The notes below the pieces were generated by a model that did not search any database, was not told the origin of the DNA, and was given only the letters and a program-made list of their open reading frames with translations. Both the position numbers and the translations under genes were made by a program. A stretch of 63,498 nucleotides of DNA from Candidatus Aenigmatarchaeota archaeon (lineage in GTDB: Archaea; Aenigmatarchaeota; Aenigmatarchaeia; Aenigmatarchaeales; JAHLMR01), in NCBI GenBank assembly GCA_018920255.1, contig JAHLMR010000002.1, positions 1 through 63,498 on the forward strand, written 5' to 3'. Positions within the stretch are counted from its first letter, which is position 1. Each line of letters opens with the position of its first letter. Of this stretch, positions 1 through 63,498 are shown piece by piece.

Positions 1-82
1 TGAAAAATTTGCTAATGAAATTAGTGAAACTTTTGGAGTTTATGCTGAAGCACCAGAAAATGGAGATGTAATAAAAATATGA
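1..82 (+). CDS. 3' end (last 26 codons plus stop) of a second beta-CASP/metallo-beta-lactamase RNase copy, cut by the window edge
   Basis: nt 1-82 are identical to 9020-9101 (...EKFANEISETFGVYAEAPENGDVIKI*). It has the same ATGA stop/start overlap with the following GT4 gene. Confidence 0.7.
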   Translation, partial: EKFANEISETFGVYAEAPENGDVIKI

Positions 83-1103
83 AAGAAAAAATTTTATTAA
101 TAAGATCTAAAGTAAAAGATTCCAAAATTACATGTGGTCCGGATAGATTTGGGTTAGAATTAGAAAATGGATTAAGAAAAAAATATGATGTTGAAACTAT
201 ACAAATATCTAAATATCATGAATTATTTTGGTTAGTACCATATTTAATTATAAAATCAAAAGCAAAATTAATTATTTCAATACACTCAGATATTTGGTTT
301 ACACCTTTTTTGTCAAATAAGAAAGCAATACTTACAGTTCATGATCTCTTTCCATTTACTCTTTCAACACCTTTTTATAAAAACGTTTTATTGAAATATT
401 TAGTAAAGATTTTTTTGTTTATAATATGGAGGCTTTCTTTTTATAATAATTCATTTTTAGTTTCAAATTCATCTCAAACAGCAAAAGAATTAAAAATATT
501 TTTTGGAAAAGAATCAAAAATAATAAATCATGGTGTAGACATAAATAAATTTAAATCTTTTAAATTTAAAAAATTAAAACAACCAATAAAGCTAGGATTT
601 TTTTCTCATTTTATTTATAGAAAAGGAATAGATATAGCAATAAATATTTATGAAAAATTAAAGAATAAAATTAATTGTGAATTAATTCTTGCCGGTGGAA
701 AATTCAAAAAAACATCAACAAGAATTATTGATATAGAAAAATTAATAAAAAATGATAAGAATGTTAAAATTTTAGGTAGAATTCCAGATAAAGATGTACC
801 AAAATTATATAATTCATTTGATTTCTTTCTCTTTCCAAGTAGAGCTGAAGGTTTTGGACTTCCTATTCTTGAAGCAGCAGCTTGCGGAATACCTGTATTT
901 ACATTAAAATCAGCACATATACCGGAAGAAGTAAAAAAAGCAAGTATTGTTTGTAAAGATGAAGATGAGATAGTTGAAAAAATAATAGAATTATCAAAAA
1001 ATAAAAAATTGTATGATAAAATTAGATTTGAAAAAATGAAATATGCAAGAAAATTTACTTGGGATAAATGTGTTAATGAATATGATAAATTAATACAAAA
1101 ATG
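1..1103 (+). repeat. copy A of a ~1.1-kb direct segmental duplication
   Basis: Colinear with 9020-10122 at a constant offset of 9019 nt. Blocks of identity alternate with diverged blocks. Confidence 0.85.
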
Positions 1104-1119
1104 TTTTTTACATAAATAA
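79..1119 (+). CDS. glycosyltransferase family 4 (GT-B), paralog A
   Basis: C-terminal SRAEGFGLPILEAAACGIPV motif typical of GT4. Paralog of 9098-10147. Confidence 0.85.
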   Translation: MKEKILLIRSKVKDSKITCGPDRFGLELENGLRKKYDVETIQISKYHELFWLVPYLIIKSKAKLIISIHSDIWFTPFLSNKKAILTVHDLFPFTLSTPFYKNVLLKYLVKIFLFIIWRLSFYNNSFLVSNSSQTAKELKIFFGKESKIINHGVDINKFKSFKFKKLKQPIKLGFFSHFIYRKGIDIAINIYEKLKNKINCELILAGGKFKKTSTRIIDIEKLIKNDKNVKILGRIPDKDVPKLYNSFDFFLFPSRAEGFGLPILEAAACGIPVFTLKSAHIPEEVKKASIVCKDEDEIVEKIIELSKNKKLYDKIRFEKMKYARKFTWDKCVNEYDKLIQKCFLHK

Positions 1120-1134
1120 TTTAAAATTTCAAAT

Positions 1135-2298
1135 ATGGAGAAAGATAAAAATATGAAAAAAATGAAAATTTGTATGGTTTTAGATTATTATTATCCATAT
1201 GTTGGTGGAATAGAAAGAGATTTTTTTAATCTTGCAAAAAATTTAGTTAAATTAGGGCATGATGTTTATGTAATATCATTAAAGGTTCCAAATACAAATA
1301 GTTATGAAGAAATAGACGGTATAAAAATATATAGAGTATATTCACCAATTAAAAATAGATTTATTGCATGTTTTTTTATGATACCAAAAATATTAAAAAT
1401 AGCAAAGAATTGTCTTTTTATTCACACATCTACTTATGGTTCACTAATCCCTTCATGGATATGTAAAAATATTTTAAGAAAAAAGTGTATAATAACCATT
1501 CATGAAGTCTTTAATGATTTATGGTATTTTATTTATAAATCAAAAATAAAAGCATTTATCGCAAAATTATTTGAAAGATTTTTATTATTATTTAATTTTG
1601 ATTTATATATTGTTCATTCTAATTTTACTAAAAATAGGCTTGCTTTATTTAAACCAAAAGAAAAAATAAAATTAAGCTGTTCTGGAATAGATTATAATTA
1701 TTTTAATAGAAAAAAAACTAAACCTAAACTTGCAAGAAAAGAATTGGGATTAAAAAATGAAAAAATTTTTGCTTATTTTGGAAGGCCAGGACCAACAAAA
1801 GGCCTTGAATATTTTATAAATTCGTTTGAAGAAATAGCTTCAAAAATACCAAATGTAAGATTTTTGCTTGTTTTATCAACTGAGCCAAAAGAAGGCTATG
1901 AATATGTAAAAAAACTTATTTCTGAAAGTTCTGTAAAAGATAAAATAATTCTTCATAAAAGTATACCTTTATTTTCAGAAAAAGGAAAAGCATGCTTACG
2001 TGACTATATGGCAGCCGCGGATTGTATTGTTGTACCATCAATTTCAGAAGGCTTTGGTATAGTTGCTGCTGAAGCATGTGCTTTAGATGTTCCTGTTGTT
2101 GCAAGTAATACAGCATCATTACCAGAAGTTGTTTCTGGAAAATATTTATTAGTTAAACCAAGAGACCCTCATGCCATAGCAAAAGCATGTATAAAAGTTT
2201 GTAAAGGAAAATTTAAAAAGTCAAAGAAAAAACTTTTTACAATAGAAATGAGAGTTAAAAGTCATTTGAGCATATATAAAGATTTATTAAATTGTTAA
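1135..2298 (+). CDS. glycosyltransferase family 4
   Basis: YPYVGGIE N-terminus and SISEGFGIVAAEACALDVPVV motif. 387 aa. Confidence 0.85.
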   Translation: MEKDKNMKKMKICMVLDYYYPYVGGIERDFFNLAKNLVKLGHDVYVISLKVPNTNSYEEIDGIKIYRVYSPIKNRFIACFFMIPKILKIAKNCLFIHTSTYGSLIPSWICKNILRKKCIITIHEVFNDLWYFIYKSKIKAFIAKLFERFLLLFNFDLYIVHSNFTKNRLALFKPKEKIKLSCSGIDYNYFNRKKTKPKLARKELGLKNEKIFAYFGRPGPTKGLEYFINSFEEIASKIPNVRFLLVLSTEPKEGYEYVKKLISESSVKDKIILHKSIPLFSEKGKACLRDYMAAADCIVVPSISEGFGIVAAEACALDVPVVASNTASLPEVVSGKYLLVKPRDPHAIAKACIKVCKGKFKKSKKKLFTIEMRVKSHLSIYKDLLNC

Positions 2299-3296
2299 CT
2301 TTTAACCTTTTCTTTAAGTAATTTAATTAATAAATCTATCCCTCGAATCTTTTTACTTTTATATTTTTTATTTAATTTTTCTATTGTTTTTTCATTATCT
2401 AAATTTAACATTTTTATAATACCATCTTGATTTCTAATTTCATCAGATATTTTTAATTGAATTTTCCTTTCATCGTCTGAAAACATATCTAATTTTTTTA
2501 TAAATTCTGTATAATGTTTAATTCTATTTATAAAAACTACTAAAGAAAAATTTGTGATAAATGTAATAATACTATTTAGATAAAAAACTATAAAATATTC
2601 TAATTTAGAAAGCTCTGTATTTTCATTTTTTCTTAAAATTTTTAAATAAATATCTATAATCTTTTTTATTATTTTGTATAAAAATTTATTTCTAATTCTA
2701 TATTCTAATTCTTTTTTTAATCCATTAAAAGATAGTCTAAATTGATAGTATTCTATTTTTGGATATTCTCTAAATTTAGATGAAACATTATGATATAATA
2801 AATATTTTTTTTCTAAGTTAAACAGTTTACCAGTTATTTCAGGATGTTCATGGAGAATTCCTCTATAAATAACTTTATTTTTATTAAAAAATCTTATAAC
2901 GTGATCATAGGCTTCTGCATTTCCGCCAAAATCAATATTATTAATAAATTTATTTAATCTATAAATTCTATATGCATCATATTTTGGATTTTTTAAAATT
3001 TCTAATATTTTTTTCTTTAAATTGCTACTAATCAATTCATCTGCATCTAAAAGAAAAACCCAATCATTTTTACACTTTTTAAGACCATACATTCTTAATG
3101 TTTCAACACAGCCTAATGGAACAATATAAATTAATTTTATTTTTTTATATTTTTCTTTTAATTTTTTATTTTTTTCAAATATTTCTTTATCACTGGAATC
3201 TATTATTACTATTTCATCTGCTATATCATATACGTTTTTAATTAAAGGTAAAATATTTTCATTTCTTGTAAAATTAAGTATAGATAACTTTTCCAT
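2295..3296 (-). CDS. glycosyltransferase family 2-like (GT-A)
   Basis: IIDSSD and LLDADE (DxD) motifs in the N-terminal half. Sits in the glycosylation cluster. Confidence 0.7.
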   Translation of the reverse strand: MEKLSILNFTRNENILPLIKNVYDIADEIVIIDSSDKEIFEKNKKLKEKYKKIKLIYIVPLGCVETLRMYGLKKCKNDWVFLLDADELISSNLKKKILEILKNPKYDAYRIYRLNKFINNIDFGGNAEAYDHVIRFFNKNKVIYRGILHEHPEITGKLFNLEKKYLLYHNVSSKFREYPKIEYYQFRLSFNGLKKELEYRIRNKFLYKIIKKIIDIYLKILRKNENTELSKLEYFIVFYLNSIITFITNFSLVVFINRIKHYTEFIKKLDMFSDDERKIQLKISDEIRNQDGIIKMLNLDNEKTIEKLNKKYKSKKIRGIDLLIKLLKEKVKS

Positions 3297-3304
3297 TTAA
3301 TCAC

Positions 3305-4801
3305 TTAAAGTAATTTAAATATAATAGTTTCTCTATTTTCAAAAACCTTTTCAAAATGTTTTGTATCTTGTAACATAGTATTAATAAAAGTAGGAGTAAA
3401 TGCACCAATAATATTTGATTCTGGAATTATATAATCTCTTCCTACAAATGCAGACCAAATTAAAATATAGGATACATTATATTTTTTTAATATTTCATAA
3501 TCATATGTTGAGTTTGTTCCACGCATCAATTCAGGAAATTCTTCTCCGATGCTTACCGAACTTCTTTCTCCATATATTTTAAGAGCCCCAGCATAAACGG
3601 TAAATATTTTATCATAAGTATTTGTATTTTCTTTTATCCATTTTAGTGCAGCAATATAATCTGGTGTATATCTTATTGATTTTGAAGTTAAGTCTATTGT
3701 ATTAAAAGTATTTAGTAGCGAAAATAAAAGTAAAATAAATATAATAATTACTATGAAATATTCTATTATTCTTTTTTTCTTTATAAGTTCATATAAAAAA
3801 TAAGCATTAATAATAGCTATTTGTGGAAAAATTATTGTTAAATATCTTGTTTCTAAAATTCTTTCACTAAAAATATAAGATTCTATAAATAATAAAATAA
3901 AAAGAATAATAAATATAAGCATTAAAATATATTCAATTTTTCTTTCTTGTAAAATTAAAATAAATGCAAAAATTAAAAGAATAAATTGAATAAAACCAAA
4001 CGTATTTATAAAAAATGGTATTGATGGAATAGCATAAGAAAGAGTTGAAGTAGCTTCTTTAATCCAAGAGATTTCTTTTATCGGATATTTAAAAAAATAA
4101 TTTAAAAATGGCATATTCGGATAGTTAAATTTTATTATATTCATAATAACATGTGGTAATAATATTGAAGATGTGATTAAAATAAAAATTAATAAAAATT
4201 TAATATTTTTGTTTTTTAAATATTCATAGATAAGATAACAAAATGTTAAAAATATTAATAAAACCCCAGAATTTTTAAAATAAAATGATATAGCAGAAAA
4301 TATACTTAAAAATATTAAATTTTCTATAGTTTTATTTTTATCAAATCTTATTATAGAATAAATAATTAAAGCTGAAAAAAATGCAATCTGAGCATCTACA
4401 TATGCTATAAGTGAAAGATGAAAAAGAAGTGGAAATGATAATAAAAATAAAGTACATACAATTGAAAAATATATATTTTCTATTTTTTTTCCAAGAAAAT
4501 ATATTATAAATAAAAGAAATACTGTAAACATTGCAGTAAAAATATGACTTATTGTTAAAATTTCAAGATAATTATTAAAAAATAATGATGGTATACCAGT
4601 AATTGCATAAAAAAATAATGTTTGGCCCGATTCACTTAAATTTTCAGGATATATTTCACCGTTAATAAATTTTTTTGAATATACAATTCTTTCTTCATCC
4701 TCACCGAGCATCGGTGTTATACTTGCAGAATAAATTAAATAAATACCAAATATTAAAATTAAAATTATTACAATTTTTTCCAAGGTTTTTTTATTTATCA
4801 T
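3305..4801 (-). CDS. polytopic membrane glycosyltransferase, GT39/ArnT-PMT-like
   Basis: 498 aa with many hydrophobic helices and a C-terminal soluble domain. The stop/start overlaps the upstream polyprenol-P GT gene. Confidence 0.55.
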   Translation of the reverse strand: MINKKTLEKIVIILILIFGIYLIYSASITPMLGEDEERIVYSKKFINGEIYPENLSESGQTLFFYAITGIPSLFFNNYLEILTISHIFTAMFTVFLLFIIYFLGKKIENIYFSIVCTLFLLSFPLLFHLSLIAYVDAQIAFFSALIIYSIIRFDKNKTIENLIFLSIFSAISFYFKNSGVLLIFLTFCYLIYEYLKNKNIKFLLIFILITSSILLPHVIMNIIKFNYPNMPFLNYFFKYPIKEISWIKEATSTLSYAIPSIPFFINTFGFIQFILLIFAFILILQERKIEYILMLIFIILFILLFIESYIFSERILETRYLTIIFPQIAIINAYFLYELIKKKRIIEYFIVIIIFILLLFSLLNTFNTIDLTSKSIRYTPDYIAALKWIKENTNTYDKIFTVYAGALKIYGERSSVSIGEEFPELMRGTNSTYDYEILKKYNVSYILIWSAFVGRDYIIPESNIIGAFTPTFINTMLQDTKHFEKVFENRETIIFKLL

Positions 4802-5703
4802 TTATTCTCACTTAAATTTTTTATTTGTCTAATTATATCTCTTTTTGTATTTATAATTATAGAACCTAAAAGTCCAGCTAAAAAGAACATTATACCAACT
4901 GTGATTATAATAGCATCTAATGTTACTAACAAAGAATGAGAAATTCCTAAAAACCAATCATAAACTATATAAATTCCAAGCAAGATTCCAATTAAAGTGA
5001 AAAATATACCAAATGCACCAAAAAATAATAAAGGATTTTGATATCTAGCTAATCTTATAATTAGCGTAATTATTCTAAAACCATCTGAAATTGGATTTAA
5101 TTTTGTTTTTCCTTCTCTTTTATAATAAGAAATATCTACAACAGCTATTTTTTGGTTATTTTTTACTGCTTCTACACTAATCTCAGTTTCAATACCAAAA
5201 CCAGATTCTTTTAAAAATAGTTCACGTAATGATTTTGTTTTAAAAGCTCTATATCCTGTACATATGTCCTTTAAACAAATTCCATAAACAAATGCAAAAA
5301 AATTATTAATGAGTTTATTCCCAAAAAAATTAAATCTTGTAAATGATTTTTTATTTTTTTCAAGCAATCTGTTTCCTATAACCTGATCATACCCTTTTTC
5401 TAATTCAGCTAATAATTTATCTGCTTCATTAGCATCATATGTTTTATCTGCATCAACTAATATACAATATTCTGTTTCAACTTTATCAATAGCTTCAATA
5501 ACAGCTTTTCCTTTTCCTTTTCCTGATTGTAAAATTACTTTAGCACCTCTTGAAGCAGCAATATCTCTTGTTTTATCTGTACTATGTCCATCTATTACAA
5601 GAATATTTTTAAATCCATTTTCTTTAAAAGAATCTATTACATCACCTATTCCTTTCTCTTCATTAAGAGTAGGAATTATAATTGTTACATTATCTTTATT
5701 CAT
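4798..5703 (-). CDS. polyprenol(dolichol)-phosphate glycosyltransferase, GT2 (DPM1/GtrB-like)
   Basis: IIIPTLNEE and VDADKTY motifs plus two C-terminal TM helices. Confidence 0.8.
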   Translation of the reverse strand: MNKDNVTIIIPTLNEEKGIGDVIDSFKENGFKNILVIDGHSTDKTRDIAASRGAKVILQSGKGKGKAVIEAIDKVETEYCILVDADKTYDANEADKLLAELEKGYDQVIGNRLLEKNKKSFTRFNFFGNKLINNFFAFVYGICLKDICTGYRAFKTKSLRELFLKESGFGIETEISVEAVKNNQKIAVVDISYYKREGKTKLNPISDGFRIITLIIRLARYQNPLLFFGAFGIFFTLIGILLGIYIVYDWFLGISHSLLVTLDAIIITVGIMFFLAGLLGSIIINTKRDIIRQIKNLSENK

Positions 5704-5787
5704 TTGAACACACCAATATTTTTATTTATAAAACTTATAAATATTTAAATTTAAATATTCTTAAGATAATTTTGAGGTAAGATAAAA

Positions 5788-7830
5788 ATGAATATATCTA
5801 AATTTTTAGAAAAATCTTGGATTTTAATACTTTTAATAATTTTTATAATTTCATTTTGGGTTCGTGCAGTAGGCATTATACCAGATAAAATTTTATCATA
5901 TGATCCGGTTTTTGAATATAGATATCTTAGATATTTAGTAGATTTTGGTACAATTCCAGTATGGGATGAATTGGGTTATTATGTTGGAAGACCATCAGGG
6001 GTTTTTGGACCAGCATTACCTCAGGAAATTTTAACAATTTTTATTTATAATTTATTAAAATTTTTTATTTCAATTAGCTTAATAACTGCTGCAACTTATT
6101 CTGCAGCATTTTTTGGTGCATTAATACCAATAGCAGCATTTTTATTAGTTAGAGAAATTTCAAATAATAATTGGGGTGCATTATTATCTGCAGCATTAAT
6201 TGGTACTGCACCACAAATTTTAATAAGAACATTTGGTGCAAGTTATGATACAGACCAGCTAGTCTTATTTTTTATATTAGTTACACTTTGGTTAGGAATA
6301 AGAGTTATAAAATTTAAAACACCTTCATCTATATTTTTAGCAACAACAGGGTTCTTTTTATTTGCAACAATGTGGAATATGTTCACTTATACATTAATCC
6401 TTTCATTTGCTTTTTTTATTTTTTATTTTATTTTTTCATATATACATAAATTTGGAATAAAAACAATTAACTTTCAAAAAATTAAAGAAAATATATTTTA
6501 TTTTAAGAATGAAATAGTTTCATTATTGGTTTTATTTTTTTCATTATTTGTTTTTCTTATTTTAAACAGAACAAATTTAATTGAATTAATATTTAATATA
6601 TTAGGTTTTGCATTTGCTGCAGAAAAACTTATTGTTAATATTTCTATTGCAGAACTTCAAACAGTTTCTTTACTTGATGTTTCTACTTGGATACTTTCTA
6701 TGGGAAGAATAATGATAGGAAATGAACTTGTAGACATTATTATTTTCTCATTTTTCATATCTATGATTTTATTTTCTTTGTATTATTTATATAAAAATAA
6801 AAAAATATTTGAATTTAGTATTTTGTTTACTCTTATAGTTTTTGGTTCCTATACTGTTATAAGAGGAATAAGATTTACAGAATTTACTTCAGCTTTATTT
6901 TTATCGATTATAGGTATAGGTTTTAGTTATTTTCTTATATTTTTAAAAGATGAAAAAATTTATAAAAGTATTTTAATTGGCTTAGCTATTTTTACTGTAT
7001 TAATATCTTTTTCAATTGCAATAGAAATGGGTCCAAAACTTGGGCCAGATACAGATAAAAATTGGAATGATGCTTGGGAATTTTTAAAGAAAAATACAAA
7101 TGAATTATCTTTAGTTGGTACATGGTGGGATCCAGGACACATGATTGCAGGATTAGCTGAAAGAAGAAATTTAGCAGATGGTGCACACTGTGGAAATAAA
7201 GATTGTCTTTTTGGAATAAATGATAGAATAACAGATACCGGAAGAATATTTTCAATTGAAAATGAAACTGAAGCATTAAATTTAATAAGAAAATATAAAG
7301 GAACAAGTCCAGAAGTTTATTGGATAGCATCTTCAGATCTAATTGGAAAATTCCAATGGATACAATATTTTGGAACAGGATGCGATGCAAGAAAGGAGCA
7401 AAGATGTCCGCTTTATTTACAAATAGGATTGCAAAATATAAATAATTCTGAATATGGAAGTTTAATATTAAATTATGGAAATATTAAAATTTTATTAAAA
7501 GATAATAAACTAATACCAATTTATATAGAAAAAAGAAATGGAATGTTATTTTCGGAAATAATTTATTATGAAAATGAAAAAATAAAATCTATAAAAGATA
7601 TAGAAATAAATTCTACAGAAATAGGTAAAGAATTAAATATAAAACTTTTAAATCAAACTATTCCTTATTCTTTATATTTATCAAAAAAAGCAGAGTATAT
7701 AGTAATAATACCACCAAATTTAAGAAACAGTATATTTACAAAGATGTTTTTCTTTGATGGAGAAGGTTTAACAAATTTTGAAAAGGTATTTAGTAATGAA
7801 GATGTTAAAATTTTTAAAGTAAAACTATGA
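5788..7830 (+). CDS. aglB: archaeal oligosaccharyltransferase AglB (STT3 family)
   Basis: Multi-TM N-terminal domain followed by a TWWDPGH motif (WWDYG-type). 680 aa. Confidence 0.85.
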   Translation: MNISKFLEKSWILILLIIFIISFWVRAVGIIPDKILSYDPVFEYRYLRYLVDFGTIPVWDELGYYVGRPSGVFGPALPQEILTIFIYNLLKFFISISLITAATYSAAFFGALIPIAAFLLVREISNNNWGALLSAALIGTAPQILIRTFGASYDTDQLVLFFILVTLWLGIRVIKFKTPSSIFLATTGFFLFATMWNMFTYTLILSFAFFIFYFIFSYIHKFGIKTINFQKIKENIFYFKNEIVSLLVLFFSLFVFLILNRTNLIELIFNILGFAFAAEKLIVNISIAELQTVSLLDVSTWILSMGRIMIGNELVDIIIFSFFISMILFSLYYLYKNKKIFEFSILFTLIVFGSYTVIRGIRFTEFTSALFLSIIGIGFSYFLIFLKDEKIYKSILIGLAIFTVLISFSIAIEMGPKLGPDTDKNWNDAWEFLKKNTNELSLVGTWWDPGHMIAGLAERRNLADGAHCGNKDCLFGINDRITDTGRIFSIENETEALNLIRKYKGTSPEVYWIASSDLIGKFQWIQYFGTGCDARKEQRCPLYLQIGLQNINNSEYGSLILNYGNIKILLKDNKLIPIYIEKRNGMLFSEIIYYENEKIKSIKDIEINSTEIGKELNIKLLNQTIPYSLYLSKKAEYIVIIPPNLRNSIFTKMFFFDGEGLTNFEKVFSNEDVKIFKVKL

Positions 7831-9101
7831 GAAAGATTTTTATGAAATTTTATTGTTTAGGAGGTTTTAGAGAAGTTGGAAGAAATGCTATATTATTAGA
7901 AACTTCTAAAGAAAATGTTCTTTTAGATTATGGAATAAAGGTAGAAACAAATGAATTGCCGTTATCCATAAATAAAAAAATAGATGCATTAATTCTTTGT
8001 CATCCACATTTAGATCATTGTGGTGCAATACCAACACTATATAAGAAAAAATTATATAAATTTCCATTATATTCAACAGCAGCATCTTTAGATCAATCGC
8101 ATTTATTATGGAAAGATAGCATGAAGGTAGCAAAATTGAAAGGAAAAAAACAAGTTTTTAATGATTCTGATATTCAAAGAACAAAACAAAATGAAAATAG
8201 AATAACTTTTGGTCAAAGATTTGAAATAGGAAATTTAAATATAGAAGTTCATTTTGCTGGTCACGTACCAGGCTCGCTTATGCCTGTAATTGAATATAAA
8301 GATAAAAGAATTTTATATACAAGTGATTTTAATACATTAGATACAAGATTACTAAAAGGTGCTAATATAAAAGAGTTTAAAGATATAGACATTTTAATAA
8401 CAGAAAGCACATATGCTGATCGTGAACATCCAAAAAGAGAAGAAGTTGAAAAAGAATTTATAAAATCTGTTGAAGAAACAATAGAAAACGGAGGAGTAGC
8501 ATTAATTCCTGTTTTTGCCGTAGGAAGAGCAGCTGAAATAATGTTAGTTTTAAATTCTTCTAATCCAGACTATCCGATTTATCTTGATGGTATGGCAAGA
8601 GAAGCAACTGAAATTGCATTAAGATATCCAGAACTATTAAAAGATCCAGAAGCACTTCGTAATGCTATGGATAAAATTATACCATTATATACAGATGACG
8701 AAAGAAAAGAAGCAATAAAGTCTCCATGTGCAATAATAACAACAGGAGGATGTTTGGAAGGTGGACCAATTATATTTTATCTTTCACAACTTCATGATAT
8801 TGAAAACTCATCATTACTTTTTACAGGTTATCAAATTCCAAATACAGCAGGAAGAAAAGTATTAGAAACAGGAAGATTTATAACAAATGAATTAAATTTT
8901 AAAATAAAAATGAAAATAAAAAGTTTTGATTTTTCAGCACACATAGGAAGAACACAACTTTTAAATTTCATAAAAACATTAAATCCAGAAAAAGTAATAT
9001 GTATGCATGGAGATAACTGTGAAAAATTTGCTAATGAAATTAGTGAAACTTTTGGAGTTTATGCTGAAGCACCAGAAAATGGAGATGTAATAAAAATATG
9101 A
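7827..9101 (+). CDS. beta-CASP metallo-beta-lactamase RNase (aCPSF2-like, no KH domains)
   Basis: HPHLDHCG (HxHxDH) motif and C-terminal CMHGD. ATGA overlaps with both neighbours. Confidence 0.85.
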   Translation: MRKIFMKFYCLGGFREVGRNAILLETSKENVLLDYGIKVETNELPLSINKKIDALILCHPHLDHCGAIPTLYKKKLYKFPLYSTAASLDQSHLLWKDSMKVAKLKGKKQVFNDSDIQRTKQNENRITFGQRFEIGNLNIEVHFAGHVPGSLMPVIEYKDKRILYTSDFNTLDTRLLKGANIKEFKDIDILITESTYADREHPKREEVEKEFIKSVEETIENGGVALIPVFAVGRAAEIMLVLNSSNPDYPIYLDGMAREATEIALRYPELLKDPEALRNAMDKIIPLYTDDERKEAIKSPCAIITTGGCLEGGPIIFYLSQLHDIENSSLLFTGYQIPNTAGRKVLETGRFITNELNFKIKMKIKSFDFSAHIGRTQLLNFIKTLNPEKVICMHGDNCEKFANEISETFGVYAEAPENGDVIKI

Positions 9102-10122
9102 AAGAAAAAATTTTATTAATAAGATCTAAAATAAAAAATTTAAAATTTATAACTGGTCCGAGTAGAGTAGGCTTAGAATTAGAAAAGGGATTAAGAAAAA
9201 AATATGATGTTGAAACTATACAAATATCTAAATATCATGAATTATTTTGGTTAGTACCATATTTAATTATAAAATCAAAAGCAAAAATAGTCATCTGTAT
9301 AGGAACAGATTATGGTTATTTTATACCATTTTTATCAAGTAAAAAAGCAATAGTTATATTTCATGATCTTTTTCCTTTTACTCTTCAAACCCAATTGTAT
9401 AAAAATTTTTTAGGAAAATATTTAATAAAAATCTTTTTATTTATTATGTGGAAATTAGCTTCTTTAAATTTTCTTTTGGTTTCAGATTCATCTCAAACAG
9501 CAAAAGAACTAAAAATATTTTTTGGAAAAGAATCAGAAGTTATAAATCTTGGTGTGGATATAAATAGATTTAAACCCCTTAAATTTAAAAAATTAAAAGA
9601 ACCAATAAAGCTAGGATTTTTTTCTCATTTTATTTATAGAAAAGGAGTAGATATAGCAATAAATATTTATGAAAAATTAAAGAATAAAATTAATTGTGAA
9701 TTAATTCTTGTTGGAGGAAAATTCACAAGAACAACAATAAAAGTTGTTGATATAGAAAAATTAATAAAAAATGATAAGAACGTTAAAATTTTAGGTAGAA
9801 TTCCAGATAAAGATGTACCAAAATTATATAATTCATTTGATTTCTTTCTCTTTCCAAGTAGATCTGAAGGTTTTGGACTTCCTATTCTTGAAGCAGCAGC
9901 TTGTGGAATACCTGTATTTACATTAGAATCAGCACATATACCGGAAGAAGTAAAAAAAGCAAGTATTGTTTGTAAAGATGAAGATGAGATAGTTGAAAAA
10001 ATAATAGAATTATCAAAAAATAAAAAATTGTATGATAAAATTAGATTTGAAAAAATGAAATATGCAAGAAAATTTACTTGGGATAAATGTGTTAATGAAT
10101 ATGATAAATTAATACAAAAATC
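9020..10122 (+). repeat. copy B of the ~1.1-kb direct segmental duplication
   Basis: See copy A (1-1103). Confidence 0.85.
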
Positions 10123-10147
10123 ATTAAAAGAAATAAATAACAATTAA
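9098..10147 (+). CDS. glycosyltransferase family 4, paralog B
   Basis: 349 aa. Mosaic identity to 79-1119. SRSEGFGLPILEAAACGIPV motif. Confidence 0.85.
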   Translation: MKEKILLIRSKIKNLKFITGPSRVGLELEKGLRKKYDVETIQISKYHELFWLVPYLIIKSKAKIVICIGTDYGYFIPFLSSKKAIVIFHDLFPFTLQTQLYKNFLGKYLIKIFLFIMWKLASLNFLLVSDSSQTAKELKIFFGKESEVINLGVDINRFKPLKFKKLKEPIKLGFFSHFIYRKGVDIAINIYEKLKNKINCELILVGGKFTRTTIKVVDIEKLIKNDKNVKILGRIPDKDVPKLYNSFDFFLFPSRSEGFGLPILEAAACGIPVFTLESAHIPEEVKKASIVCKDEDEIVEKIIELSKNKKLYDKIRFEKMKYARKFTWDKCVNEYDKLIQKSLKEINNN

Positions 10148-10152
10148 AATAT

Positions 10153-11160
10153 ATGATTGTTTTAAACGGATCAGAAGCAGGAGGACAGTTTGTAAGAACA
10201 GCAATAGCTTTATCAGCAATTACAAAAACTCCAGTAAAAATAACAAACATTAGAGGTGCAAGAAAACCACCGGGCTTAAAAATTCAACATATAGAAGGAA
10301 TAGATGCTATAGGAAAATTATGTGATGCAAAAATAAATGGTCTAAAGTTAGGTTCTAAAGAGATTGAATTTATTCCAGGAAATTTAGTTTCAAAGGATTT
10401 AGAAATAAATATTTCTACTGCAGGTTCTATAGGATTAATTCTTCAAGCAATTCTTTTAGTTACAGCAAATCTTAATGAAAAAATTAAAATAAAAATAAAT
10501 GGTGGAGCAACATTTGGCAAATGGGCCCCTTCACCATATTATTTAGAAAAAGTCATTTTTCCACTTATAGGAGAAAAAACAAAAATAAATGTTATAAAAG
10601 ATGGTTTTTATCCAAAGGGCGGAGCAGAAGTTGAAGTCTTTACAGAGCCTTGGAAAAAAAGAAAAATTGTTTATGAAACTTCAGGAAATATAAAAGAAAT
10701 AAAAATTTTTTCTTATTCTTCAGAATTATTAAAAAGTAAAAATGTTGCAGAAAGACAAGCAAACTCAGCAGAAATTTTTTTAAAAGAAAAACTAAACACT
10801 GAAATTTCAAAAGAGATTTTTTATTCTAAATCTTTATGTGCTGGTTCAGGAATTTTAATAGTTTGTAAAACAGAAAATTCTATTTTTGGTGCTGATGCTA
10901 TAGGGGAAATAGGAAAAACATCTGAAAATGTTGGATTAGAAGCAGCAAAATATCTTTTAAATGATTTATTTAATGGTGCAGTTGATATTCATGCAGGAGA
11001 CATGCTTTTACCATACATCGCATTTAATGGATCTGGAAAAATATTAGTACCAAAAATTTCTCAACATATTATTAAAAATATAGAAGTATTAGAATCATTT
11101 TATAAAATTAAATTTAAGGTTGATGGTGAAAAAGGAAAACAAGGAAAAATTATTTTATAA
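10153..11160 (+). CDS. rtcA: RNA 3'-terminal phosphate cyclase
   Basis: GSEAGGQFVRTAIALSAIT N-terminus, FYPKGGAEV, ~335 aa. This is the typical RtcA layout. Confidence 0.85.
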   Translation: MIVLNGSEAGGQFVRTAIALSAITKTPVKITNIRGARKPPGLKIQHIEGIDAIGKLCDAKINGLKLGSKEIEFIPGNLVSKDLEINISTAGSIGLILQAILLVTANLNEKIKIKINGGATFGKWAPSPYYLEKVIFPLIGEKTKINVIKDGFYPKGGAEVEVFTEPWKKRKIVYETSGNIKEIKIFSYSSELLKSKNVAERQANSAEIFLKEKLNTEISKEIFYSKSLCAGSGILIVCKTENSIFGADAIGEIGKTSENVGLEAAKYLLNDLFNGAVDIHAGDMLLPYIAFNGSGKILVPKISQHIIKNIEVLESFYKIKFKVDGEKGKQGKIIL

Positions 11161-12123
11161 CAATTTTTTAATTTCATTTTTAAGATCTTCTATTCCTTCT
11201 TCAGTTTCACATGAAACCTTTAAAATATTATCTATTTTTAATTTGTTTATATTTTTTTCAGAAATATCTATTTTGTTTGCTACCAATATTACTGGGATGT
11301 TAAATAGATTTTTAATTTCATTATACAAAGAAATTTGTTTTTCTAATTCCCAACCACAAGTTTCACTTAAATCAAATACATAAATTATATAATTTGCTAT
11401 ATTTTTTAATGCAATAATTGTTTGCATTTCTATTTTATTTCTTTTTGAAATAGGTCTATCGAGAAGTCCTGGAGTATCTATAATTTGAATTTTTTTAAAA
11501 TTATGTTCAAAATATCCTATCATTAAACCCTTTGTTGTAAATGGATATGGCTGAATTTCTGGCTTAGAACCTGTTAATTTCCATAACAAAGAACTTTTTC
11601 CAACATTTGGGAATCCAGCAATTATTATAGTTTTCATATCTTTAATTTCTGGAAGTTTTCTAAGAACTTTTCCAGCTTCTACTAGAGTATTTAAATAAGA
11701 TTTTTTCTTTTTTAAAAGTCTAGAAACACGTCCATAAAATTCTTTTCTTATATTTCTAAATTCGTTTGTATGCTTTGCATTTTCAAGTTTCTTTAAAAAT
11801 ATAATTTGTAAACTTCTAATTTTATTTATTAAAAATTTTATTGTTTTTAATGATTTTTGAATTTTCTCATAACCAATTAAAACATCCGTAATCTCATAAT
11901 AAAATTTATTAACGTTTTTTGGAAAACTATTATATGAATTTTTCAATAGTTCTATAAGTTTGTTTGCAGATACTTTTATTCTTATCCCTTCTTTTTGTCT
12001 TGCATTTTCTATAATAGAATCTTTAAATTTCTCTTTTTTAACAATCTTTGATGCAGCACTAAAAGAAATTTCAATTAATTCTTTATCAGTATAACATATA
12101 GTTTTTTTAAATGGATTTGTCAT
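11155..12123 (-). CDS. NOG1-family GTPase
   Basis: G1 GFPNVGKSS, G3 DTPGLLD, G4 NKID. Helical N-terminal domain. Confidence 0.8.
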   Translation of the reverse strand: MTNPFKKTICYTDKELIEISFSAASKIVKKEKFKDSIIENARQKEGIRIKVSANKLIELLKNSYNSFPKNVNKFYYEITDVLIGYEKIQKSLKTIKFLINKIRSLQIIFLKKLENAKHTNEFRNIRKEFYGRVSRLLKKKKSYLNTLVEAGKVLRKLPEIKDMKTIIIAGFPNVGKSSLLWKLTGSKPEIQPYPFTTKGLMIGYFEHNFKKIQIIDTPGLLDRPISKRNKIEMQTIIALKNIANYIIYVFDLSETCGWELEKQISLYNEIKNLFNIPVILVANKIDISEKNINKLKIDNILKVSCETEEGIEDLKNEIKKLL

Positions 12124-12370
12124 AAATTGAATATTAATAGCTTAAATATTTAAAAAACAAGCTTAGAAAATTATTTCTATGAAGCTTCGAGTTGCGAAAG
12201 GTTATGTATTTTTTCAAAAAATTTCTTGATTTATATTTTCTATTTCTACAAGGCCGCTGATAAATTTTATCTTAAAAACACATTAAATTTTTTCATAAAA
12301 CAGTAATCTTTAAATATATATCATTTTTCTTTATTTTTGAGAAAAAATATTTAAAATGGAGGATGGTTTT

Positions 12371-12517
12371 ATGGCAAAAAAGAGTAAAAAGGAGGAAAAA
12401 AATATGGTTAAAAAGAAACCTCTTGAAGAAATAGAGGAAGAAACAGAGGAAGAATTCGAGGAAGACGATACTTTTGCAGCAGATGATGAAAGCTTTGAAG
12501 AAGAGGAAGAATTTTAA
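12371..12517 (+). CDS. small highly acidic protein (48 aa), not in the ORF track
   Basis: GGAGG lies 8 nt upstream of the ATG. Product is MAKKSKKEEKNMVKKKPLEEIEEETEEEFEEDDTFAADDESFEEEEEF. Confidence 0.45.
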   Translation: MAKKSKKEEKNMVKKKPLEEIEEETEEEFEEDDTFAADDESFEEEEEF

Positions 12518-12614
12518 ATAGTTTAATTTATTTTTTAAATATTTTTTTAATTATATATTCTAAAGAAAAGAAATTAATTTAAAAGATAAAGTTTAGTTTT
12601 AATTTGTGATTTAA

Positions 12615-12725
12615 ATGAAAATAAAAAAATGTCCAGAATGCGGTTCAAAAAAATTAATAACAAAAATAAAAGAAGTTTATTGTGGGGAATGTGGTTTTAT
12701 AGTTAAAGAAGATATTATGCTATAA
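12615..12725 (+). CDS. stand-alone TFIIB/TFB-type zinc-ribbon mini-protein (36 aa), not in the ORF track
   Basis: MKIKKCPECGSKKLITKIKEVYCGECGFIVKEDIML matches the CPECGS..x..C..CG.V pattern of the TFB N-terminal ribbon. Confidence 0.5.
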   Translation: MKIKKCPECGSKKLITKIKEVYCGECGFIVKEDIML

Positions 12726-12762
12726 AATAATATTTAAATAAACAAAAAATATTTTATATTTT

Positions 12763-13353
12763 ATGTTAAAAGGTCAATCAATTACAATAGTATTTATGAT
12801 ATTTTTCTTTATTATTATAATTTTAAGTATAACATTTTTACCAGATATACAAAAAAATATAAAAGCAGCACAAATAACAAATGAAATTCAAAATGTTAAA
12901 ACACAAATTTCAAATTGCAATTCTAAACTTTTAGAAACAGCAAGAACAGGAATCAAAAATACATGCTATATTCCAGCTGAAATAGGAAAAGTTACTGCAA
13001 AAACAGAAGGTATTTATTATACCATTCAAGCAGATGAAAAAATATGTGATCCGCATGATTGGATTGAGATTGATTCAGAAAAGCATATTTGGTCAAAATG
13101 TTTAAATAATGGATATACACTCCAATATATGTGGAATTTTCCAAACCCATTGTATGTTAATGGAACTATAACTGGAAATATATACATATATCCAGCAAGC
13201 GGAGGTCAGGGATTTGAAAAAAATGTTAAATTCAGAACAATTACAGTTGTTGTTGCATTTAACTATGTTCCAGGACAAGAAGGAAAAAATATTGAATTTG
13301 TAAGAGAATCTGTAACAGATGAAAATGTTACATTATCGGTGATCATTTCATGA
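12763..13353 (+). CDS. type IV pilin-like / class III signal-peptide protein
   Basis: N-terminus MLKG|QSITIVFMIFFFIIIILSI has a short charged leader, a KG-Q cleavage-type motif and a hydrophobic helix. Confidence 0.55.
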   Translation: MLKGQSITIVFMIFFFIIIILSITFLPDIQKNIKAAQITNEIQNVKTQISNCNSKLLETARTGIKNTCYIPAEIGKVTAKTEGIYYTIQADEKICDPHDWIEIDSEKHIWSKCLNNGYTLQYMWNFPNPLYVNGTITGNIYIYPASGGQGFEKNVKFRTITVVVAFNYVPGQEGKNIEFVRESVTDENVTLSVIIS

Positions 13354-13841
13354 AAAAATATATAATTATTTTAATTTCAATTATTATTTTATCTTCAATT
13401 TCATTTGCAGAAACTCTTGAAACTGATAGCTATACTTTTAATTTGTTAGTGCCAATAGATTTTAATAGTTTAAATAGTGATAGCTATACTTTTAAATTTG
13501 CATTAAGTCAACCAACTATAGGTATTTCTTCAAGTGAACAAAATTCACTTTGTATAGGTATATTTTGTACTTCACAAATATTACCATTATATGCAATTAA
13601 AATATCAGGTACTCTTAATTATTCAGATAATACAAGCGTTTCTAATGCTAAAATAATTGTAACTACTCCAACAAGTAAAAAGTCTACAATAACAGATAAA
13701 AATGGAAATTTTGAAATAACCATTTATCCGGTTTTAGAATATTATATTAAAAAACCATTTGAAATTGAAATTTATGTTATAGGAAAAATTGAAGCAATAT
13801 ACACTTGTACTTATGATTGGTATTCAAATACATGTAATTAA
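13350..13841 (+). CDS. secreted protein with a carboxypeptidase-regulatory-like beta-sandwich segment
   Basis: Signal peptide, duplicated DSYTF motif, TDKNGNFEI motif. ATGA overlap with the pilin-like gene. Confidence 0.45.
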   Translation: MKKYIIILISIIILSSISFAETLETDSYTFNLLVPIDFNSLNSDSYTFKFALSQPTIGISSSEQNSLCIGIFCTSQILPLYAIKISGTLNYSDNTSVSNAKIIVTTPTSKKSTITDKNGNFEITIYPVLEYYIKKPFEIEIYVIGKIEAIYTCTYDWYSNTCN

Positions 13842-13843
13842 AT

Positions 13844-15127
13844 TTAATTTTGTCTTGCCCATGCTATAAATGACCCCAATGGCATTAAAATTTCTTCTCC
13901 ACTTTGCATATTTCTTACTTTAATTGAAGAAAGTTTTAATTCATTTTCACCTATTATTGCAACATATGGAATCCCCAATGTACTTGCATATTCTATTTGT
14001 TTTGAAAGCTTTCTTTCAGATATATCCCAGTCTGTTCTTATTCCAGCAGCTCTTAATTGATTTATAATTTTTATAGCCTGGCTTTTAATATTTTCATTTA
14101 CTATTGCAACAAAAATTTTTGCAGGTGCTGATTTTTTAATTAAACCTCTTTCTAAAAGTAAAGAGAATAGTCTAGATAATCCTATACTTATTCCAGTAGC
14201 TGGATAATCTGGACCACCAATATTTTTAATAAGATTATCATATCTTCCGCCACCACCAATACTAACATTTTTATCGCTAACAGAAATTTCATAAACAAGA
14301 CTTGTATAATAGTCAAGACCTCTTACAATAGAAAAATCTAATTCTAATCTATCTAATATTGAGAAATCTTTTGCTAATAAAAATAATTCTTTTATTTCTT
14401 CTAAACCATCGACATTTTGAAATTCGTTTTCAATATATTTTATTTTTTCATAAAAACTACTTTTCATTGTTAAGATTTCTATAATTTTATTTATATTAAT
14501 TTTTTCAGAAATATTTTCTATTTCTTTTTTAAAAGCATCTATACCAATTTTATCTTTTTTATCTATAATTTTTAAAACTTTATCAAGATTTTCTTCCTCT
14601 ACACCTAAATTTTTAAGTATATTTTGAATAACTTTTCTATTGTTTACTTTTATTTTAAAATCATCAATCTGAAAAGTTTCAAAAACTTCTATTACTGCAC
14701 ATAAACATTCTATATCCGCATTCAAACTTTTACATCCTATAATATCAATATCAGCTTGCCAAAATTCACGATATCTCATAGCTTGTGGATTGTCATATCT
14801 CCAAGCTCTATCGATTGCATATCTTTTAAACGGCATTGGTAAATTTAGATTATTACTTATTATTCTTGCAAGCGGCATAGTTAAATCAAACCTTAAACCA
14901 ACTTCTCTTTCAGATTTATCTTTAAAATAATATATTTCATCTTTTACAGCTTCTCCGAGCCCACCTTTTGCAGAAAGCAATTCAAAACTCTCTAATGCTG
15001 GTGTAATTAAAGGCACAAATCCATATTTTTCAAAAATTTTTCTTATTGTTTCAATCATAGATAAAAGAATATTTGCTTCATCTTGTAAAAAATCTTTCAT
15101 ACCTTTTACTGGTAAAAATTGCTTCAT
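13844..15127 (-). CDS. hisS: histidyl-tRNA synthetase
   Basis: Class II motifs, GGGGRYDNL, C-terminal anticodon-binding domain. Confidence 0.95.
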   Translation of the reverse strand: MKQFLPVKGMKDFLQDEANILLSMIETIRKIFEKYGFVPLITPALESFELLSAKGGLGEAVKDEIYYFKDKSEREVGLRFDLTMPLARIISNNLNLPMPFKRYAIDRAWRYDNPQAMRYREFWQADIDIIGCKSLNADIECLCAVIEVFETFQIDDFKIKVNNRKVIQNILKNLGVEEENLDKVLKIIDKKDKIGIDAFKKEIENISEKININKIIEILTMKSSFYEKIKYIENEFQNVDGLEEIKELFLLAKDFSILDRLELDFSIVRGLDYYTSLVYEISVSDKNVSIGGGGRYDNLIKNIGGPDYPATGISIGLSRLFSLLLERGLIKKSAPAKIFVAIVNENIKSQAIKIINQLRAAGIRTDWDISERKLSKQIEYASTLGIPYVAIIGENELKLSSIKVRNMQSGEEILMPLGSFIAWARQN

Positions 15128-15192
15128 AATATCACTTCTTTATTTTAATAATAAAAATTAATATTTAAATAATTGCAATTCTAAATAAAAAT

Positions 15193-15447
15193 ATGGCAGA
15201 TATAAAAATAGGTAAAGTAACGCATTATTTTTCAAAAATTGGTGTAGCAGTTTTAGAGCTTCAAGATTCAATAAAAATTGGTGACAGAATAGCTTTATTA
15301 TCAAAAAAAGGAGAAAGATTTGAACAAATTGTTGAAAGTATGCAAATAGAAAAAACTCAAATTAATGAAGCAAAAGCAGGACAATCAGTTGGAATAAAAG
15401 TAATACAAGAACCAAAGAAAAATTCTGATGTATTTAAAGTTTCTTAA
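15193..15447 (+). CDS. EF-Tu domain-2-like small beta-barrel protein
   Basis: GKVTHYFSKIGVAVLEL...GD.I...EQ.V.SMQI....EAKAGQ.VGIKV pattern. Confidence 0.6.
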   Translation: MADIKIGKVTHYFSKIGVAVLELQDSIKIGDRIALLSKKGERFEQIVESMQIEKTQINEAKAGQSVGIKVIQEPKKNSDVFKVS

Positions 15448-15491
15448 ATGAATGCAAATCTTTAATAAAATACTTTTCCTTATTTTAATTT

Positions 15492-16178
15492 ATGAATATT
15501 ATAGAACTTGTAAATGTTTCAAAAATATATAAATTAGATAATGTAGAAGTTAAAGCAATTTCTAATATTAATTTAAAAATAAAAAATGGGGAGACAGTTG
15601 CTATTATGGGACCATCAGGTTCAGGAAAATCTACTTTATTACATATTATTGGTTGTTTAGATAAACCTTCTTCTGGAAAAGTTATTATTGATTCTAAAGA
15701 TGTTTCAAAATTAAATGAAAATCAATTAGCAGAAATAAGAAGACAAAAAATAGGTTTCGTCTTTCAATTTTTTTACTTAATTCCATCTTTAAATGCATTA
15801 AGAAATGTAATGTTTCCTATGTTATTTACAAATAACTTAAATAAAGAGGAGAAGGAAAAAAAGGCAATTGAACTTTTAGAATTAGTTGGATTAAAAAATA
15901 GAATTTATCACAGACCTGCAGAAATGTCAGGAGGGGAAAGGCAAAGAATTGCTATTGCTAGAGCTCTTGCTAATGACCCACAAATTATTTTAGCTGATGA
16001 ACCAACTGGAAATTTAGATACAGAAAAGGGAAAAGCAATAATTGATCTTTTACTTAATCTTAATAAAGAAAAAAACATAACACTTATTATAGTTACTCAT
16101 GATTCATATATAGCTTCGCATGCAAAAAGAATAATAAAACTAAAAGATGGAAAAATAATATCTGATAGTAAAAAATAG
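15492..16178 (+). CDS. ABC transporter ATP-binding protein (MacB/LolD type)
   Basis: Walker A GPSGSGKST, signature SGGERQR, Walker B ILADEPT. Confidence 0.9.
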   Translation: MNIIELVNVSKIYKLDNVEVKAISNINLKIKNGETVAIMGPSGSGKSTLLHIIGCLDKPSSGKVIIDSKDVSKLNENQLAEIRRQKIGFVFQFFYLIPSLNALRNVMFPMLFTNNLNKEEKEKKAIELLELVGLKNRIYHRPAEMSGGERQRIAIARALANDPQIILADEPTGNLDTEKGKAIIDLLLNLNKEKNITLIIVTHDSYIASHAKRIIKLKDGKIISDSKK

Positions 16179-16191
16179 GGAGGTAATAAAA

Positions 16192-17358
16192 ATGAAAAGT
16201 ATCAATATATTAATTTGTATGCTTTTATTTTCCTTTTCTACATTTGCTGCTGATACTATTAGTACAACAGCCTCTATTTACCCATCTGTATTATCTCCTG
16301 GAACAGAAGGATATATACAATTTACAATAACAAACACAGGAATAAATACAATAACAGATATGAGAATTTTATCAGTAATTGCAGATGCACCGATATTAAT
16401 TCAATCTCCAGGTGTTCAGACTTTAGGAAGTTTAAACCCAGGAAGTTCTTACTCAACTAATATTAAATTTACAGTACCATCATATACAAGTTCTGGATAT
16501 TATGTTGTAAGAATAACAACTGAAGTATGTTATGGTGTTTCTTGTAAAAATTATTTACAAAATGCAATAATAGCAGTTCAAGCACCAAGTTTAGTTGAGA
16601 TTAAGTCAATTACTCCTTATGAAATGAAAATAGGTAAAACTGAAAAATTTACTTTTACAATAAAAAATAATGGAGATTCTGATATAACAAATGTTATATT
16701 AACTTGGTATGATCCATCAAACGTTTTATTTCCTTTAGGAGAATCTAATAAAATATATATCCCAAAAATTAATGCATATGAAACCTATAATGTTTCAACA
16801 AATTTAGGAGTAAGTTCAAATGCTTTATCAGGATATCACAATATTTTTATAATAGTTCAATATACTGATAAAAAAGGAGTTATTCAATTTGTTAATAATA
16901 CTTTAGGTATTAAAATTTTAGGAAATTATAATTTTATTTTTTCAAAAGAATCTCAAGATATAATACAGCAAGGAAAATCTGGTTTAGTTTCTATTAAAAT
17001 TGCAAATGCTGGTACACAAGATGCAAAATTTTTAACACAAAAATTAATAACAGATGATAAAGAAATATCAGTTTCTCCTTCTATAATTTATGTTGGAAAT
17101 CTTAAAACCGATGATTTTGACACAGAAAAATATACAATCACTACTTATCCTTGGACAAAAATAGGATATCATAATTTAACTATGATAATAGAATATCAAG
17201 ATGAGTTTGGAAACACATATTCTGAAAATCATACATTTACTATATATGTCTCAGAATCGAATGTGTCATTTGATAATTTAAAAAATTTAATTATTTTAAT
17301 TGTTATAGGAATAATTATTTATTATTTTTATAATAAAAGAGTTAAGAAAAAACGATGA
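16192..17358 (+). CDS. exported CARDB/S-layer-like repeat protein with a C-terminal TM anchor
   Basis: Signal peptide, repeated beta-rich modules (ITNTG / IKNNGDSD / IANAGTQD), C-terminal hydrophobic helix plus a basic tail. Confidence 0.6.
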   Translation: MKSINILICMLLFSFSTFAADTISTTASIYPSVLSPGTEGYIQFTITNTGINTITDMRILSVIADAPILIQSPGVQTLGSLNPGSSYSTNIKFTVPSYTSSGYYVVRITTEVCYGVSCKNYLQNAIIAVQAPSLVEIKSITPYEMKIGKTEKFTFTIKNNGDSDITNVILTWYDPSNVLFPLGESNKIYIPKINAYETYNVSTNLGVSSNALSGYHNIFIIVQYTDKKGVIQFVNNTLGIKILGNYNFIFSKESQDIIQQGKSGLVSIKIANAGTQDAKFLTQKLITDDKEISVSPSIIYVGNLKTDDFDTEKYTITTYPWTKIGYHNLTMIIEYQDEFGNTYSENHTFTIYVSESNVSFDNLKNLIILIVIGIIIYYFYNKRVKKKR

Positions 17359-17362
17359 TAAA

Positions 17363-18607
17363 ATGTTTAATGAGCTTCTTTCAATTGCATTTTATAATTT
17401 ACTACATAGAAAATTAAGAAGTTTTTTAACTCTTTTAGGAATTGTTATAGGTGTTTCTGCTGTTGTTGGAATAATAACGCTTGGAATAAGTTTACAAGAA
17501 AATGTAACAAAACAACTTATGAAATTTGGAAGTGATCAAATAGCTGTAGTAGGAGGATCATTTAAATTTTCACAGCTTAGAACATCTATGCTAACAACTC
17601 TTACATTTAAATTTTCTGAAAATGATTTAAATGCAATAAAAAACGCTCCTGGTGTTGAAGAAGTATATGGTGCAATAACAAATTCTGAAATAATTAGTTA
17701 TTATAATGAAAATATTACAAATGTTGTTTATGGAATAAATATAAAAAGCTGGATGGATATAGAAGGAAATAAAATTGGACTATATAAAGGAAGAGTTCCT
17801 GAAACCGATGAAAAATATGTTGCAATTATAGGTTATTCTATAGCAAAAGATTCTTTTTCAAAAGAAATTGATATTAATAAAAAAATAAAAATAAAAAATA
17901 AAGAATTTAAAGTTGTTGGGATATTGAATCAAGCTGGTGGTGTTCTTTCTTCATCAATTGATAATGTTATTTTAATACCATATGATACCTTAATTGAAAT
18001 TAATCCAAATAAGTTTAAAAAGGGAGAATATACTGTATTTGAACTTAAAATTTCCAAAGGTTTTACTTCAGATGAGGTTGTAGAAAATGTTAATAAAGCA
18101 CTATTAAAATCTAGACATGAAACAGAAGAAACAAAAACATTTTCAGTTTTAGGAGCTAAATTTTATCAAGAAACAATAAATTCTATATTTGGTATTATTA
18201 CTGTATTTTTAGGAGCAATTGCTGCTATTTCATTAGTAGTTGGCGGAATTGGAATTTCGAATACAATGTATGTATCAGTTATGGAAAGAACAAGAGAAAT
18301 AGGTTTAATGAAAGCAGTAGGTGCAACAAATAAAACAATATTATTGTTATTTTTAATAGAATCTGGACTTTTAGGTTTACTTGGAGGTATAATAGGAACA
18401 ATACTTGGTATTTTCTTTTCTTATATTTTTTCATTTATTTTATCATCAGAACATTTTTTAATGATAAAAGGCTTTTCAATTTTTATTGATCCACTTATAA
18501 TATTATTAGGATTTTTCTTTGGTTTTTTTACAGGAATTTTAGCAGGATTTTTCCCAGCAAAAACAGCTGCTAACTTACAGCCAGTAGAAGCATTAAGATA
18601 TGAATAA
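17363..18607 (+). CDS. ABC transporter permease (FtsX/MacB family)
   Basis: N-terminal TM, large extracytoplasmic domain, three C-terminal TMs, ending ...PAKTAANLQPVEALRYE. Confidence 0.85.
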   Translation: MFNELLSIAFYNLLHRKLRSFLTLLGIVIGVSAVVGIITLGISLQENVTKQLMKFGSDQIAVVGGSFKFSQLRTSMLTTLTFKFSENDLNAIKNAPGVEEVYGAITNSEIISYYNENITNVVYGINIKSWMDIEGNKIGLYKGRVPETDEKYVAIIGYSIAKDSFSKEIDINKKIKIKNKEFKVVGILNQAGGVLSSSIDNVILIPYDTLIEINPNKFKKGEYTVFELKISKGFTSDEVVENVNKALLKSRHETEETKTFSVLGAKFYQETINSIFGIITVFLGAIAAISLVVGGIGISNTMYVSVMERTREIGLMKAVGATNKTILLLFLIESGLLGLLGGIIGTILGIFFSYIFSFILSSEHFLMIKGFSIFIDPLIILLGFFFGFFTGILAGFFPAKTAANLQPVEALRYE

Positions 18608-18643
18608 AAAAGTTTTAAATATAAGTTAATAAATATATATTTC

Positions 18644-19999
18644 ATGTCAGAATTAGATAAATTTTTCAATCCAAAATCAGTTGCTATTATAGGTGCAAGT
18701 CATACTCCAGGAAAGATAGGTTATGCCATATTAGAAAGCATGAAAATGTCTTTTAATGGAAAAATATATCCTATAAATCCTAATATTTCAGAAATAATGG
18801 GTTTAAAGACTTATTCTTCTGTTTTAGACATAGAAGATCAGATTGATTTAGCTATAATAGTTGTTAAATCAGAAATAGTAGCATCTGTTTTAGAAGAATG
18901 TGGAAAAAAGAAAATTAGAAACGTAATTATAATTTCAAGCGGTTTTAGTGAAATAGGAAATAAAAAAGGAGAAGATGAGCTTTTAAACATAGCAAAAAGA
19001 TATAAAATAAGAATTATTGGTCCAAATTGTATAGGAATATATAAAAGAAATTTAGATATGCTTTTTATGCCAAGAGAAAAGCTTAAAAGGCCTTTAGATG
19101 GATATTTGTCGCTTATAACCCAATCTGGCGCATTTGGCTCAGCTATATTAGATTTTTGTGCTTATAATGGCATAGGAGTATCAAAGTTTATTTCTATAGG
19201 TAATAGAATAGATGTTAATGAAATAGAACTATTAGAATATTTAAATAAAGACGTACAAACACGTGCTATTGGTATTTATTTAGAATCTACTGTTGATGGA
19301 AAAAAATTTATAGAAACAGCAAAAACAGTTGTTAAAAATAAACCAATTGTAATTTTTAAAGCAGGAAAAACAAAAAAAGGAACAGAAGCAGTAGCATCTC
19401 ATACAGGTGCTCTTGCAGGAGAATACTCATTATATCAAGCAGCATTTAAACAAGCTGGAATTATTGAAGCAAAAAACGTAGAGCAATTAATAGATTTTAC
19501 TAATATTCTTGCAAAACAACCCCCTTTACAAGATAATAAAATAGCAATAATTACTGATGGAGGAGGTTTTGGAATAGCTGCAGCTGATGCAGCAATAAAT
19601 GCCGGACTTTCTCTTCCAGAACCCTCGCCTATACTTTCAAATAAACTTAAAAATATTCTTCCACCATATGCAAGTATTAAAAATCCGATTGATTTAACAG
19701 GAGATGCAACAAGTGAAAGATATGCTAATACTTTAGATGTTATTCTTTCTAGTAAAGAATATTCTGGAGTTTTAATAATAGCCCTTTTACAAATATCAAC
19801 TCTAGATGAGTCTATTATTACTGTAATAGAAGAAGCTAAAAAATATGGTAAACCAATTTCTGTTTGTATGGCTGGGGGAGCATGGACGCATGAAAGAGCA
19901 GTAAAATTAGAATTATCTGGAATACCTGTATATCCTACACCAGAAAGAGCAGCTGAAGCTCTTGCTATTCTTATAAAAAATAAACTACCATTGTTGTAA
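18644..19999 (+). CDS. ADP-forming acetyl-CoA synthetase alpha subunit / CoA-binding protein
   Basis: KSVAIIGAS..PGKIG CoA-binding fold and ASHTGALAG phospho-His loop. Confidence 0.8.
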   Translation: MSELDKFFNPKSVAIIGASHTPGKIGYAILESMKMSFNGKIYPINPNISEIMGLKTYSSVLDIEDQIDLAIIVVKSEIVASVLEECGKKKIRNVIIISSGFSEIGNKKGEDELLNIAKRYKIRIIGPNCIGIYKRNLDMLFMPREKLKRPLDGYLSLITQSGAFGSAILDFCAYNGIGVSKFISIGNRIDVNEIELLEYLNKDVQTRAIGIYLESTVDGKKFIETAKTVVKNKPIVIFKAGKTKKGTEAVASHTGALAGEYSLYQAAFKQAGIIEAKNVEQLIDFTNILAKQPPLQDNKIAIITDGGGFGIAAADAAINAGLSLPEPSPILSNKLKNILPPYASIKNPIDLTGDATSERYANTLDVILSSKEYSGVLIIALLQISTLDESIITVIEEAKKYGKPISVCMAGGAWTHERAVKLELSGIPVYPTPERAAEALAILIKNKLPLL

Positions 20000-20036
20000 A
20001 TTAAAATAAAGTAATTTTATTTTAAAGTTATATTTT

Positions 20037-20576
20037 ATGAAAAGGAAAAATATTAAAATTAATACTGCAGATAAATTTTTTATTGAAGATATAAAAAATG
20101 AAACAAAAACAGATTTTAAAGAAAACTTAAAAGATAGTTTCAAAAAACAAAAATTTTTAATTTCTTTAATAATCTGTATTTTATGTATAGTTGCTACAGG
20201 TTTTGCAGTAAGCTTTGCTAGTGTAACAGGTTATGCAACTGTTAATAAAGCAATAAAATTAGATATAATAGGAAGTAGTAATGATTTTTCATATTCTTTA
20301 GGAAATGTTTATCAAGGTGAAGAAGTTTGGTCACCAAAAATTAAGTTAATAAATTCTGCAAATACAAATTATAAAATAAATTTTTCAGTATCTGTTGTTT
20401 CAGGAAATCCCAGTGATGTTTCTTTTGAAATTTGGGATGAAAACAAAACTTCAATTCTTACAAATCCTTATGAACTAAAAAATGGATATATTTATTTTTA
20501 TATTAAACATAAATTTTCTCAAACAGCAGAATTAGGAAATTATACATTTATTTTAGATATTGTTCCGGTGCAATGA
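20037..20576 (+). CDS. membrane-anchored hypothetical protein
   Basis: A single TM after a charged N-terminus, then a beta-rich ectodomain. No recognisable motif. Confidence 0.45.
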   Translation: MKRKNIKINTADKFFIEDIKNETKTDFKENLKDSFKKQKFLISLIICILCIVATGFAVSFASVTGYATVNKAIKLDIIGSSNDFSYSLGNVYQGEEVWSPKIKLINSANTNYKINFSVSVVSGNPSDVSFEIWDENKTSILTNPYELKNGYIYFYIKHKFSQTAELGNYTFILDIVPVQ

Positions 20577-20606
20577 TTAAATATTTTAAGTTTATTATAA
20601 CTTTTA

Positions 20607-23426
20607 ATGTCAAATTCATTTAATTTATTAAATAAAAAAATTAGTGAATTAGCAATATCTAGGTTTAAAGAACCAACATCAATACAAGAAAAAACTATTC
20701 CAAAAATTCTTCAAGGTAAAAATGTTTTAGTAATAGCTGGCACAGGCTTTGGAAAAACAGAAAGTGCAATGCTTCCAATTTTTAGCATTCAAATTGAAAA
20801 AAAATATAAACCAATTTCTATTCTTTATATAACTCCATTAAAAGCATTAAACAGAGATATGTTAGATAGGCTTTTATGGTGGTGTGAAAAGTTAGAATTA
20901 GATGCTTCTGTTAGACATGGAGATACAACAGCAAATGAAAGAAAACTTCAAACAGAATACCCGCCACATCTTTTAATATCTACTCCAGAACAACTTCAAG
21001 CCATGCTTTTAGGAAGTAAAATTAGAAATTTGATTAAAAATTTAAGATTTGTTATTATAGATGAGGTTCATGAGCTTGTAAATAATAAAAGAGGAGTTCA
21101 GTTAGCTGTTGCTTTGGAGAGATTAAAACTTATTACAGAAAATAAACCACAATTAATAGCATTATCTGCAACAATAGGAGACAAAGAAACAACTGCAAAA
21201 TTTATTTTTGGTTCTTCAAATGATTATGAAATAGTTGAGTGTTTGGATGAAAAACAAATTAAATTAACTATAGATATTATAAAAGAAAAAAAAGAAGATG
21301 CTAATTTATCAGAAAAGCTTTTTATAGGAAAATCTGTTGCTGCTAAACTAAGAGCTATACATGATTTAATAAAAAATAAACAAACATTAATTTTTACAAA
21401 TACAAGAGAGACAGCAGAAGTTCTTGCAAGTAGATTAAAAACTTTTAATGATATAAAAGTTGAAGTGCATCACAGTAGTTTAAGTAAAGAAACAAGATTA
21501 AAAACTGAAAAAGATTTTAAAGAAAGGAAATTAAATGCTGTAATCGCAACAAGTTCGCTTGAATTAGGAATAGATATAGGATCTATAGAGCAAATAATTC
21601 AATATAATTCACCCAGACAAGTAATAAAAATTTTACAAAGAATTGGAAGAGCGGGTCATTCAAAGGAAAAAATATCAGAAGGAATTATATTATCGAATGA
21701 ATCAGATGATGCTTTTGAATCCGCAGCAATAGCAAAACTTGCATTTAAAAGAAATTTAGAAAAAATAAAACCACATTTTAATTGTTTAGATATATTATGT
21801 AATCAAATAATTGGAATTATTTCAGAATATCCTGAAATAGAAAAAGAAAAAGTTTTTAATATTATAAAATCTTCTTTCCCATACTCACAAATTTCAAAAG
21901 AAACATTTGATGATTTAATAAATTTTATGAATTCTTTAGGTTATCTATTTATAAATGGAGAAAAACTTAAAAGAAAAAGAAAGGCTCTTCTTCATTATTA
22001 TTCTTCTATTTCAACAATTCCTGAATCAAAAAATTATAAGGTTATAGATACAGTTACAAATTCATTTATAGGAAATTTAGATGAAGAGTTTGTTATATCT
22101 CATTGTGAACAGGGACAAACATTTGTTCTTAAAGGTCAAACATGGAAAGTAGTTTCTGTTGAGGATGAAAAGATATTTGTTGAATACATTGAAGATATAG
22201 AATCACAAATTCCAGCATGGGAAGGAGAATTAATACCAGTTCCTCTAGAAGTTGTTTTAGAGGTTAAAAAATTACAAAAGAAAATAGAAGAAATGATAAA
22301 TCTCAAAAAATCAAAGGATGAGACAATAGATTATTTAAAAAATGAATATTTTCTATCTGAAAATGCAGCAGAATTTATTTTTAAAATAATTTCTAAAAAT
22401 TTAGAAAATGGTTTTAAATGTTCAAATAAATTTGAAATAGAGACTTTTGAAAATTTTGTTGTTTTAAATTCTCCATATGGAAATAAAATAAATGAAACTA
22501 TTTCTAAATATTTATCTGCGCTTTTATCCTCAGATTTTGGTTATACAATATTATCAAGATCAGACCCATACAGAATAATTTTTTCACACGGAATAATAAA
22601 TCAGGAAACATTTATAAATAAACTTTTATTTTATTTAAAAAACTATAGAAAAAATGATTTAGAAAATATTCTGAAGATTTCACTTCCAAGGTCAAATATG
22701 TTTAAAATGAAATTTTTACATAATTTAAAAAGATTTGGAATTGTAAAACAAGATGCACAAAACACAATAAAGTTTATTGAAAAACTTATTTCAATTTATG
22801 AAAATACTCCAGTCTACTTAGAAACTTTAAGAGAAATTTTTCATGAAAAATTTGATATTGAAAACGCAGAAAATATACTCATGGAAAATTCTAAGGAAAA
22901 AATAATTATAGTTAATAAAATAAGTGAGATAACAAAGCTTGGAATGAAAAGAGAATTAAATGAAGTAATAAAACCAGAAAGAGCAACAATGCAAATTTTA
23001 GAATTATTGAAAAAAAGATTAAACAATACAAAAGTAAAATTAGTTTGTATGAATTGTGGAAATTGGGTGGTTACAAGAAAAGTTGAAGAAATAGAAAAAG
23101 AACCAAGATGTCAAAAGTGTATATCAAGATTACTAGCAATAACAAACTATTATGATGAAAACGCACAAAAAATTATTAAAAAATGGCTTAGTGGAAAAGA
23201 GCTAAATGTTCATGAGAAAAAATTAATTGAAAAATATAGAATCTCATCAGATTTAACTATTGTTTATGGAAAATTAGCAGCATTTGTTATTGCTGCACGC
23301 GGAGTAGGTCCTGAAACAGCAAAAAGAATACTTCAAAAACCAAATTTGTCTGAAGAAGAGCTTCTTAAAAATATTCTTGCAGAGGAAAGAAACTTTGTTA
23401 AAAATAGAAGATTTTGGTCTGAATAA
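20607..23426 (+). CDS. Lhr-like large SF2 helicase
   Basis: AGTGFGKTE Walker A, DEVH box, QRIGRAGH motif VI, C-terminal CxxC...CxxC ribbon. 939 aa. Confidence 0.85.
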   Translation: MSNSFNLLNKKISELAISRFKEPTSIQEKTIPKILQGKNVLVIAGTGFGKTESAMLPIFSIQIEKKYKPISILYITPLKALNRDMLDRLLWWCEKLELDASVRHGDTTANERKLQTEYPPHLLISTPEQLQAMLLGSKIRNLIKNLRFVIIDEVHELVNNKRGVQLAVALERLKLITENKPQLIALSATIGDKETTAKFIFGSSNDYEIVECLDEKQIKLTIDIIKEKKEDANLSEKLFIGKSVAAKLRAIHDLIKNKQTLIFTNTRETAEVLASRLKTFNDIKVEVHHSSLSKETRLKTEKDFKERKLNAVIATSSLELGIDIGSIEQIIQYNSPRQVIKILQRIGRAGHSKEKISEGIILSNESDDAFESAAIAKLAFKRNLEKIKPHFNCLDILCNQIIGIISEYPEIEKEKVFNIIKSSFPYSQISKETFDDLINFMNSLGYLFINGEKLKRKRKALLHYYSSISTIPESKNYKVIDTVTNSFIGNLDEEFVISHCEQGQTFVLKGQTWKVVSVEDEKIFVEYIEDIESQIPAWEGELIPVPLEVVLEVKKLQKKIEEMINLKKSKDETIDYLKNEYFLSENAAEFIFKIISKNLENGFKCSNKFEIETFENFVVLNSPYGNKINETISKYLSALLSSDFGYTILSRSDPYRIIFSHGIINQETFINKLLFYLKNYRKNDLENILKISLPRSNMFKMKFLHNLKRFGIVKQDAQNTIKFIEKLISIYENTPVYLETLREIFHEKFDIENAENILMENSKEKIIIVNKISEITKLGMKRELNEVIKPERATMQILELLKKRLNNTKVKLVCMNCGNWVVTRKVEEIEKEPRCQKCISRLLAITNYYDENAQKIIKKWLSGKELNVHEKKLIEKYRISSDLTIVYGKLAAFVIAARGVGPETAKRILQKPNLSEEELLKNILAEERNFVKNRRFWSE

Positions 23427-23461
23427 TTTATTTTTAAATTATTTGATATTTAATTAAGAAT

Positions 23462-25906
23462 ATGGAAAAACACAATAATATTGAGAAAATAAAAGTTTTT
23501 ATATTAGATGCAGATAGCTATGAAGATAATGAAAAATCAATAGTAAGAATTTATTGTAAAGATGAAAATGGAAATAAAATAGTTTTTTTAGACGAATCAT
23601 ACATTCCTTATTTTTATATCTTACCAGAAAAAGGAAAAGAAGAACTTATTAAAAAAAGAGTTTTAGCTCTTAAAAAACTTGGAGTTATAAATTGTGAAAT
23701 AGAAGAAAAAAATTTTAATTTAGAAAAAAGAAAATTTATAAAAGTTTTCTGTAAAAAGCATTCTGATATTATAAAGATAAGATCAATTGTTAAAATGTGG
23801 GAAAGAAGTCGTGGTGGCTCAGGAGTAATAGATGAATATGAATATACAATACCTTTACATAAAAAATATTTATTAGATAAAAATCTTTCTAGTTTTAAAT
23901 TTGCAGAAGTAGAGTATTATAAAATTTTAAATAAAGACTATAGAGTTGATTTTGTTGGTATTGTTAAATCAATAAAACCAATTGATTGTTTTGATATTCC
24001 AAAAATTGATATGTTGGCTTTTGATATTGAGAATGTTGAAGAAAATGGAAAACAAAAAATAATAGCATTATCTCTTTATAGTCCTAATTTTAAAAAAGTT
24101 TTAATTTATAAAAAGGATAATTATCCTAAAAATCTTTGTGTTGAAGTTGTAAAAGATGAAAAAGAGCTTTTAGAAAAATTTGTAGATTATTTGAAAAAAA
24201 TTAATCCAGATATTCTTTTAGGTTTTATGACAGATGAGCATGATTTTAAAATAATTCAAAAAAGAGCAAGCGAGTTAAAAGTTAATTTAGATATAGCAAA
24301 GGATAAAAACAAATTAAAATTTATTAGAAGGAAAAGAGTAAGTAGTGCAAAAATTTTTGGATTAGTTCATGTTGATATCTTTTCTCATATTTTAAATATA
24401 CTTGCATCAAAGCTTCAAACAGAAGTTTTAAATTTAGAAAGCATTTCTTCAGAAATTTTAGGAGACAGTAAAATTGAAATGGAATTTGAAGAGATAGTAT
24501 CTTCATGGAGAAAAGAAAAAAATTTATCAAAGCTTGCAGAATATTGTTTAAAAGACTCTGAATTAGTATATAGATTATCTGAATTTTTATTACCACAAAT
24601 CTTTGAGTTATGTAGATTAACAAATCAGCTTTTGTTTGATGTTTCAAGAATGACGTATGGACAATTAGCAGAAGCATATTTAATGAAATATGTAAATGAA
24701 AAAAATACAATAATTTTAAATCAACCAAAATTCGATGAAATTTTAGAAAGACAAAAAAGACCTGTTTATGTTGGAGGTTATGTAAAGGAGCCAATTTCAG
24801 GAATTCATGAAAATTTAGCTGTTTTAGATTTTAGATCTTTATATCCATCAATAATTGCAACATTTAACATAAGTCCAGAAACGCTTAATCATTGTAGTGA
24901 AAAAGAAAGTTTTATTGTACCAGAATTAAATTATAAATTTTGTAAAAATCATAAAGGTTTTATTTCTAGTGCAATTGAAAATCTTATTTTTAAAAGAATA
25001 GAAATAAAAAAGAAACTATTAAATACAAAATCAGAAATAGAAAAAAATATTTTAGATAATATGCAACAGGCAATTAAAACTGTAACAAATGCAATGTATG
25101 GAATGATGGCATTTTCTGGGGCAAGATGGTATTGTGCTGATTGTGCTGCTTCTGCTGCTGCATATGGAAGATATTACATAAAAGAAATGATTAAAATTGC
25201 TGAAAAAAATGGTTTTACTGTTTTATATGCTGATACTGATTCTATGTTTATAGAGACAAAGGGAAATATAAAAAAAGAAACAAATAAACTAATTAAACTA
25301 TGTAATTCTACCCTTCCAGGTTTATTGAAAATTGAACTTCAAGAATTTTATAAGCGAGGAATTTTCATGCCCCGTGAAACAGGAATTGGTGTAGCAAAGA
25401 AAAGATATGCTCTTTTAGATGAAAAAGGAAATCTTGTAATTCGTGGTTTAGAACGGGTGAGGGCCGATTGGTGTAGATTAGCGAGAAATACTCAAGAACG
25501 TGTTATAGAAGCTATTCTTAAAAAGAAAAGTTTAGATTTAGCTATAAATGAAATAAAAAAAGCAATAGAATCGTTGAAAAATAAAAAAGTTAATATTAAA
25601 GATCTTGCAATTTTTGAGCAATTATCAAAACCATTATCTGAATATAAAGTTAAAAGTCCGCATATATCTGCTGCAAGAAAAATAATAGAACGTGGAAGAC
25701 AAGTTGGTGAAGGAAGTGTAATAATTTATGTAATTACGAAAAAAGGAGAAAGTATAGCAGATAAAGCAGAACCAATAGAAGATGTTACAATAAATGATAT
25801 TGATATAGATTATTATATTAAAAAACAAATTATACCACCATCTTTAAGAGTTTTAATAGCACTAGGAATTTCAGAAGAAAAATTATATAAAATTCTTGGT
25901 GTTTAG
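23462..25906 (+). CDS. polB: family B DNA polymerase
   Basis: ExoI FDIE, SLYPSII, KTVTNAMYG, YADTDS motifs. No intein-sized insert. Confidence 0.95.
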   Translation: MEKHNNIEKIKVFILDADSYEDNEKSIVRIYCKDENGNKIVFLDESYIPYFYILPEKGKEELIKKRVLALKKLGVINCEIEEKNFNLEKRKFIKVFCKKHSDIIKIRSIVKMWERSRGGSGVIDEYEYTIPLHKKYLLDKNLSSFKFAEVEYYKILNKDYRVDFVGIVKSIKPIDCFDIPKIDMLAFDIENVEENGKQKIIALSLYSPNFKKVLIYKKDNYPKNLCVEVVKDEKELLEKFVDYLKKINPDILLGFMTDEHDFKIIQKRASELKVNLDIAKDKNKLKFIRRKRVSSAKIFGLVHVDIFSHILNILASKLQTEVLNLESISSEILGDSKIEMEFEEIVSSWRKEKNLSKLAEYCLKDSELVYRLSEFLLPQIFELCRLTNQLLFDVSRMTYGQLAEAYLMKYVNEKNTIILNQPKFDEILERQKRPVYVGGYVKEPISGIHENLAVLDFRSLYPSIIATFNISPETLNHCSEKESFIVPELNYKFCKNHKGFISSAIENLIFKRIEIKKKLLNTKSEIEKNILDNMQQAIKTVTNAMYGMMAFSGARWYCADCAASAAAYGRYYIKEMIKIAEKNGFTVLYADTDSMFIETKGNIKKETNKLIKLCNSTLPGLLKIELQEFYKRGIFMPRETGIGVAKKRYALLDEKGNLVIRGLERVRADWCRLARNTQERVIEAILKKKSLDLAINEIKKAIESLKNKKVNIKDLAIFEQLSKPLSEYKVKSPHISAARKIIERGRQVGEGSVIIYVITKKGESIADKAEPIEDVTINDIDIDYYIKKQIIPPSLRVLIALGISEEKLYKILGV

Positions 25907-26804
25907 TTTGGAAATAGATGAAATAAAAGAAAAATATATAGAGTCTGGAAAGATTGCAGCAAAAGTAAGAAATTTTGGTTTAAAATTAATTAAACCAGGT
26001 GTTAAATTAGTTGAAATAGCAGAAGCAATTGAAAGTGAAATAATTAATAATGGTGCACTTCCAGCATTTCCTGTAAATATTTCTCTAAATTCGATTGCAG
26101 CACACTACACTCCAAGTTTGGATGATAAAACAATTATTTCTGAAAATGATTATGTAAAATTAGATATAGGAGTTCATGTTGATGGATATATTGCAGATAC
26201 AGCAGTTACAATTAAACCAAGTGGAAAAGATAAGTTAATAGAGTGTGTTGAAAAAATTCTTGAAGAAAGTATTAAAATAATTAAACCTGGTGTTTTAATT
26301 TCAGAAATTGGAAATATAGCGGAATCAATTGCAGAAAAATATGGATATAATATTGTAAGAAATTTAACTGGACACTGCTTAGAAAGATATAATTTACATA
26401 CAGGATTTACTATTCCAAATATAAGAAATAATTCTACCCATGTTTTTGAAACTGGAAAAGCATATGCTATTGAACCATTTTGCACTTCTGGTAAAGGATA
26501 TATAAAAGATAGCTCTGAACTTTTAATATTTTGTTGGAAAAAAAATACAGCAACAAGACTTTATGAAGCTAGAAAAATTTTAGAGTTATCAAAGGAAAAA
26601 TATAAAGGACTTCCATTCGCAAAAAGATGGTTAGAAAAAGATTTAAAAATAAACAAATTTTTAATTGAAACATCTTTAAGACAATTAATTTCTTCTGGTG
26701 CACTTCATCCATATTATGTTTTAAAAGAAATTTCAAATTCTTCTGTTGTTCAAGCAGAACACACTGTTTTTGTTGAAGAAAAACCAATAATAATAACTTT
26801 ATAA
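25896..26804 (+). CDS. map: methionine aminopeptidase, type 2
   Basis: Pita-bread fold motifs (AAHYTP, DIGVHVDGYIAD, VQAEHTV). Non-ATG start (TTG/GTG at 25896-25908) overlaps the polB stop. Confidence 0.9.
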   Translation: MVFSLEIDEIKEKYIESGKIAAKVRNFGLKLIKPGVKLVEIAEAIESEIINNGALPAFPVNISLNSIAAHYTPSLDDKTIISENDYVKLDIGVHVDGYIADTAVTIKPSGKDKLIECVEKILEESIKIIKPGVLISEIGNIAESIAEKYGYNIVRNLTGHCLERYNLHTGFTIPNIRNNSTHVFETGKAYAIEPFCTSGKGYIKDSSELLIFCWKKNTATRLYEARKILELSKEKYKGLPFAKRWLEKDLKINKFLIETSLRQLISSGALHPYYVLKEISNSSVVQAEHTVFVEEKPIIITL

Positions 26805-26827
26805 ATATATTTTAATAAAATATTTTT

Positions 26828-27046
26828 ATGCCAAGAAAAAGATCAATTATAGCAGCAGCCGCTATAGCAGAATTAATAAAACAAGCTGGTGCAGAAAGAG
26901 TAAGCGATGATGCAGCAAAAGCATTATCAGAAATTTTAACTGAAATTGGTATTAAAATTTCTAAAGATGCAATAAAATTTGCAAATCATGCTAAAAGAAA
27001 AACAATTCGTAGAGAGGATATTGAACTTGCAAGAAGAGGTATATAA
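26828..27046 (+). CDS. archaeal histone (HMf-type histone fold)
   Basis: AAIAELIKQAGAERVSDDAAKAL...AKRKTIRREDIELA, 72 aa. Confidence 0.85.
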   Translation: MPRKRSIIAAAAIAELIKQAGAERVSDDAAKALSEILTEIGIKISKDAIKFANHAKRKTIRREDIELARRGI

Positions 27047-27313
27047 ATGACAGAAGAAAAATCATATAAAAAATTAAAAATTATAACAATTATTTTATCG
27101 GTTTTTTTACTTATATCTATAAGTTATATAATTTTAGATAAATATTTTCAAGTCCAGCAAAGAGAGCAATTTATTGCTTATCAACAAGGATATAATGAAG
27201 GATATGCACAAGCAATAATACAAATAGTACAACAAGCATCAACTTGTCAGCAAGTGCCATTAATTGTTGGAAATAGTACTATGAATATAATTGCTGTTAA
27301 TTGTTTAAAATAA
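27047..27313 (+). CDS. small membrane-anchored protein
   Basis: The ATG directly abuts the histone stop codon. One TM. Q-rich ectodomain with 2 Cys. Confidence 0.45.
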   Translation: MTEEKSYKKLKIITIILSVFLLISISYIILDKYFQVQQREQFIAYQQGYNEGYAQAIIQIVQQASTCQQVPLIVGNSTMNIIAVNCLK

Positions 27314-27325
27314 GGAGGTCTTATT

Positions 27326-27529
27326 ATGAAGCATATTTTACTATTAATTTTATTGATAATAGTATTTGTAAGTGCTTGTATACAACAAGGACAAAATACA
27401 AATCAAACAACAATGCAAGGTATTTCTGAAAATGAATTAAATGAAATAAATAATGAATTAAATGAGAATGAAGAGTTTTTAAATGAAGCAATGAATACAG
27501 AATTTGATATGGAGGTGAATTTAACATGA
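27326..27529 (+). CDS. small lipoprotein-like exported protein
   Basis: AAGGAGG SD. Signal peptide ending in the lipobox-like FVSAC. N/E-rich mature part. Confidence 0.45.
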   Translation: MKHILLLILLIIVFVSACIQQGQNTNQTTMQGISENELNEINNELNENEEFLNEAMNTEFDMEVNLT

Positions 27530-28320
27530 AAATATTAATGCTATGTATTAGCATTTTAATAATATTATCATTTATTTCATTTACAACTTATGCTTTATCT
27601 TATATAGAAGCAAAAACAAAATTTATTGATGCAAAAAATACATATGAACAAGCAAAAAATCAATATATTTTAGCAAAGCAAAATTATACACAACTAAGAA
27701 GTATTGAAAGAAAAAATATTGCATTACAAAAAGGAAAACAATTTATTATAAATTCTCTTGAAAGAATGATTGCTCATTTAGAGCTTATAAAATCAAAGGT
27801 AGAATCAAACAATGCATTATCAGATTCTGAAAAACAAGAAATTATATCATATATAGAAGATGACTTAAATTTTTTTAAAGAAAAAATTAAAGAAGTAAAT
27901 TCAACATTAACAATCCAAGAGCTAAATAGATATTCATATGAAATTAAAAATAGATGGACTGAAGCAAGAAGAGGAATTAGTAGAGCAGTTGGAAAATTTG
28001 AATTATTATCTATTGAAGGAATTATAAAAAAAGAAAATACAATTTCAGAAAAAATAGAAAAAATAATTGAAAATTTAAAAGCAAACGGAACAGATACATC
28101 TCAAATAGAGACCCTTTTTTCAGAATTTAAAGGAAATATTTCAGCAGTAGTAGATTATCTTAATTTAGCAAAAGAGCAACATAATCTTCTTATAAATGCA
28201 AGCAAAGAAGATAAAGAACAAATAATCAATAACTATCTATCTTATCTACATTCAGCACACGATGCACTAAAAAATGCAAACCAAGCTTTAAAAGAAATTT
28301 TTAAATTTTTAAATAAATAA
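27526..28320 (+). CDS. exported coiled-coil protein
   Basis: ATGA overlap with the previous gene. Signal/anchor helix, then a long heptad-like helical sequence. Confidence 0.45.
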   Translation: MKILMLCISILIILSFISFTTYALSYIEAKTKFIDAKNTYEQAKNQYILAKQNYTQLRSIERKNIALQKGKQFIINSLERMIAHLELIKSKVESNNALSDSEKQEIISYIEDDLNFFKEKIKEVNSTLTIQELNRYSYEIKNRWTEARRGISRAVGKFELLSIEGIIKKENTISEKIEKIIENLKANGTDTSQIETLFSEFKGNISAVVDYLNLAKEQHNLLINASKEDKEQIINNYLSYLHSAHDALKNANQALKEIFKFLNK

Positions 28321-28350
28321 TTTTCTTTTTCTCCTTTTCTTAAAAGTAAG

Positions 28351-28380
28351 CTTTAAATAGTTTACTACATATGTAGTAAA
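28351..28380 (+). promoter_or_regulatory. TATA-like box (CTTTAAATA) followed by a perfect 20-bp palindrome TTTACTACATATGTAGTAAA
   Basis: The palindrome (28361-28380) ends 2 nt before the ATG at 28383. The TATA-to-ATG spacing fits a leaderless mRNA. Confidence 0.45.
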
Positions 28381-28382
28381 AT

Positions 28383-28745
28383 ATGAGCTATATAAAAATA
28401 AAGAAATCAAGGCAAGGAACAGCGATTATAATAAGTTTCGATATTAAAACTGAAAAATTTTCATCTCCATCAGAAAAAAGTAAATTTTTTGAGGAACTTT
28501 ACGGAAGAAGACAAATAATTAAAAAAGAAAATAAAGTTTATGAATATTATAGAAAAGGACTTTTAGATGAGATTAATCATTTACGTGTTACAAATTCAGT
28601 ATTTATAACATTAGAAGAACATATGAAAAAAATAGAAGAGTTTTTTAAAGAATGGGAAAATAAAGTTATAGTAAAGTCATTCCCAGTATTACTATCAGAT
28701 AAAGAATTTAAATTACTTGAACCAAAGAAAAAACATTATGATTAA
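28383..28745 (+). CDS. hypothetical protein (120 aa)
   Basis: Long ORF with a good promoter context. No confident family assignment. Confidence 0.55.
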   Translation: MSYIKIKKSRQGTAIIISFDIKTEKFSSPSEKSKFFEELYGRRQIIKKENKVYEYYRKGLLDEINHLRVTNSVFITLEEHMKKIEEFFKEWENKVIVKSFPVLLSDKEFKLLEPKKKHYD

Positions 28746-28757
28746 AGAGGTGATTTT

Positions 28758-31022
28758 ATGACAGAAGAAATAAAATTAAAAGTAGGAGAATTAACAGGAA
28801 GAGAAGATTATGGAAGAGGAATAGCTAGAATAGATACAAAAACAATGAAAGCACTAAAAATAAAGGAAGGAGATATAATAGAAATTGAGGGAAAAAGAAA
28901 AACAGCAGTTGTTGCTGTTAGAGCTTATCCCGCTGATGTTGGTTTAAATATTATAAGAATAGATGGTCTTGTAAGAAAAAATGCTGGTACATCAATAGGA
29001 GAATATGTAAAAATTTCTGTGCCTGAAATTAAAGAAGCAAAAAAAGTCGTTTTAGCTCCAGCTGAAAAGGGAGTTATGCTTCATATTTCACCTAATTTAT
29101 TAAAACAAAATATTTTTTATAGACCTGTAACAAAAGGAGATATAATTTTAGCATTACCTGTTTTTAAAAAAAGTAGAAGAGAATCATCAGAATTTCTTGA
29201 AGAATTTTTTGGAATATCTATAGATGAAGTTTTTCTTCCAATGGCTCCAGAAACAAAACTTGTTGTTGTAAATACAAACCCAGCAGGCCCAGTCCAAATT
29301 ACAGAACAAACAGAAATAGAACTTTTACCAGAAGCAACAGAAGTTATAGAACAAACAAAACTACCAACTGTAACTTATGAAGATATAGGTGGATTAGGAG
29401 ATGCTATTCTTAAAATAAGAGAAATGATAGAACTTCCATTAAAACATCCAGAAATTTTTGAAAGACTTGGAATAGATCCACCAAAGGGAGTTTTATTACA
29501 TGGACCACCAGGTACTGGAAAAACTTTACTTGCAAAGGCAGTAGCAAACGAAGCAGGTGCAAATTTCATAAGTTTAGCTGGTCCAGAAATTATGTCAAAG
29601 TGGTATGGACAATCTGAAGAAAATTTAAGGAAAATTTTTGATGAAGCAGAAAAAAATGCACCCTCAATAATATTTATAGATGAAATAGATGCAATAGCAC
29701 CAAAGCGTGAAGAAGTTACAGGAGAAGTAGAAAGAAGAGTTGTAGCACAACTTTTAACACTTATGGATGGGTTGAAGTCAAGAGGAAAAGTTATTGTAAT
29801 TGCTGCAACTAATAGACCAAATGCTTTAGATCCAGCATTAAGAAGACCTGGAAGATTTGATAGAGAAATTGAAATTCCTGTACCAGATAAACAAGGAAGA
29901 AAGGAAATTTTACTTATTCATACAAGACACATGCCGCTTGATAAAGATATAGATATTGATAAACTTGCAGAGATAACATATGGGTTTGTTGGAGCAGATT
30001 TAGCAGCATTAGCAAAAGAAGCAGCTATGCACGCATTAAGAAGGGTTCTTCCTGATATATCAGCACTTAAAGAAAATGAACCATTACCAAAATCTATATT
30101 GGAAAAGTTAAAAATTACAAAAGAGGATTTTGAATATGCATTAAGAGTAGTTCAGCCTTCTGCTATGAGAGAAGTATTAATCGAAATACCTAAAATTACT
30201 TGGAATGATGTCGGAGGTTTAGAAGAAGTTAAAAATGCACTAAAAGAAGCAGTAGAATGGCCATTAAAACATCCTGAAAGTTTTAAAAGAATGGGAATAA
30301 AGCCACCAAAAGGAATACTTCTTTTTGGTCCACCGGGTTGTGGAAAAACTTATATTGTTAAAGCTCTAGCAAACGAAGCAGGTGCTAATTTTATTGCTAT
30401 AAAGGGACCAGAAGTATTTTCAAAATGGGTTGGTGAATCTGAAAAATATATTAGAGATGTTTTTAGAAGAGCAAAGCAAGTTGCACCAACAATAATATTT
30501 TTTGATGAAATAGATTCTATTGCACCAAAAAGAGGAACAGAAATAGGTTCGCATGTAACAGAACAAGTCGTATCACAACTATTAACTGAAATGTCTGGAA
30601 TAGAAGATATTGAAGGAGTTGTTGTAATTGCTGCAACAAATAGACCAGATATAATAGATCCAGCATTACTCAGACCTGGAAGATTTGATAGATTAATATA
30701 TGTACCATCTCCAGATGAAAAAACAAGATTAGAAATCTTAAAGATACATACAAAAAACATGCCTCTTAAAGGAGTATCGCTAGAAAAGCTTGCAAAATTA
30801 ACAAACGGTTTTAGTGGAGCAGATTTAGAAGCACTATGTAGAGAAGCAGCAATAAATGCTTTAAGAAAAAATATTGATGCAAAGGAAGTAACATGGAACG
30901 ACTTTGAAGAAGTTTTAAAGAAAATAAAGCCATCTATTTCAGAGGATTTGCAAACAAAATATAAAAATATAGTTGAATCTATGAAGAAAACAAAATTAGA
31001 AGAAACAAGATATATAGGTTAG
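28758..31022 (+). CDS. cdc48: CDC48/VCP-type AAA+ ATPase
   Basis: N-domain plus two AAA modules (GPPGTGKT and GPPGCGKT Walker A, two DEID Walker B). GAGGTGA SD. Confidence 0.95.
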
Positions 31023-31030
31023 GTGATTAA

Positions 31031-31375
31031 ATGGGAGAAACAATAAATATATCCTCAGATCATTCAGAGCAAGCATTTTTTGCAGATAGAATAGTAATAT
31101 CTCATGGAATAAATAAATTTGTATTAGATTTTACACAATCTATTCCAAGATTTGATCAAGTGGGAAGTGAATTAAAACAAACAATTGTAATAAAACATAA
31201 AACTATTATAATGGATCCAGCTGTAGCAAAAAATCTTTTGTTTGTTTTAGAAGAAAATATAAAGAAATATGAAAAAAATTTTGGAAAAATAGAAATTATA
31301 AATAAAAATAAGAAAAAAGAAAATAAGAAAGTTTTAAAAAATATTCAAAGCTCTACCCAAAAGTATATAGGATAA
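31031..31375 (+). CDS. DUF3467-family protein
   Basis: FADRIVISHGINKFVLDF...NLLFVLEENIKKYEKNFGKIE pattern. The SD (TAGGTGA) lies in the 8-nt gap after cdc48. Confidence 0.65.
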   Translation: MGETINISSDHSEQAFFADRIVISHGINKFVLDFTQSIPRFDQVGSELKQTIVIKHKTIIMDPAVAKNLLFVLEENIKKYEKNFGKIEIINKNKKKENKKVLKNIQSSTQKYIG

Positions 31376-31377
31376 AA

Positions 31378-31680
31378 TTATATTGTTGTTATAAATGAAT
31401 ATATCCCCTTAAGAATTGGAAACATCCAAAAAAATGTTATAATACCTTGAATAGCAGATGAATATCCTATTAATATTGTAAAAATAATAATACCAGAAAT
31501 TAAATCTATTATTCCCATCCAATCGAAAAAATAATTAGAAGAAATAGAGCATATTATTGAATAAACACCTTTTAAAAATATAAAAATTCCAATATAAATT
31601 ATTGCATTTTTAAAAATTTCTGGATTAAAAATACAAACACCAACAAGAATATCTATTAAAGATAAAATTTTTACTATCAT
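31378..31680 (-). CDS. small integral membrane protein (3-4 TM)
   Basis: Hydrophobic throughout. ATGA overlap with upstream radB. Confidence 0.5.
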   Translation of the reverse strand: MIVKILSLIDILVGVCIFNPEIFKNAIIYIGIFIFLKGVYSIICSISSNYFFDWMGIIDLISGIIIFTILIGYSSAIQGIITFFWMFPILKGIYSFITTI

Positions 31681-32390
31681 TTATCCCACCAAAACTTTCT
31701 TAAAACTTTAAAGCCATTTTCTTTTATTTCAAATTCAACGGCTTTATTTTCAGGTAATGATCTTGCTCTTTCTATTCTTGCTATTCTTTTATTTCTTCCA
31801 GATTTTAAAATCTCTATAAGATTTTTTGACCACCATTTTACAATATTTTTACTACTTAACTCTGTTTTTCCAGTTTCAAAATCAGAATACACTTGATTTG
31901 TAATGATAACGGGAATATTTTTTTCCCTAGATATTCTCGAAAGATATGCAAGTTGAGAAGCAAGTTCTGTATTAATTTTCATTTGAGAAGAAATATTTTC
32001 ATGTGATTTTATGTTTTCATTTCCAATTTCTATTCTCCAAAGTGCTACAATACTATCTACTATTATTATACCAACATCATATTTTTTGCATATCTTTTCA
32101 AGGTTATTTATTATATAACACTGTTCTTTCCATGTTTTTGGTTCAAATAAAATTATTTTTCTTGAAATTTCTTTAGCATTTTCTGTAAGCTGCTTTAATC
32201 TTTCAGAAGAAAAACCACCTTCAGTATCTATAAAAATAGCATATTTATCAGACTTTGCACATGAAATAGCAGCACATAATGAAATATTTGTTTTTCCTGA
32301 TGCTGGTTCACCAAAAAAATTTGTTATTGTTCCTGTTTCAACGCCCCCATCTAAAAGTTCATCTATGGGTTCGCATATTTTTAATTTCAT
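31677..32390 (-). CDS. radB: RadB (RecA-family paralog)
   Basis: Walker A GEPASGKT, IIVDS Walker B. The start is reassigned to Met-34 (32390), because the 33-codon upstream extension is hydrophobic junk overlapping the divergent SBDS gene. Confidence 0.8.
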   Translation of the reverse strand: MKLKICEPIDELLDGGVETGTITNFFGEPASGKTNISLCAAISCAKSDKYAIFIDTEGGFSSERLKQLTENAKEISRKIILFEPKTWKEQCYIINNLEKICKKYDVGIIIVDSIVALWRIEIGNENIKSHENISSQMKINTELASQLAYLSRISREKNIPVIITNQVYSDFETGKTELSSKNIVKWWSKNLIEILKSGRNKRIARIERARSLPENKAVEFEIKENGFKVLRKFWWDK

Positions 32391-32482
32391 ATAAATAATA
32401 AATCTAATAACTTTATAAACATTTATAACTAAAATAAAAGTTAGTAATATAAAAAATTTTATATTATGCCGGAGATGATTAT

Positions 32483-33181
32483 ATGTCAATTTCTGTGGAC
32501 AAGGCGGTTATAGCTAAATATATTCATAGTGGTGAAAAATTTGAAATATTAGTAGATCCAGAAAAGGCAATTGAATTAAAATCAGGAAAAGAATTAAACA
32601 TAGAAGATATTGTTGCAGTAGAGGAAGTTTTTGAAGATGCAAAAAAAGGGCTTAGAGCATCTGAACAAAAAATAAATAAAGTTTTTGGTACAAATGATTT
32701 TAAAAAAATAGCAAGAAAAATAATTTTAAACGGAGAAATTCAATTAACAACTGAACAGCGCACAAAACTACAGGCCGAAAAAGAAAAAGCAATAGCAGCA
32801 TTAATTTCAAGACAAGGAATAAATCCGCAAACAGGAGCACCACACCCAATAGAAAGAATTTTAAAGGCAATGAAAGAAGCAAAAGTAAGAGTTTTATATG
32901 ATAGACCTGTTGAGGAACAAGTTTCAGATGTTTTAAAATCTATACAAAAAATTATTCCTATAAAAATTGAAAAAGTTAAATTAGCAATAAAAATTCCTTC
33001 TACTTATGCTTCAAAATCTATTGGAATTGTTAGAGGTTTAGGAAATGTATTAAAAGAAGAATGGGGATCTGACGGATCTTATATTTGTTTAATGGAAATA
33101 TCAGCAGGAATACAATCTGAAGTTTATGATAAACTAAATTTAATAACTCATGGAGATGTACAAATAAAGGTTATGAAATAG
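32483..33181 (+). CDS. sdo1: SBDS-family ribosome maturation protein
   Basis: VIAKY..GEKFEILVDPEKA N-terminus, ~232 aa. It holds the canonical position upstream of the exosome genes. Confidence 0.85.
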   Translation: MSISVDKAVIAKYIHSGEKFEILVDPEKAIELKSGKELNIEDIVAVEEVFEDAKKGLRASEQKINKVFGTNDFKKIARKIILNGEIQLTTEQRTKLQAEKEKAIAALISRQGINPQTGAPHPIERILKAMKEAKVRVLYDRPVEEQVSDVLKSIQKIIPIKIEKVKLAIKIPSTYASKSIGIVRGLGNVLKEEWGSDGSYICLMEISAGIQSEVYDKLNLITHGDVQIKVMK

Positions 33182-33193
33182 AGGTGAAAAATA

Positions 33194-33901
33194 ATGGAAG
33201 AATCAAAATTACTAATTGAAGATAAAAATATTGTTACACCAGGAGATATTTTAGCAGAAGGTTTAGATTATCTTCCAAGTTCAGGATGTTATAGAACAGG
33301 AAATATAATTAAATCAAAATATTTTGGAGTTGTTAGAATAAAAAATAGATACTTATCTGTTATACCTCTTGCAGGAGCATATATGCCTAAATCTGGTGAT
33401 GGAGTCATAGCAAAAATTTCAGATATACAAACAACATTTTGGATTTGTGATATTAATAGTCCATATGATGCAATACTTCAAATTGGAGAAGTTGCAGAAG
33501 AATATATTGATTTAACAAGAACAGATATATCATCATTCTTTGATATAGGCGACATAATTTATGCAAAAATATTAAATGTCACAAAATCAAAAAATATATT
33601 ATTAACAATGAAAGATTACAGAGCAAGAAAACTAATAGGCGGAAGATTAATTAAAGTAACTCCCTCTAAAGTACCTAGAATTATAGGTAAAGAAGGTTCT
33701 ATGATAGAATTAATTAAAAATAAGACAGGTTGTCAAATTATAGTTGGACAAAATGGAATTGTTTGGTTTAAAGGTCAAAATGAAGCATTAGCAGCAAAAG
33801 TAATTCTTATGATTGAAAAAGAAGCTCATATTCCAGGACTTACTGATAGAGTAAATGCATTTTTAGATAAATTTTCAAATATAAAAGGTGAAAAATTATG
33901 A
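33194..33901 (+). CDS. rrp4: exosome complex RNA-binding protein Rrp4
   Basis: N-terminal/S1/KH arrangement (GKEGSMIELIK). GAGGTGA SD. Confidence 0.9.
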   Translation: MEESKLLIEDKNIVTPGDILAEGLDYLPSSGCYRTGNIIKSKYFGVVRIKNRYLSVIPLAGAYMPKSGDGVIAKISDIQTTFWICDINSPYDAILQIGEVAEEYIDLTRTDISSFFDIGDIIYAKILNVTKSKNILLTMKDYRARKLIGGRLIKVTPSKVPRIIGKEGSMIELIKNKTGCQIIVGQNGIVWFKGQNEALAAKVILMIEKEAHIPGLTDRVNAFLDKFSNIKGEKL

Positions 33902-34623
33902 AAGAAAAAGAAAAACTTATAATAAATAGAAAAAGATTAGATGGAAGAGATTTATATGAAATGAGAAAAATAGAAATACAAATAAATCCAATAAAAAATT
34001 CTATGGGTTCAGCTATGTTTAAATTTGGAAAAACATGGGCTATTGCTGCCACACATGGACCAAGAGCAGCATATCCAAAATGGCAGCAAAATCCAGAGTT
34101 TTCTATATTGAAAACAAGATATATGATGCTTCCATTTTCTACATGGGAAAGATCAAAACCAGGAATAAGTAGAAGAAGTATAGAAATTTCAAAAGTTGTT
34201 AATGATGCACTTTCTAATGTGATATTTTTAGAAGATTATCCAAAAACAATGATTGATGTTTTTATTGATATTATTGAAGCTGATGCATCAACAAGATGTG
34301 CTGCATTAAATGCAGCATCAATAGCGTTAGCTCTTGCTGGAGTACCTCTTAAAGATATTGTAAGTTCTTGTTCTGTTGGAAAAATTGATGGAGAAATTGT
34401 TTTAGATATAGCAGGATTTGAAGATAATTATGGTGAAGTGGATTGTGCTGTTGCAATGATTCCACATGAAGAAAAAGTTCTTTTACTTCAAATGGATGGA
34501 ATAGTTACAAAAGAAGAGTTTAAAAAAATGATTATGTTAGCAAAAGAAGGATGTTTAAAAGTATATGAATCTCAAAAAACTGCTATAAAACAAGCATTTA
34601 CAAATATAATTGATATAGAATAG
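33898..34623 (+). CDS. rrp41: exosome complex exonuclease Rrp41 (RNase PH)
   Basis: RLDGR..E.R RNase PH domain. ATGA overlap with rrp4. Confidence 0.9.
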   Translation: MKEKEKLIINRKRLDGRDLYEMRKIEIQINPIKNSMGSAMFKFGKTWAIAATHGPRAAYPKWQQNPEFSILKTRYMMLPFSTWERSKPGISRRSIEISKVVNDALSNVIFLEDYPKTMIDVFIDIIEADASTRCAALNAASIALALAGVPLKDIVSSCSVGKIDGEIVLDIAGFEDNYGEVDCAVAMIPHEEKVLLLQMDGIVTKEEFKKMIMLAKEGCLKVYESQKTAIKQAFTNIIDIE

Positions 34624-35400
34624 GTGATAAAAATGTCAAATAATAATTATGTAAAAAATCTTATAGAATCTGGAATGAGAATTGATAATAGAAAATTTGA
34701 TGAATTTAGAGAAATAGAAATAAAAACAAATATTATAGATAGAGCTGAAGGTTCATCAATTATTAAGATTGGTAATACACAAATAATTGTTGGAGTAAAA
34801 CTATCTGTTGGCGAACCTTTTCCTGATACTCCAGATGAAGGAATTCTTATTGTAAATGCAGAATTTTCACCAGCCGCATCTCCTTCATTTGAAGCAGGAC
34901 CTCCAGACGAAAACGCAATAGAACTTGCAAGAGTTGTAGATAGAGCAATAAGAGAAAGTCATTGTATTGATTTAAAAAAATTATGTATAGTCCCTAAAGA
35001 AAAAGTATGGAATATTAATATTGATATTCAAGTTATAGATTTTGATGGTAATCTTATAGATGCTGCATGCATGGGTACTGTTGCAGCATTAAAAACAACA
35101 AAAATACCAAAATATGAAAACGATGAAGTTGATTATGAACACAGAGAAGGAGAACTTCCTTTAGTAGATTTACCGATTTATGTAACAATTTATAAAATTG
35201 GAGATAAACTTTTTGTTGACCCTACAAAAGAGGAGGAAGAAGCGGCGGATGCAAGAATAAGCATTGCTACTATTCAAGATGGAAAAATTTGTGCAATTCA
35301 AAAAGGAGGAACAGGTTATTTTACAATTTCGGAAATAGAAAGAGCTATTGAAATGTCAATTATAATAGGAGAAAATTTGAGAAATCTTTTTAAACATTAA
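34624..35400 (+). CDS. rrp42: exosome complex component Rrp42
   Basis: RNase PH-like domain. The likely true start is the ATG at 34633, with the GGTGA at 34623-34627 acting as SD. Confidence 0.9.
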   Translation: MIKMSNNNYVKNLIESGMRIDNRKFDEFREIEIKTNIIDRAEGSSIIKIGNTQIIVGVKLSVGEPFPDTPDEGILIVNAEFSPAASPSFEAGPPDENAIELARVVDRAIRESHCIDLKKLCIVPKEKVWNINIDIQVIDFDGNLIDAACMGTVAALKTTKIPKYENDEVDYEHREGELPLVDLPIYVTIYKIGDKLFVDPTKEEEEAADARISIATIQDGKICAIQKGGTGYFTISEIERAIEMSIIIGENLRNLFKH

Positions 35401-35424
35401 GATTAATATAAAGGAAAGATTGGT

Positions 35425-35673
35425 ATGACAAAAAAAGTAGGTACAACAGGAAGATATGGAGCAAGGTATGGAACAAGAACAAAGAAAATTGTTAATGCAA
35501 TTGAAAAAATTTCAAAACAATCACATGAATGTCCGTATTGTGAAAGAAAAGCATTAAAAAGGATTGCTGTTGGAATATGGAAATGTAAAAAATGTGGAGT
35601 TAAGTTTGCTGGAGGAGCATATACACCAAAATCAAGTATAGAATTAGTAAAAGGAGAAGAGAAAAATGTATAA
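35425..35673 (+). CDS. rpl37ae: ribosomal protein L37Ae (eL43)
   Basis: GRYG.RYG, then C..C....C..C zinc ribbon. Confidence 0.9.
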   Translation: MTKKVGTTGRYGARYGTRTKKIVNAIEKISKQSHECPYCERKALKRIAVGIWKCKKCGVKFAGGAYTPKSSIELVKGEEKNV

Positions 35674-35800
35674 ATGTATATCATGCGGTAAAGAAATTTC
35701 TGAAGAGCAGCTTAGAGGAAGAATAAGATGTATGTATTGTGGTTTTAGAATTCTTATGAAAAAAAGACCAAACGTAATTAAAAAAGTTGAAGCAAAATAA
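35666..35800 (+). CDS. rpoP: RNA polymerase subunit P (Rpo12), 44 aa, not in the ORF track
   Basis: MYKCISCGKEISEEQLRGRIRCMYCGFRILMKKRP is a CxxC...CxxCG.RIL zinc ribbon. Canonical position after L37Ae. Confidence 0.8.
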   Translation: MYKCISCGKEISEEQLRGRIRCMYCGFRILMKKRPNVIKKVEAK

Positions 35801-35810
35801 GGAGAAATTC

Positions 35811-36038
35811 ATGCATAAATGTAATTTAGAAATAGAATGTGAAAATCCAAAAATAGTTATTGAATCTTTAAAACCAGAAATTAATGAAACAGAAAAATTT
35901 AAAATAAAAATTAAAGAAAATGATAAAAAAATTTTTTTAGAAGTTTATGCAAACACTTTATCTAACTTAATGGCAGGAATAAATTCTTATTTAAAATTAA
36001 TAAAACTTATATCTGAAGGAGATGATAAAAATGTCTGA
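35811..36038 (+). CDS. pcc1: KEOPS subunit Pcc1-like
   Basis: LEIEC...A..V..SL.PE....IFLEVYANTLSNLMAGINSYLKLIKLI resembles the Pcc1 ...A.D.saLRA..NSyLRwi signature. ATG at 35811 preferred over the alternative start at 35787. Confidence 0.65.
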   Translation: MHKCNLEIECENPKIVIESLKPEINETEKFKIKIKENDKKIFLEVYANTLSNLMAGINSYLKLIKLISEGDDKNV

Positions 36039-36390
36039 AAGAGAAGAAAAGAAAATCTCAAGCGATACTCAACAATTGTTTATTCAATTTCAAAATTTTC
36101 AACAAATGCTACAATCTGTTTTAATTCAAAAAGAAAATTTCTCTATTCAAAAAGCAGAAATAGAAAATGCTTTATCTGAACTTGAAAAATCAAAAGAAGG
36201 AGAAGATATTTTTAAAATAGCTGGTCCAATTTTAATAAAAGTTAATAAAGATGAAATTACAAAAGAACTTTTAGAACAAAAAGAATCAATTGAATTAAAA
36301 CTTAAATCTTTAAACTCACAAGAAGAAAAATTAAATACAAAAATAAAAGAATTACAAGAAAAACTTCAAACAGCTTTAATGAAAAAATAA
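36022..36390 (+). CDS. pfdB: prefoldin beta subunit
   Basis: Coiled coil - beta hairpin (GPILIKV) - coiled coil. The ATG at 36031 is the likely true start, after the AAGGAG SD. Confidence 0.8.
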   Translation: MIKMSEREEKKISSDTQQLFIQFQNFQQMLQSVLIQKENFSIQKAEIENALSELEKSKEGEDIFKIAGPILIKVNKDEITKELLEQKESIELKLKSLNSQEEKLNTKIKELQEKLQTALMKK

Positions 36391-36394
36391 AAAA

Positions 36395-36721
36395 TTATTT
36401 ATAAACAAAATGTGTCGGAATATCTATAACTTCACCTGTATCTTCCCAATAAAATCTTCCATCATTATTTCTTTTAATATTTTTTGAAATTATTTTTTTA
36501 AATTCTTCTACTGCATAGTTTGTAAACTCACCATCATATTTTCCTTGCCAATTACTACAGATTTTTTCAAAATTATTATCATAAATTTTTCTTTTAAATA
36601 TTTTTTTATCTTCTTGACTTAATTTAGTATTAAAATGCCTTTCTAATATACGTACAATACAGTTTTCAAAAATTCCACTATAAAACTTACTCCATTGATT
36701 TTCATTCTCTCCATTCTCCAT
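36395..36721 (-). CDS. hypothetical protein (108 aa)
   Basis: Clean ORF on the opposite strand to all neighbours. No recognisable motif. Confidence 0.5.
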   Translation of the reverse strand: MENGENENQWSKFYSGIFENCIVRILERHFNTKLSQEDKKIFKRKIYDNNFEKICSNWQGKYDGEFTNYAVEEFKKIISKNIKRNNDGRFYWEDTGEVIDIPTHFVYK

Positions 36722-36732
36722 TTTCTCACCCT

Positions 36733-36882
36733 TTAATTTTCATTATATTTTTCTAAATCCACCAATCCAGATTCATTTTGAAGGTATATTTTCTTTCCTT
36801 CATATGCACTTTTATTTCTTAAATCATTTCTTTTTCCTATTCCACGCATAACATATTTAATATTATCATATTTGAATTTCAT
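36733..36882 (-). CDS. small hypothetical protein (49 aa), not in the ORF track
   Basis: GGAGGG SD 8 nt upstream of the ATG. Product is MKFKYDNIKYVMRGIGKRNDLRNKSAYEGKKIYLQNESGLVDLEKYNEN. It ends 11 nt before the next minus-strand ORF. Confidence 0.4.
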   Translation of the reverse strand: MKFKYDNIKYVMRGIGKRNDLRNKSAYEGKKIYLQNESGLVDLEKYNEN

Positions 36883-37015
36883 TCTTTTTCCCTCCTTTAA
36901 TGCGAGTAATAAAAATTTAATTTTAAAATATATTTAAATCTTATTTTTTTACCATTTTTAACGAGTAAAAAGTTAAATTATTAATTTTAATATTTAATAC
37001 ATATTAATTAAAATT

Positions 37016-37981
37016 ATGCAAAAAATAATAAAATATTTAAAAGAACTAAAAGGAAAAACTCTTCTTCTTACACATCATAATGCTGATTTAGATGCAGTTG
37101 CAAGTTGTTTAGTTTTAAAAAATTGTTTAGAAAAATATGGAAAAGAAGTTTATATTGGAACGTCGGAAAGTATTTCAAAGTTAGCATCAAATTTACAAGT
37201 AGCAGATATAATAATAGACCCAGATTGTAATAATTATGATAATATAATTTTAATTGAAACTTCTGTATTAGAACAATTAAAAACAATAAAAAATTTAAGG
37301 GTAGATGCAATAATAGATCATCATCCTCCAGGAAATTTGGCGTCTCAAGCTAAAATAAAGTTTATTGATGAAAATAAAAAATCATGTGCACAAATAATTT
37401 TTGAAATTTGCAAAAATATGAAATATGAAATTAATAGTGAAGATGGAAAAGTACTTTTAGCAGGAATTATTTTTGATACAGCACATTTTTCTCATGCAGA
37501 TAAAGAAGTTTTTAAAAACGTTTTAGAAATTATTGAAAAAACAAATATAAACATTCAAGATGCATTTAAATTTCTAGAAGTAGAAACAGATATTTCAGAA
37601 AAAATTGCTTGTATAAAAGCATTATCAAGATTAAATGCTTATAGAATAAACGACATTTTAATTGTTTTTTCTGTTGCAGGAAGCTTTGAAGGACCTATTG
37701 CAAGAACTATTACAAAATTAGGTGCTGATATAGCAGTTATTGCAAATATAAAGGAGGATGAAATAAGAATTAGTAGTAGAGGAAAAGAAAAAATAAAAAA
37801 TTATGGAATTGATCTCTCTGAAATTTTTAAAGAAGTTGGAAAAATTATAGATGGTTCTGGGGGTGGGCATGATTTAGCCGGAAGTGCAAACGGAAAAAAT
37901 AAAAAAGCATTAAATAAAGCATTTAATTTTATTCTTAATACTATTTCTAAAAGAATAGGAAAACCATATAAAAAAATTTAA
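37016..37981 (+). CDS. DHH-family phosphoesterase (NrnA/RecJ-like core)
   Basis: HHNADLDAVAS, IIDHHPP (DHH), GGGH motifs. Confidence 0.8.
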   Translation: MQKIIKYLKELKGKTLLLTHHNADLDAVASCLVLKNCLEKYGKEVYIGTSESISKLASNLQVADIIIDPDCNNYDNIILIETSVLEQLKTIKNLRVDAIIDHHPPGNLASQAKIKFIDENKKSCAQIIFEICKNMKYEINSEDGKVLLAGIIFDTAHFSHADKEVFKNVLEIIEKTNINIQDAFKFLEVETDISEKIACIKALSRLNAYRINDILIVFSVAGSFEGPIARTITKLGADIAVIANIKEDEIRISSRGKEKIKNYGIDLSEIFKEVGKIIDGSGGGHDLAGSANGKNKKALNKAFNFILNTISKRIGKPYKKI

Positions 37982-38021
37982 AACCATAAACATTTTAAAC
38001 TATTTACATTAATTCTTTATT

Positions 38022-39359
38022 ATGGTATTAGAAAAAATAGGAGAAGGTTTAAGAGAAGCATTAAGAAAAATAGCAAGAGTAGGTTACATAGATAAAAATG
38101 TAATAGATGAGCTTGTTAAAGATATACAAAGATCACTTCTTTTAGGAGATGTTGATGTAAAGCTTGTTTTTGAATTAACTAAAAGAATAAAAGAAAGAGC
38201 ACTAAATGAAAAACCACAACCAGGAATAACACCAAAAGAACATATTGTAAATATTGTTTATCAAGAACTTGTAAATTTTGTTGGAAAAAAACCAGAAATA
38301 GAATTAAAACCAAGAAAAATAATGTTAATAGGACTTTTTGGAAGTGGTAAAACAACGACAATAGGAAAATTAGCAAAATTTTATCAAAAAAGAGGACTAA
38401 GATGTGCTTTAATTGGTTGCGATGTACATAGACCAGCAGCAATGGATCAACTACAGCAAATTTCAAATTTAATTAATGTACCTTGTTATGCACCAAAAGA
38501 TATAAAAGATCCAATTGAAATAGCTAAAAAGGGAATAGAATTATTTGAAAAAAACTATGATCTTCTCATCTTTGATACTTCAGGAAGGAATGCTTTAGAT
38601 AAAGAATTGGCTAATGAATTGAAAAAATTGGGAGAATTTATAAAACCAAATGAAGTTTTATTAACAATTCCAGCGGATATAGGTCAGGCTGCAAGAATAC
38701 AAGCAGAAGAATTTAAAAAATTAGTTGGAATAACAGGAATTATAATTACAAAAATGGATGGAACAGCAAAAGGTGGAGGAGCATTAACAGCCTGTGCTGT
38801 AACAGGAGTTCAAGTAAAATGGATTGGAGTTGGAGAAAAATTAGATGCATTAGAACAATTTGATCCTGAAAGATTTATTTCAAGATTAATAGGATTTGGA
38901 GATTTACAATCTCTTTTAGAAAAAGCAAGAGATGTAATTTCTGAAGAAAAAGCAAAAGAAATAACTGAAAACATTTCTAAGGGAAAATTAACAATGGATG
39001 ATTTTCTTTTTCAATTAGAAAGCTTTCAAAAAATGGGCTCTATTAAATCAATAACAGAAATGCTACCAGGATTTTCTTTACCTAAAAATATAGATCTTTC
39101 AAAACAAGAGGAAAAAATGAAAAAATGGAAATATGCAATTCAAAGCATGACAAAAAAAGAAAGAGAAAACCCAGAAATAATTGATTCTTCAAGAATTTCT
39201 AGAATATCAAGAGGAAGCGGCGTACCAGAATCTGAAATAAGGGATTTATTAAAAACATATGAACAAATGAAAAAAATGATAAAATTGACTTCTGGTAAAA
39301 AAAGAGGTTTAATTGGAAATTTGATGAAAAAATTTAAAATGTTCAAAGGTTTATTATAA
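38022..39359 (+). CDS. srp54: signal recognition particle protein SRP54
   Basis: GLFGSGKTTT, DTSGR, TKMDG, Met-rich M domain. Confidence 0.95.
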   Translation: MVLEKIGEGLREALRKIARVGYIDKNVIDELVKDIQRSLLLGDVDVKLVFELTKRIKERALNEKPQPGITPKEHIVNIVYQELVNFVGKKPEIELKPRKIMLIGLFGSGKTTTIGKLAKFYQKRGLRCALIGCDVHRPAAMDQLQQISNLINVPCYAPKDIKDPIEIAKKGIELFEKNYDLLIFDTSGRNALDKELANELKKLGEFIKPNEVLLTIPADIGQAARIQAEEFKKLVGITGIIITKMDGTAKGGGALTACAVTGVQVKWIGVGEKLDALEQFDPERFISRLIGFGDLQSLLEKARDVISEEKAKEITENISKGKLTMDDFLFQLESFQKMGSIKSITEMLPGFSLPKNIDLSKQEEKMKKWKYAIQSMTKKERENPEIIDSSRISRISRGSGVPESEIRDLLKTYEQMKKMIKLTSGKKRGLIGNLMKKFKMFKGLL

Positions 39360-39366
39360 GATTTTT

Positions 39367-39942
39367 ATGAGAACATTTATTTTATATTTAAATAAAGCAA
39401 GAACAGATGAAAAATTTAATATTGATGATTTACCAAGTTCTGGTGGAAGAATGGATGTATTATGTAGAGCAGTAACATCTTCATTATGGCTTTCTCATTC
39501 TCTAAGAGAAGAAACAAAATTAATTGGAGTATTGAATGGCCCACCAAACCCACCGGTTTCTGTATATTTTAATTCAAATACAATGAAATTTGTAAGTCCA
39601 GATGAACGTTCTATTTCATTTTGGATTAAAAAGGCATTAGCACAAATAGGAAAAACTACAAGAAGTGGAATATATGCTGAAAGAAAAAGTTTTCAAGAAA
39701 TTATAAAAGAATTAAAAGATATGCCTATTTATATTCTTCATGAATCTGGTAAAAATATTTTTGAAGTAAAAATATTAGATAATCCTGTTTTTATTTTGGG
39801 TGATCATATAGGAATTCCTAAAAAAGATGAAAATTTTGCTATGAGATATGCAAAGGAAAAAATTTCACTTGGAAAAAAATCTTATTTAGCATCTTCGTGT
39901 ATTTCTATTATAAATTGGATTTTAGATGTAAATTTAAAATAA
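39367..39942 (+). CDS. trmY: tRNA (pseudouridine54-N1)-methyltransferase TrmY (SPOUT, DUF358)
   Basis: DLPSSGGRMDVLCRAVTSSLWLSH signature, ~190 aa. Confidence 0.8.
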   Translation: MRTFILYLNKARTDEKFNIDDLPSSGGRMDVLCRAVTSSLWLSHSLREETKLIGVLNGPPNPPVSVYFNSNTMKFVSPDERSISFWIKKALAQIGKTTRSGIYAERKSFQEIIKELKDMPIYILHESGKNIFEVKILDNPVFILGDHIGIPKKDENFAMRYAKEKISLGKKSYLASSCISIINWILDVNLK

Positions 39943-40758
39943 TAAATTAGCAATTACAATTCCAGATAAACTTCCAACTGAAACAAATGGAAGTGCTGGT
40001 AATGGTGAAGGATTATTTTTCATATAATAAAATAATAAAATTAATGATATCCAGCAACCAAAAATACAAAACAATCCATGTATAAATCCATGTTTCACAA
40101 TTGAAGATACAGCAAGAGCTAAAGGAAGGACAACATCGCCTAATCCTAAATGAAATACATGCACTTTTTTAACTTTTCCATAAATTTTTCTTGGAGTTTT
40201 ATATTCATGGGCGCTTGAAAACATAAAAGAAGTTGGTCTTTTTATTAATAACTTTGCTAAACTTATCATGTGTTTTGTTATAAAAACTGCAACAATATCA
40301 TATGTTGATAATAGCAAAAGAAAAACTATACACGGAACCAAATCAAAGGATAAACCTATTATAGCTCCAGCACCTGCTCCAGAAATAGTACTTGAAATAT
40401 TTTGGCTTAGAAAAGAAGGTTTTATCGTTTTCCATAAAGTTAATCCTGCAGCCAAAATTAATGAAATAATTGAGACTTGAATTACAATATCAAAAAATAA
40501 AAATGATGCAAGAAAAATTAGAAATGGTTCAAAGGAAAAAATAAAGCCTTTCCAAAATTTTGATACTATAAGTATTACTATTGTCATAAAAATAATCCAG
40601 AAAAATAAATAAAAACTATTTTCTATTGAGTATGGATTTTCAACTGGCGGAATTGCAGCCCCACTTTTAATTAAATTATAATAAGTATATCCTGCATAAA
40701 TTCCTAAAATTTGAGTTATTACAACAAATATTAATATAATGAAAATATTTTTTTGCAT
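39934..40758 (-). CDS. presenilin/signal-peptide-peptidase homolog (A22 aspartyl intramembrane protease)
   Basis: YD (STYDIVAVF), GLGD (HLGLGDVVLP) and PAL (PLPALPF) motifs in TM helices. Confidence 0.85.
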   Translation of the reverse strand: MQKNIFIILIFVVITQILGIYAGYTYYNLIKSGAAIPPVENPYSIENSFYLFFWIIFMTIVILIVSKFWKGFIFSFEPFLIFLASFLFFDIVIQVSIISLILAAGLTLWKTIKPSFLSQNISSTISGAGAGAIIGLSFDLVPCIVFLLLLSTYDIVAVFITKHMISLAKLLIKRPTSFMFSSAHEYKTPRKIYGKVKKVHVFHLGLGDVVLPLALAVSSIVKHGFIHGLFCIFGCWISLILLFYYMKNNPSPLPALPFVSVGSLSGIVIANLLF

Positions 40759-40809
40759 AATATTTAATGATCTTTTATATTTTTAAACTCTTAAAAATAA
40801 TTTTTATTT

Positions 40810-42066
40810 ATGAATATAGAAAAATTATCTGAAATATTCCAAGAACCAATATGTGATAACTGTTTAGGAAGACAATACGCTCAACTTTTATCAGGATTTT
40901 CTAATAAAGAAAGAGGAAATTGTTTAAGATTATTTTTTTCATTTTTAATTGATGGAAATTTAATTAATCAAGAAGTATTAAATAAATTAGAACCATCAAA
41001 TTTTAAAAACTTTACTTTTAGACAAAATAAAAATTTTTATGAGTTAGTTAAAAAATCAGAAATAAAAAAATGTAAAATATGTAATGATTTCTTTAAAGAA
41101 GATATAGAAAAATATGTAGAAAAAATTATTAAAAAACTAAAAGAATATGAATTTTCTACTTTTTTAGTTGGAACAAAACCATCAAAAGAAATGCTTAATT
41201 CTGAAGAAAAACTTTGGGAAAAAATAGGCATATCTTTTTGTGAACCAATAAAAGCAGAAATTAATAGAGAGATTGGAAAAAGATTAGAAAAAAATACTAA
41301 AAAGAAAGCTGAATTAAAAAATCCAGATATCTCAATTATTTTAGATTTAAATGAAAATAAAATAAATTTTCAAGTTAAATCATTATTTATTTTTGGATAT
41401 TATAAAAAATTAAAAAGAGGTTTTCCGCAATGTAAATGGGGAACACCTGGAAAATATAAAACTTCTGTTGAAGAAGAAATAGGAAGACCTTTATTAAAAA
41501 TTACTAAAGGAAAAACTCATAAGTTTCATGGATATGGAAGAGAGGACATTGATGCATTATGTTTAGGAGACAGAGCATTTGTAATTGAAATAAAAGAACC
41601 AAGAAAAAGAAATATTGATTTAAAAGATGCTATGAAAAAAATAAACAAAAGTAATAAAATAAAAGTTAAGGGATTAAAAATTGTAGATATGAATGTTGTT
41701 AGAAAAATTAAAGAAGAACATGGAGATAAAGAATACAGAGCTGAAGTTGTTTTAGATAAGCCAATAAAGAAGGAAGATTTAAAGAAATTAAAAAATTTAA
41801 TTGGTGTTATAGAACAAAGAACACCGCTTAGAGTTTCTCATAGAAGATCTGATTTAATTAGAAAAAAATATGTTAAAAAAATTTCTTGGAAGTTTATAAA
41901 CTCAAAAAAATTTGAAATAAAAATAAAAACAAATGCAGGACTTTATATTAAAGAGCTTATTTCTGGAGATAATGGAAGAACAAAGCCAAGTATTTCAGAA
42001 ATATTACAAAGAAATGCAAAATGCAAAAAGTTAGATGTTATTTGGTTAGAAAAGCCAAAAATTTAA
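40810..42066 (+). CDS. pus10: tRNA pseudouridine synthase Pus10 (Psi54/Psi55)
   Basis: N-terminal Zn-ribbon/THUMP-like region, catalytic GREDIDA..LG.RAFVIE motif. 418 aa. Confidence 0.85.
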   Translation: MNIEKLSEIFQEPICDNCLGRQYAQLLSGFSNKERGNCLRLFFSFLIDGNLINQEVLNKLEPSNFKNFTFRQNKNFYELVKKSEIKKCKICNDFFKEDIEKYVEKIIKKLKEYEFSTFLVGTKPSKEMLNSEEKLWEKIGISFCEPIKAEINREIGKRLEKNTKKKAELKNPDISIILDLNENKINFQVKSLFIFGYYKKLKRGFPQCKWGTPGKYKTSVEEEIGRPLLKITKGKTHKFHGYGREDIDALCLGDRAFVIEIKEPRKRNIDLKDAMKKINKSNKIKVKGLKIVDMNVVRKIKEEHGDKEYRAEVVLDKPIKKEDLKKLKNLIGVIEQRTPLRVSHRRSDLIRKKYVKKISWKFINSKKFEIKIKTNAGLYIKELISGDNGRTKPSISEILQRNAKCKKLDVIWLEKPKI

Positions 42067-42114
42067 ACTGCATAAAAGTTTTAATCTTTAAATATTTTAA
42101 AATTCTTAAAAAAT

Positions 42115-42402
42115 TTGATAAAAATGGTAGTAAAGTCACATGGTCCTAGGAGAAGAACAAGAGAAAAATTTAGAAATCCTGAAAAATTTAAGCCAAATTT
42201 ATTTTTACAAGAATTTGCAGAAGGAACAAATGTTGTTATAAAAACTCTTTCTAGCAGTCACTCTGGAATGCCATTTAGAAGATTTCATGGAAAATCTGGA
42301 AAAGTTATAGGAAAGCGTGGGAATGCTTATATTGTAGAAATAAAAGATGGAAACAAAATTAAAAAATTAATTGTAAATCCAGAACATCTGAAAAAATTAT
42401 AA
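42115..42402 (+). CDS. rpl21e: ribosomal protein L21e
   Basis: KSHGPRRRTR...FRRFHGK.G.V. The ATG at 42124 is the likely start (leaderless spacing from the TATA-like box at 42086-42094). Confidence 0.9.
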   Translation: MIKMVVKSHGPRRRTREKFRNPEKFKPNLFLQEFAEGTNVVIKTLSSSHSGMPFRRFHGKSGKVIGKRGNAYIVEIKDGNKIKKLIVNPEHLKKL

Positions 42403-42428
42403 AGTATTAAATCCTATTTTCTTTATAT

Positions 42429-42547
42429 GCGGGGGTCGCCAAGCCAGGTCAAAGGTGCAGGACTGAGGCTCCTGTGGGTTAGTCCCTTCGTGAGAAACTT
42501 TCTTATTAAGAGAAAGTTCACGAATTCAAATCTCACCCCCCGCACCA
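42429..42547 (+). tRNA. tRNA-Leu(GAG) with a ~30-nt insert in the T-arm and an encoded CCA
   Basis: Acceptor GCGGGGG/CCCCCGC. Anticodon stem CAGGA/TCCTG with loop CTGAGGC. Long variable arm GGG-TTAGT-CCC. T-stem GTGAG (42490-94) is separated from the T-loop TTCAAAT + CTCAC by 42495-42524, which folds as an 8-bp hairpin. Confidence 0.8.
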
Positions 42548-42587
42548 AAACACTTCTTTATAAACTTTAAATTTAATTTTATTTTTT

Positions 42588-44432
42588 ATGAAAAGAAAAA
42601 TAAAAACACGTCCAAGTGAAATTAAAGAAAAGATAGAAAAAGTAGTGCCAGACACATCTATAATAATTGACGGTAAGCTTTCAAATTTAATTTCAAGCGG
42701 AGAATTAGATAATATAACAATATTAATTCCAGAAGCAGTTATAGCAGAACTTCAAGCGCAAGCTTCAAGAGGTCAGGAAATAGGTTTTATAGGTTTAGAA
42801 GAAATTAAAAAGATAAGAGAAATCTCAGAAAAACATAATATAATTTTAAAATTTGTTGGAGAAAGACCAAGTTATGAAGATATTCTAATGGCAAAATCAG
42901 GAAGAATTGATGCATTAATTCAAGATATTGCAAAAATTAATAAAGCAGTGCTTTTTACTGCAGATCTTCCACAAGCTTTAGTTGCAGAGGCAGAAGGAAT
43001 AAAAGTAAAATATTTTGAAGCATATGAAAAAGCCAAAAAAATTAAAATAGAAGATTTTTTAACTCCTGATACAATGTCAATACATTTAAAAGAAGGTTGT
43101 ATTCCTCTTGCAAAGAGAGGTAAACCAGGAGAATTTAAATTAGTAAAAATAAGAGAAGAACCAATATCTACTTCTGAACTAGAGGAAATTTCAAAAGAAA
43201 TTTTTGAAATAGCAAAATATGAAGAAAATGCTTTTGTCGAATTTAATGAATATGGAGTTTCTGTTCTTCAAATAAAAGATTTAAGAATAGCAATTGTAAG
43301 ACCACCGTTAAGCGATGGAATTGAAATAACAGTTGTAAGACCTGTTGTTAAATTAAAATTAGATGATTATAAACTTTCTGATAAACTTAAAGCAAGATTA
43401 GAATCAAAAGCAGAGGGAATACTTATAGCAGGACCCCCGGGTTCAGGAAAATCTACATTTGCTGCTTCAATTGCAGAATTTTATTTAAATAAAGGAAAAA
43501 TTGTTAAAACAATGGAAAATCCGAGAGATTTACAAGTTCCACCTGAAATTACTCAATATGCACCATTTGATAATTCTTTTGCAAAAACAGCAGATATTCT
43601 TCTATTAGTAAGACCAGATTATGTTATTTTTGATGAAATAAGAAAATCAAAAGATTTTGAAATTTTCTCTGATATGAGATTAGCTGGAATAGGTTTAGTT
43701 GGGGTAGTTCATGCAACAGATCCAATTGATGCTATACAAAGATTTATAGGAAAAATAGAATTAGGAATAATTCCTCATATTATTGATACTATAATTTATA
43801 TTAAAAACGGAAAAATAGAAAACGTATTTTCAACAAATATAACTGTTAAGGTACCTTCTGGTATGATAGAAGCTGATTTATCAAGACCTGTTGTAGAGGT
43901 AAGAGATTTTGAAACAGGAAAATTAATTTATGAAATATATACATATGGCGAGCAAACAGTTGTTTTACCTGTTATAGAAAAAGAAGCAAAAGGTGCTATG
44001 CAAAAGCTTGCTGAAGAAAAAATATTAGAAGAAATGAGAAAATATGATAAAAATACAAAAATAGAATGGGTAGGAGAAAATAAAGTTATTTTAACTGTAA
44101 GAAATGAGATTATACCAAGAATTATAGGAAAGGAAGGAAAAAATATAAAGCAATTGGAAGAAAAACTAGGACTTTCAATTGATATTTCACCAGCAGTTGC
44201 ATCTTTGGGGAGTGAAATAAAAACAGATATTTCTGAAATAGGAAATAATATAGTTTTAATATATGATAAAAAATATGCAGGAAAACATGCAAACATATAT
44301 ATAGATTCAGAATATTTATTTACAGCAACTATAGGAAGAAAAGCTGAAATTAAAATTAATAAGGATTCTGAATTAGGAAAAAAGCTCTTAATTGCTTTAA
44401 CTTCAAAAAAGAAAATAAAAAGTTTTATATAA
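42588..44432 (+). CDS. PIN domain - PilT-like ATPase - KH domain protein (COG1855-type)
   Basis: N-terminal PIN (VPDTSIIIDG), Walker A GPPGSGKST, C-terminal KH (IIGKEGKNIKQLE). Confidence 0.85.
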   Translation: MKRKIKTRPSEIKEKIEKVVPDTSIIIDGKLSNLISSGELDNITILIPEAVIAELQAQASRGQEIGFIGLEEIKKIREISEKHNIILKFVGERPSYEDILMAKSGRIDALIQDIAKINKAVLFTADLPQALVAEAEGIKVKYFEAYEKAKKIKIEDFLTPDTMSIHLKEGCIPLAKRGKPGEFKLVKIREEPISTSELEEISKEIFEIAKYEENAFVEFNEYGVSVLQIKDLRIAIVRPPLSDGIEITVVRPVVKLKLDDYKLSDKLKARLESKAEGILIAGPPGSGKSTFAASIAEFYLNKGKIVKTMENPRDLQVPPEITQYAPFDNSFAKTADILLLVRPDYVIFDEIRKSKDFEIFSDMRLAGIGLVGVVHATDPIDAIQRFIGKIELGIIPHIIDTIIYIKNGKIENVFSTNITVKVPSGMIEADLSRPVVEVRDFETGKLIYEIYTYGEQTVVLPVIEKEAKGAMQKLAEEKILEEMRKYDKNTKIEWVGENKVILTVRNEIIPRIIGKEGKNIKQLEEKLGLSIDISPAVASLGSEIKTDISEIGNNIVLIYDKKYAGKHANIYIDSEYLFTATIGRKAEIKINKDSELGKKLLIALTSKKKIKSFI

Positions 44433-44478
44433 AAAAGATTTATAAATAAAGAATTTTTATAAGATATAAGGTGATTTT

Positions 44479-45123
44479 ATGGCTATATTTGAAGAAATAT
44501 ATTTAATGTTATTAAATAGTATTATAACTTTCCTTCCAAAACTTTTAGCATGTATTATTGTATTAATAATTGGTTTAATATTAGGAAAAATTACAGAAAA
44601 AATTGTAAAAGAAATTATTACAAGATCTACAATAGAAAAATATATTTCAAGGTCAGAAAATTTAAATATAAGCTTATCTTCAATTTTATCTTTGATTTTT
44701 AAATGGATTGTTTATTTAGTATTTATACAACAAGCAGCAATCTATTTAGGAGTAACTGCAATAATAGATTTTATTAATAGAGTAATTTTATTTATTCCTG
44801 GATTAGTTGAAGCAATTATTATAATAATAGTTGGATATGTAATCGCATCATATATTAAACAAAATATAATTGGAAGTAGAAATATATATTCAAATATTAC
44901 AGGACAAATAATATTTCTTTTAATAGTTTACTTATCTGTTGCAACAGGTATAAAATCAATAAGTGGGATTAATACAATGTTACTTGATTATGTTTTACTT
45001 GTGATATTGTTTTCCTTTGGTTTAGGAATTGCAATAGCAGTTGGTCTAGGGCTTAAGGATGTAGTTTCAGAAATCTCAAAAGAAATTTTAGAAAAAGAAT
45101 TAAAGAAAAAGAAATTTAAATAA
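44479..45123 (+). CDS. integral membrane protein (repeated TM-helix modules)
   Basis: Four to five hydrophobic helices and a lysine-rich C-terminal tail. AAGGTGA SD. Confidence 0.5.
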
Positions 45124-46978
45124 ATTTTGGTCTTTTTGATAATTTTTTAGGAAGACATAAAGGTTTAAACGGATAGTTTTTTGTTTTTTCTTTTATTTCT
45201 TTTATTAATTCTGAAACTTCCATGTTTTCAATTTTTTCTGTTTCTCTTTTTCTTATAGCTAGTTTACCAGTTTTCTTTTCTTTTTCTCCTATAACAATAA
45301 TATATGGAATTAATTCTACCTCAGCATCTCTTATCTTCTTTTGTATGCTTTCTGATCTATCATCTATATCAACTCTAATATTTTCTTTTTCAATATCTTC
45401 TCCAATTTTTTCTGCTAATTCAATAAAACTATCATTAACAGGACATATTCTTACTTGAATGGGTGATAACCAAATTGGGAATCCTCTATATTTTTTAGGA
45501 TTCATTCCTATTGCTTCTAACATAGCACATATACATCTTTCTATTGCACCACTTGGAGAACAGTGTAATATTAAAGGATATTTTCTTTTATTATCAAAGT
45601 CAGTAAATTGAATATCAAAATTTTTAGAGTTTTCATGATCTATTTGTACTGTTGAAAGAGCAAACGCCTTATCTATACTATCAATAAAATTAAATTCAAA
45701 TTTTGGATCAAAATATGCATATCTAAAATTCCATCTTTCTATTAATACTGGTTTGCCAATTATTTTTGGTAATTCTATTATAAAATCTTTATTTTCTTTC
45801 CAAAATTCTTCTGTAAACCTAATTCCAGCTTCATATGCTTCTGGTTCAAATCCTAATTCTTTTAAACATTCTATACAAAATTTAAATTGACTTTTAAATT
45901 CTTCTTTAGCTTGTTCAATATTTGAACATAAAGTATGCATATCTGGCATTGTAAATGCTCTTAATCTTTTTAATGCAACCAATTCTCCTGCTTTTTCTAA
46001 TCTAAAAGAATATCTTGTAAGTTCATAAGTTTTTAATGGAAGATCTTTATAGGAAATAGTAGATTTATTACACATTAAAAATTGTCCAAAACATGCACTA
46101 AATCTTAAAAACAATTCTTTTTTAGCAGATTGTACAATATATTGTCTTGCAGGAAATCTATGAAGATATTTTTTAAGTGCAGGATGCTCATAATCATACA
46201 TAACTGGAGTTTCAACTTCTATCCCACCATATTTTATTACTTTATTTGTAATCCAAGTTTCAAGTAAACTTTTTATTAATCTTCCTTTGGGATACCATTT
46301 TATATTTCCAGGATCACTTCCAGGTTCATAATCTGCTAATTCCAAAGCTCGCATAAGTTTTATATGTACTGGTTCTTTTTCTGAAACTCTTATTTTTGAA
46401 GATTCGTATTTATAAAATTTTTTAAGATTCTCATATTTTGAGAAATCAAATTTTTCAGCAGGAATTAATTCTCCTTCTTGAGTTAAAATAAACCATTCAG
46501 ATTTAACTTTTTCTTCTTGTTTTAGAGCACCGCTAATTTCTTCTTCTTTTCCCTTTGGAATAATTGTTATTTGTCTACTTAATTCACTTAATGGATGTCC
46601 TTTAACAGAAATTTTAAATGCTTTATACCATCCAAAAGGAACATGATTTACTTGATATTCTTTTTCTTTAATATTTTTTTCAATTTCTAAAAGAATATCC
46701 ATTGCAATAGATGGCTTTGCAGGTTCGCTCGTTAAATGCACATATGGATATAATACTATATTTTTACATTTTACCTGTTCTGCAACTTTTATTATTTCTT
46801 CTGCTGTATTTTTTGAAACTTCAACAATAGAATTTTCATCTATTTTTTCTGCTGCAACAAATGTAACAAGTACTTCTTTAAATTCAAATTTTTTCTCTTT
46901 TATTTCTTCTGCTTGCTTTATTGCTTTTGTTTTTGGTTCAACTTCAAGATTATCTGAATGTAAAGTTAAAATTTTCAT
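45116..46978 (-). CDS. thrS: threonyl-tRNA synthetase, archaeal type with N-terminal editing domain
   Basis: Class II catalytic core, C-terminal anticodon-binding domain, archaeal-style N-terminal domain. 620 aa. Confidence 0.95.
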
Positions 46979-47030
46979 AAAATTAAATAATAAATAGAAA
47001 ATTTATAAAGCATTATGAAATTATATTTTT

Positions 47031-47627
47031 ATGTTAGAACAATTAGTAACAGCAATTGTAGATTTTATTTCAAATTCTGGCTATTTAGGAATATTTGTTT
47101 TAATGACATTAGAAAGTGCTCTAATTCCTATACCAAGTGAAATTATAATGCCCTTTTCAGGATATCTTGTATATACTGGAAAATTTGGATTTTTAGAAAC
47201 AGTTCTTGCTGGCACTTTAGGAAATCTCTTTGGTTCATTAATTGCATATGATTTAGGAAATAGATTAGGAAGAAAATGGTTAGAAAAATATCTTAAATTT
47301 ATGCATAAAGAAAAATTGATGAATAAGGTTGATAATTGGATTTTAAAATATGGATGTTATACTGCATTTTTTTCAAGAATGATGCCAGCAATAAGGACAT
47401 TTGTTTCATTTCCATTAGGTATTTCAAAAATGAATTTAAAAAAATTTTGTATTTTAACTTTTTTAGGCTCATTTATTTGGTGCATACCATTAACATATTC
47501 AGGAATTATTTTAGGTCCTTATTGGCAAAAAATTTTAGATATCTTTCATACATTTGAAATTTTATTTTTTATAATATTTATATTTGTTATTTTTATATAC
47601 TTTGAAAAAAGAAAAATATTTCAATAG
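47031..47627 (+). CDS. DedA/SNARE-associated family membrane protein
   Basis: LESALIPIPSE and FFSRMMPAIRTFVSFPLG motifs. Confidence 0.85.
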   Translation: MLEQLVTAIVDFISNSGYLGIFVLMTLESALIPIPSEIIMPFSGYLVYTGKFGFLETVLAGTLGNLFGSLIAYDLGNRLGRKWLEKYLKFMHKEKLMNKVDNWILKYGCYTAFFSRMMPAIRTFVSFPLGISKMNLKKFCILTFLGSFIWCIPLTYSGIILGPYWQKILDIFHTFEILFFIIFIFVIFIYFEKRKIFQ

Positions 47628-47743
47628 CCCCGTCGTCTAGCGGCCAAGGATGGGGGGCTTTGGTTTTACCAAAGCTTTGAGAAGCAAAGCTTCAGTGAAA
47701 AAGAAACCCCCTGACGTAGGTTCGAATCCTACCGGGGCTACCA
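47626..47743 (+). tRNA. tRNA-Gln(UUG) with a 42-nt canonical 37/38 intron and an encoded CCA
   Basis: A1-U72 acceptor AGCCCCG/CGGGGCT. Anticodon stem GGGGG/CCCCC with CTTTGG...A. Intron 47664-47705. T-arm GTAGG-TTCGAAT-CCTAC. The first 2 nt overlap the TAG stop of the DedA gene. Confidence 0.85.
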
Positions 47744-47750
47744 TTTTTGA

Positions 47751-48035
47751 TTAATAAATAAGTTTATCTTTATATTCTTTTGGAATAATTTGTCCGCCAA
47801 AATCATTAGAAAAATGGTCCTTAAATTTTGAACAACATTCTTTACCACAATTAATTTTTTCACAATAATATACATTTATTCCTGTTGGTAAAACAGCATG
47901 TAAAATTATTCCGCATATTTGTCCGTTTTCATTACAAATTATTTCTGATACAGGAATACTGTTATGATAAGTTAAATATTCTTTTGGAACGATGCCATTG
48001 TATATTTCATTAAGTTTTTTCAAATCTAACCACAT
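47751..48035 (-). CDS. Cys-rich hypothetical protein (94 aa)
   Basis: ORF with 7 Cys (CEKINCGKECC). No family recognised. Confidence 0.4.
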   Translation of the reverse strand: MWLDLKKLNEIYNGIVPKEYLTYHNSIPVSEIICNENGQICGIILHAVLPTGINVYYCEKINCGKECCSKFKDHFSNDFGGQIIPKEYKDKLIY

Positions 48036-48081
48036 GTTTAAAAATTAAAAACTTTAAATATTTAAACTTATTTTTTTAATT

Positions 48082-48102
48082 CAAAATCTTTAAATACATT
48101 AA
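48082..48102 (+). promoter_or_regulatory. promoter core CAAAATCTTTAAATACATTAA upstream of S12-S7-EF2
   Basis: TATA-like TTTAAATA. The 21 nt are identical to 52982-53002. Confidence 0.45.
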
Positions 48103-48137
48103 TTTTAATTATTTTAAAAAAAGAAAAGCGTGATAAA

Positions 48138-48551
48138 ATGGGAGAATTTGGAGCAAGAATAATGAAAAAGCAAAGAAAAAAATACAAATGGCATAAAACA
48201 AAATATGTAGTTAGAATGCTTAATCTTAAAAAGAAAAAAGATCCATTAGAAGGTGCACCACAAGCAAGAGGAATAGTTTTAGAAAAAAGAGGAATAGAAC
48301 AAAAACAGCCCCATTCAGGAATTATTAAAGCAGTTAGAGTTAGATTAATAAAAAATGGAAAAGAAGTTACAGCATTTCTTCCAGGAACAGGAGCAACAGA
48401 TAAAGTAAATGAACATGATGAAGTTTTGATCGAGGGACTTGGTGGAAGTCAGGGTGGACCAATAGGAAGCATGTGGGGAGTTAGGTGGAAAGTTATTAAA
48501 GTAAACAATAAACCTCTTTCAGAACTTTTAAAAGGAAAAGAGAAAAAGTGA
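48138..48551 (+). CDS. rps12: ribosomal protein S12 (uS12)
   Basis: [15 protein letters not shown]...[15 protein letters not shown]. Confidence 0.95.
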
Positions 48552-48557
48552 TAAATT

Positions 48558-49151
48558 ATGATAAAAATATTTAATAAATGGGATACAAATTTTGAAGTTA
48601 ATGATCCAGGATTAAAACCTTACATTTCTCTTAAACCAAAAATTATTCCAAGAAATTCTGGCAAACATGCAGGAAAACCATTTTATAAATCTCAAATTAA
48701 TATTGTTGAAAGATTAATTAATCATTTATATGTTCCAGGTCATAGAGGTAAAAAACATTTTCTTACTTCTGATCAATGTACTGGAAAATCTTTAACAAAT
48801 TATAAAATAGTTAAAGAAGCATTTGAAATAATTGAAAAAAAATTAGGAAAAAATCCTGTTGAGGTTTTTGTTAGAGCTATAGAAAATACTGCTTTAAGAG
48901 AAGAAATTACTTCTTTTCAGGTTGGAGGAATAATAGTTAGAAAAGCTGTTGTAAGTAGTCCACAAAGAAGAGTTGATTTAGCATTAAGACTAATAGTTCA
49001 AGGAGCATATCAAAAAGCATTTAATAATCCTAAATCAATGGCTCAAGCGCTTGCAGATGAAATAATAGCAACATATAATTATGACACATCAGGAAGTCTT
49101 GCAATAAGAGAAAAAGAAAGAATTGAACGTGAGGCTGCTAGTGCAAGATAA
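48558..49151 (+). CDS. rps7: ribosomal protein S7 (uS7)
   Basis: Typical archaeal S7 length and motifs (...RAIENTALREE...SSPQRRVD). Confidence 0.95.
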   Translation: MIKIFNKWDTNFEVNDPGLKPYISLKPKIIPRNSGKHAGKPFYKSQINIVERLINHLYVPGHRGKKHFLTSDQCTGKSLTNYKIVKEAFEIIEKKLGKNPVEVFVRAIENTALREEITSFQVGGIIVRKAVVSSPQRRVDLALRLIVQGAYQKAFNNPKSMAQALADEIIATYNYDTSGSLAIREKERIEREAASAR

Positions 49152-49153
49152 AG

Positions 49154-51346
49154 GTGAGTTCTTTGGCTGGAAAAGAAGAATATAGTGAAAAAGTACAATC
49201 CCTAATGGCAAATCAAAAAAATATAAGAAATATAGGAATAATTGCTCATATTCATCATGGAAAAACAGCTTTAACAGATAATTTAGCTGCTGCTGCAGGA
49301 ATGATGGCAAGAGATTTAGTTGGAGAAAGAATGCTTACATGGATAGATGAACAAGAAAGAGAAAGATTAATGACTATTTATGGTGCTACAGTTACTATGG
49401 TCCATGAATATGAAAAAGAAAAATATCTTATAAATCTTTTAGATACTCCAGGACATGTTGATTTTGGTTCTGATGTCACTCAAGCTATGCGTGCTGTTGA
49501 TGGTGGGGTTGTTGTTGTTTGTGCAGTTGAAGGTATAATGCCACAAACAGAAACAGTATTAAAACAAGCATTAGCAGAAAGAGTTAAACCAATTTTATTT
49601 ATAAATAAAGTTGATCGTGCTATAAAAGAACTAAAATTAACACCAGAAGCACTTCAAAAAAGATTAGCAAATATTGTAATTGAAGTAAATAAATTTGTAC
49701 AAAAGTATTGTGAACCACAGTTTGCTGATAAGTGGATAATGAGAGTTGAAGATGGTTCTGTTGCTTTTGGTTCAGCTTTAAGAAAATGGGCTATTTCAGT
49801 TCCAGCAATGAAAAAATTTGGAATAACATTTAAAGATATTATAGAATTATGTTCACAAAATAGAGACGAAGAACTTGCACAACGTGCACCACTTCATACT
49901 GTTGTTTTAGATATGGTTATTAGGCATTTACCTTCTCCACTAGAAGCACAAAAATATAGAATAGAAAAAATTTGGAAAGGAAATATAAATAGTGAAGTAG
50001 GAAAACAACTTTTAAATGCTGATCCAAACGGAAAGCTTGCGGGTGTTATAACAAAAGTTGTTTATGATCAGCATGCAGGAATGATATCCACAGTAAGAAT
50101 ATTTTCAGGAAAAATAAATAAAGGTCAAGATGTGTATCTTTTGAATTCTGGTAAAGTAGCAAAAGTTCAACAAGTTTCAACATTTATTGCAGATAAAAGA
50201 TTTTCTGTAGATTCTGTGCCTGCTGGTAATGTTGTTGGTGTTGTAGGACTTTCTGATGCTAGCGTGGGTGAAACTATTTGTGATGTAAATGATAGAATAG
50301 AACAATTTGAAGCAATAAAACATATATTTGAACCTGTTGTTACAAAAGCAATAGAACCAAAAAACCCACAAGATTTACCTAAGTTAATTGATATATTAAA
50401 AATTTTAAGTAAAGAAGATCCAACTCTTAATGTAAAAATAAATCAAGAAACAGGAGAAACTTTAGTTTCTGGTTTAGGAGAACTTCATTTAGATGCTAAA
50501 GTTGAAAGAAAAATAAAGGAAAAGGGAATAGAAATTGATGTTTCACCACCAATAGTTGTATATAGGGAATCTGTAATGAAAAAATCCCCTATAATTGAAG
50601 GAAAAAGTCCTAATAAACATAACAAATTTTATATTTCAGTTGAACCCGTTTCAAAAGAAATATATTCTGCAATGATGGAAGGAAAAATTAAAGATGTAGA
50701 AATAAAAGGTAAAAATATAATATATCAAAAAGAACTTGAAAAATATCTTCCAAAGGAAGATGCAAAAGCAGCATTGCTTATACATAATCACTGTATATTT
50801 TTAGATTGTACAAAAGGAATTCAATATTTAAATGAAGCAATAGAATTAATTAAAGACGGTTTTAGGGAGGCAGTCGAGTCAGGACCTCTTGCAAAAGAAC
50901 CCTGTACTGGTTTAATTGTAAGACTTGTTGATGTAGAACTTCATGAAGATGCTGTGCATAGAGGTCCTGCACAAGTAATACCTGCAGTTAGATCTGCAAT
51001 TCATGAAGCAATGTTAAAATCAGAAGCAACCTTTTTTGAACCAAAACAGATTTTAAGAATAGATACTCCTCAAGAATATATAGGAAATGTTACTGGAGAA
51101 GTTAATAATAGAAGAGGAGAAATTCTTGATATTCAACAAGAAGAACATAGTGCTATTTTAACTGTTAAGATACCTGTTTCTGAACTTTTTGGTTTTGAAG
51201 GTGCATTGAAAAGTGCAACTGCAGGAAAAGGATTTCAATCTCTTATTGATGTTGTATTTGAAAGGCTTCCAAGAGAATTATTAGAAGAAGTTATTTCTAA
51301 AATAAGAGAAAGAAAAGGATTACCAAAAGAGATTCCAAAAATTTAA
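49154..51346 (+). CDS. fusA: translation elongation factor 2 (aEF-2)
   Basis: AHIHHGKT, DTPGHVDF, NKVDR, diphthamide-site HEDAVHRG. The start is ambiguous: GTG at 49154, or TTG at 49163 preceded by AAGGTGAG. Confidence 0.95.
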   Translation: MSSLAGKEEYSEKVQSLMANQKNIRNIGIIAHIHHGKTALTDNLAAAAGMMARDLVGERMLTWIDEQERERLMTIYGATVTMVHEYEKEKYLINLLDTPGHVDFGSDVTQAMRAVDGGVVVVCAVEGIMPQTETVLKQALAERVKPILFINKVDRAIKELKLTPEALQKRLANIVIEVNKFVQKYCEPQFADKWIMRVEDGSVAFGSALRKWAISVPAMKKFGITFKDIIELCSQNRDEELAQRAPLHTVVLDMVIRHLPSPLEAQKYRIEKIWKGNINSEVGKQLLNADPNGKLAGVITKVVYDQHAGMISTVRIFSGKINKGQDVYLLNSGKVAKVQQVSTFIADKRFSVDSVPAGNVVGVVGLSDASVGETICDVNDRIEQFEAIKHIFEPVVTKAIEPKNPQDLPKLIDILKILSKEDPTLNVKINQETGETLVSGLGELHLDAKVERKIKEKGIEIDVSPPIVVYRESVMKKSPIIEGKSPNKHNKFYISVEPVSKEIYSAMMEGKIKDVEIKGKNIIYQKELEKYLPKEDAKAALLIHNHCIFLDCTKGIQYLNEAIELIKDGFREAVESGPLAKEPCTGLIVRLVDVELHEDAVHRGPAQVIPAVRSAIHEAMLKSEATFFEPKQILRIDTPQEYIGNVTGEVNNRRGEILDIQQEEHSAILTVKIPVSELFGFEGALKSATAGKGFQSLIDVVFERLPRELLEEVISKIRERKGLPKEIPKI

Positions 51347-51371
51347 ATATTTAAAAACATATATTAAAATC

Positions 51372-51545
51372 ATGAAAAAATTTTATTTATTTTATATTCT
51401 ATCTGCTTTTCTTCTTTTTTCTTTAAGTGTTTTTGCAACGTCTTTTTCACCAAGTAACGGAACATTAACTTATGAAAACGAATCATTTTCTTTTGTTTCT
51501 AGAAATGTATCAAAAATAAAAAATTCAATAATTCGATTTAGGTAA
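51372..51545 (+). CDS. small secreted peptide (57 aa), not in the ORF track
   Basis: The signal-peptide-like N-terminus MKKFYLFYILSAFLLFSLSVFA is the only support. Confidence 0.3.
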   Translation: MKKFYLFYILSAFLLFSLSVFATSFSPSNGTLTYENESFSFVSRNVSKIKNSIIRFR

Positions 51546-51550
51546 TAAAA

Positions 51551-52342
51551 ATGGGAATTTTTGATTTTCTTTTCAAAAAGAAAAAAATTGACCCAGAATC
51601 AATAAATTTCATAAAATATTTCATTTATGATGATTATTTAATTTTTGACTTATCATTTCTTAATGAAAGAATTTTAAAATGCTATATAGATTTAATTAAA
51701 AAATATGTAAAATTAAATATTTCAAAGGAAAAAATTAAAAATCTTTTCTCAGAACATTCTCAACTAGTTTTTCTTAAAAATGGAAAAATCTCTTTTGTTA
51801 AATTTAACACTATTTATTTTTCTTCTCTTAAATTTTATCGTCAATATTTTATAATTCTGTTACCAAACGATATAAAATCATTATTTGAATTTATTAAAAG
51901 TTATAATCTTACTCCAATAAACGTTAATTTTACAGATATTAATTTTATAGATTTTTTTCATGGACAATCAATTGAAGAAGGACCAGAAGAGGGTCCTAAT
52001 AAATTTTTATTTGTTCCTTTATCAAAAATGAATAAAATATGCACCGGGGATTTTGATATTGCTAACAATGTTAATAAAATTTTTGATTGCTTTGTTGAAC
52101 TTATAATAAACTCAATAAATCTTAAAGATAAGAAGCAAAAAGAAAATATAAGAAATTTAATTAATTTAACCGGATTTGTGACAACTTTTTACTCAAATTC
52201 AGGAGAATTATTAGCAAAATGCTATTATGATGGTCATGAGAAAGGTCTTGTTTTATATACAAAGTTAAATAAAGAAAAAATTAATGAAATTTTAAATAAA
52301 TATAACTTTTCTTTAACAACAAATAAGATATATTTTAAATAA
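51551..52342 (+). CDS. hypothetical protein (263 aa)
   Basis: Long ORF inserted between EF-2 and EF-1alpha. No recognisable motif. Confidence 0.5.
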   Translation: MGIFDFLFKKKKIDPESINFIKYFIYDDYLIFDLSFLNERILKCYIDLIKKYVKLNISKEKIKNLFSEHSQLVFLKNGKISFVKFNTIYFSSLKFYRQYFIILLPNDIKSLFEFIKSYNLTPINVNFTDINFIDFFHGQSIEEGPEEGPNKFLFVPLSKMNKICTGDFDIANNVNKIFDCFVELIINSINLKDKKQKENIRNLINLTGFVTTFYSNSGELLAKCYYDGHEKGLVLYTKLNKEKINEILNKYNFSLTTNKIYFK

Positions 52343-52354
52343 AGGTTTGGTAGA

Positions 52355-52978
52355 ATGTTTAAAGATAGAAGCGATGCTGGAAAAAAACTTGCTTTAAAAC
52401 TTTTAAAATATAAAGGAAAAAACACTGTGATTCTTTCAATTCCAAGAGGTGGAGTTATTGTTGGTTATGAAATAGCAAAAGAACTAAATGCAAAGCTTAG
52501 TTTGATTTTTTCTAGAAAGATTTCTGCTCCATTACAACCCGAACTTGCAATAGGCGCTATTGCAGAAGACGGTACTTTATGGTTAAATGAAAAAATTATT
52601 AAAACGCTTAATATAAGTGAAGAATATATTAAAATGGCCATGAAAGAAGAAATGAAAAAGATAGAAAAAATGAAGAAAAAATATTATAGAAAGGATTTAA
52701 ATTTGAGCGGAAAAATTGTAATAATTACAGATGATGGGGTTGCAACAGGAGCAACAATAAAAGCAGCAGCAGTTTTTGTTAAAAAACAAAAGCCAAAAAA
52801 GATTATTTTAGCTTTTCCCGTTATACCTAAAGATATGATTTCGGACTTAAAGGTTTTTTCAGACGAAATTATATATTTAGAAGCTCCCTTAATTTTTCAT
52901 GCTGTTGGAGAATTTTATGAAAATTTTGAACAAGTTGAAGATAGAAAAGTTTTAGAAATTTTAAATAAAAGTATTTAA
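52355..52978 (+). CDS. putative phosphoribosyltransferase (COG1926-like)
   Basis: PRPP-binding loop [15 protein letters not shown]-terminal FKDRSDAG...IPRGG. Confidence 0.75.
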
Positions 52979-52981
52979 AAA

Positions 52982-53002
52982 CAAAATCTTTAAATACATT
53001 AA
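52982..53002 (+). promoter_or_regulatory. promoter core CAAAATCTTTAAATACATTAA upstream of EF-1alpha
   Basis: Identical 21-mer to 48082-48102. Confidence 0.45.
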
Positions 53003-53036
53003 CTATTTTATATTTTTTAACATAAAGAAATACGAG

Positions 53037-54317
53037 GTGAATATGAATATGGCAATAAATAAACCACACTTAAACCTTGTTACAGTTGGACATGTAGATC
53101 ATGGAAAATCAACATTAGTTGGAAGATTACTATATGATTCAAAAAATATTCCAGAAGAAGAAATGAGAAAATTAAGAGAAAAAGCAAAAGAATTAAAAAA
53201 AGAAACATTTGAGTTTGCTTTTGTTATGGATAGATTAAAGGAAGAACAACAAAGAGGAGTTACTATTGATATTGCTCATCAAAAATTTACAACACAAAAA
53301 TATTATTTTACTATAATTGATGCACCAGGACACAGAGATTTTGTTAAAAATATGATTACTGGTGCAAGTCAGGCAGATGCTGCAATTGTTGTTTGTTCTG
53401 CAAAAGAAGGAGTTCAAGAACAAACAAGAGAACACGTTTTCTTAATTAAAGTTTTAGGAGTTAAACAACTTATTGTTGCAATAAATAAAATGGATGCTGT
53501 AGGTTATGAAAAATCAAAATTTGAATCAACAAAATCAGATATGGAAAAACTTTTGAAATCTGTAGGTTATGACACAAGTAAAATATTATTCATACCAGTA
53601 TCAGCATATCAAGGAGATAATGTTTATAATAAAAGTACTAATATGCCATGGTATAATGGACCAACAATATATGAAGCACTTGATTTACTTTCTGTTCCTG
53701 AACTTCCAATAAATAAGCCATTAAGAATTCCAATTCAAGATGTTTACTCAATAAAAGGAATTGGAACAGTACCAGTAGGAAGAGTTGAAACAGGAGTAAT
53801 GAAAGTAAACGATACTGTAGTTATAATGCCAGGAAATCTTAAGGGAGAAGTAAAATCAATAGAAATGCATCATGAGGCAATACAAGAAGCAAAACCAGGA
53901 GATAATATAGGTTTTTGTATAAGAGGAATTGATAAGGAGAGTATAAAACGTGGTTATGTTGTTGGAAAACCAGATGATCCACCAACAGTTGCAAAAGAAT
54001 TTATAGCACAAATTATAGTATTACAACATCCAAATGTTATAGCTAAAGGTTATACTCCAATATTCCACTGTCACACTGCTCAAGTTGCATGTAAAATAGT
54101 AGAAATTCAAAAGAAAATAGACCCAAAAACTGGAGTAACACTTCAAGAAAATCCAGATTTTATAAAAACTGGAGATGCAGCAATTGTAAAATGTGTGCCA
54201 CAACAACCACTTGTAATTGAATCTGTTAAAAAAATACCAGAATTAGCAAGATTTGCTGTGCGTGATATGGGTCAAACAGTTGCAGCAGGAGTTTGTTTAG
54301 AAGTTACTCCTGCTTAA
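53037..54317 (+). CDS. tuf: translation elongation factor 1-alpha (aEF-1A)
   Basis: [21 protein letters not shown]. The likely true start is the ATG at 53049 ([10 protein letters not shown]), 8 nt after the GAGGTGA SD. Confidence 0.95.
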
Positions 54318-54371
54318 TTTTTTAATTTTTTAGTAGTTAATTATTTAAAGTTTTCTAACCAAATTTAAATT

Positions 54372-55412
54372 ATGACATCTTTTTTGGAAAGAATTTTAAA
54401 AAGAAAAAAGAAGGAAGAAGATTTAGTTGATATACCTCCTTATAAAAAATCAGAAAAACTCAAAATTTGGATGCCACCTCTAGACTCTTCAAAAGAAGAT
54501 TTAGTTGATATACCTCCTTATAAAAAATCAGAAAAACTCATAATTTGGATGCCACCTCTAGACTCTTCAAAAGAAGATTTAGTTGATATACCTCCTTATG
54601 AGAATCAAAAAAAGACTCTTCAGAAAAACTCATAATTTGGATGCCACCTCTTTCAGAGAGAAAACATATTTCTTTTAATTTAAAAGACGCGGTTCTTGAA
54701 CTTCATTTTCCATCTTCTAAAAAAGAAATAAATGAATCTCATTATAAGACTTTTCAAGTTAACCCCATTAATTATTTTTGTTTGGGTGAGACTGATGAAT
54801 TTGGAAAACCCATATCACAATATGAAATAATATTACATTTACCTAGTTATCCTTTAGAAACAGCACATAGAAGAATAGTAGATATAAGAAAAAATAATGA
54901 TAATAATGAAAAGTATTTTTATTTTATTGGTAATAAACAAATTTTTTTAAAAAAAATATGACAATTTTTTAAAAGGAGAAGTTCACTCGTTTGTTAAAGA
55001 TGTAGTTTTTATAGATGATATTATAAAATATTTTGAGGAAAACGAAGGGAAATCTATTAAAGAATATATTAATGATTCTCCATATTTATATGAGGTACAC
55101 CCAGGATTTGATGCCTTTCTATTGAAGTATTTGAAAAAAGAAAAAGATAATCAATCAACTTTGAGTGTTTGTCATACACATCCACAGAGTTTTGGAACCC
55201 GTTTAAGTAATTTAGACATTGGTGCATTTGAGAGTGAATTAAGATATGATAAAATTTTGGGTGTGTGTGATTTCTATGGTAAAAACTATGCTTTTTATCC
55301 AATACCATCTACTTTGAGAGGAGAAATCTCACTACAAAGAGAAACAGTATATTTGGATAATTTTCATAATCCAATAACAGTATATGATAAAATTATAGAA
55401 ATTCAACTTTAA
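54372..55412 (+). pseudogene. repeat-containing JAB/MPN (JAMM-like) metalloprotease gene broken into three frames
   Basis: The three pieces are 54372-54635 (frame 0), 54641-54961 (frame 2), and 54951-55412 (frame 0, no start codon until the TTG at 55122). The JAMM-like motif CHTHPQSFGTRLSNLD is in the last piece. The breaks coincide with a scrambled repeat unit and a T7A8 tract. Confidence 0.5.
54417..54651 (+). repeat. 78-bp tandem repeat: 2 full units plus a rearranged third
   Basis: Units start at 54417, 54495 and 54573. Units 1 and 2 differ at 1 nt. Each encodes EDLVDIPPYKKSEKL(K/I)IWMPPLDSSK. Confidence 0.9.
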
Positions 55413-55448
55413 AAATCTTTAAATATTTTAATTTTCTTTTAATTTTTT

Positions 55449-55769
55449 ATGCAAAAAGCAAGAATTAAATTAATGAGTACAGATATTAAAAAAATAGAAC
55501 AGGTTTGCAATGAATTAAAAGCTATCTCTGAAAAATTTGGAGTCGTTATGCGTGGTCCTATTCCTCTTCCAACTAAAAAATTAAAAGTAGTTACAATGAA
55601 AACTCCTTGTGGAGATGGAACAGGTCATGGAAATGCTACATGGGATAAGTGGGAAATGAGAATTCATAAAAGAATTATTGATATTGCTGCTGATGAAAGA
55701 ACTTTAAGACAAGTAATGAGAGTGCCAATACCAGATGATGTTACTATAGAAATTTCTTTAAAAGACTAA
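55449..55769 (+). CDS. rps10: ribosomal protein S10 (uS10)
   Basis: MQKARIKL...GPIPLPTK...HKRIIDI. Confidence 0.95.
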
Positions 55770-55789
55770 TTTTTATTATATTAAAATTA

Positions 55790-56034
55790 TTAATAATTTC
55801 TGGTAACCCTCGAATAATATTTATAATTACGACTATCCATGCAAACCAATAACAACAAACATATAGGATTTCTATTAACTAAATAATCCAGGTAAGAAAA
55901 AACAAAAAGTAATGATTAAATAATTGATCTTCAATTATATCAAACATTGCACCAAAATTTTGTTATACAATGATTTTCTTGCAATATAGCCATCGAGCCA
56001 ATCAAAGAAAAATTGCAAAGTTTAAATTTTTCAT
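55790..56034 (-). pseudogene. decayed CDP-alcohol phosphatidyltransferase remnant
   Basis: The minus strand reads FFDWLDGYIARKSLYNKI, then after a 1-nt frame slip in an A4T4 run GAMFDIIEDQ. Together that is D-x2-D-G-x2-A-R-x8-G-x3-D-x3-D. It is followed by an in-frame stop and hydrophobic segments in another frame. The N-terminal ~40 aa are missing. Confidence 0.55.
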
Positions 56035-56072
56035 AATTTTTAAATAAATTATTAAAATATTATAAAATTTAT

Positions 56073-56288
56073 GCCGAGGTGGCATAGCCAGGTAGTGCGC
56101 AGGTCTGGAGAACCTGTGCTCGAAAGAGCGCGTGAGTTCAAAGAACCTTCTTTGCAACTTCTTTAAAAAAGAAGTTGCATCAAGAAAGATAGTTTTTCCT
56201 GCTGAAGCTTCTTTTTTTGAAAAAGAAGCTTCGAAGAAGGTTCATCAAGAAAACTTAAAAAACTGGGAAATTCTCACCCTCGGCGCCA
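56073..56288 (+). tRNA. tRNA-Ser(GGA) with a 129-nt structured insert in the T-loop and an encoded CCA
   Basis: Acceptor GCCGAGG/CCTCGGC. D-stem GCA/TGC. Anticodon stem CAGGT/ACCTG with loop CTGGAGA. Variable arm GCTC-GAAA-GAGC. The T-arm GTAGG-type stem GTGAG-TTCAAA[56143-56271]T-CTCAC is interrupted. Confidence 0.8.
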
Positions 56289-56340
56289 ATTTAAAGTTTT
56301 TAAATAATTATCTTCTTATTTAATTATTGAGGTGAATACT

Positions 56341-56625
56341 ATGCCTGTTTCAGAGGCACCCTATACAAGAAAATATGAGCATACAAAAACAAGAGGAAGA
56401 GAATCTATAGTTACATGCGGTTATTGTGGAAGACAAGTTCCAAGATATAAAACATTTATAAAATATAGTGGTATGAGAATATCAGATCCACTAATATTAC
56501 AGCAAGTTGATAAAAGTATGATACATTTAATGAAACATAAAATGTATGTATGTCCTTCTTGTGCAAGGTTTCATAGAATTGTACAGAGAGGAAAAACAGT
56601 TAGAAAAAAGCATTTATTTAAATAA
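56341..56625 (+). CDS. rps26e: ribosomal protein S26e (eS26)
   Basis: GRESIVTCGYCGRQVPRYK ... MYVCPSCARFHRIVQ matches the eS26 C..C..vPkdK...YC.SCA.H..iV pattern. ATG at 56341, after the GAGGTGA SD. Confidence 0.75.
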   Translation: MPVSEAPYTRKYEHTKTRGRESIVTCGYCGRQVPRYKTFIKYSGMRISDPLILQQVDKSMIHLMKHKMYVCPSCARFHRIVQRGKTVRKKHLFK

Positions 56626-56639
56626 CTACTTAAGTAGTT
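56624..56639 (+). terminator. perfect 16-bp palindrome AACTACTTAAGTAGTT followed by a T6 tract
   Basis: It overlaps the rps26e stop codon and is followed by TTTTTT. Either a terminator-like hairpin or an operator (see findings). Confidence 0.4.
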
Positions 56640-56714
56640 TTTTCGACATTTGTTAAATACGTCAAAAATCGAGGAAATGCTTAAAAATTATTTTCTAATT
56701 TTTCTAATTTAATT

Positions 56715-57464
56715 ATGTTAAATGATGAATTTATAATAAATATTAGAAAACTATTAAATTTAGGAGAATATGAAGCAAAAGCATATTCTATCTTATTAAC
56801 TTCTGGACCATTAACTGCAATAGAAATTTGTAAAAAAGGAGAAATACCACAACCAAAAATTTATGAAACATTAAGAAATCTTCAAACAAAGACTTTAATT
56901 GAAACTCTTAATATAAAACCACAAATATGGAGAGTTTCAGACCCAATTAATAATTTAAAAAGTATAATAAAGGAAAAAATAAAAGAATTAAAAGATATAG
57001 AAAAATTTTTCAAATTATATTTTAATAAAAATAAAAATTTAACTGATAACTTTGGACTTTGGACAGGATATGGAAGAGAAAATTTTCTTAAAAAAGCTGC
57101 AGAAATTATAAATAGAGCAGAGAATTATGGATATGCAACAACAAAATCTTTTAGCAGACTAGAATTATTAGATTCCTCTGTTCTTTCAGCAATAAAAAGA
57201 GGAGTAAAAATAAAGCTTTTAGGTTTATGTAAACCATCCGGCCTTTCTCTTGCAAGAGCTAAGTGGTATCAAAACAATGGAATAGAAATAAGATATGTTT
57301 CAAAGGAAGATCAGCCTGTTTTTGGCATTATTGATGATAAAGAAACATGTTTTAGAGTTGATAATTTTTCTGATTCAAGTTGGATTTGGACAAATAATTC
57401 TTCAATAATTTCTGTCATGAAAAATCAATTTAACATACTATGGGATCAAGCTAAAAAAATTTAA
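56715..57464 (+). CDS. TrmB-family transcriptional regulator
   Basis: N-terminal wHTH (LGEYEAKAYSILLTSGPLTAIEICKKGEIPQPKIYETLRNL) plus a C-terminal TrmB-type domain. Confidence 0.8.
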   Translation: MLNDEFIINIRKLLNLGEYEAKAYSILLTSGPLTAIEICKKGEIPQPKIYETLRNLQTKTLIETLNIKPQIWRVSDPINNLKSIIKEKIKELKDIEKFFKLYFNKNKNLTDNFGLWTGYGRENFLKKAAEIINRAENYGYATTKSFSRLELLDSSVLSAIKRGVKIKLLGLCKPSGLSLARAKWYQNNGIEIRYVSKEDQPVFGIIDDKETCFRVDNFSDSSWIWTNNSSIISVMKNQFNILWDQAKKI

Positions 57465-57497
57465 TCTTTATTAATATTAAAATTAAAACAAAAATAT

Positions 57498-58658
57498 ATG
57501 ATTAAGGACATTAATTTATTTTATTTTTATAATAGTAGAGGAGAGCCAAGCATTAAAACTGAAATTTTAACAGAGAACGGAATATTTTCTGCTATGTGTG
57601 GTACTGGAAAAAGTAGAGGAAAATGGGAGAAGAAAACTTTTAATGTTAAAAATTCTATTGAAAATTTTTTAAAAATAAAAAAACAATTTTTAGGTATTTC
57701 TGAAAAAGATTGGAAATATTTTGATTCATTGCTTGAAAAACAAAAAAATATAGGTGCAGAGCTAACCACCCCATTATCAATATCTTGTTTAAGAGCTGCA
57801 ACAAAAAATCAAATATATAATTTGTTTGAAAAAAAATCATTTAATTTTCCCTATCCTTTATCTAATGTACTTGGTGGTGGAGCACATGGAGGAAGTACTT
57901 CTATACAAGAATTTCTAATAATTCCATCTAAAGCAAAAAGTTTTCCTGAAGCAGTTTCTTTGGTTATAAATGTATGGAAATCAGTACAAAAAGAATTTAA
58001 GAAAAAAGGATTTATAGCAGGAAGGAATGATGAAGGGGCATGGCTTACCCGTGAAAATGAATTAAAAACTCTAGATATGCTTTCAAAAATAACAGAAGAT
58101 TTTGGTTGTGATATAGGATTAGATTTTGCTGCAACACAATTTTATAAACACGGATTTTATTACTATCCGTTTCTTGGAAAAAAATTTAATTCTGAGCAAC
58201 AATTTGATTTTGTTTTAAATTTAATAAAAACATATAAATTAAAATACGTTGAAGATCCTTTTCATGAGAATGCATTTTCTAGTTTTTCTGATTTAAGAAA
58301 AAGAGTTGGAATTTGTATTTCAGGAGATGATTTATACTGCACTCAACCAGATAGAATTAAATTAGGTGTTGCAAAATCTTCAACATCTGGAATAATAATA
58401 AAGCCAGACCAAGCAGGTACAATATCAAAAACATTAGAAGCTATAAATATTGCAAAAGAAAATAATATGGATATAATAGTATCTCATAGATCTGGGGAAA
58501 CCTGTGATTATTTTATTTCAGATTTTTCATTAGCTGTTGATGCAAAATTTATAAAATGTGGAGTTGGTGGTGGGGAAAGAATTGTAAAATTAAATAGATT
58601 AATTGAATTATGGTATAAACTTGAAAGGCCTAAAATGGTAAAAATAAATTATTTATGA
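57498..58658 (+). CDS. eno: enolase (short, divergent N-terminal domain)
   Basis: NSRGEPS, GGAHGG, EFLIIP, VEDPF, SGDDL, IKPDQAGT, SHRSGET and IKCG...ERIVKLNRLIEL motifs. 386 aa. Confidence 0.75.
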   Translation: MIKDINLFYFYNSRGEPSIKTEILTENGIFSAMCGTGKSRGKWEKKTFNVKNSIENFLKIKKQFLGISEKDWKYFDSLLEKQKNIGAELTTPLSISCLRAATKNQIYNLFEKKSFNFPYPLSNVLGGGAHGGSTSIQEFLIIPSKAKSFPEAVSLVINVWKSVQKEFKKKGFIAGRNDEGAWLTRENELKTLDMLSKITEDFGCDIGLDFAATQFYKHGFYYYPFLGKKFNSEQQFDFVLNLIKTYKLKYVEDPFHENAFSSFSDLRKRVGICISGDDLYCTQPDRIKLGVAKSSTSGIIIKPDQAGTISKTLEAINIAKENNMDIIVSHRSGETCDYFISDFSLAVDAKFIKCGVGGGERIVKLNRLIELWYKLERPKMVKINYL

Positions 58659-58668
58659 GGTGAATTAA

Positions 58669-59445
58669 ATGAAGGAAACTGAAATAAAAATATTAAAAGA
58701 AGTTAAATTAAATAATCCTATTTTATTAGTAGGTCTTCCAGGAATAGGAAATGTTGGAAGAGTTGCAATAGGATATATGGTTCATAAATTAAATGCTGAA
58801 AAGTTTGCTGAATTATATTCTCCATCATTTTATCCTTCTGTACTTATTCATAACAATGCAGTTCATTTATTAAGAAACGAGTTTTATTATTGGAAAAATC
58901 CAAAGGGAAGAGATTTAATACTTTTAATTGGAGATATGCAAACATATGACCCTAAAGCTCATTATGAAATTGCTGGAAAGATTGTTGATTTTGCAATTTC
59001 ACTTGGTGTAAAAGAAATTATAACAATAGGTGGTTTTGGTACAGGTACAATAATTAAAAAACCAAAAGTTTATGGTGTTTTAGGAAATCAAAAACTAATT
59101 CAAAAATATAAAGATTATGGGATAAACTTTAATGTATCAGATAAAATTGGTATGATAATAGGAGCTGCAGGTCTAATAGTTGGTTTAGGAAATTTAAAAA
59201 ATATTGATGGTATTGTGTTATTGGGAGAAACATCTGGTATACCAATTTTAACAGATCCATCAGCTGCTGAATCTGTGTTAGAGGTTTTACAAAAAATTAT
59301 AAATATAAATATAGATTTAACTGAATTAGAGGAAAAAGCAAAAGCTATGAATGAATTTATTAAAAAATTAGATGAAATTCAAAGACGTGCTTCAGAAGAA
59401 ATACAAAAAGGTAAAAAAACAGAAGAAGTTACATACATAGGGTAA
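58669..59445 (+). CDS. PAC2-family proteasome assembly chaperone-like protein
   Basis: PILLVGLPGIGNVGRVA N-terminus, ~258 aa with an acidic/coiled C-terminal tail. Confidence 0.7.
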   Translation: MKETEIKILKEVKLNNPILLVGLPGIGNVGRVAIGYMVHKLNAEKFAELYSPSFYPSVLIHNNAVHLLRNEFYYWKNPKGRDLILLIGDMQTYDPKAHYEIAGKIVDFAISLGVKEIITIGGFGTGTIIKKPKVYGVLGNQKLIQKYKDYGINFNVSDKIGMIIGAAGLIVGLGNLKNIDGIVLLGETSGIPILTDPSAAESVLEVLQKIININIDLTELEEKAKAMNEFIKKLDEIQRRASEEIQKGKKTEEVTYIG

Positions 59446-59450
59446 ATTTT

Positions 59451-59879
59451 ATGACAGAAAAATATATTGAACTTAAAAAAACATATAAAGAATTACCAGA
59501 TATAGAATGGATAGAAACTCAATTTGGAATATCAGTACAAGAAAAAAATATTGTTGAAATAAATTTAGAAATTGCTACAAAAATAGAAGAAATAATAGAG
59601 ACCTTAGAAAATCTTTTGGTTGTTAAAGAAAGCTATAAGTATTTTTTAGAGCATAACTTTTTAGATAAATCAGATAAAGAAAAAATATATAATTGTTTTA
59701 AATCTTTTAATTCGCATATTTGGAAATTTTATTCAAATTATATAAATGGTAATATTAAAATGCATGTTAACTGGATTTTAGAAACAAAAAATTTATTTGA
59801 AAAATATAAAAAGAATTTAAGTGAAGTATTTGAAAAATTAGGTTTAAAGTGGGCTGAAACAAAAGAAAAAATTGAATAG
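59451..59879 (+). CDS. hypothetical protein (142 aa)
   Basis: Helical ORF tightly following the PAC2-like gene. No motif recognised. Confidence 0.45.
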   Translation: MTEKYIELKKTYKELPDIEWIETQFGISVQEKNIVEINLEIATKIEEIIETLENLLVVKESYKYFLEHNFLDKSDKEKIYNCFKSFNSHIWKFYSNYINGNIKMHVNWILETKNLFEKYKKNLSEVFEKLGLKWAETKEKIE

Positions 59880-59944
59880 AAAGTTTTAAATAATAGTTCG
59901 TTAAAAATATTTTTAAGAAAAATAAAAAGGAGAAAAAATTAAAA

Positions 59945-60367
59945 ATGTTTGGCCCGCACTTAATGCTTGAACTTTATAATTGTAATGAAAATATTTCTAA
60001 AAAAGAAGTAATTGAAAAGTTTCTTTTAGAGCTTCCAGAAATTATAGATATGCATAAAATTTCAGAGCCAATTATTATCGAATATTCTGGACGTGATGGA
60101 AGTTTTGATAAGGGAGGTTTTTCTGGAATTATTTTAATTGCAGAAAGTCATATAACAATTCATACTTTTAATGCGCAAAAATATGCAACAATTGATATTT
60201 TTTCATGTAAAGATTTTGATACTTCTAAAGCTGAAAATTATGTTAAAGATTTGTTTAAGCCTGAAAAAATTGAAAGAAATTTTATTATGCGCGGTAAAGA
60301 GTTTCCAAAAGAAATTTCTCATGCAATAAAAATAATAAAAAGACAAAGAAATAAAAAATCTTTATGA
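59945..60367 (+). CDS. speH: pyruvoyl-dependent S-adenosylmethionine decarboxylase proenzyme (SpeH/SpeD class 1)
   Basis: AESHITIHTF self-cleavage motif and IDIFSC. 140 aa. Confidence 0.85.
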   Translation: MFGPHLMLELYNCNENISKKEVIEKFLLELPEIIDMHKISEPIIIEYSGRDGSFDKGGFSGIILIAESHITIHTFNAQKYATIDIFSCKDFDTSKAENYVKDLFKPEKIERNFIMRGKEFPKEISHAIKIIKRQRNKKSL

Positions 60368-60837
60368 AAATTTGTGAAAAAATCTATAAGAATTGGATGG
60401 AAAAAGAACAAGAAAGAAAATTTTCTGAAATATTAAAAGTATTAAAAATTTCTAAGAAAAGTAAAATTTTAGATGCTGGTTCTGGACCAGGAATTTTAAA
60501 TAAGTTTATTAACTGTTTTTCTGTTGATATAGATTTAAAATCATTGAAAAAATTTGATGGGAAAAAAGTTTTAGGAAATATAGATTATTTACCGTTTAAA
60601 GAATGTTTTGATTATGTTTTTTGTATTGATGTAATTCATTTAATTAAAAATATTAATGAATTAGAAAGGGTTTTAAGGAAAAACGGAAAATTAATAATAG
60701 GACATTTTTGTAATAAATATAATAATAAAGAAATTTTTGAAAAAATTAAAAAAATATTTAATTTAAAAATTGAAAGAGAATTTCTAATTTTAGGAGAAAA
60801 AGAATTAGAGGCTGTTATAATTTATAGAAAATCTTAA
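60364..60837 (+). CDS. small class I SAM-dependent methyltransferase-fold protein
   Basis: Motif I ILDAGSGPG. 157 aa. ATGA overlap with speH. Confidence 0.7.
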   Translation: MKICEKIYKNWMEKEQERKFSEILKVLKISKKSKILDAGSGPGILNKFINCFSVDIDLKSLKKFDGKKVLGNIDYLPFKECFDYVFCIDVIHLIKNINELERVLRKNGKLIIGHFCNKYNNKEIFEKIKKIFNLKIEREFLILGEKELEAVIIYRKS

Positions 60838-61818
60838 AAATGCAGCTATACCACCTAAATTTAAAAGTTTCTCCCCGCTTTCATGCTCTGAACTAACTAT
60901 AATAACTTTTGCACCAAATTTTTCTGCTTTTTCTATTAAATTTTCATATTCTTTTACTTTATCTTCTACTATTAAAAGAGTTTTAACTGCATTATTTTCT
61001 ATTGCATTTTCAACATTTTTTAGTCCATATTCTACTAATCCTGTATTTTTTGCTAATTCTGTAAAAAAATTTTCAATAATTTCTGTTTCTAAGCTTATTC
61101 TACTTTCTTTAACAATTTTTTTAAGAAAACCAGATTTTAAAATTTCTTGTAAGCCAGGCTTTCCTGTGTGGGGTGTTGAAGTATAATATATTTTTTCTTG
61201 AAACCCTTTATTTTCTATCCATTTCTTAAAATTTTCTTTTGCAAAACCAGGGCCAGCAATAACAAAATATTTTGCTTTTTGTTCTTTTAAAACAGAAAAA
61301 ACTTTTCCAAAAAATTCATTTTCTCTTGATTCACTTAAACCCTTTCCTGTACCTGGGGATTTTATTCCAGCAATATATTTTGATTTGTTTGTTATTAACC
61401 AAATATCTGCTTCTATTTCATCTAAAATACAAACTATAATTGGTTCTTGAATTATTTCTGCTGATTTTATTTTATCTATTTGCCAAGATTTCCATTTTTG
61501 TTTTATTTTAAATTCTTCTAAAGGTTTAATTTCTATAGTATGCCAGCCTTTTTCTATATCTTCTGGCCCCTCAATTATTTTTCCACCTAATCTTAATCTA
61601 TTTCCTTCAAATTCTATTTTTTCTAAAGAAATAGAAAGGGTTATAGTTCTTTTTCCTACTTTTTCTTTTTCTTCTCCTCTTTGAACTATTATACTCCTTT
61701 CAGTTTTTGCTGTTATTATAGCATTTTTTTCTAATATTTTTGTTAATATCCATAAATCATCCTGATTTTCTGGTAATATATATGCTATATCATGTTTTAA
61801 ATCAAACTTTGATTTCAT
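60805..61818 (-). CDS. pelA: Pelota (Dom34) mRNA surveillance factor
   Basis: PENQDDLWIL, GPGFAKENF, GGIAAFLRF motifs. Confidence 0.85.
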   Translation of the reverse strand: MKSKFDLKHDIAYILPENQDDLWILTKILEKNAIITAKTERSIIVQRGEEKEKVGKRTITLSISLEKIEFEGNRLRLGGKIIEGPEDIEKGWHTIEIKPLEEFKIKQKWKSWQIDKIKSAEIIQEPIIVCILDEIEADIWLITNKSKYIAGIKSPGTGKGLSESRENEFFGKVFSVLKEQKAKYFVIAGPGFAKENFKKWIENKGFQEKIYYTSTPHTGKPGLQEILKSGFLKKIVKESRISLETEIIENFFTELAKNTGLVEYGLKNVENAIENNAVKTLLIVEDKVKEYENLIEKAEKFGAKVIIVSSEHESGEKLLNLGGIAAFLRFSINYNSL

Positions 61819-61859
61819 ATGAATAGTAAAGATTTTTATTTATTAAAAACTTATTATTT

Positions 61860-62660
61860 TTGATAAAAATGCCAGAATTTGCAAGAGTTTTAACTGTAGC
61901 AGTATTATCTTTAATAATGTTATTTATAATTTTCAGTGGTAATATTTATTTTCAAAAACCACAAGAATATTATGTAAGTGGTGAAGAGTTAAGACCTCAA
62001 TATTCTAAAACAATAGATTTAGGAAGTTTTAATGTATATTTTAAAGAAAATAAAATAGTTCCTGTTAATTTTTATGGTGAAATAAGAAAAGGCTTAATAG
62101 AAGATGTTAGTAAATGTTTTGAATTTAGTTTATCTAATTTAGAATCTATTAGTTCAGGAAGAATTGAATTTTTTGTTAAAAACACAAATTCTTATGGAAA
62201 TCTTATTTTTGTTTTAAACAATAAAATAATTTATAATAAATTAAAATATATAGGCCCAGGAAGTTTTGATATAAATGTTAATGATTTGAAAAAAGATAAT
62301 TTGTTTTGTATTAAAACAGAAAGTCCTGGATTTAGATTTTGGGTATCTACTGTTTATTGGCTTGATTTACAATTAATTTTAATAGAGCAAAATTCAAGTT
62401 ATAGTAAAATATTTGAATTATCAGAAAATGAGCTTTCTAATATTAAAAATGCTGTATTAACTGCAGAAGCTATACCGCGTTCTGAAGAAATTAAAGATTT
62501 TATAATAAAATTTAATAACGAAACAATTTATTCTGGCAAAGATTCAAATTTATCAATCCAAATTCCTTTAAATTTATTAAAAACAACAAATAAAATTGAA
62601 TTTATAGCAACAGAAACCCCCTGGTCAATCCTTGACGCAAAAATCGAACTAAGTGGATAA
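61860..62660 (+). CDS. membrane-anchored hypothetical protein
   Basis: N-terminal TM and a beta-rich ectodomain. The ATG at 61869 is the likely start. Confidence 0.45.
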   Translation: MIKMPEFARVLTVAVLSLIMLFIIFSGNIYFQKPQEYYVSGEELRPQYSKTIDLGSFNVYFKENKIVPVNFYGEIRKGLIEDVSKCFEFSLSNLESISSGRIEFFVKNTNSYGNLIFVLNNKIIYNKLKYIGPGSFDINVNDLKKDNLFCIKTESPGFRFWVSTVYWLDLQLILIEQNSSYSKIFELSENELSNIKNAVLTAEAIPRSEEIKDFIIKFNNETIYSGKDSNLSIQIPLNLLKTTNKIEFIATETPWSILDAKIELSG

Positions 62661-63318
62661 TATGGTATTAGGTAAAATTATAGGAAAACAAGCAAAAACA
62701 AAAGTGATAATTTATTTTATTATTTTAATTGTAGCTCTTATTTTAGGCGTTGTTTTTTCATTATGGTACCTTACTGGTGCATTAATATTTTACATATTTT
62801 ATGACCTCCTTCCAAGCGAGAGGTCTATAATTCATAGATTAAAAACAGAAAAGATGATGGAACAAATACAACAAGCACCACAAAAAACATCTACATATGA
62901 AACTCGTCATGAATTACCTTCATACCCCATAACATCACCTCCATCACAATTACAAGCACAAGCACCATTAGAAGAAATGGAACCCTCAGAACAACAAAAA
63001 TCATATACAATTAGTTATGGAACACCCTCAGAACAACCACAAGAAATAAAGGACTTACTAATAAAGTTTAATCAGATTATATCTGCAATGAATCACGCAG
63101 AAAGTATAGAAAAATTAGATAAACAGTATAATGCAGGAACGTTTGTACTTGAGGAATTAAAGAATAAAAATTATAATGAGGATGAATTACAAAACCTTAA
63201 AAGGAAATTACAATTAACATATAATATTATAAAAAATAAAATATCTTTTAAAAAAGTATCAGAAGAAATTAAAAAGGAAGAAGAAGAAGAACAAAAAAAT
63301 AAGCCGTGGCAGGTATAA
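62653..63318 (+). CDS. membrane protein with a P/Q-rich linker and a charged coiled C-terminus
   Basis: Two N-terminal TM helices, then a PSYPITSPPSQLQAQAP low-complexity region. The ATG at 62662 is a possible start. Confidence 0.45.
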   Translation: MDNMVLGKIIGKQAKTKVIIYFIILIVALILGVVFSLWYLTGALIFYIFYDLLPSERSIIHRLKTEKMMEQIQQAPQKTSTYETRHELPSYPITSPPSQLQAQAPLEEMEPSEQQKSYTISYGTPSEQPQEIKDLLIKFNQIISAMNHAESIEKLDKQYNAGTFVLEELKNKNYNEDELQNLKRKLQLTYNIIKNKISFKKVSEEIKKEEEEEQKNKPWQV

Positions 63319-63382
63319 ATTTTTCATGAAAATCAAGAAGAATAAATTTCAAAAATTAAACCCCAACCCCGTGTGAGTATGT

Positions 63383-63498
63383 ATGGTAGAAACCGATATA
63401 GAAGAAATTGAAGAAGAATTAAGAAAACATTCTGGAATTATATTAATAAAATTCATTATCAAATTTATTATTATAATTTTAGTTGCATGGCAATTTTG
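63383..63498 (+). CDS. 5' end of a membrane protein gene, truncated by the window edge
   Basis: MVETDIEEIEEELRKHSGIILIKFIIKFIIIILVAWQF... remains open to the window end. Confidence 0.3.
   Translation, partial: MVETDIEEIEEELRKHSGIILIKFIIKFIIIILVAWQF

Follow-up and report, generated by a model that had tools for sequence, protein, structure and literature searches.

The JAMM/MPN+ proteins, among them JAB (PF01398), Prok-JAB (PF14464), Rpn11, CSN5, and the archaeal Mov34/MPN proteins P0009-P0016, are marked by a Glu...His-x-His...Ser-x-x-Asp signature, in which the canonical JAMM spacer from HxH to S is 7 residues long. Genes may also be interrupted, or kept in expression, by changes of reading frame. 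Frameshift polymorphisms in the homopolymeric tracts of coding genes, and contingency loci, are known in prokaryotes (PMC2831843; PMC3315296). In the archaeon Sulfolobus solfataricus, the split gene fucA1 is expressed by programmed -1 frameshifting at A_AAA_AAT (PMC1616953). Transcriptional slippage on A/T runs has been described together with selection against long runs and a sharp length cut-off (PMC1088944).

Here, we analyse a gene in a 63,498-nt stretch of DNA (the window; contig C18) of a 552-kb (0.55-Mb) genome in 25 contigs, with ~25% GC and a completeness of 94.6%. The host is a tiny DPANN archaeon of hot springs with a symbiont-type genome; its sibling MAGs, which originate from hot-spring metagenomes, carry the label Candidatus Aenigmatarchaeota. 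To our knowledge, contingency loci have hardly been documented in archaeal genomes of this symbiont type. In this assembly, the gene is disrupted at two sites, and it is likely a recently inactivated allele; i.e., slippage from T7A7 to T7A8 in one lineage would have disabled a dispensable, probably JAMM-type gene.

Results

One coding region in three reading frames

The coding region at 54372-55412 is divided into frames 0/2/0 (Table 1). By our estimate, a random frame at ~25% GC has ~0.09 stops per codon, for which the chance of an open stretch is p<1e-4 at 119 and 153 codons and ~3e-4 at 88 codons. Open stretches of 88, 119, and 153 codons are thus not expected by chance, and all three are, or recently were, coding. 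An alternative genetic code was ruled out, the breaks being frame changes rather than in-frame stops.

An earlier note on this DNA, made from its letters alone, had described the 0/2/0 split by two 78-bp units, an altered third unit, and a T7A8 tract, and this layout is confirmed in the sequence. So are its observations that the ATG of the next ORF (54641) is simply the repeat-internal Met of IWMPPL, and that the last frame, open from 54951, has no start for 57 codons. The note had also let the middle ORF end inside the T7A8 run; the run itself lies where described, but the stop (TGA, 54959-54961) falls 3 nt past it. The terminal TAA of segment 1 is in frame solely through break 1, and segment 2 includes a candidate catalytic Glu (GAA at 54908-54910, E185 of P0003).

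Table 1. Features of the disrupted gene and its upstream region, with positions in the window
Feature	Position	Strand	Description
TATA-like box, A/T-rich (AATTATTTAAAG)	54340..54351	+	21-32 nt 5' of ATG; read from sequence
Segment 1, frame 0	54372..54635	+	87 aa; N-terminus and repeat array; matches residues 1 to ~80 of intact P0003/P0005
Repeat unit 1, short form	54417..54494	+	26 aa, EDLVDIPPYKKSEKLKIWMPPLDSSK; long 31-aa form in intact alleles
Repeat unit 2, short form	54495..54572	+	1 nt different from unit 1 (K/I)
Repeat unit 3, long form	54573..54651	+	…PPYEESKKDSSE(K/E)LIIWMPPL in intact alleles; one base short here
Break 1	54600..54604	+	GAGAA here, GAAGAA in other assemblies; one A gone; frame 0 to frame 2
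A_AAA_AAG heptamer	54608..54614	+	Frame 0 in this allele; formally -1-slippery into frame 2
Segment 2, frame 2	54602..54961	+	119 open codons; repeat end, middle region, first part of predicted MPN domain
Break 2, T7A8 tract	54942..54956	+	Segments 2 and 3 overlap here
Segment 3, frame 0	54951..55412	+	153 codons; first start = TTG at codon 58; rest of predicted MPN domain
Segment 3 motif residues (sequence, intact alleles)	H273 55173-55175; H275 55179-55181; S284 55206-55208; D287 55215-55217	+	Putative JAMM-type residues

Intact orthologues in sibling MAGs

By exact look-up, the 106-aa and 96-aa ORFs of the locus were found to belong to one 90%-identity cluster. Its representative, P0003 (351 aa), is annotated as 'hypothetical protein [Candidatus Aenigmatarchaeota archaeon]' under four NCBI MAG accessions, and the other members are P0005 (351 aa), a partial protein of 213 aa, and one of 113 aa from another contig. 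The intact proteins pass both breaks unbroken, reading ...PPYEESKKDSSEELIIWMPPLSERKH... and ...QIFLKKYDNFLKGEVHSF..., and continue beyond the repeat array as ...FIGNKQIFLKKYDNFLKGEVHSF.... These intact 351-aa orthologues in sibling MAGs, for which the earlier note had proposed a search, bear out its single-gene model: the three ORFs belong to one gene and are not conserved separately. The intact protein consists of three N-terminal proline-rich repeats of 26/31 aa, a middle region, and a C-terminal domain of ~200 aa (residues 150-351).

Beyond this cluster, no homologue was detected by phmmer against 1.84 billion representatives or by word-indexed searches with the C-terminal piece and with P0003. 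None was found in 40 same-order genomes, in JGI metagenome contigs, or by tblastn in phage records (best E=1), and the best match of a PDB sequence search (MEMO1, E=0.08) was taken as noise.

A variable site between EF-1alpha and S10

The locus is flanked by the archaeal EF-1alpha gene (53037-54317) on one side and the gene for ribosomal protein S10 (55449-55769) on the other; this junction is normally tight. Across 27 genomes of the same order, the EF-1alpha/S10 spacer measures 16-170 nt in 11 and 675-1360 nt, with unrelated ORFs, in 6; in the remaining genomes, EF-1alpha is not within 1.5 kb. Since both the length and the content of the spacer vary across the order, the gene occupies a variable insertion site, and different accessory genes fill it in different relatives. 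The composition of the gene is native (27% GC), and neither a paralogue nor a further copy of the 78-bp unit was found across the genome. The TATA-like box ahead of the ATG may, to judge from its letters, be a promoter of the gene's own and give a leaderless transcript.

Two further observations concern the downstream side. An A/T box, CTTTAAATATTTT, similar to the one ahead of the locus, lies 20-32 nt ahead of the S10 ATG. Just downstream of the locus, the minus strand bears the relic of another gene, which shows a CDP-alcohol phosphatidyltransferase motif (DG..AR...G...D...D) and has been split through a slip in AAAATTTT; this genome thus does lose genes to small indels in A/T runs.

Break 2 is a length polymorphism between close strains

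At the T7A8 tract, the A8 form present here reads ...FLKKI-stop, whereas the A7 form of other strains reads ...FLKKYDNFLKGEV in frame. Logan contigs (contigs, not raw reads) from four hot-spring metagenome runs, X1 to X4, were aligned on 54000-55800. Of the words sampled from the stretch, 88% occur in X1, which is possibly the source sample of the MAG, in which case its A8 would not be fully independent; X2 is another sample of the same study and X4 comes from another study, X3 and X4 covering small shares only, with parts of the stretch uncovered.

Both tract lengths were recovered. A 1541-nt contig of X1 (depth 205) spans 54622-55800 with 0 differences and 0 gaps and carries A8, and P0004, encoded on a separate 8256-nt NCBI contig, ends ...FLKKI and hence also has A8. 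The main contig of X2 (depth 50.7, 13 SNPs relative to the window) lacks one base at 54949 and thus has A7; a 243-nt contig of X4, one base different from the window (242/243), is likewise without the base at 54949. The in-frame A7 form is found in these two other hot-spring runs and in six NCBI proteins. A frame-toggling tract with in-frame and stop lengths is thus present among close relatives (T7A7 in X2, X4, P0003, P0005, and P0006; T7A8 in the window, X1, and P0004). At break 2, very close strains differ genuinely in tract length (A7 or A8), and the earlier expectation that one A fewer would restore the frame agrees with the A7 state of other samples and MAGs.

T7A8 has the greatest length of all composite A/T tracts in the 552-kb genome. 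Among the A/T runs of this genome, 128 have a length of 8 and only 4 a length of 9 or more; 116 of the 132 runs of at least 8 lie inside long open frames. A genome-wide scan for frame transitions at A/T runs gave no other credible homopolymer frameshift. Elsewhere in the window and the genome, intact ORFs are densely packed; together with the scan, this excludes a homopolymer problem of the platform as a whole. Four further candidates of the scan (C3:11012-11651, C12:2557-3098, C22:12831-13419, and C5:7952-8703) were set aside: they are not split genes but normal neighbours, shadow frames, or antisense frames.

Break 1 lies in a polymorphic repeat array

TRF analysis of the array gave a period of 78, 2.6 copies, and a match of 95%, in agreement with the two 78-bp units differing at 1 nt (54417-54494 and 54495-54572) that the earlier note had recorded. 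In unit 3, the 20 nt GAGAATCAAAAAAAGACTCT stand in place of the 6 nt AAAAAA, for a net change of +14, which is equivalent to the replacement of 7 nt by 21 nt in that note. The note had taken the insert for shuffled repeat pieces; the intact alleles identify it instead as the natural long (31-aa) form of the unit minus one base. There, the array reads MTSFLERILKRKKKEKDLVDIPPYEESKKDSSEKLKIWMPPLDSSK / EDLVDIPPYKKSEKLKIWMPPLDSSK / EDLVDIPPYEESKKDSSEELIIWMPPLSERKH..., from which it follows that the natural order is long (31 aa), short (26 aa), long.

The GAGAA state of break 1 was found in this assembly only. The sole listed contigs that span it, from X1 (depth 276) and X2 (depth 84), carry an extra A behind 54600, which brings back PPYEESKKDSS as in the intact proteins; the main X2 contig opens with five unaligned letters at break 1, as the GAAGAA allele predicts. 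The 87-aa ORF that break 1 creates is a singleton cluster in a 15-billion-protein collection. Logan contigs end at 54416/54417, 54573/54574, and 54632/54633, the exact sites where alleles or repeat units differ, which shows polymorphism of the array and a fragmentation of short-read graphs at these sites. On balance, an assembly artefact or a minor or rare variant is the more probable source of break 1; otherwise, the break would be a second true lesion of a decaying gene.

These data also bear on the idea that assembly or sequencing produced both breaks and that the organism itself has an intact gene. In favour of this, break 1 lies in a near-identical tandem repeat, at each boundary of which the Logan contigs break, the contigs that do span it carry the in-frame allele, and X1 has only 88% of the words sampled from the stretch. 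Break 2, however, recurs at depth 205 and with 0 differences in an independent contig set and again in the second NCBI contig (P0004), and homopolymer frameshifts are absent from the rest of the 552-kb genome, which makes an artefact at both sites very unlikely. Of the explanations put forward in the earlier note, sequencing error (or a rare variant) is thus the best fit for break 1 but fails for break 2, for which recent inactivation fits best.

Recoding at the two breaks

Programmed shifts are conserved among orthologues. Under programmed recoding, a -1 slip at the A_AAA_AAG heptamer would combine with a +1 slip or transcriptional slippage in A8 to join the three segments. The frame and direction of the heptamer are right for break 1, AAA_AAA_A at 54950-54956 permits re-pairing of tRNA-Lys in +1, fucA1 provides a hot-spring archaeal precedent with -1 frameshifting at A_AAA_AAT (PMC1616953), and bacterial RNA polymerase slips on runs of 8-9 A (PMC1088944). 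Such a scheme nevertheless needs two different rare events together, a slippery sequence is necessary but not sufficient, and every full-length orthologue keeps one frame through both sites, so that we consider programmed recoding extremely improbable. The heptamer is probably incidental, its letters being part of native Lys-Lys codons. As the orthologues are unsplit, any rescue by slippage would be accidental rather than a programme; a low level of such accidental rescue is possible.

Weak constraint on the gene

Between the window and the X2 haplotype (= P0003), the gene shows 9 nonsynonymous and 2 synonymous differences (pN/pS 1.07), compared to 1 nonsynonymous and 4 synonymous in the adjoining parts of EF-1alpha and S10 (pN/pS 0.07); the contrast between gene and flanks rests on small counts (Fisher p=0.036). 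These values indicate that the gene is weakly constrained or diversifying, i.e., near-neutral at a pN/pS of about 1. It is a dispensable, fast-evolving, lineage-specific accessory gene. The middle segment of the window is identical to that of the intact P0005 except for K91E. The out-of-frame C-terminal segment carries five private amino-acid differences from both intact alleles, all past the frameshift; these are compatible with drift after inactivation, and equally with a recombinant haplotype.

This pattern matters for another of the earlier proposals, namely, that the locus is phase variable: T7A7/8, perhaps along with the 78/93-bp array, would switch a peptidase ON and OFF reversibly, with A8 as the OFF state. 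Both tract lengths do occur among very close relatives, and the A7 contig of X4 departs from the window at a single base out of 243 and agrees with it at the sites that set the X2 haplotype apart. The tract is moreover the longest composite A/T run of its genome, the unit form of the repeat array also varies between strains, and homopolymeric tracts of coding genes have been proposed as a general prokaryotic switch (PMC2831843). Against this, (i) the contigs, which drop minor variants, show no within-sample heterogeneity, (ii) the A8 allele carries its five private downstream changes, (iii) break 1, if real, is a non-repeat 1-nt deletion and could not be reverted by slippage, (iv) a pN/pS of ~1 suggests low selective value rather than a maintained switch, and (v) runs of A7-A8 are common in the coding regions of this genome. 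We therefore regard reversible switching as unlikely, and an OFF-state allele as a less likely reading than recent inactivation.

A candidate JAMM-type domain

Profile methods are silent on the C-terminal domain. Neither the pieces in the window nor the intact P0003 match Pfam or NCBIfam, PHROGs and PADLOC gave nothing, and six-frame family searches of the genome (JAB, Prok-JAB, DUF4329) were blank at the locus. The check by JAB/MPN and Prok-JAB HMMs proposed in the earlier note thus came out negative on the full-length protein. Alignments by hhalign to seven same-phylum Prok-JAB proteins covered the motif region only, with a probability of ~10% (P ~0.003), and those to nine Mov34/MPN proteins reached ~11% (P ~0.003).

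The motif residues themselves are present in all alleles: E185 (NNEKYFYFIG) or E208, H273-T-H275-P, S284, and D287. The JAMM-like H-x-H...S-x-x-D pattern with one extra spacer residue, as first noticed in the window, thus holds throughout; its spacer from HxH to S is 8 residues, within the range of 7-9 seen in bona fide Prok-JAB proteins of this phylum. When the protein is aligned by MAFFT to nine Mov34/MPN proteins, E185, H273, H275, P276, S284, and D287 occupy invariant columns. The surroundings of the motif consist of a hydrophobic strand, HxHP, ...LS..D(I/V), a helix, and a hydrophobic strand ending in D, with a Glu-x6-Gly strand upstream, and we put the chance of finding such a motif in one 351-aa protein at ~5e-4 (a rough estimate).

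Structural comparison points the same way in part. For the ESM Atlas model of P0003, which is of medium confidence (pTM 0.51) and whose matches the Atlas marks as leads, a structure search with residues 150-351 found JAB/Mov34/Rpn11 clusters, with ~150 aligned residues and TM values of 0.55-0.62; all ten structure rows span ~150-351, and most belong to these families. In the Atlas feature search, 22 of 30 matches lie in the Prok-JAB set, and an earlier search with the C-terminal piece leaned weakly likewise. AlphaFold2, by comparison, gave a pLDDT of 38.6 from the single sequence and 34.8 from a JAB-seeded, hypothesis-conditioned alignment, values that make both models too poor to serve in a fold search. 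The structure prediction suggested earlier thus yielded an Atlas model that matches JAB clusters and AlphaFold2 models of a pLDDT below 40.

Taking these lines together, the C-terminal domain is fairly likely to be a very divergent MPN/JAMM protein: the JAB/MPN call of the earlier note is favoured by the motif and the Atlas fold match, but gains nothing from profile matches or AlphaFold2. Alternatively, HxH...S..D could be a chance motif in an orphan of some other fold, a reading that is orthogonal to the other explanations of the locus. It would account for the want of significance in any family HMM, PDB sequence, or profile match, for low pLDDT even with JAB sequences in the alignment, for a spacer of 8 in place of the canonical 7, and for an Atlas confidence of 0.51 with matches that are leads. 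It accounts less well for the predominance of JAB/Mov34/Rpn11 among the Atlas structure rows, for feature matches in the same clan, and for a motif set in the expected strand and helix context at the low chance estimated above; we therefore see it as a possible, but rather doubtful, alternative.

If the domain is indeed of the MPN/JAMM type, E185 (or E208), H273, H275, S284, and D287 would make up its zinc site, suggesting metalloprotease chemistry. A role as a deubiquitinase or deSAMPylase finds no support. In the 94.6%-complete genome, PF02597 (ThiS/MoaD-like, ubiquitin-like) had no match, PF00899 (E1/ThiF) had only a 38-position sub-threshold Rossmann match (22.7 bits against a cut-off of 28.1) and no true E1, and no other JAB protein was found. 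The search for Ubl/E1 partners that the earlier note had advised thus lends no support to its deubiquitinase proposal, leaving inactivation as the better-fitting part of its 'recently inactivated deubiquitinase'.

Discussion

Recent inactivation can be outlined as follows. Replication slippage, the presumed mechanism, would have extended T7A7 to T7A8 in this strain lineage, placing a stop at codon 201, inside the predicted MPN domain. As the predicted domain starts at about residue 150, within the middle segment, the A8 frameshift (after K200) would split the Glu strand from the HxH strand, and standard decoding could thus not yield an active peptidase. The product of the A8 allele would be at most ~200 aa long, i.e., the repeats and the middle region, implying loss of function. 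The A missing from GAAGAA in unit 3 would reflect an error or a rare variant, the repeat being hard to assemble, or else a second real lesion.

A bolder version of switching has also been considered, in which T7A7/8 and the 26/31-aa array form a reversible switch of a highly divergent JAMM-type peptidase in the EF-1alpha/S10 spacer of the ribosomal operon, as an archaeal contingency locus that is possibly linked to hosts or viruses, the spacer being a hotspot for fast-evolving accessory genes across the order. We give this combined proposal only a slim chance of being correct; if switching were true, the locus would be among the few contingency loci documented in Archaea.

With recent inactivation as the preferred reading, the locus provides a small, clean case of how homopolymer slippage can inactivate a gene at the strain level in a symbiont-type archaeal genome of 0.55 Mb, and it draws attention to the EF-1alpha/S10 junction as a site of variable insertion in this order. 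For annotation, one disrupted gene can replace the three 'hypothetical' ORFs of this MAG, and the intact 351-aa protein of its siblings may be labelled as probably a very divergent member of the MPN/JAMM proteins.

Compared to known systems, the disruption has several partial counterparts. As in the contingency loci of other prokaryotes (PMC2831843; PMC3315296), a 1-base indel in an A/T run toggles the frame between close strains; here, however, the gene looks weakly constrained and not selected for switching. With fucA1 (PMC1616953), the locus shares a hot-spring archaeal host, a gene in two frames, and, at break 1, a correctly framed A-rich slippery heptamer, but the split is the functional state in fucA1, whereas the orthologues are unsplit here and break 1 is not reproduced elsewhere. 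The sharp cut-off in run length described for transcriptional slippage (PMC1088944) is also seen in this genome (128 runs of 8, 4 of at least 9), with A8 at the edge of the slippage-prone length, where slippage would at best correct a minority of transcripts.

With the JAMM/MPN+ proteins, the gene product shares the Glu...His-x-His...Ser-x-x-Asp residues in their usual secondary-structure context, and JAB/Rpn11 clusters can be superposed on its predicted model (residues 150-351) at TM 0.55-0.62. It differs from them (i) in being without HMM-level similarity, (ii) in a spacer of 8 rather than 7, (iii) in a distance from Glu to HxH of 88 residues (E185) or 65 (E208), (iv) in its N-terminal proline-rich tandem repeat, (v) in having no Ubl/E1 partner in the genome, and (vi) in the confinement of its homologues to one species-level cluster. 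Ultimately, we regard the lesion as ordinary in kind and the protein as a new, very divergent member of a known protein kind.

The EF-1alpha/S10 spacer across the order

The junction between the EF-1alpha and S10 genes is, as a rule, tight in archaea. Its length differs among genomes of the order to which the window belongs (the spacer lies at 54318-55448 here): it measures 16-170 nt in 11 same-order genomes and 675-1360 nt in six others, where it is occupied by small, unrelated ORFs of membrane-like, PAS-like, and other types. Several further genomes of the order encode no EF-1alpha within 1.5 kb of S10. Across the order, the spacer seems to be a hotspot at which accessory genes insert. At the level of the phylum, recognisable Prok-JAB proteins are rare, being found in 7 of 151 sampled genomes, with HxH-to-Ser spacers of 7 to 9 residues.

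Loci and features considered alongside the split JAB-like gene
Feature	Position or loci	Strand	Remark
CDP-alcohol phosphatidyltransferase relic	window 55790-56034	minus	motif pieces in two frames
Spacer loci upstream of S10	L014, L019, L021, L023, L028, L034		
Prok-JAB loci in the phylum-level sample	L006-L012		

The phosphatidyltransferase relic constitutes a second decayed gene, directly adjoining the split JAB-like gene; one of its frames carries ...DWLDGYIARK... and the other ...FGAMFDIIEDQL..., with the two meeting across a AAAATTTT run and more stops nearby. Separately, ARAGORN predicted no tRNA genes across the 63 kb of the window (1-63498).

Repeat-array alleles in metagenomes

In the hot-spring metagenome run X2, a contig at a depth of 14 exactly matches the short-form unit 1 of the window (…KKKEEDLVDIPPYKK; 54387-54444, boundary 54416/54417), while the dominant strain of the same run, at a depth of ~50, resembles the haplotype of P0003, the intact 351-aa orthologue; at least two repeat-array alleles therefore occur together in one sample. 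A low-depth contig (2.8) from run X3, which stems from a different study, contains a 15-nt in-frame insertion, TCAGAAAAAGACTCT, behind CCTTATAAAAAA (window 54527), yielding a third unit form, ...PPYKKSEKDSSEKL..., i.e., the repeat has several long-form variants.

Homopolymer runs genome-wide

Across the whole 552-kb genome, the number of A/T homopolymers drops steeply with growing length, from 1156 runs of 7 through 128 of 8 to 4 of 9 or more. In AT-rich bacteria, selection against slippage-prone runs sets in at a length threshold (PMC1088944), with which the drop-off in this archaeal genome agrees.

Follow-up and report, generated by a model that had tools for sequence, protein, structure and literature searches.

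A tRNA-Ser(GGA) gene of an Aenigmatarchaeota archaeon with a putatively endonuclease-spliced T-loop intron built from copies of a dispersed repeat

The intron in the tRNA-Trp gene of Haloferax volcanii, of about 105 nt and located at position 37/38, carries a box C/D guide RNA. In bacterial genomes, the intergenic REP sequences and REPINs combine a short conserved palindrome with a conserved flank, and occur as singlets or as inverted doublets that fold into longer hairpins. Bulge-helix-bulge (BHB) motifs of the BHL and hBH type are cleaved by broad-specificity EndA enzymes (PMC4033280). DPANN lineages show a raised level of tRNA gene disruption (PMC5829648), and current BHB search models are trained on Crenarchaeota, Euryarchaeota and Thaumarchaeota, not on DPANN (PMC8450103). 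Similar introns occur in different archaeal tRNAs, for which the mechanism of transposition is stated as unknown (PMC4090602), and intron gain is thought to happen at the DNA level (PMC4090602, PMC4033280). For Caldiarchaeum subterraneum, a model has been proposed in which an intron and tRNA fragments arise beside an integrating element (Sugahara et al. 2012, PMC3293823).

Here we analyze a disrupted tRNA-Ser(GGA) gene of an Aenigmatarchaeota (DPANN) archaeon, located in a stretch of 63,498 nt that is referred to as the window (Table 1). The best relatives in an S10 search are Aenigmatarchaeota MAGs. The aEF1A-S10-tRNA-Ser synteny is present in the window and the order S10 then tRNA-Ser is common to the window and its relatives, with the gene after S10 as the single tRNA-Ser site of this conserved locus. 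ARAGORN calls no tRNA in the intact window, and Rfam yields only a sub-threshold partial tRNA match for the tRNA-Ser (23.5 bits, 56073-56156). When 56143-56271 is deleted, ARAGORN calls an 87-nt tRNA-Ser(GGA), and the deletion restores the canonical cloverleaf of a perfect class II tRNA-Ser. The original prediction of a tRNA-Ser(GGA) split at position 59/60 by a 129-nt insert thus holds, and its coordinates were confirmed against the sequence. We also agree that the 63-aa ORF at 56132-56323 is spurious: it exists mechanically, but overlaps the tRNA and is uncalled in the assemblies spanning the locus.

Table 1. Coordinates of the features discussed, numbered from the first letter of the window.
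Feature	Position	Strand	Description and basis
TATA-box-like TTTAAATA	56039..56046	+	27-34 nt upstream of the tRNA 5' end; called on the archaeal TATA consensus; weak, in a 26% GC genome
5' exon of tRNA-Ser(GGA)	56073..56142	+	Acceptor, D-arm, anticodon arm (GGA), long variable arm, T-stem 5' strand GTGAG (56132-36), T-loop 54-59 TTCAAA (56137-42); ARAGORN on spliced sequence, alignment with intronless S10-linked orthologues
Intron of 129 nt at position 59/60	56143..56271	+	Sequence, ARAGORN, fold; seen in L081-L083
Outer unit 5' arm GAACCTTCTT	56143..56152	+	5' strand of closing helix; fold
Unit 2: hairpin GCAACTTCTTT-AAA-AAAGAAGTTGC + tail ATCAAGAAA	56154..56187	+	nhmmer unit profile, E = 5.7e-8
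Small middle hairpin	56181..56201	+	Facing tails of units 2 and 3; holds SNP 56199; fold
Unit 3, inverted: hairpin GAAGCTTCTTTTT-CAA-AAAAAGAAGCTTC + tail AGCAGGAAA	56195..56232	-	nhmmer minus-strand match 56232-56196
Outer unit 3' arm AAGAAGGTTC + tail ATCAAGAAA	56234..56252	+	3' strand of closing helix; nhmmer partial match
A-rich single-stranded linker	56253..56265	+	Between the tail of the outer unit and the H helix; fold
H3 GGAA	56266..56269	+	Predicted central helix with T-loop U54 U55 C56; 3 bp + A57.G mismatch
3' splice-site bulge A-U/U60	56270..56272	+	Predicted cut between 56271 and 56272
3' exon	56272..56288	+	U60 (T60 at 56272), T-stem CTCAC (56273-77), acceptor 3' strand CCTCGGC, G73, encoded CCA; ARAGORN
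T5 run	56297..56301	+	9 nt past CCA; presumably an archaeal transcription stop
tRNA-Leu(GAG) with 30-nt intron at 53/54 (42495-42524)	42429..42547	+	Rfam 29.5 bits; ARAGORN after 30-nt removal

Three independent NCBI assemblies of the same species (L081, L082, L083) carry the insert, identical but for one SNP (56199 C/T) that is unpaired in the fold, and the short-read contigs L084 and L085 break within hairpin 1; the insert is not an assembly artefact. The exons are identical in the three assemblies, whereas SNPs are found in the flanks and in the intron. The T-stem GTGAG/CTCAC is unlike that of the relatives on both strands, and, as far as the sequence tells, the exons are intact and co-adapted. 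The host presumably needs this tRNA-Ser(GGA), UCU being a major codon with a frequency of 22 per 1000 across 35 long ORFs of the window.

Comparison with the tRNA-Ser genes of relatives was put forward in the original prediction as a guide to the insertion boundaries. The closest relatives (L050, L002, L003, L005, L008) are intronless at the S10-tRNA-Ser locus, and these orthologues align with the exons; as a single-sequence nhmmer search was too weak for the relatives' tRNA-Ser, a profile built from the intronless orthologues was used. What is unusual about the insert is its size and not its site: more distant relatives carry unrelated inserts of 17-145 nt exactly at 59/60 of the same tRNA. 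The S10 search returned no relative between 85% and 100% identity, and therefore yielded no intermediate form of the intron. In the T-arm, position 59/60 corresponds to the canonical 37/38 site of introns. The 59/60 inserts in L055, L056, L061, L076, L134, L193 and L205 end in xx/U60 (the slash marks the cut), and the xx/U60 bulge of the window intron recurs in six to seven other 59/60 introns, in which the preceding tetramer pairs with positions 54-57. The introns of L205 and L134 are able to form a strict hBHBh' motif, and that of L134, in a tRNA-Leu, has a unit-plus-linker layout like the window intron, with a linker of the same 13-nt length.

Other tRNA genes of the window are disrupted as well. 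The tRNA-Gln gene has a canonical 37/38 intron, and in the tRNA-Leu(GAG) gene the intron hairpin AACTTTCT-TATTAAG-AGAAAGTT serves in the fold as h' helix within a clean HBh' motif. ARAGORN missed all three tRNAs of the window and Rfam at gathering score called the tRNA-Gln only, so that such introns may be one reason why DPANN tRNA sets appear incomplete.

The most plausible reading of the insert in the tRNA-Ser is an archaeal intron that is spliced by the endonuclease and has a putative relaxed BHB motif; the original prediction did not assign it to this known class. The strict hBHBh' motif (a 4-bp helix between two 3-nt bulges, one on each strand, with further helices on either side) is not formed at the 59/60 insert: three of the four pairs of the central helix H are present (UUC/GAA plus A.G), and the intron helix is not contiguous with H3. 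The approximately 22 nt between the closing helix and H, comprising the linker, the 9-nt tail and C56243, make the motif a relaxed one. Relaxed motifs (hBH/BHL/HBh') have at least one site in a 3-nt bulge beside the central helix, with the hBH/BHL categories taken from PMC4033280; here this is the 3' site A-U/U60, which sits in canonical geometry, with the 5-bp T-stem on one side and H on the other. The 5' site A-A/G is in a loop at the foot of the 10-bp helix.

In the proposed mechanism, the T-stem of the pre-tRNA would remain paired, and U54-U55-C56 would pair with G125-A126-A127 of the intron to form a short central helix. This would place the 3' cut (intron U129/exon U60) in a standard 3-nt bulge and the 5' cut (A59/G1) in a 3-4-nt loop below the 10-bp intron-closing helix. 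Such a relaxed hBH/BHL-type motif would be a substrate for the tRNA splicing endonuclease EndA, after which the RtcB ligase would join the exons to a normal UUCAAAU T-loop (predicted exon junction ...GAGUUCAAA/UCUCACC...) and the structured intron would be released, probably as a circle. Circularisation is the expected default for excised BHB introns. A weak search of the 63-kb window with an approximate M. jannaschii EndA query gave no EndA-like ORF. A self-splicing group I or group II intron was rejected, as 129 nt is too short and there is no Rfam match at gathering or E-value thresholds. Box C/D RNAs are recognized by a C box (RUGAUGA), a D box (CUGA) and a kink-turn; a guide RNA of this type was likewise rejected, with no UGAUGA in the 129 nt and snoRNA matches that are far below threshold and junk.

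The non-strict BHB, the central helix of three pairs plus A.G and the stretch of about 22 nt opposite the 5' site count against a spliced intron, and the relaxed, interrupted motif would equally suit a pseudogene, in which a mobile hairpin element killed this tRNA-Ser(GGA), and UCU and UCC are read by another gene or through wobble of tRNA-Ser(UGA). T5 and T7 runs inside the intron (the T7 at 56212-56218 on the + strand, within unit 3), which could end archaeal transcription early, point in the same direction, as do the lack of an insert in the closest relatives and the failure of ARAGORN and Rfam to call the gene. Nevertheless, loss of the gene is very unlikely when set against flawless exons that stay unchanged in three assemblies despite SNPs around and between them, the location of the gene at the conserved single tRNA-Ser site after S10, and the status of UCU as a major codon. 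The geometry of the 3' site is moreover that of seven other 59/60 introns, and the tRNA-Leu of L134 shares the unit-plus-linker layout. We consider it probable that the locus encodes a working tRNA-Ser(GGA) with a protein-spliced 59/60 intron, the body of which consists of repeat copies and is recently derived from mobile-type DNA.

The fold described in the original prediction was reproduced by RNAfold: a closing helix of 10 bp plus a U.G pair, an 11-bp hairpin (56154-64/56168-78), a 13-bp hairpin (56204-16/56220-32), a small middle hairpin, and an unpaired 28-nt tail. The minimum free energy of the insert is -45.4 kcal/mol, compared to -24.9 +/- 3.5 for shuffled sequences (z = -5.9; 0/200 shuffles equally stable). 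The same three-hairpin layout is seen in tRNA introns of L125, L133 and L193. Nested two-step splicing of the inner doublet was rejected, as inspection by eye shows no bulge-helix-bulge at the doublet borders.

The intron body consists of three copies of a 34-nt unit, formed by a hairpin GAAACTTCTTT-N3-AAAGAAGTTTC and a tail ATCAAGAAA, and the nhmmer profile of the unit matches the intron three times. One unit provides the closing helix, and nested in the loop of this outer unit are the other two, arranged as an inverted doublet. The 5' arm of the outer unit is one strand of the h' helix beside the predicted 5' splice site, and its 3' arm plus tail form a 19-nt direct repeat with 56169-56187. 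The copies have counterparts in other contigs: the arm GAACCTTCTT in units of L100, L113, L115, L150 and L183, and the unit 2 variant in L096 and L174. The unit 3 tail reads AGCAAGAAA in strains L081/L083 (regex matches), and its GAAGC/AGCAAGAAA variant is also present in L091. In addition, an 88-nt stretch of the intron matches the intron of a different tRNA, in L125, at 78% identity.

A metagenome scan with a 19-nt degenerate pattern returned at least 120 loci, of which about two thirds are chance matches, and only loci with a complementary 5' arm were used. Among the matches listed, at least 40 distinct unit sequences occur in about 37 archaeal metagenome contigs with a GC content of 30-61%; the pattern fixes the 3' arm and tail, and the counts sample no variability of these parts. 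Compensatory changes are found at 5 of the 11 stem pairs in 40 distinct units, and the 9-nt tail, though non-pairing, is near-identical across this GC range. In other tRNA introns, at 37/38 and 59/60, units directly follow the 5' splice site, starting at intron position 1 or 2 in all eight sense-oriented tRNA introns parsed. They are also present in 16S and 23S rRNA, in tRNA leaders and trailers, after stop codons and upstream of start codons, and in virus-like contigs with three units per contig. A scan of viral contigs gave one contig only (L206 = L186), with collagen-like ORFs. The family spans at least two DPANN phyla and is arranged as singlets, inverted doublets and nested copies. A literal sequence search of the literature returned primer matches only.

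The earlier suggestion of a relic of a mobile element gains support from this distribution, the hairpins being a dispersed repeat of archaeal tRNA and rRNA genes and virus-like contigs. In contrast, the other genomic copies that had been envisaged were not detected by BLAST or the unit profile in the rest of the 63-kb window, and the unit profile found none in 80 related S10 loci; this absence counts against our main reading and leaves mobility in this lineage unsupported.

Several units have flanks that may be signatures of insertion. Flanking direct repeats of 8-17 nt, variable in length, are found at units of L103, L113, L123, L150, L157 and L192, and repeats of at least 9 nt at 5 of approximately 33 sites, where roughly 0.3 are expected by a rough estimate. 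The window site has no flanking direct repeat, and target-site duplication is not supported as a general rule, since the flank matches of the tRNA introns are inverted, not direct. In the 23S rRNA of L157, a 54-nt insert with an 8-nt flanking repeat CCATGAAA gives two AAA bulges and an H helix CAUG/CAUG; this insertion is missing from the related 23S of L154. The L157 repeat is equally expected from a BHB with a palindromic H. The unit of L150 has an intact tRNA-Val on one side and, on the other, a 17-nt duplicate of the tRNA 3' end, an att-like duplication that begins at T-loop position 59. An att scar at the window tRNA-Ser was rejected, as no repeat of the 3' exon is found near 56073-56340. 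For the unit at rpoH of L192, an empty-site test showed the unit in four of four same-species contigs, relatives of 82% and 80% retain a decayed orthologous copy, and no empty/filled site pair was found.

It is conceivable, though doubtful, that the hairpin unit is a small mobile DNA element that creates endonuclease-spliced introns in RNA genes, possibly spread by DPANN viruses or plasmids. The intron-side helix would come from the inverted ends of the unit, GAAAC...GTTTC, and the central helix and bulges from flank bases that are duplicated or match; the host endonuclease would then excise the element from the RNA exactly; the window intron would then be an element with a second insertion nested inside. 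The sole clean example is the 54-nt insert in the L157 23S rRNA. If so, the eukaryotic 'introner' transposons would have an archaeal counterpart in this unit. Alternatively, the unit is not mobile and reflects convergent selection for an intron-side helix, or a conserved protein-binding or terminator hairpin. The hairpins do serve as h' helix in the tRNA-Leu, L154, L193, L194 and L205, the neighbours of the L174 and L091 units include a Zot-like ATPase only and no transposase, and the missing empty/filled pair fits as well. Still, we regard this as unlikely, because a near-identical 34-nt sequence that includes a non-pairing tail recurs in non-intron places and across contigs that range from 30 to 61% GC, flanking direct repeats of at least 9 nt exceed expectation, and the L154 23S rRNA does not have the insertion of L157.

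A spliced insert could also have a job of its own, as a stable circular RNA, a protein-binding decoy, or a shield that destroys the T-loop attachment site of viruses and plasmids. The extreme fold, the conservation of the unit over hosts of widely spread GC (30-61%), the clustering of units at tRNA genes and in virus-like contigs, and the L150 unit at an att-like duplication starting at position 59 would all be in line with such a role. However, units can run either with or against the host RNA (L133, L168, L183), which argues against a function of the sense RNA, the closest relatives manage without the insert, and the intron has no Rfam family and no C box, making a dedicated role quite unlikely. 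The intron probably has no function of its own. Most likely, it arose recently from the DNA of a mobile repeat or mobile-element family, and it would be tolerated on account of its hairpins, from which the splicing motif obtains the intron-side helix.

For the question of how archaeal tRNA introns are gained at odd positions, the locus ties one concrete intron to a recognisable 34-nt repeat, which abuts the 5' splice site and forms the intron-side helix in several tRNAs, and which is also present in rRNA, beside tRNA ends that carry att-like duplications, and at high density in virus-like contigs. A repeat-built intron is therefore a lead on how such introns arise. The class of intron is already known, and what appears to be new is its composite, mobile-looking content. 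Like the non-canonical BHB introns of Thermoproteales, Thaumarchaeota and ARMAN/Micrarchaeota, the window intron is located outside 37/38 and predicted to be of a relaxed hBH/BHL type, and its host belongs to DPANN, a group known for disrupted tRNA genes (PMC4033280, PMC5829648, PMC8450103). In contrast to these introns, it is long (129 nt), the strand opposite its 5' site spans about 22 nt, and its body is made of dispersed-repeat copies.

Compared to the similar introns described in different tRNAs in 2010 (PMC4090602, PMC4033280), the module here is a defined 34-nt hairpin-plus-tail unit, which is not confined to tRNAs but extends to rRNA, the surroundings of genes and virus-like contigs; it takes either orientation, comes as singlets, inverted doublets or nested copies, and is shared by at least two DPANN phyla. 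As in the Caldiarchaeum model, the L150 unit is flanked by an intact tRNA-Val and by a second copy, 17 nt long, of a tRNA 3' end, whereas the window locus has neither a recombinase gene nor a duplicated tRNA fragment, and its insert measures 129 nt instead of 1.8 kb. Similar to REP sequences and REPINs, as these are described, the archaeal unit is a short palindrome with a conserved flank that occurs as singlets and inverted doublets and is also scattered between genes; it differs in its archaeal hosts, in forming spliceable inserts inside RNA genes, in the direct repeats that flank some copies, and in that no RAYT-like gene was identified for it. Finally, the window intron resembles that of the Haloferax volcanii tRNA-Trp in being long, structured and predicted to be released by EndA, but it is located in the T-loop and has no C box and no Rfam match.

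The interrupted tRNA-Ser(GGA) gene lies in a window of 25.7% GC, in which ARAGORN calls no tRNA on the intact sequence and the sole Rfam match at gathering level is a tRNA at 47626-47740. Deletion of the 129 nt leads ARAGORN to an 87-nt tRNA-Ser(GGA) in which none of the four stems is broken, in line with the original prediction, and only one splice assignment (A59/.../U60; slashes mark cuts) yields the 7-nt T-loop UUCAAAU. Folding reproduced the multi-hairpin structure proposed for the insert (MFE -45.4 kcal/mol, z = -5.9; 0 of 200 shuffles equally stable), with every helix at the positions originally assigned. The overlapping 63-aa ORF, dismissed as spurious in the same prediction, is absent from the gene calls of the three locus-spanning assemblies.

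Coordinates and contexts of the tRNA genes, inserts and repeat units (L-handles, other genomes or contigs compared)
Feature	Sequence	Coordinates	Strand	Description
tRNA-Ser(GGA)	window	56073-56288		Read from sequence: acceptor GCCGAGG, D-arm, anticodon arm CAGGT-CTGGAGA-ACCTG (anticodon GGA), long variable arm, T-stem GTGAG, TTCAAA, insert, T, CTCAC, CCTCGGC, G, CCA
Insert	window	56143-56271		129 nt
Outer unit, 5' arm	window	56143-56152
Unit 2	window	56154-56187	+	Unit profile match
Unit 3	window	56232-56196	-	Unit profile match
Outer unit, 3' arm and tail	window	56234-56252		Unit profile match
tRNA-Leu(GAG)	window	42429-42547		Identified after removing 30-nt intron (42495-42524) at 53/54
tRNA-Gln(UUG)	window	47626-47743		~43-nt intron at 37/38, standard motif; parsed by eye
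tRNA-Ser insert	L055			43 nt at 59/60 of orthologue
tRNA-Ser inserts	L056			17 nt at 59/60; second intron in anticodon loop
tRNA-Ser insert	L076 (Micrarchaeota)			28 nt at 59/60
tRNA-Ser inserts	L061 (Aenigmatarchaeota AUK200)	3800-4060		145 nt, multi-hairpin, at 59/60; D-loop intron too
tRNA-Ser insert	L009			At ~53/54
tRNA-Ser inserts	L001, L004, L007			In anticodon stem
Sense units	window, L134, L205, L193 (second intron)			At 59/60
Sense units	L193, L194, L125, L154 (spacer tRNA-Ala)			At 37/38
Antisense units	L133 (doublet), L168, L183			Inside tRNA introns
Units	L159, L105/L120, L200			In tRNA leaders or trailers
Units	L103, L113, L115, L192			Following a stop codon or shortly before start codons
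351-aa gene region	window	54372-55412		Between EF1A and S10; split
351-aa gene region	L081	1409-2464		Between EF1A and S10; intact

The insert is no artefact and is maintained stably in the population. The S10 protein encoded directly upstream is identical on eight public contigs, and the same 129 nt are present in 3/3 NCBI assemblies of the species that span the tRNA (L081, L082, L083), which differ by a single SNP (56199 C/T), unpaired in the fold. Logan short-read contigs of this species (L084, L085) end inside intron hairpin 1, the expected behaviour at an inverted repeat; repeat-built introns may fragment assemblies and hide tRNA genes. Upstream of S10, L081 and L083 carry a single 351-aa gene without a Pfam match, split in the window and in L082/L085 into ORFs of 87-113 aa and 96 aa; in the window, the first of these ORFs encodes the peptide EDLVDIPPYKKSEKL.IWMPPLDSSK in tandem (~2.5 copies). 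SNP 56199 likewise separates the two strain types.

A scan of species-representative genomes with S10 places the host in the Aenigmatarchaeota (DPANN), with top matches of 86% (L050) and 82% (L001), and a search of 5.8 billion proteins returned none closer than 85%. Many of these relatives share the arrangement of S10 followed directly by tRNA-Ser, and the gene is uninterrupted at this locus in the closest ones (L050, L002, L003, L005, L008), which marks the insert as gained specifically in this lineage. The T-stem GTGAG/CTCAC is unlike those of the relatives, being changed on both strands, so the 5' and 3' exons remain matched. In 35 long ORFs of the window, 22 of every 1000 codons are UCU, so a G34 tRNA-Ser is needed.

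Two further tRNA genes of the window are disrupted. The tRNA-Leu(GAG), missed by ARAGORN on the intact window, appeared in a permissive Rfam scan (42429-42544; 29.5 bits, only just at Rfam's threshold). Its intron comprises one base, a hairpin (AACUUUCU-UAUUAAG-AGAAAGUU), CACG and AA; CACG pairs with CGUG (positions 48-51) to give a clean HBh' motif with the hairpin as intron-side helix. This hairpin has an arm of the CTTTCTT type that recurs elsewhere in hairpin 2 of doublet introns. In the tRNA-Gln(UUG), which has an encoded CCA, the intron forms H = CUUU/AAAG and an inner hairpin AAGCTTTG-AGAAG-CAAAGCTT. This genome therefore very probably relies on endonuclease splicing, at T-arm sites as well.

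In the T-arm, the 59/60 site corresponds exactly to the canonical 37/38 site. Nucleotides 54-57 take the role of 32-35, the 5' strand of the central helix H; residues 58 and 59 form one bulge with the intron's first base, and U60 forms the other with the two bases that end the intron. When more distant relatives were searched at the S10 locus with a profile of the intronless orthologues, interrupted tRNA-Ser genes were found at this and other positions. The 59/60 insert of L061 is unrelated to ours in sequence, and, as in the window, a long strand lies opposite its 5' site. The geometry recurs: each of the seven tabulated 59/60 introns closes with four bases that can pair with 54-57 and a further two before U60. 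A strict motif is possible in L205 (H = UUCA/UGAA, h' = GAAAC/GUUUC) and L134. In the window, H is UUC/GAA with an A57.G mismatch, the 3' bulge A-U/U is canonical, and the 5' site A-A/G lies at the base of the 10-bp closing helix, which is ~22 nt from H on the strand opposite the 5' site.

The intron body is built from a dispersed 34-nt repeat. A 19-nt stretch, AAGAAG(T/G)T(G/T)CATCAAGAAA, occurs twice within the insert, and scanning metagenomes with it gave at least 120 loci, many of them chance matches. The full unit, GAAACTTCTTT - 3-nt loop - AAAGAAGTTTC - ATCAAGAAA, was present at ~37 loci (BLAST and hairpin-aware search) and 40 distinct unit sequences were collected, both among the matches listed and biased by the search pattern. 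Compensatory double changes affect 5 of the 11 stem pairs in 19 ungapped units (for example GAAAC/GTTTC, GCAAC/GTTGC, GAACC/GGTTC, TAAAC/GTTTA, GAAGC/GCTTC), and one tail position covaries with the arms; complementarity of the 5' arm is independent evidence because this arm lies outside the search pattern. Among the matches listed, unit-bearing contigs range from 30% to 61% GC and the typable ones are archaeal, based on 16S/23S rRNA (L154, L157), SRP RNA (L168), tRNAs in others, and RpoB'' in L192 (Micrarchaeota).

Across the window, the unit profile matched only within the intron, at three places; the intron is therefore an outer unit and a 19-nt 3' piece, with an inverted doublet of units 2 and 3 (79 nt) in the outer loop, whose facing tails form the middle hairpin. 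The outer layout, 13-nt linker included, is that of the 52-nt 59/60 intron in the tRNA-Leu of L134, and the doublet matches the intron of another tRNA in L125 (78% over 88 nt).

Eight tRNA introns with a sense-oriented unit could be parsed, and in every one the unit starts at the first or second intron nucleotide. In doublet introns, GAAAC and GUUUC at the outer ends can pair as intron-side helix; a tetramer specific to the tRNA follows immediately, then two bases, and strict motifs result. The doublet intron of the spacer tRNA-Ala(UGC) of L154, for example, has a perfect hBHBh' motif (UUUG-CA/A-GAAAC...GUUUC-CAAA-AC/A). Another unit lies inside the archaeal 16S rRNA gene of this contig, which spans 2920 nt (7808-10727) against a 1478-position model and so holds ~1.4 kb of inserts. 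In Micrarchaeota contigs a unit lies directly upstream of rpoH. In L192 (10870-10935), the Shine-Dalgarno sequence and ATG (GGTGAGATGT) are duplicated, one copy on each side of the unit; decayed copies persist there in L212 and L213 (82% and 80% RpoB'' identity), and in L213 (1960-2160) the unit loop additionally encloses extra hairpins, and there are more units in tandem.

The occurrence of units in both orientations and at non-intron sites argues for spread at the DNA level over a function as sense RNA. Direct repeats of at least 9 nt flank the unit at 5 of ~33 sites, with ~0.3 expected by a rough count, and flanking repeats vary in length (8-17 nt). The 54-nt unit insert in the 23S rRNA of L157, a gene without insert in L154, has inverted ends (GAAACUUC/GAAGUUUC) and an 8-nt flanking repeat (CCAUGAAA), whose CAUG is self-complementary, so that H forms between the two CAUG copies, with both copies of AAA as the bulges. 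Cuts at the equivalent points would remove the element and one repeat copy exactly. Nevertheless, we consider it unlikely that the unit is an archaeal analogue of introner transposons, because L157 is the one clean case and the flank matches of the tRNA introns are inverted, not direct. The literature searched held nothing tying BHB introns to inverted-repeat elements or target duplications, which is not proof of novelty.

Other contexts favour a link to integrating elements. In L150 (5077-5260; identical in L158), a 65-nt stretch with a unit follows an intact tRNA-Val(CAC), and beyond the stretch is a second 17-nt copy of the tRNA 3' end, starting at T-loop position 59; the arrangement resembles an integrated element's att sites with hardly any DNA remaining between them. 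No duplicated tRNA fragment was found in the window. Units are dense in virus-like contigs: three intergenic units occur in each of the syntenic L174 (6.4 kb) and L091 (5.6 kb), which probably represent a virus or plasmid of archaea and whose products include a Zot-like morphogenesis ATPase, a large secreted protein and small membrane proteins; L186, part of the predicted viral IMG/VR contig L206 (UViG 3300009618_000094; 33% GC, two collagen-like repeat proteins), has three, one followed by a partial tandem copy. The intron probably derives from mobile or mobile-element-derived DNA, the unit spreading at the DNA level and its hairpin rendering an insertion spliceable. EndA would then cut the intron from the pre-tRNA, RtcB would ligate the exons, and the intron would be released as a circle, a reading tempered by the relaxed splice motif and by T-runs inside the intron.

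Transposition of introns among tRNAs, by an unknown mechanism, has been proposed (PMC4090602), and our unit data fit this idea. The window intron is a relaxed hBH/BHL-type substrate, and such motifs are cut by broad-specificity endonucleases (PMC4033280); in DPANN lineages, special EndA loops are reported to occur together with raised tRNA gene disruption (PMC5829648). A weak search with an approximate query sequence gave no EndA match in the 63-kb window. The window intron truly belongs to a known intron class, in which its length and composite make-up are unusual; the repeat family is what our finding adds.
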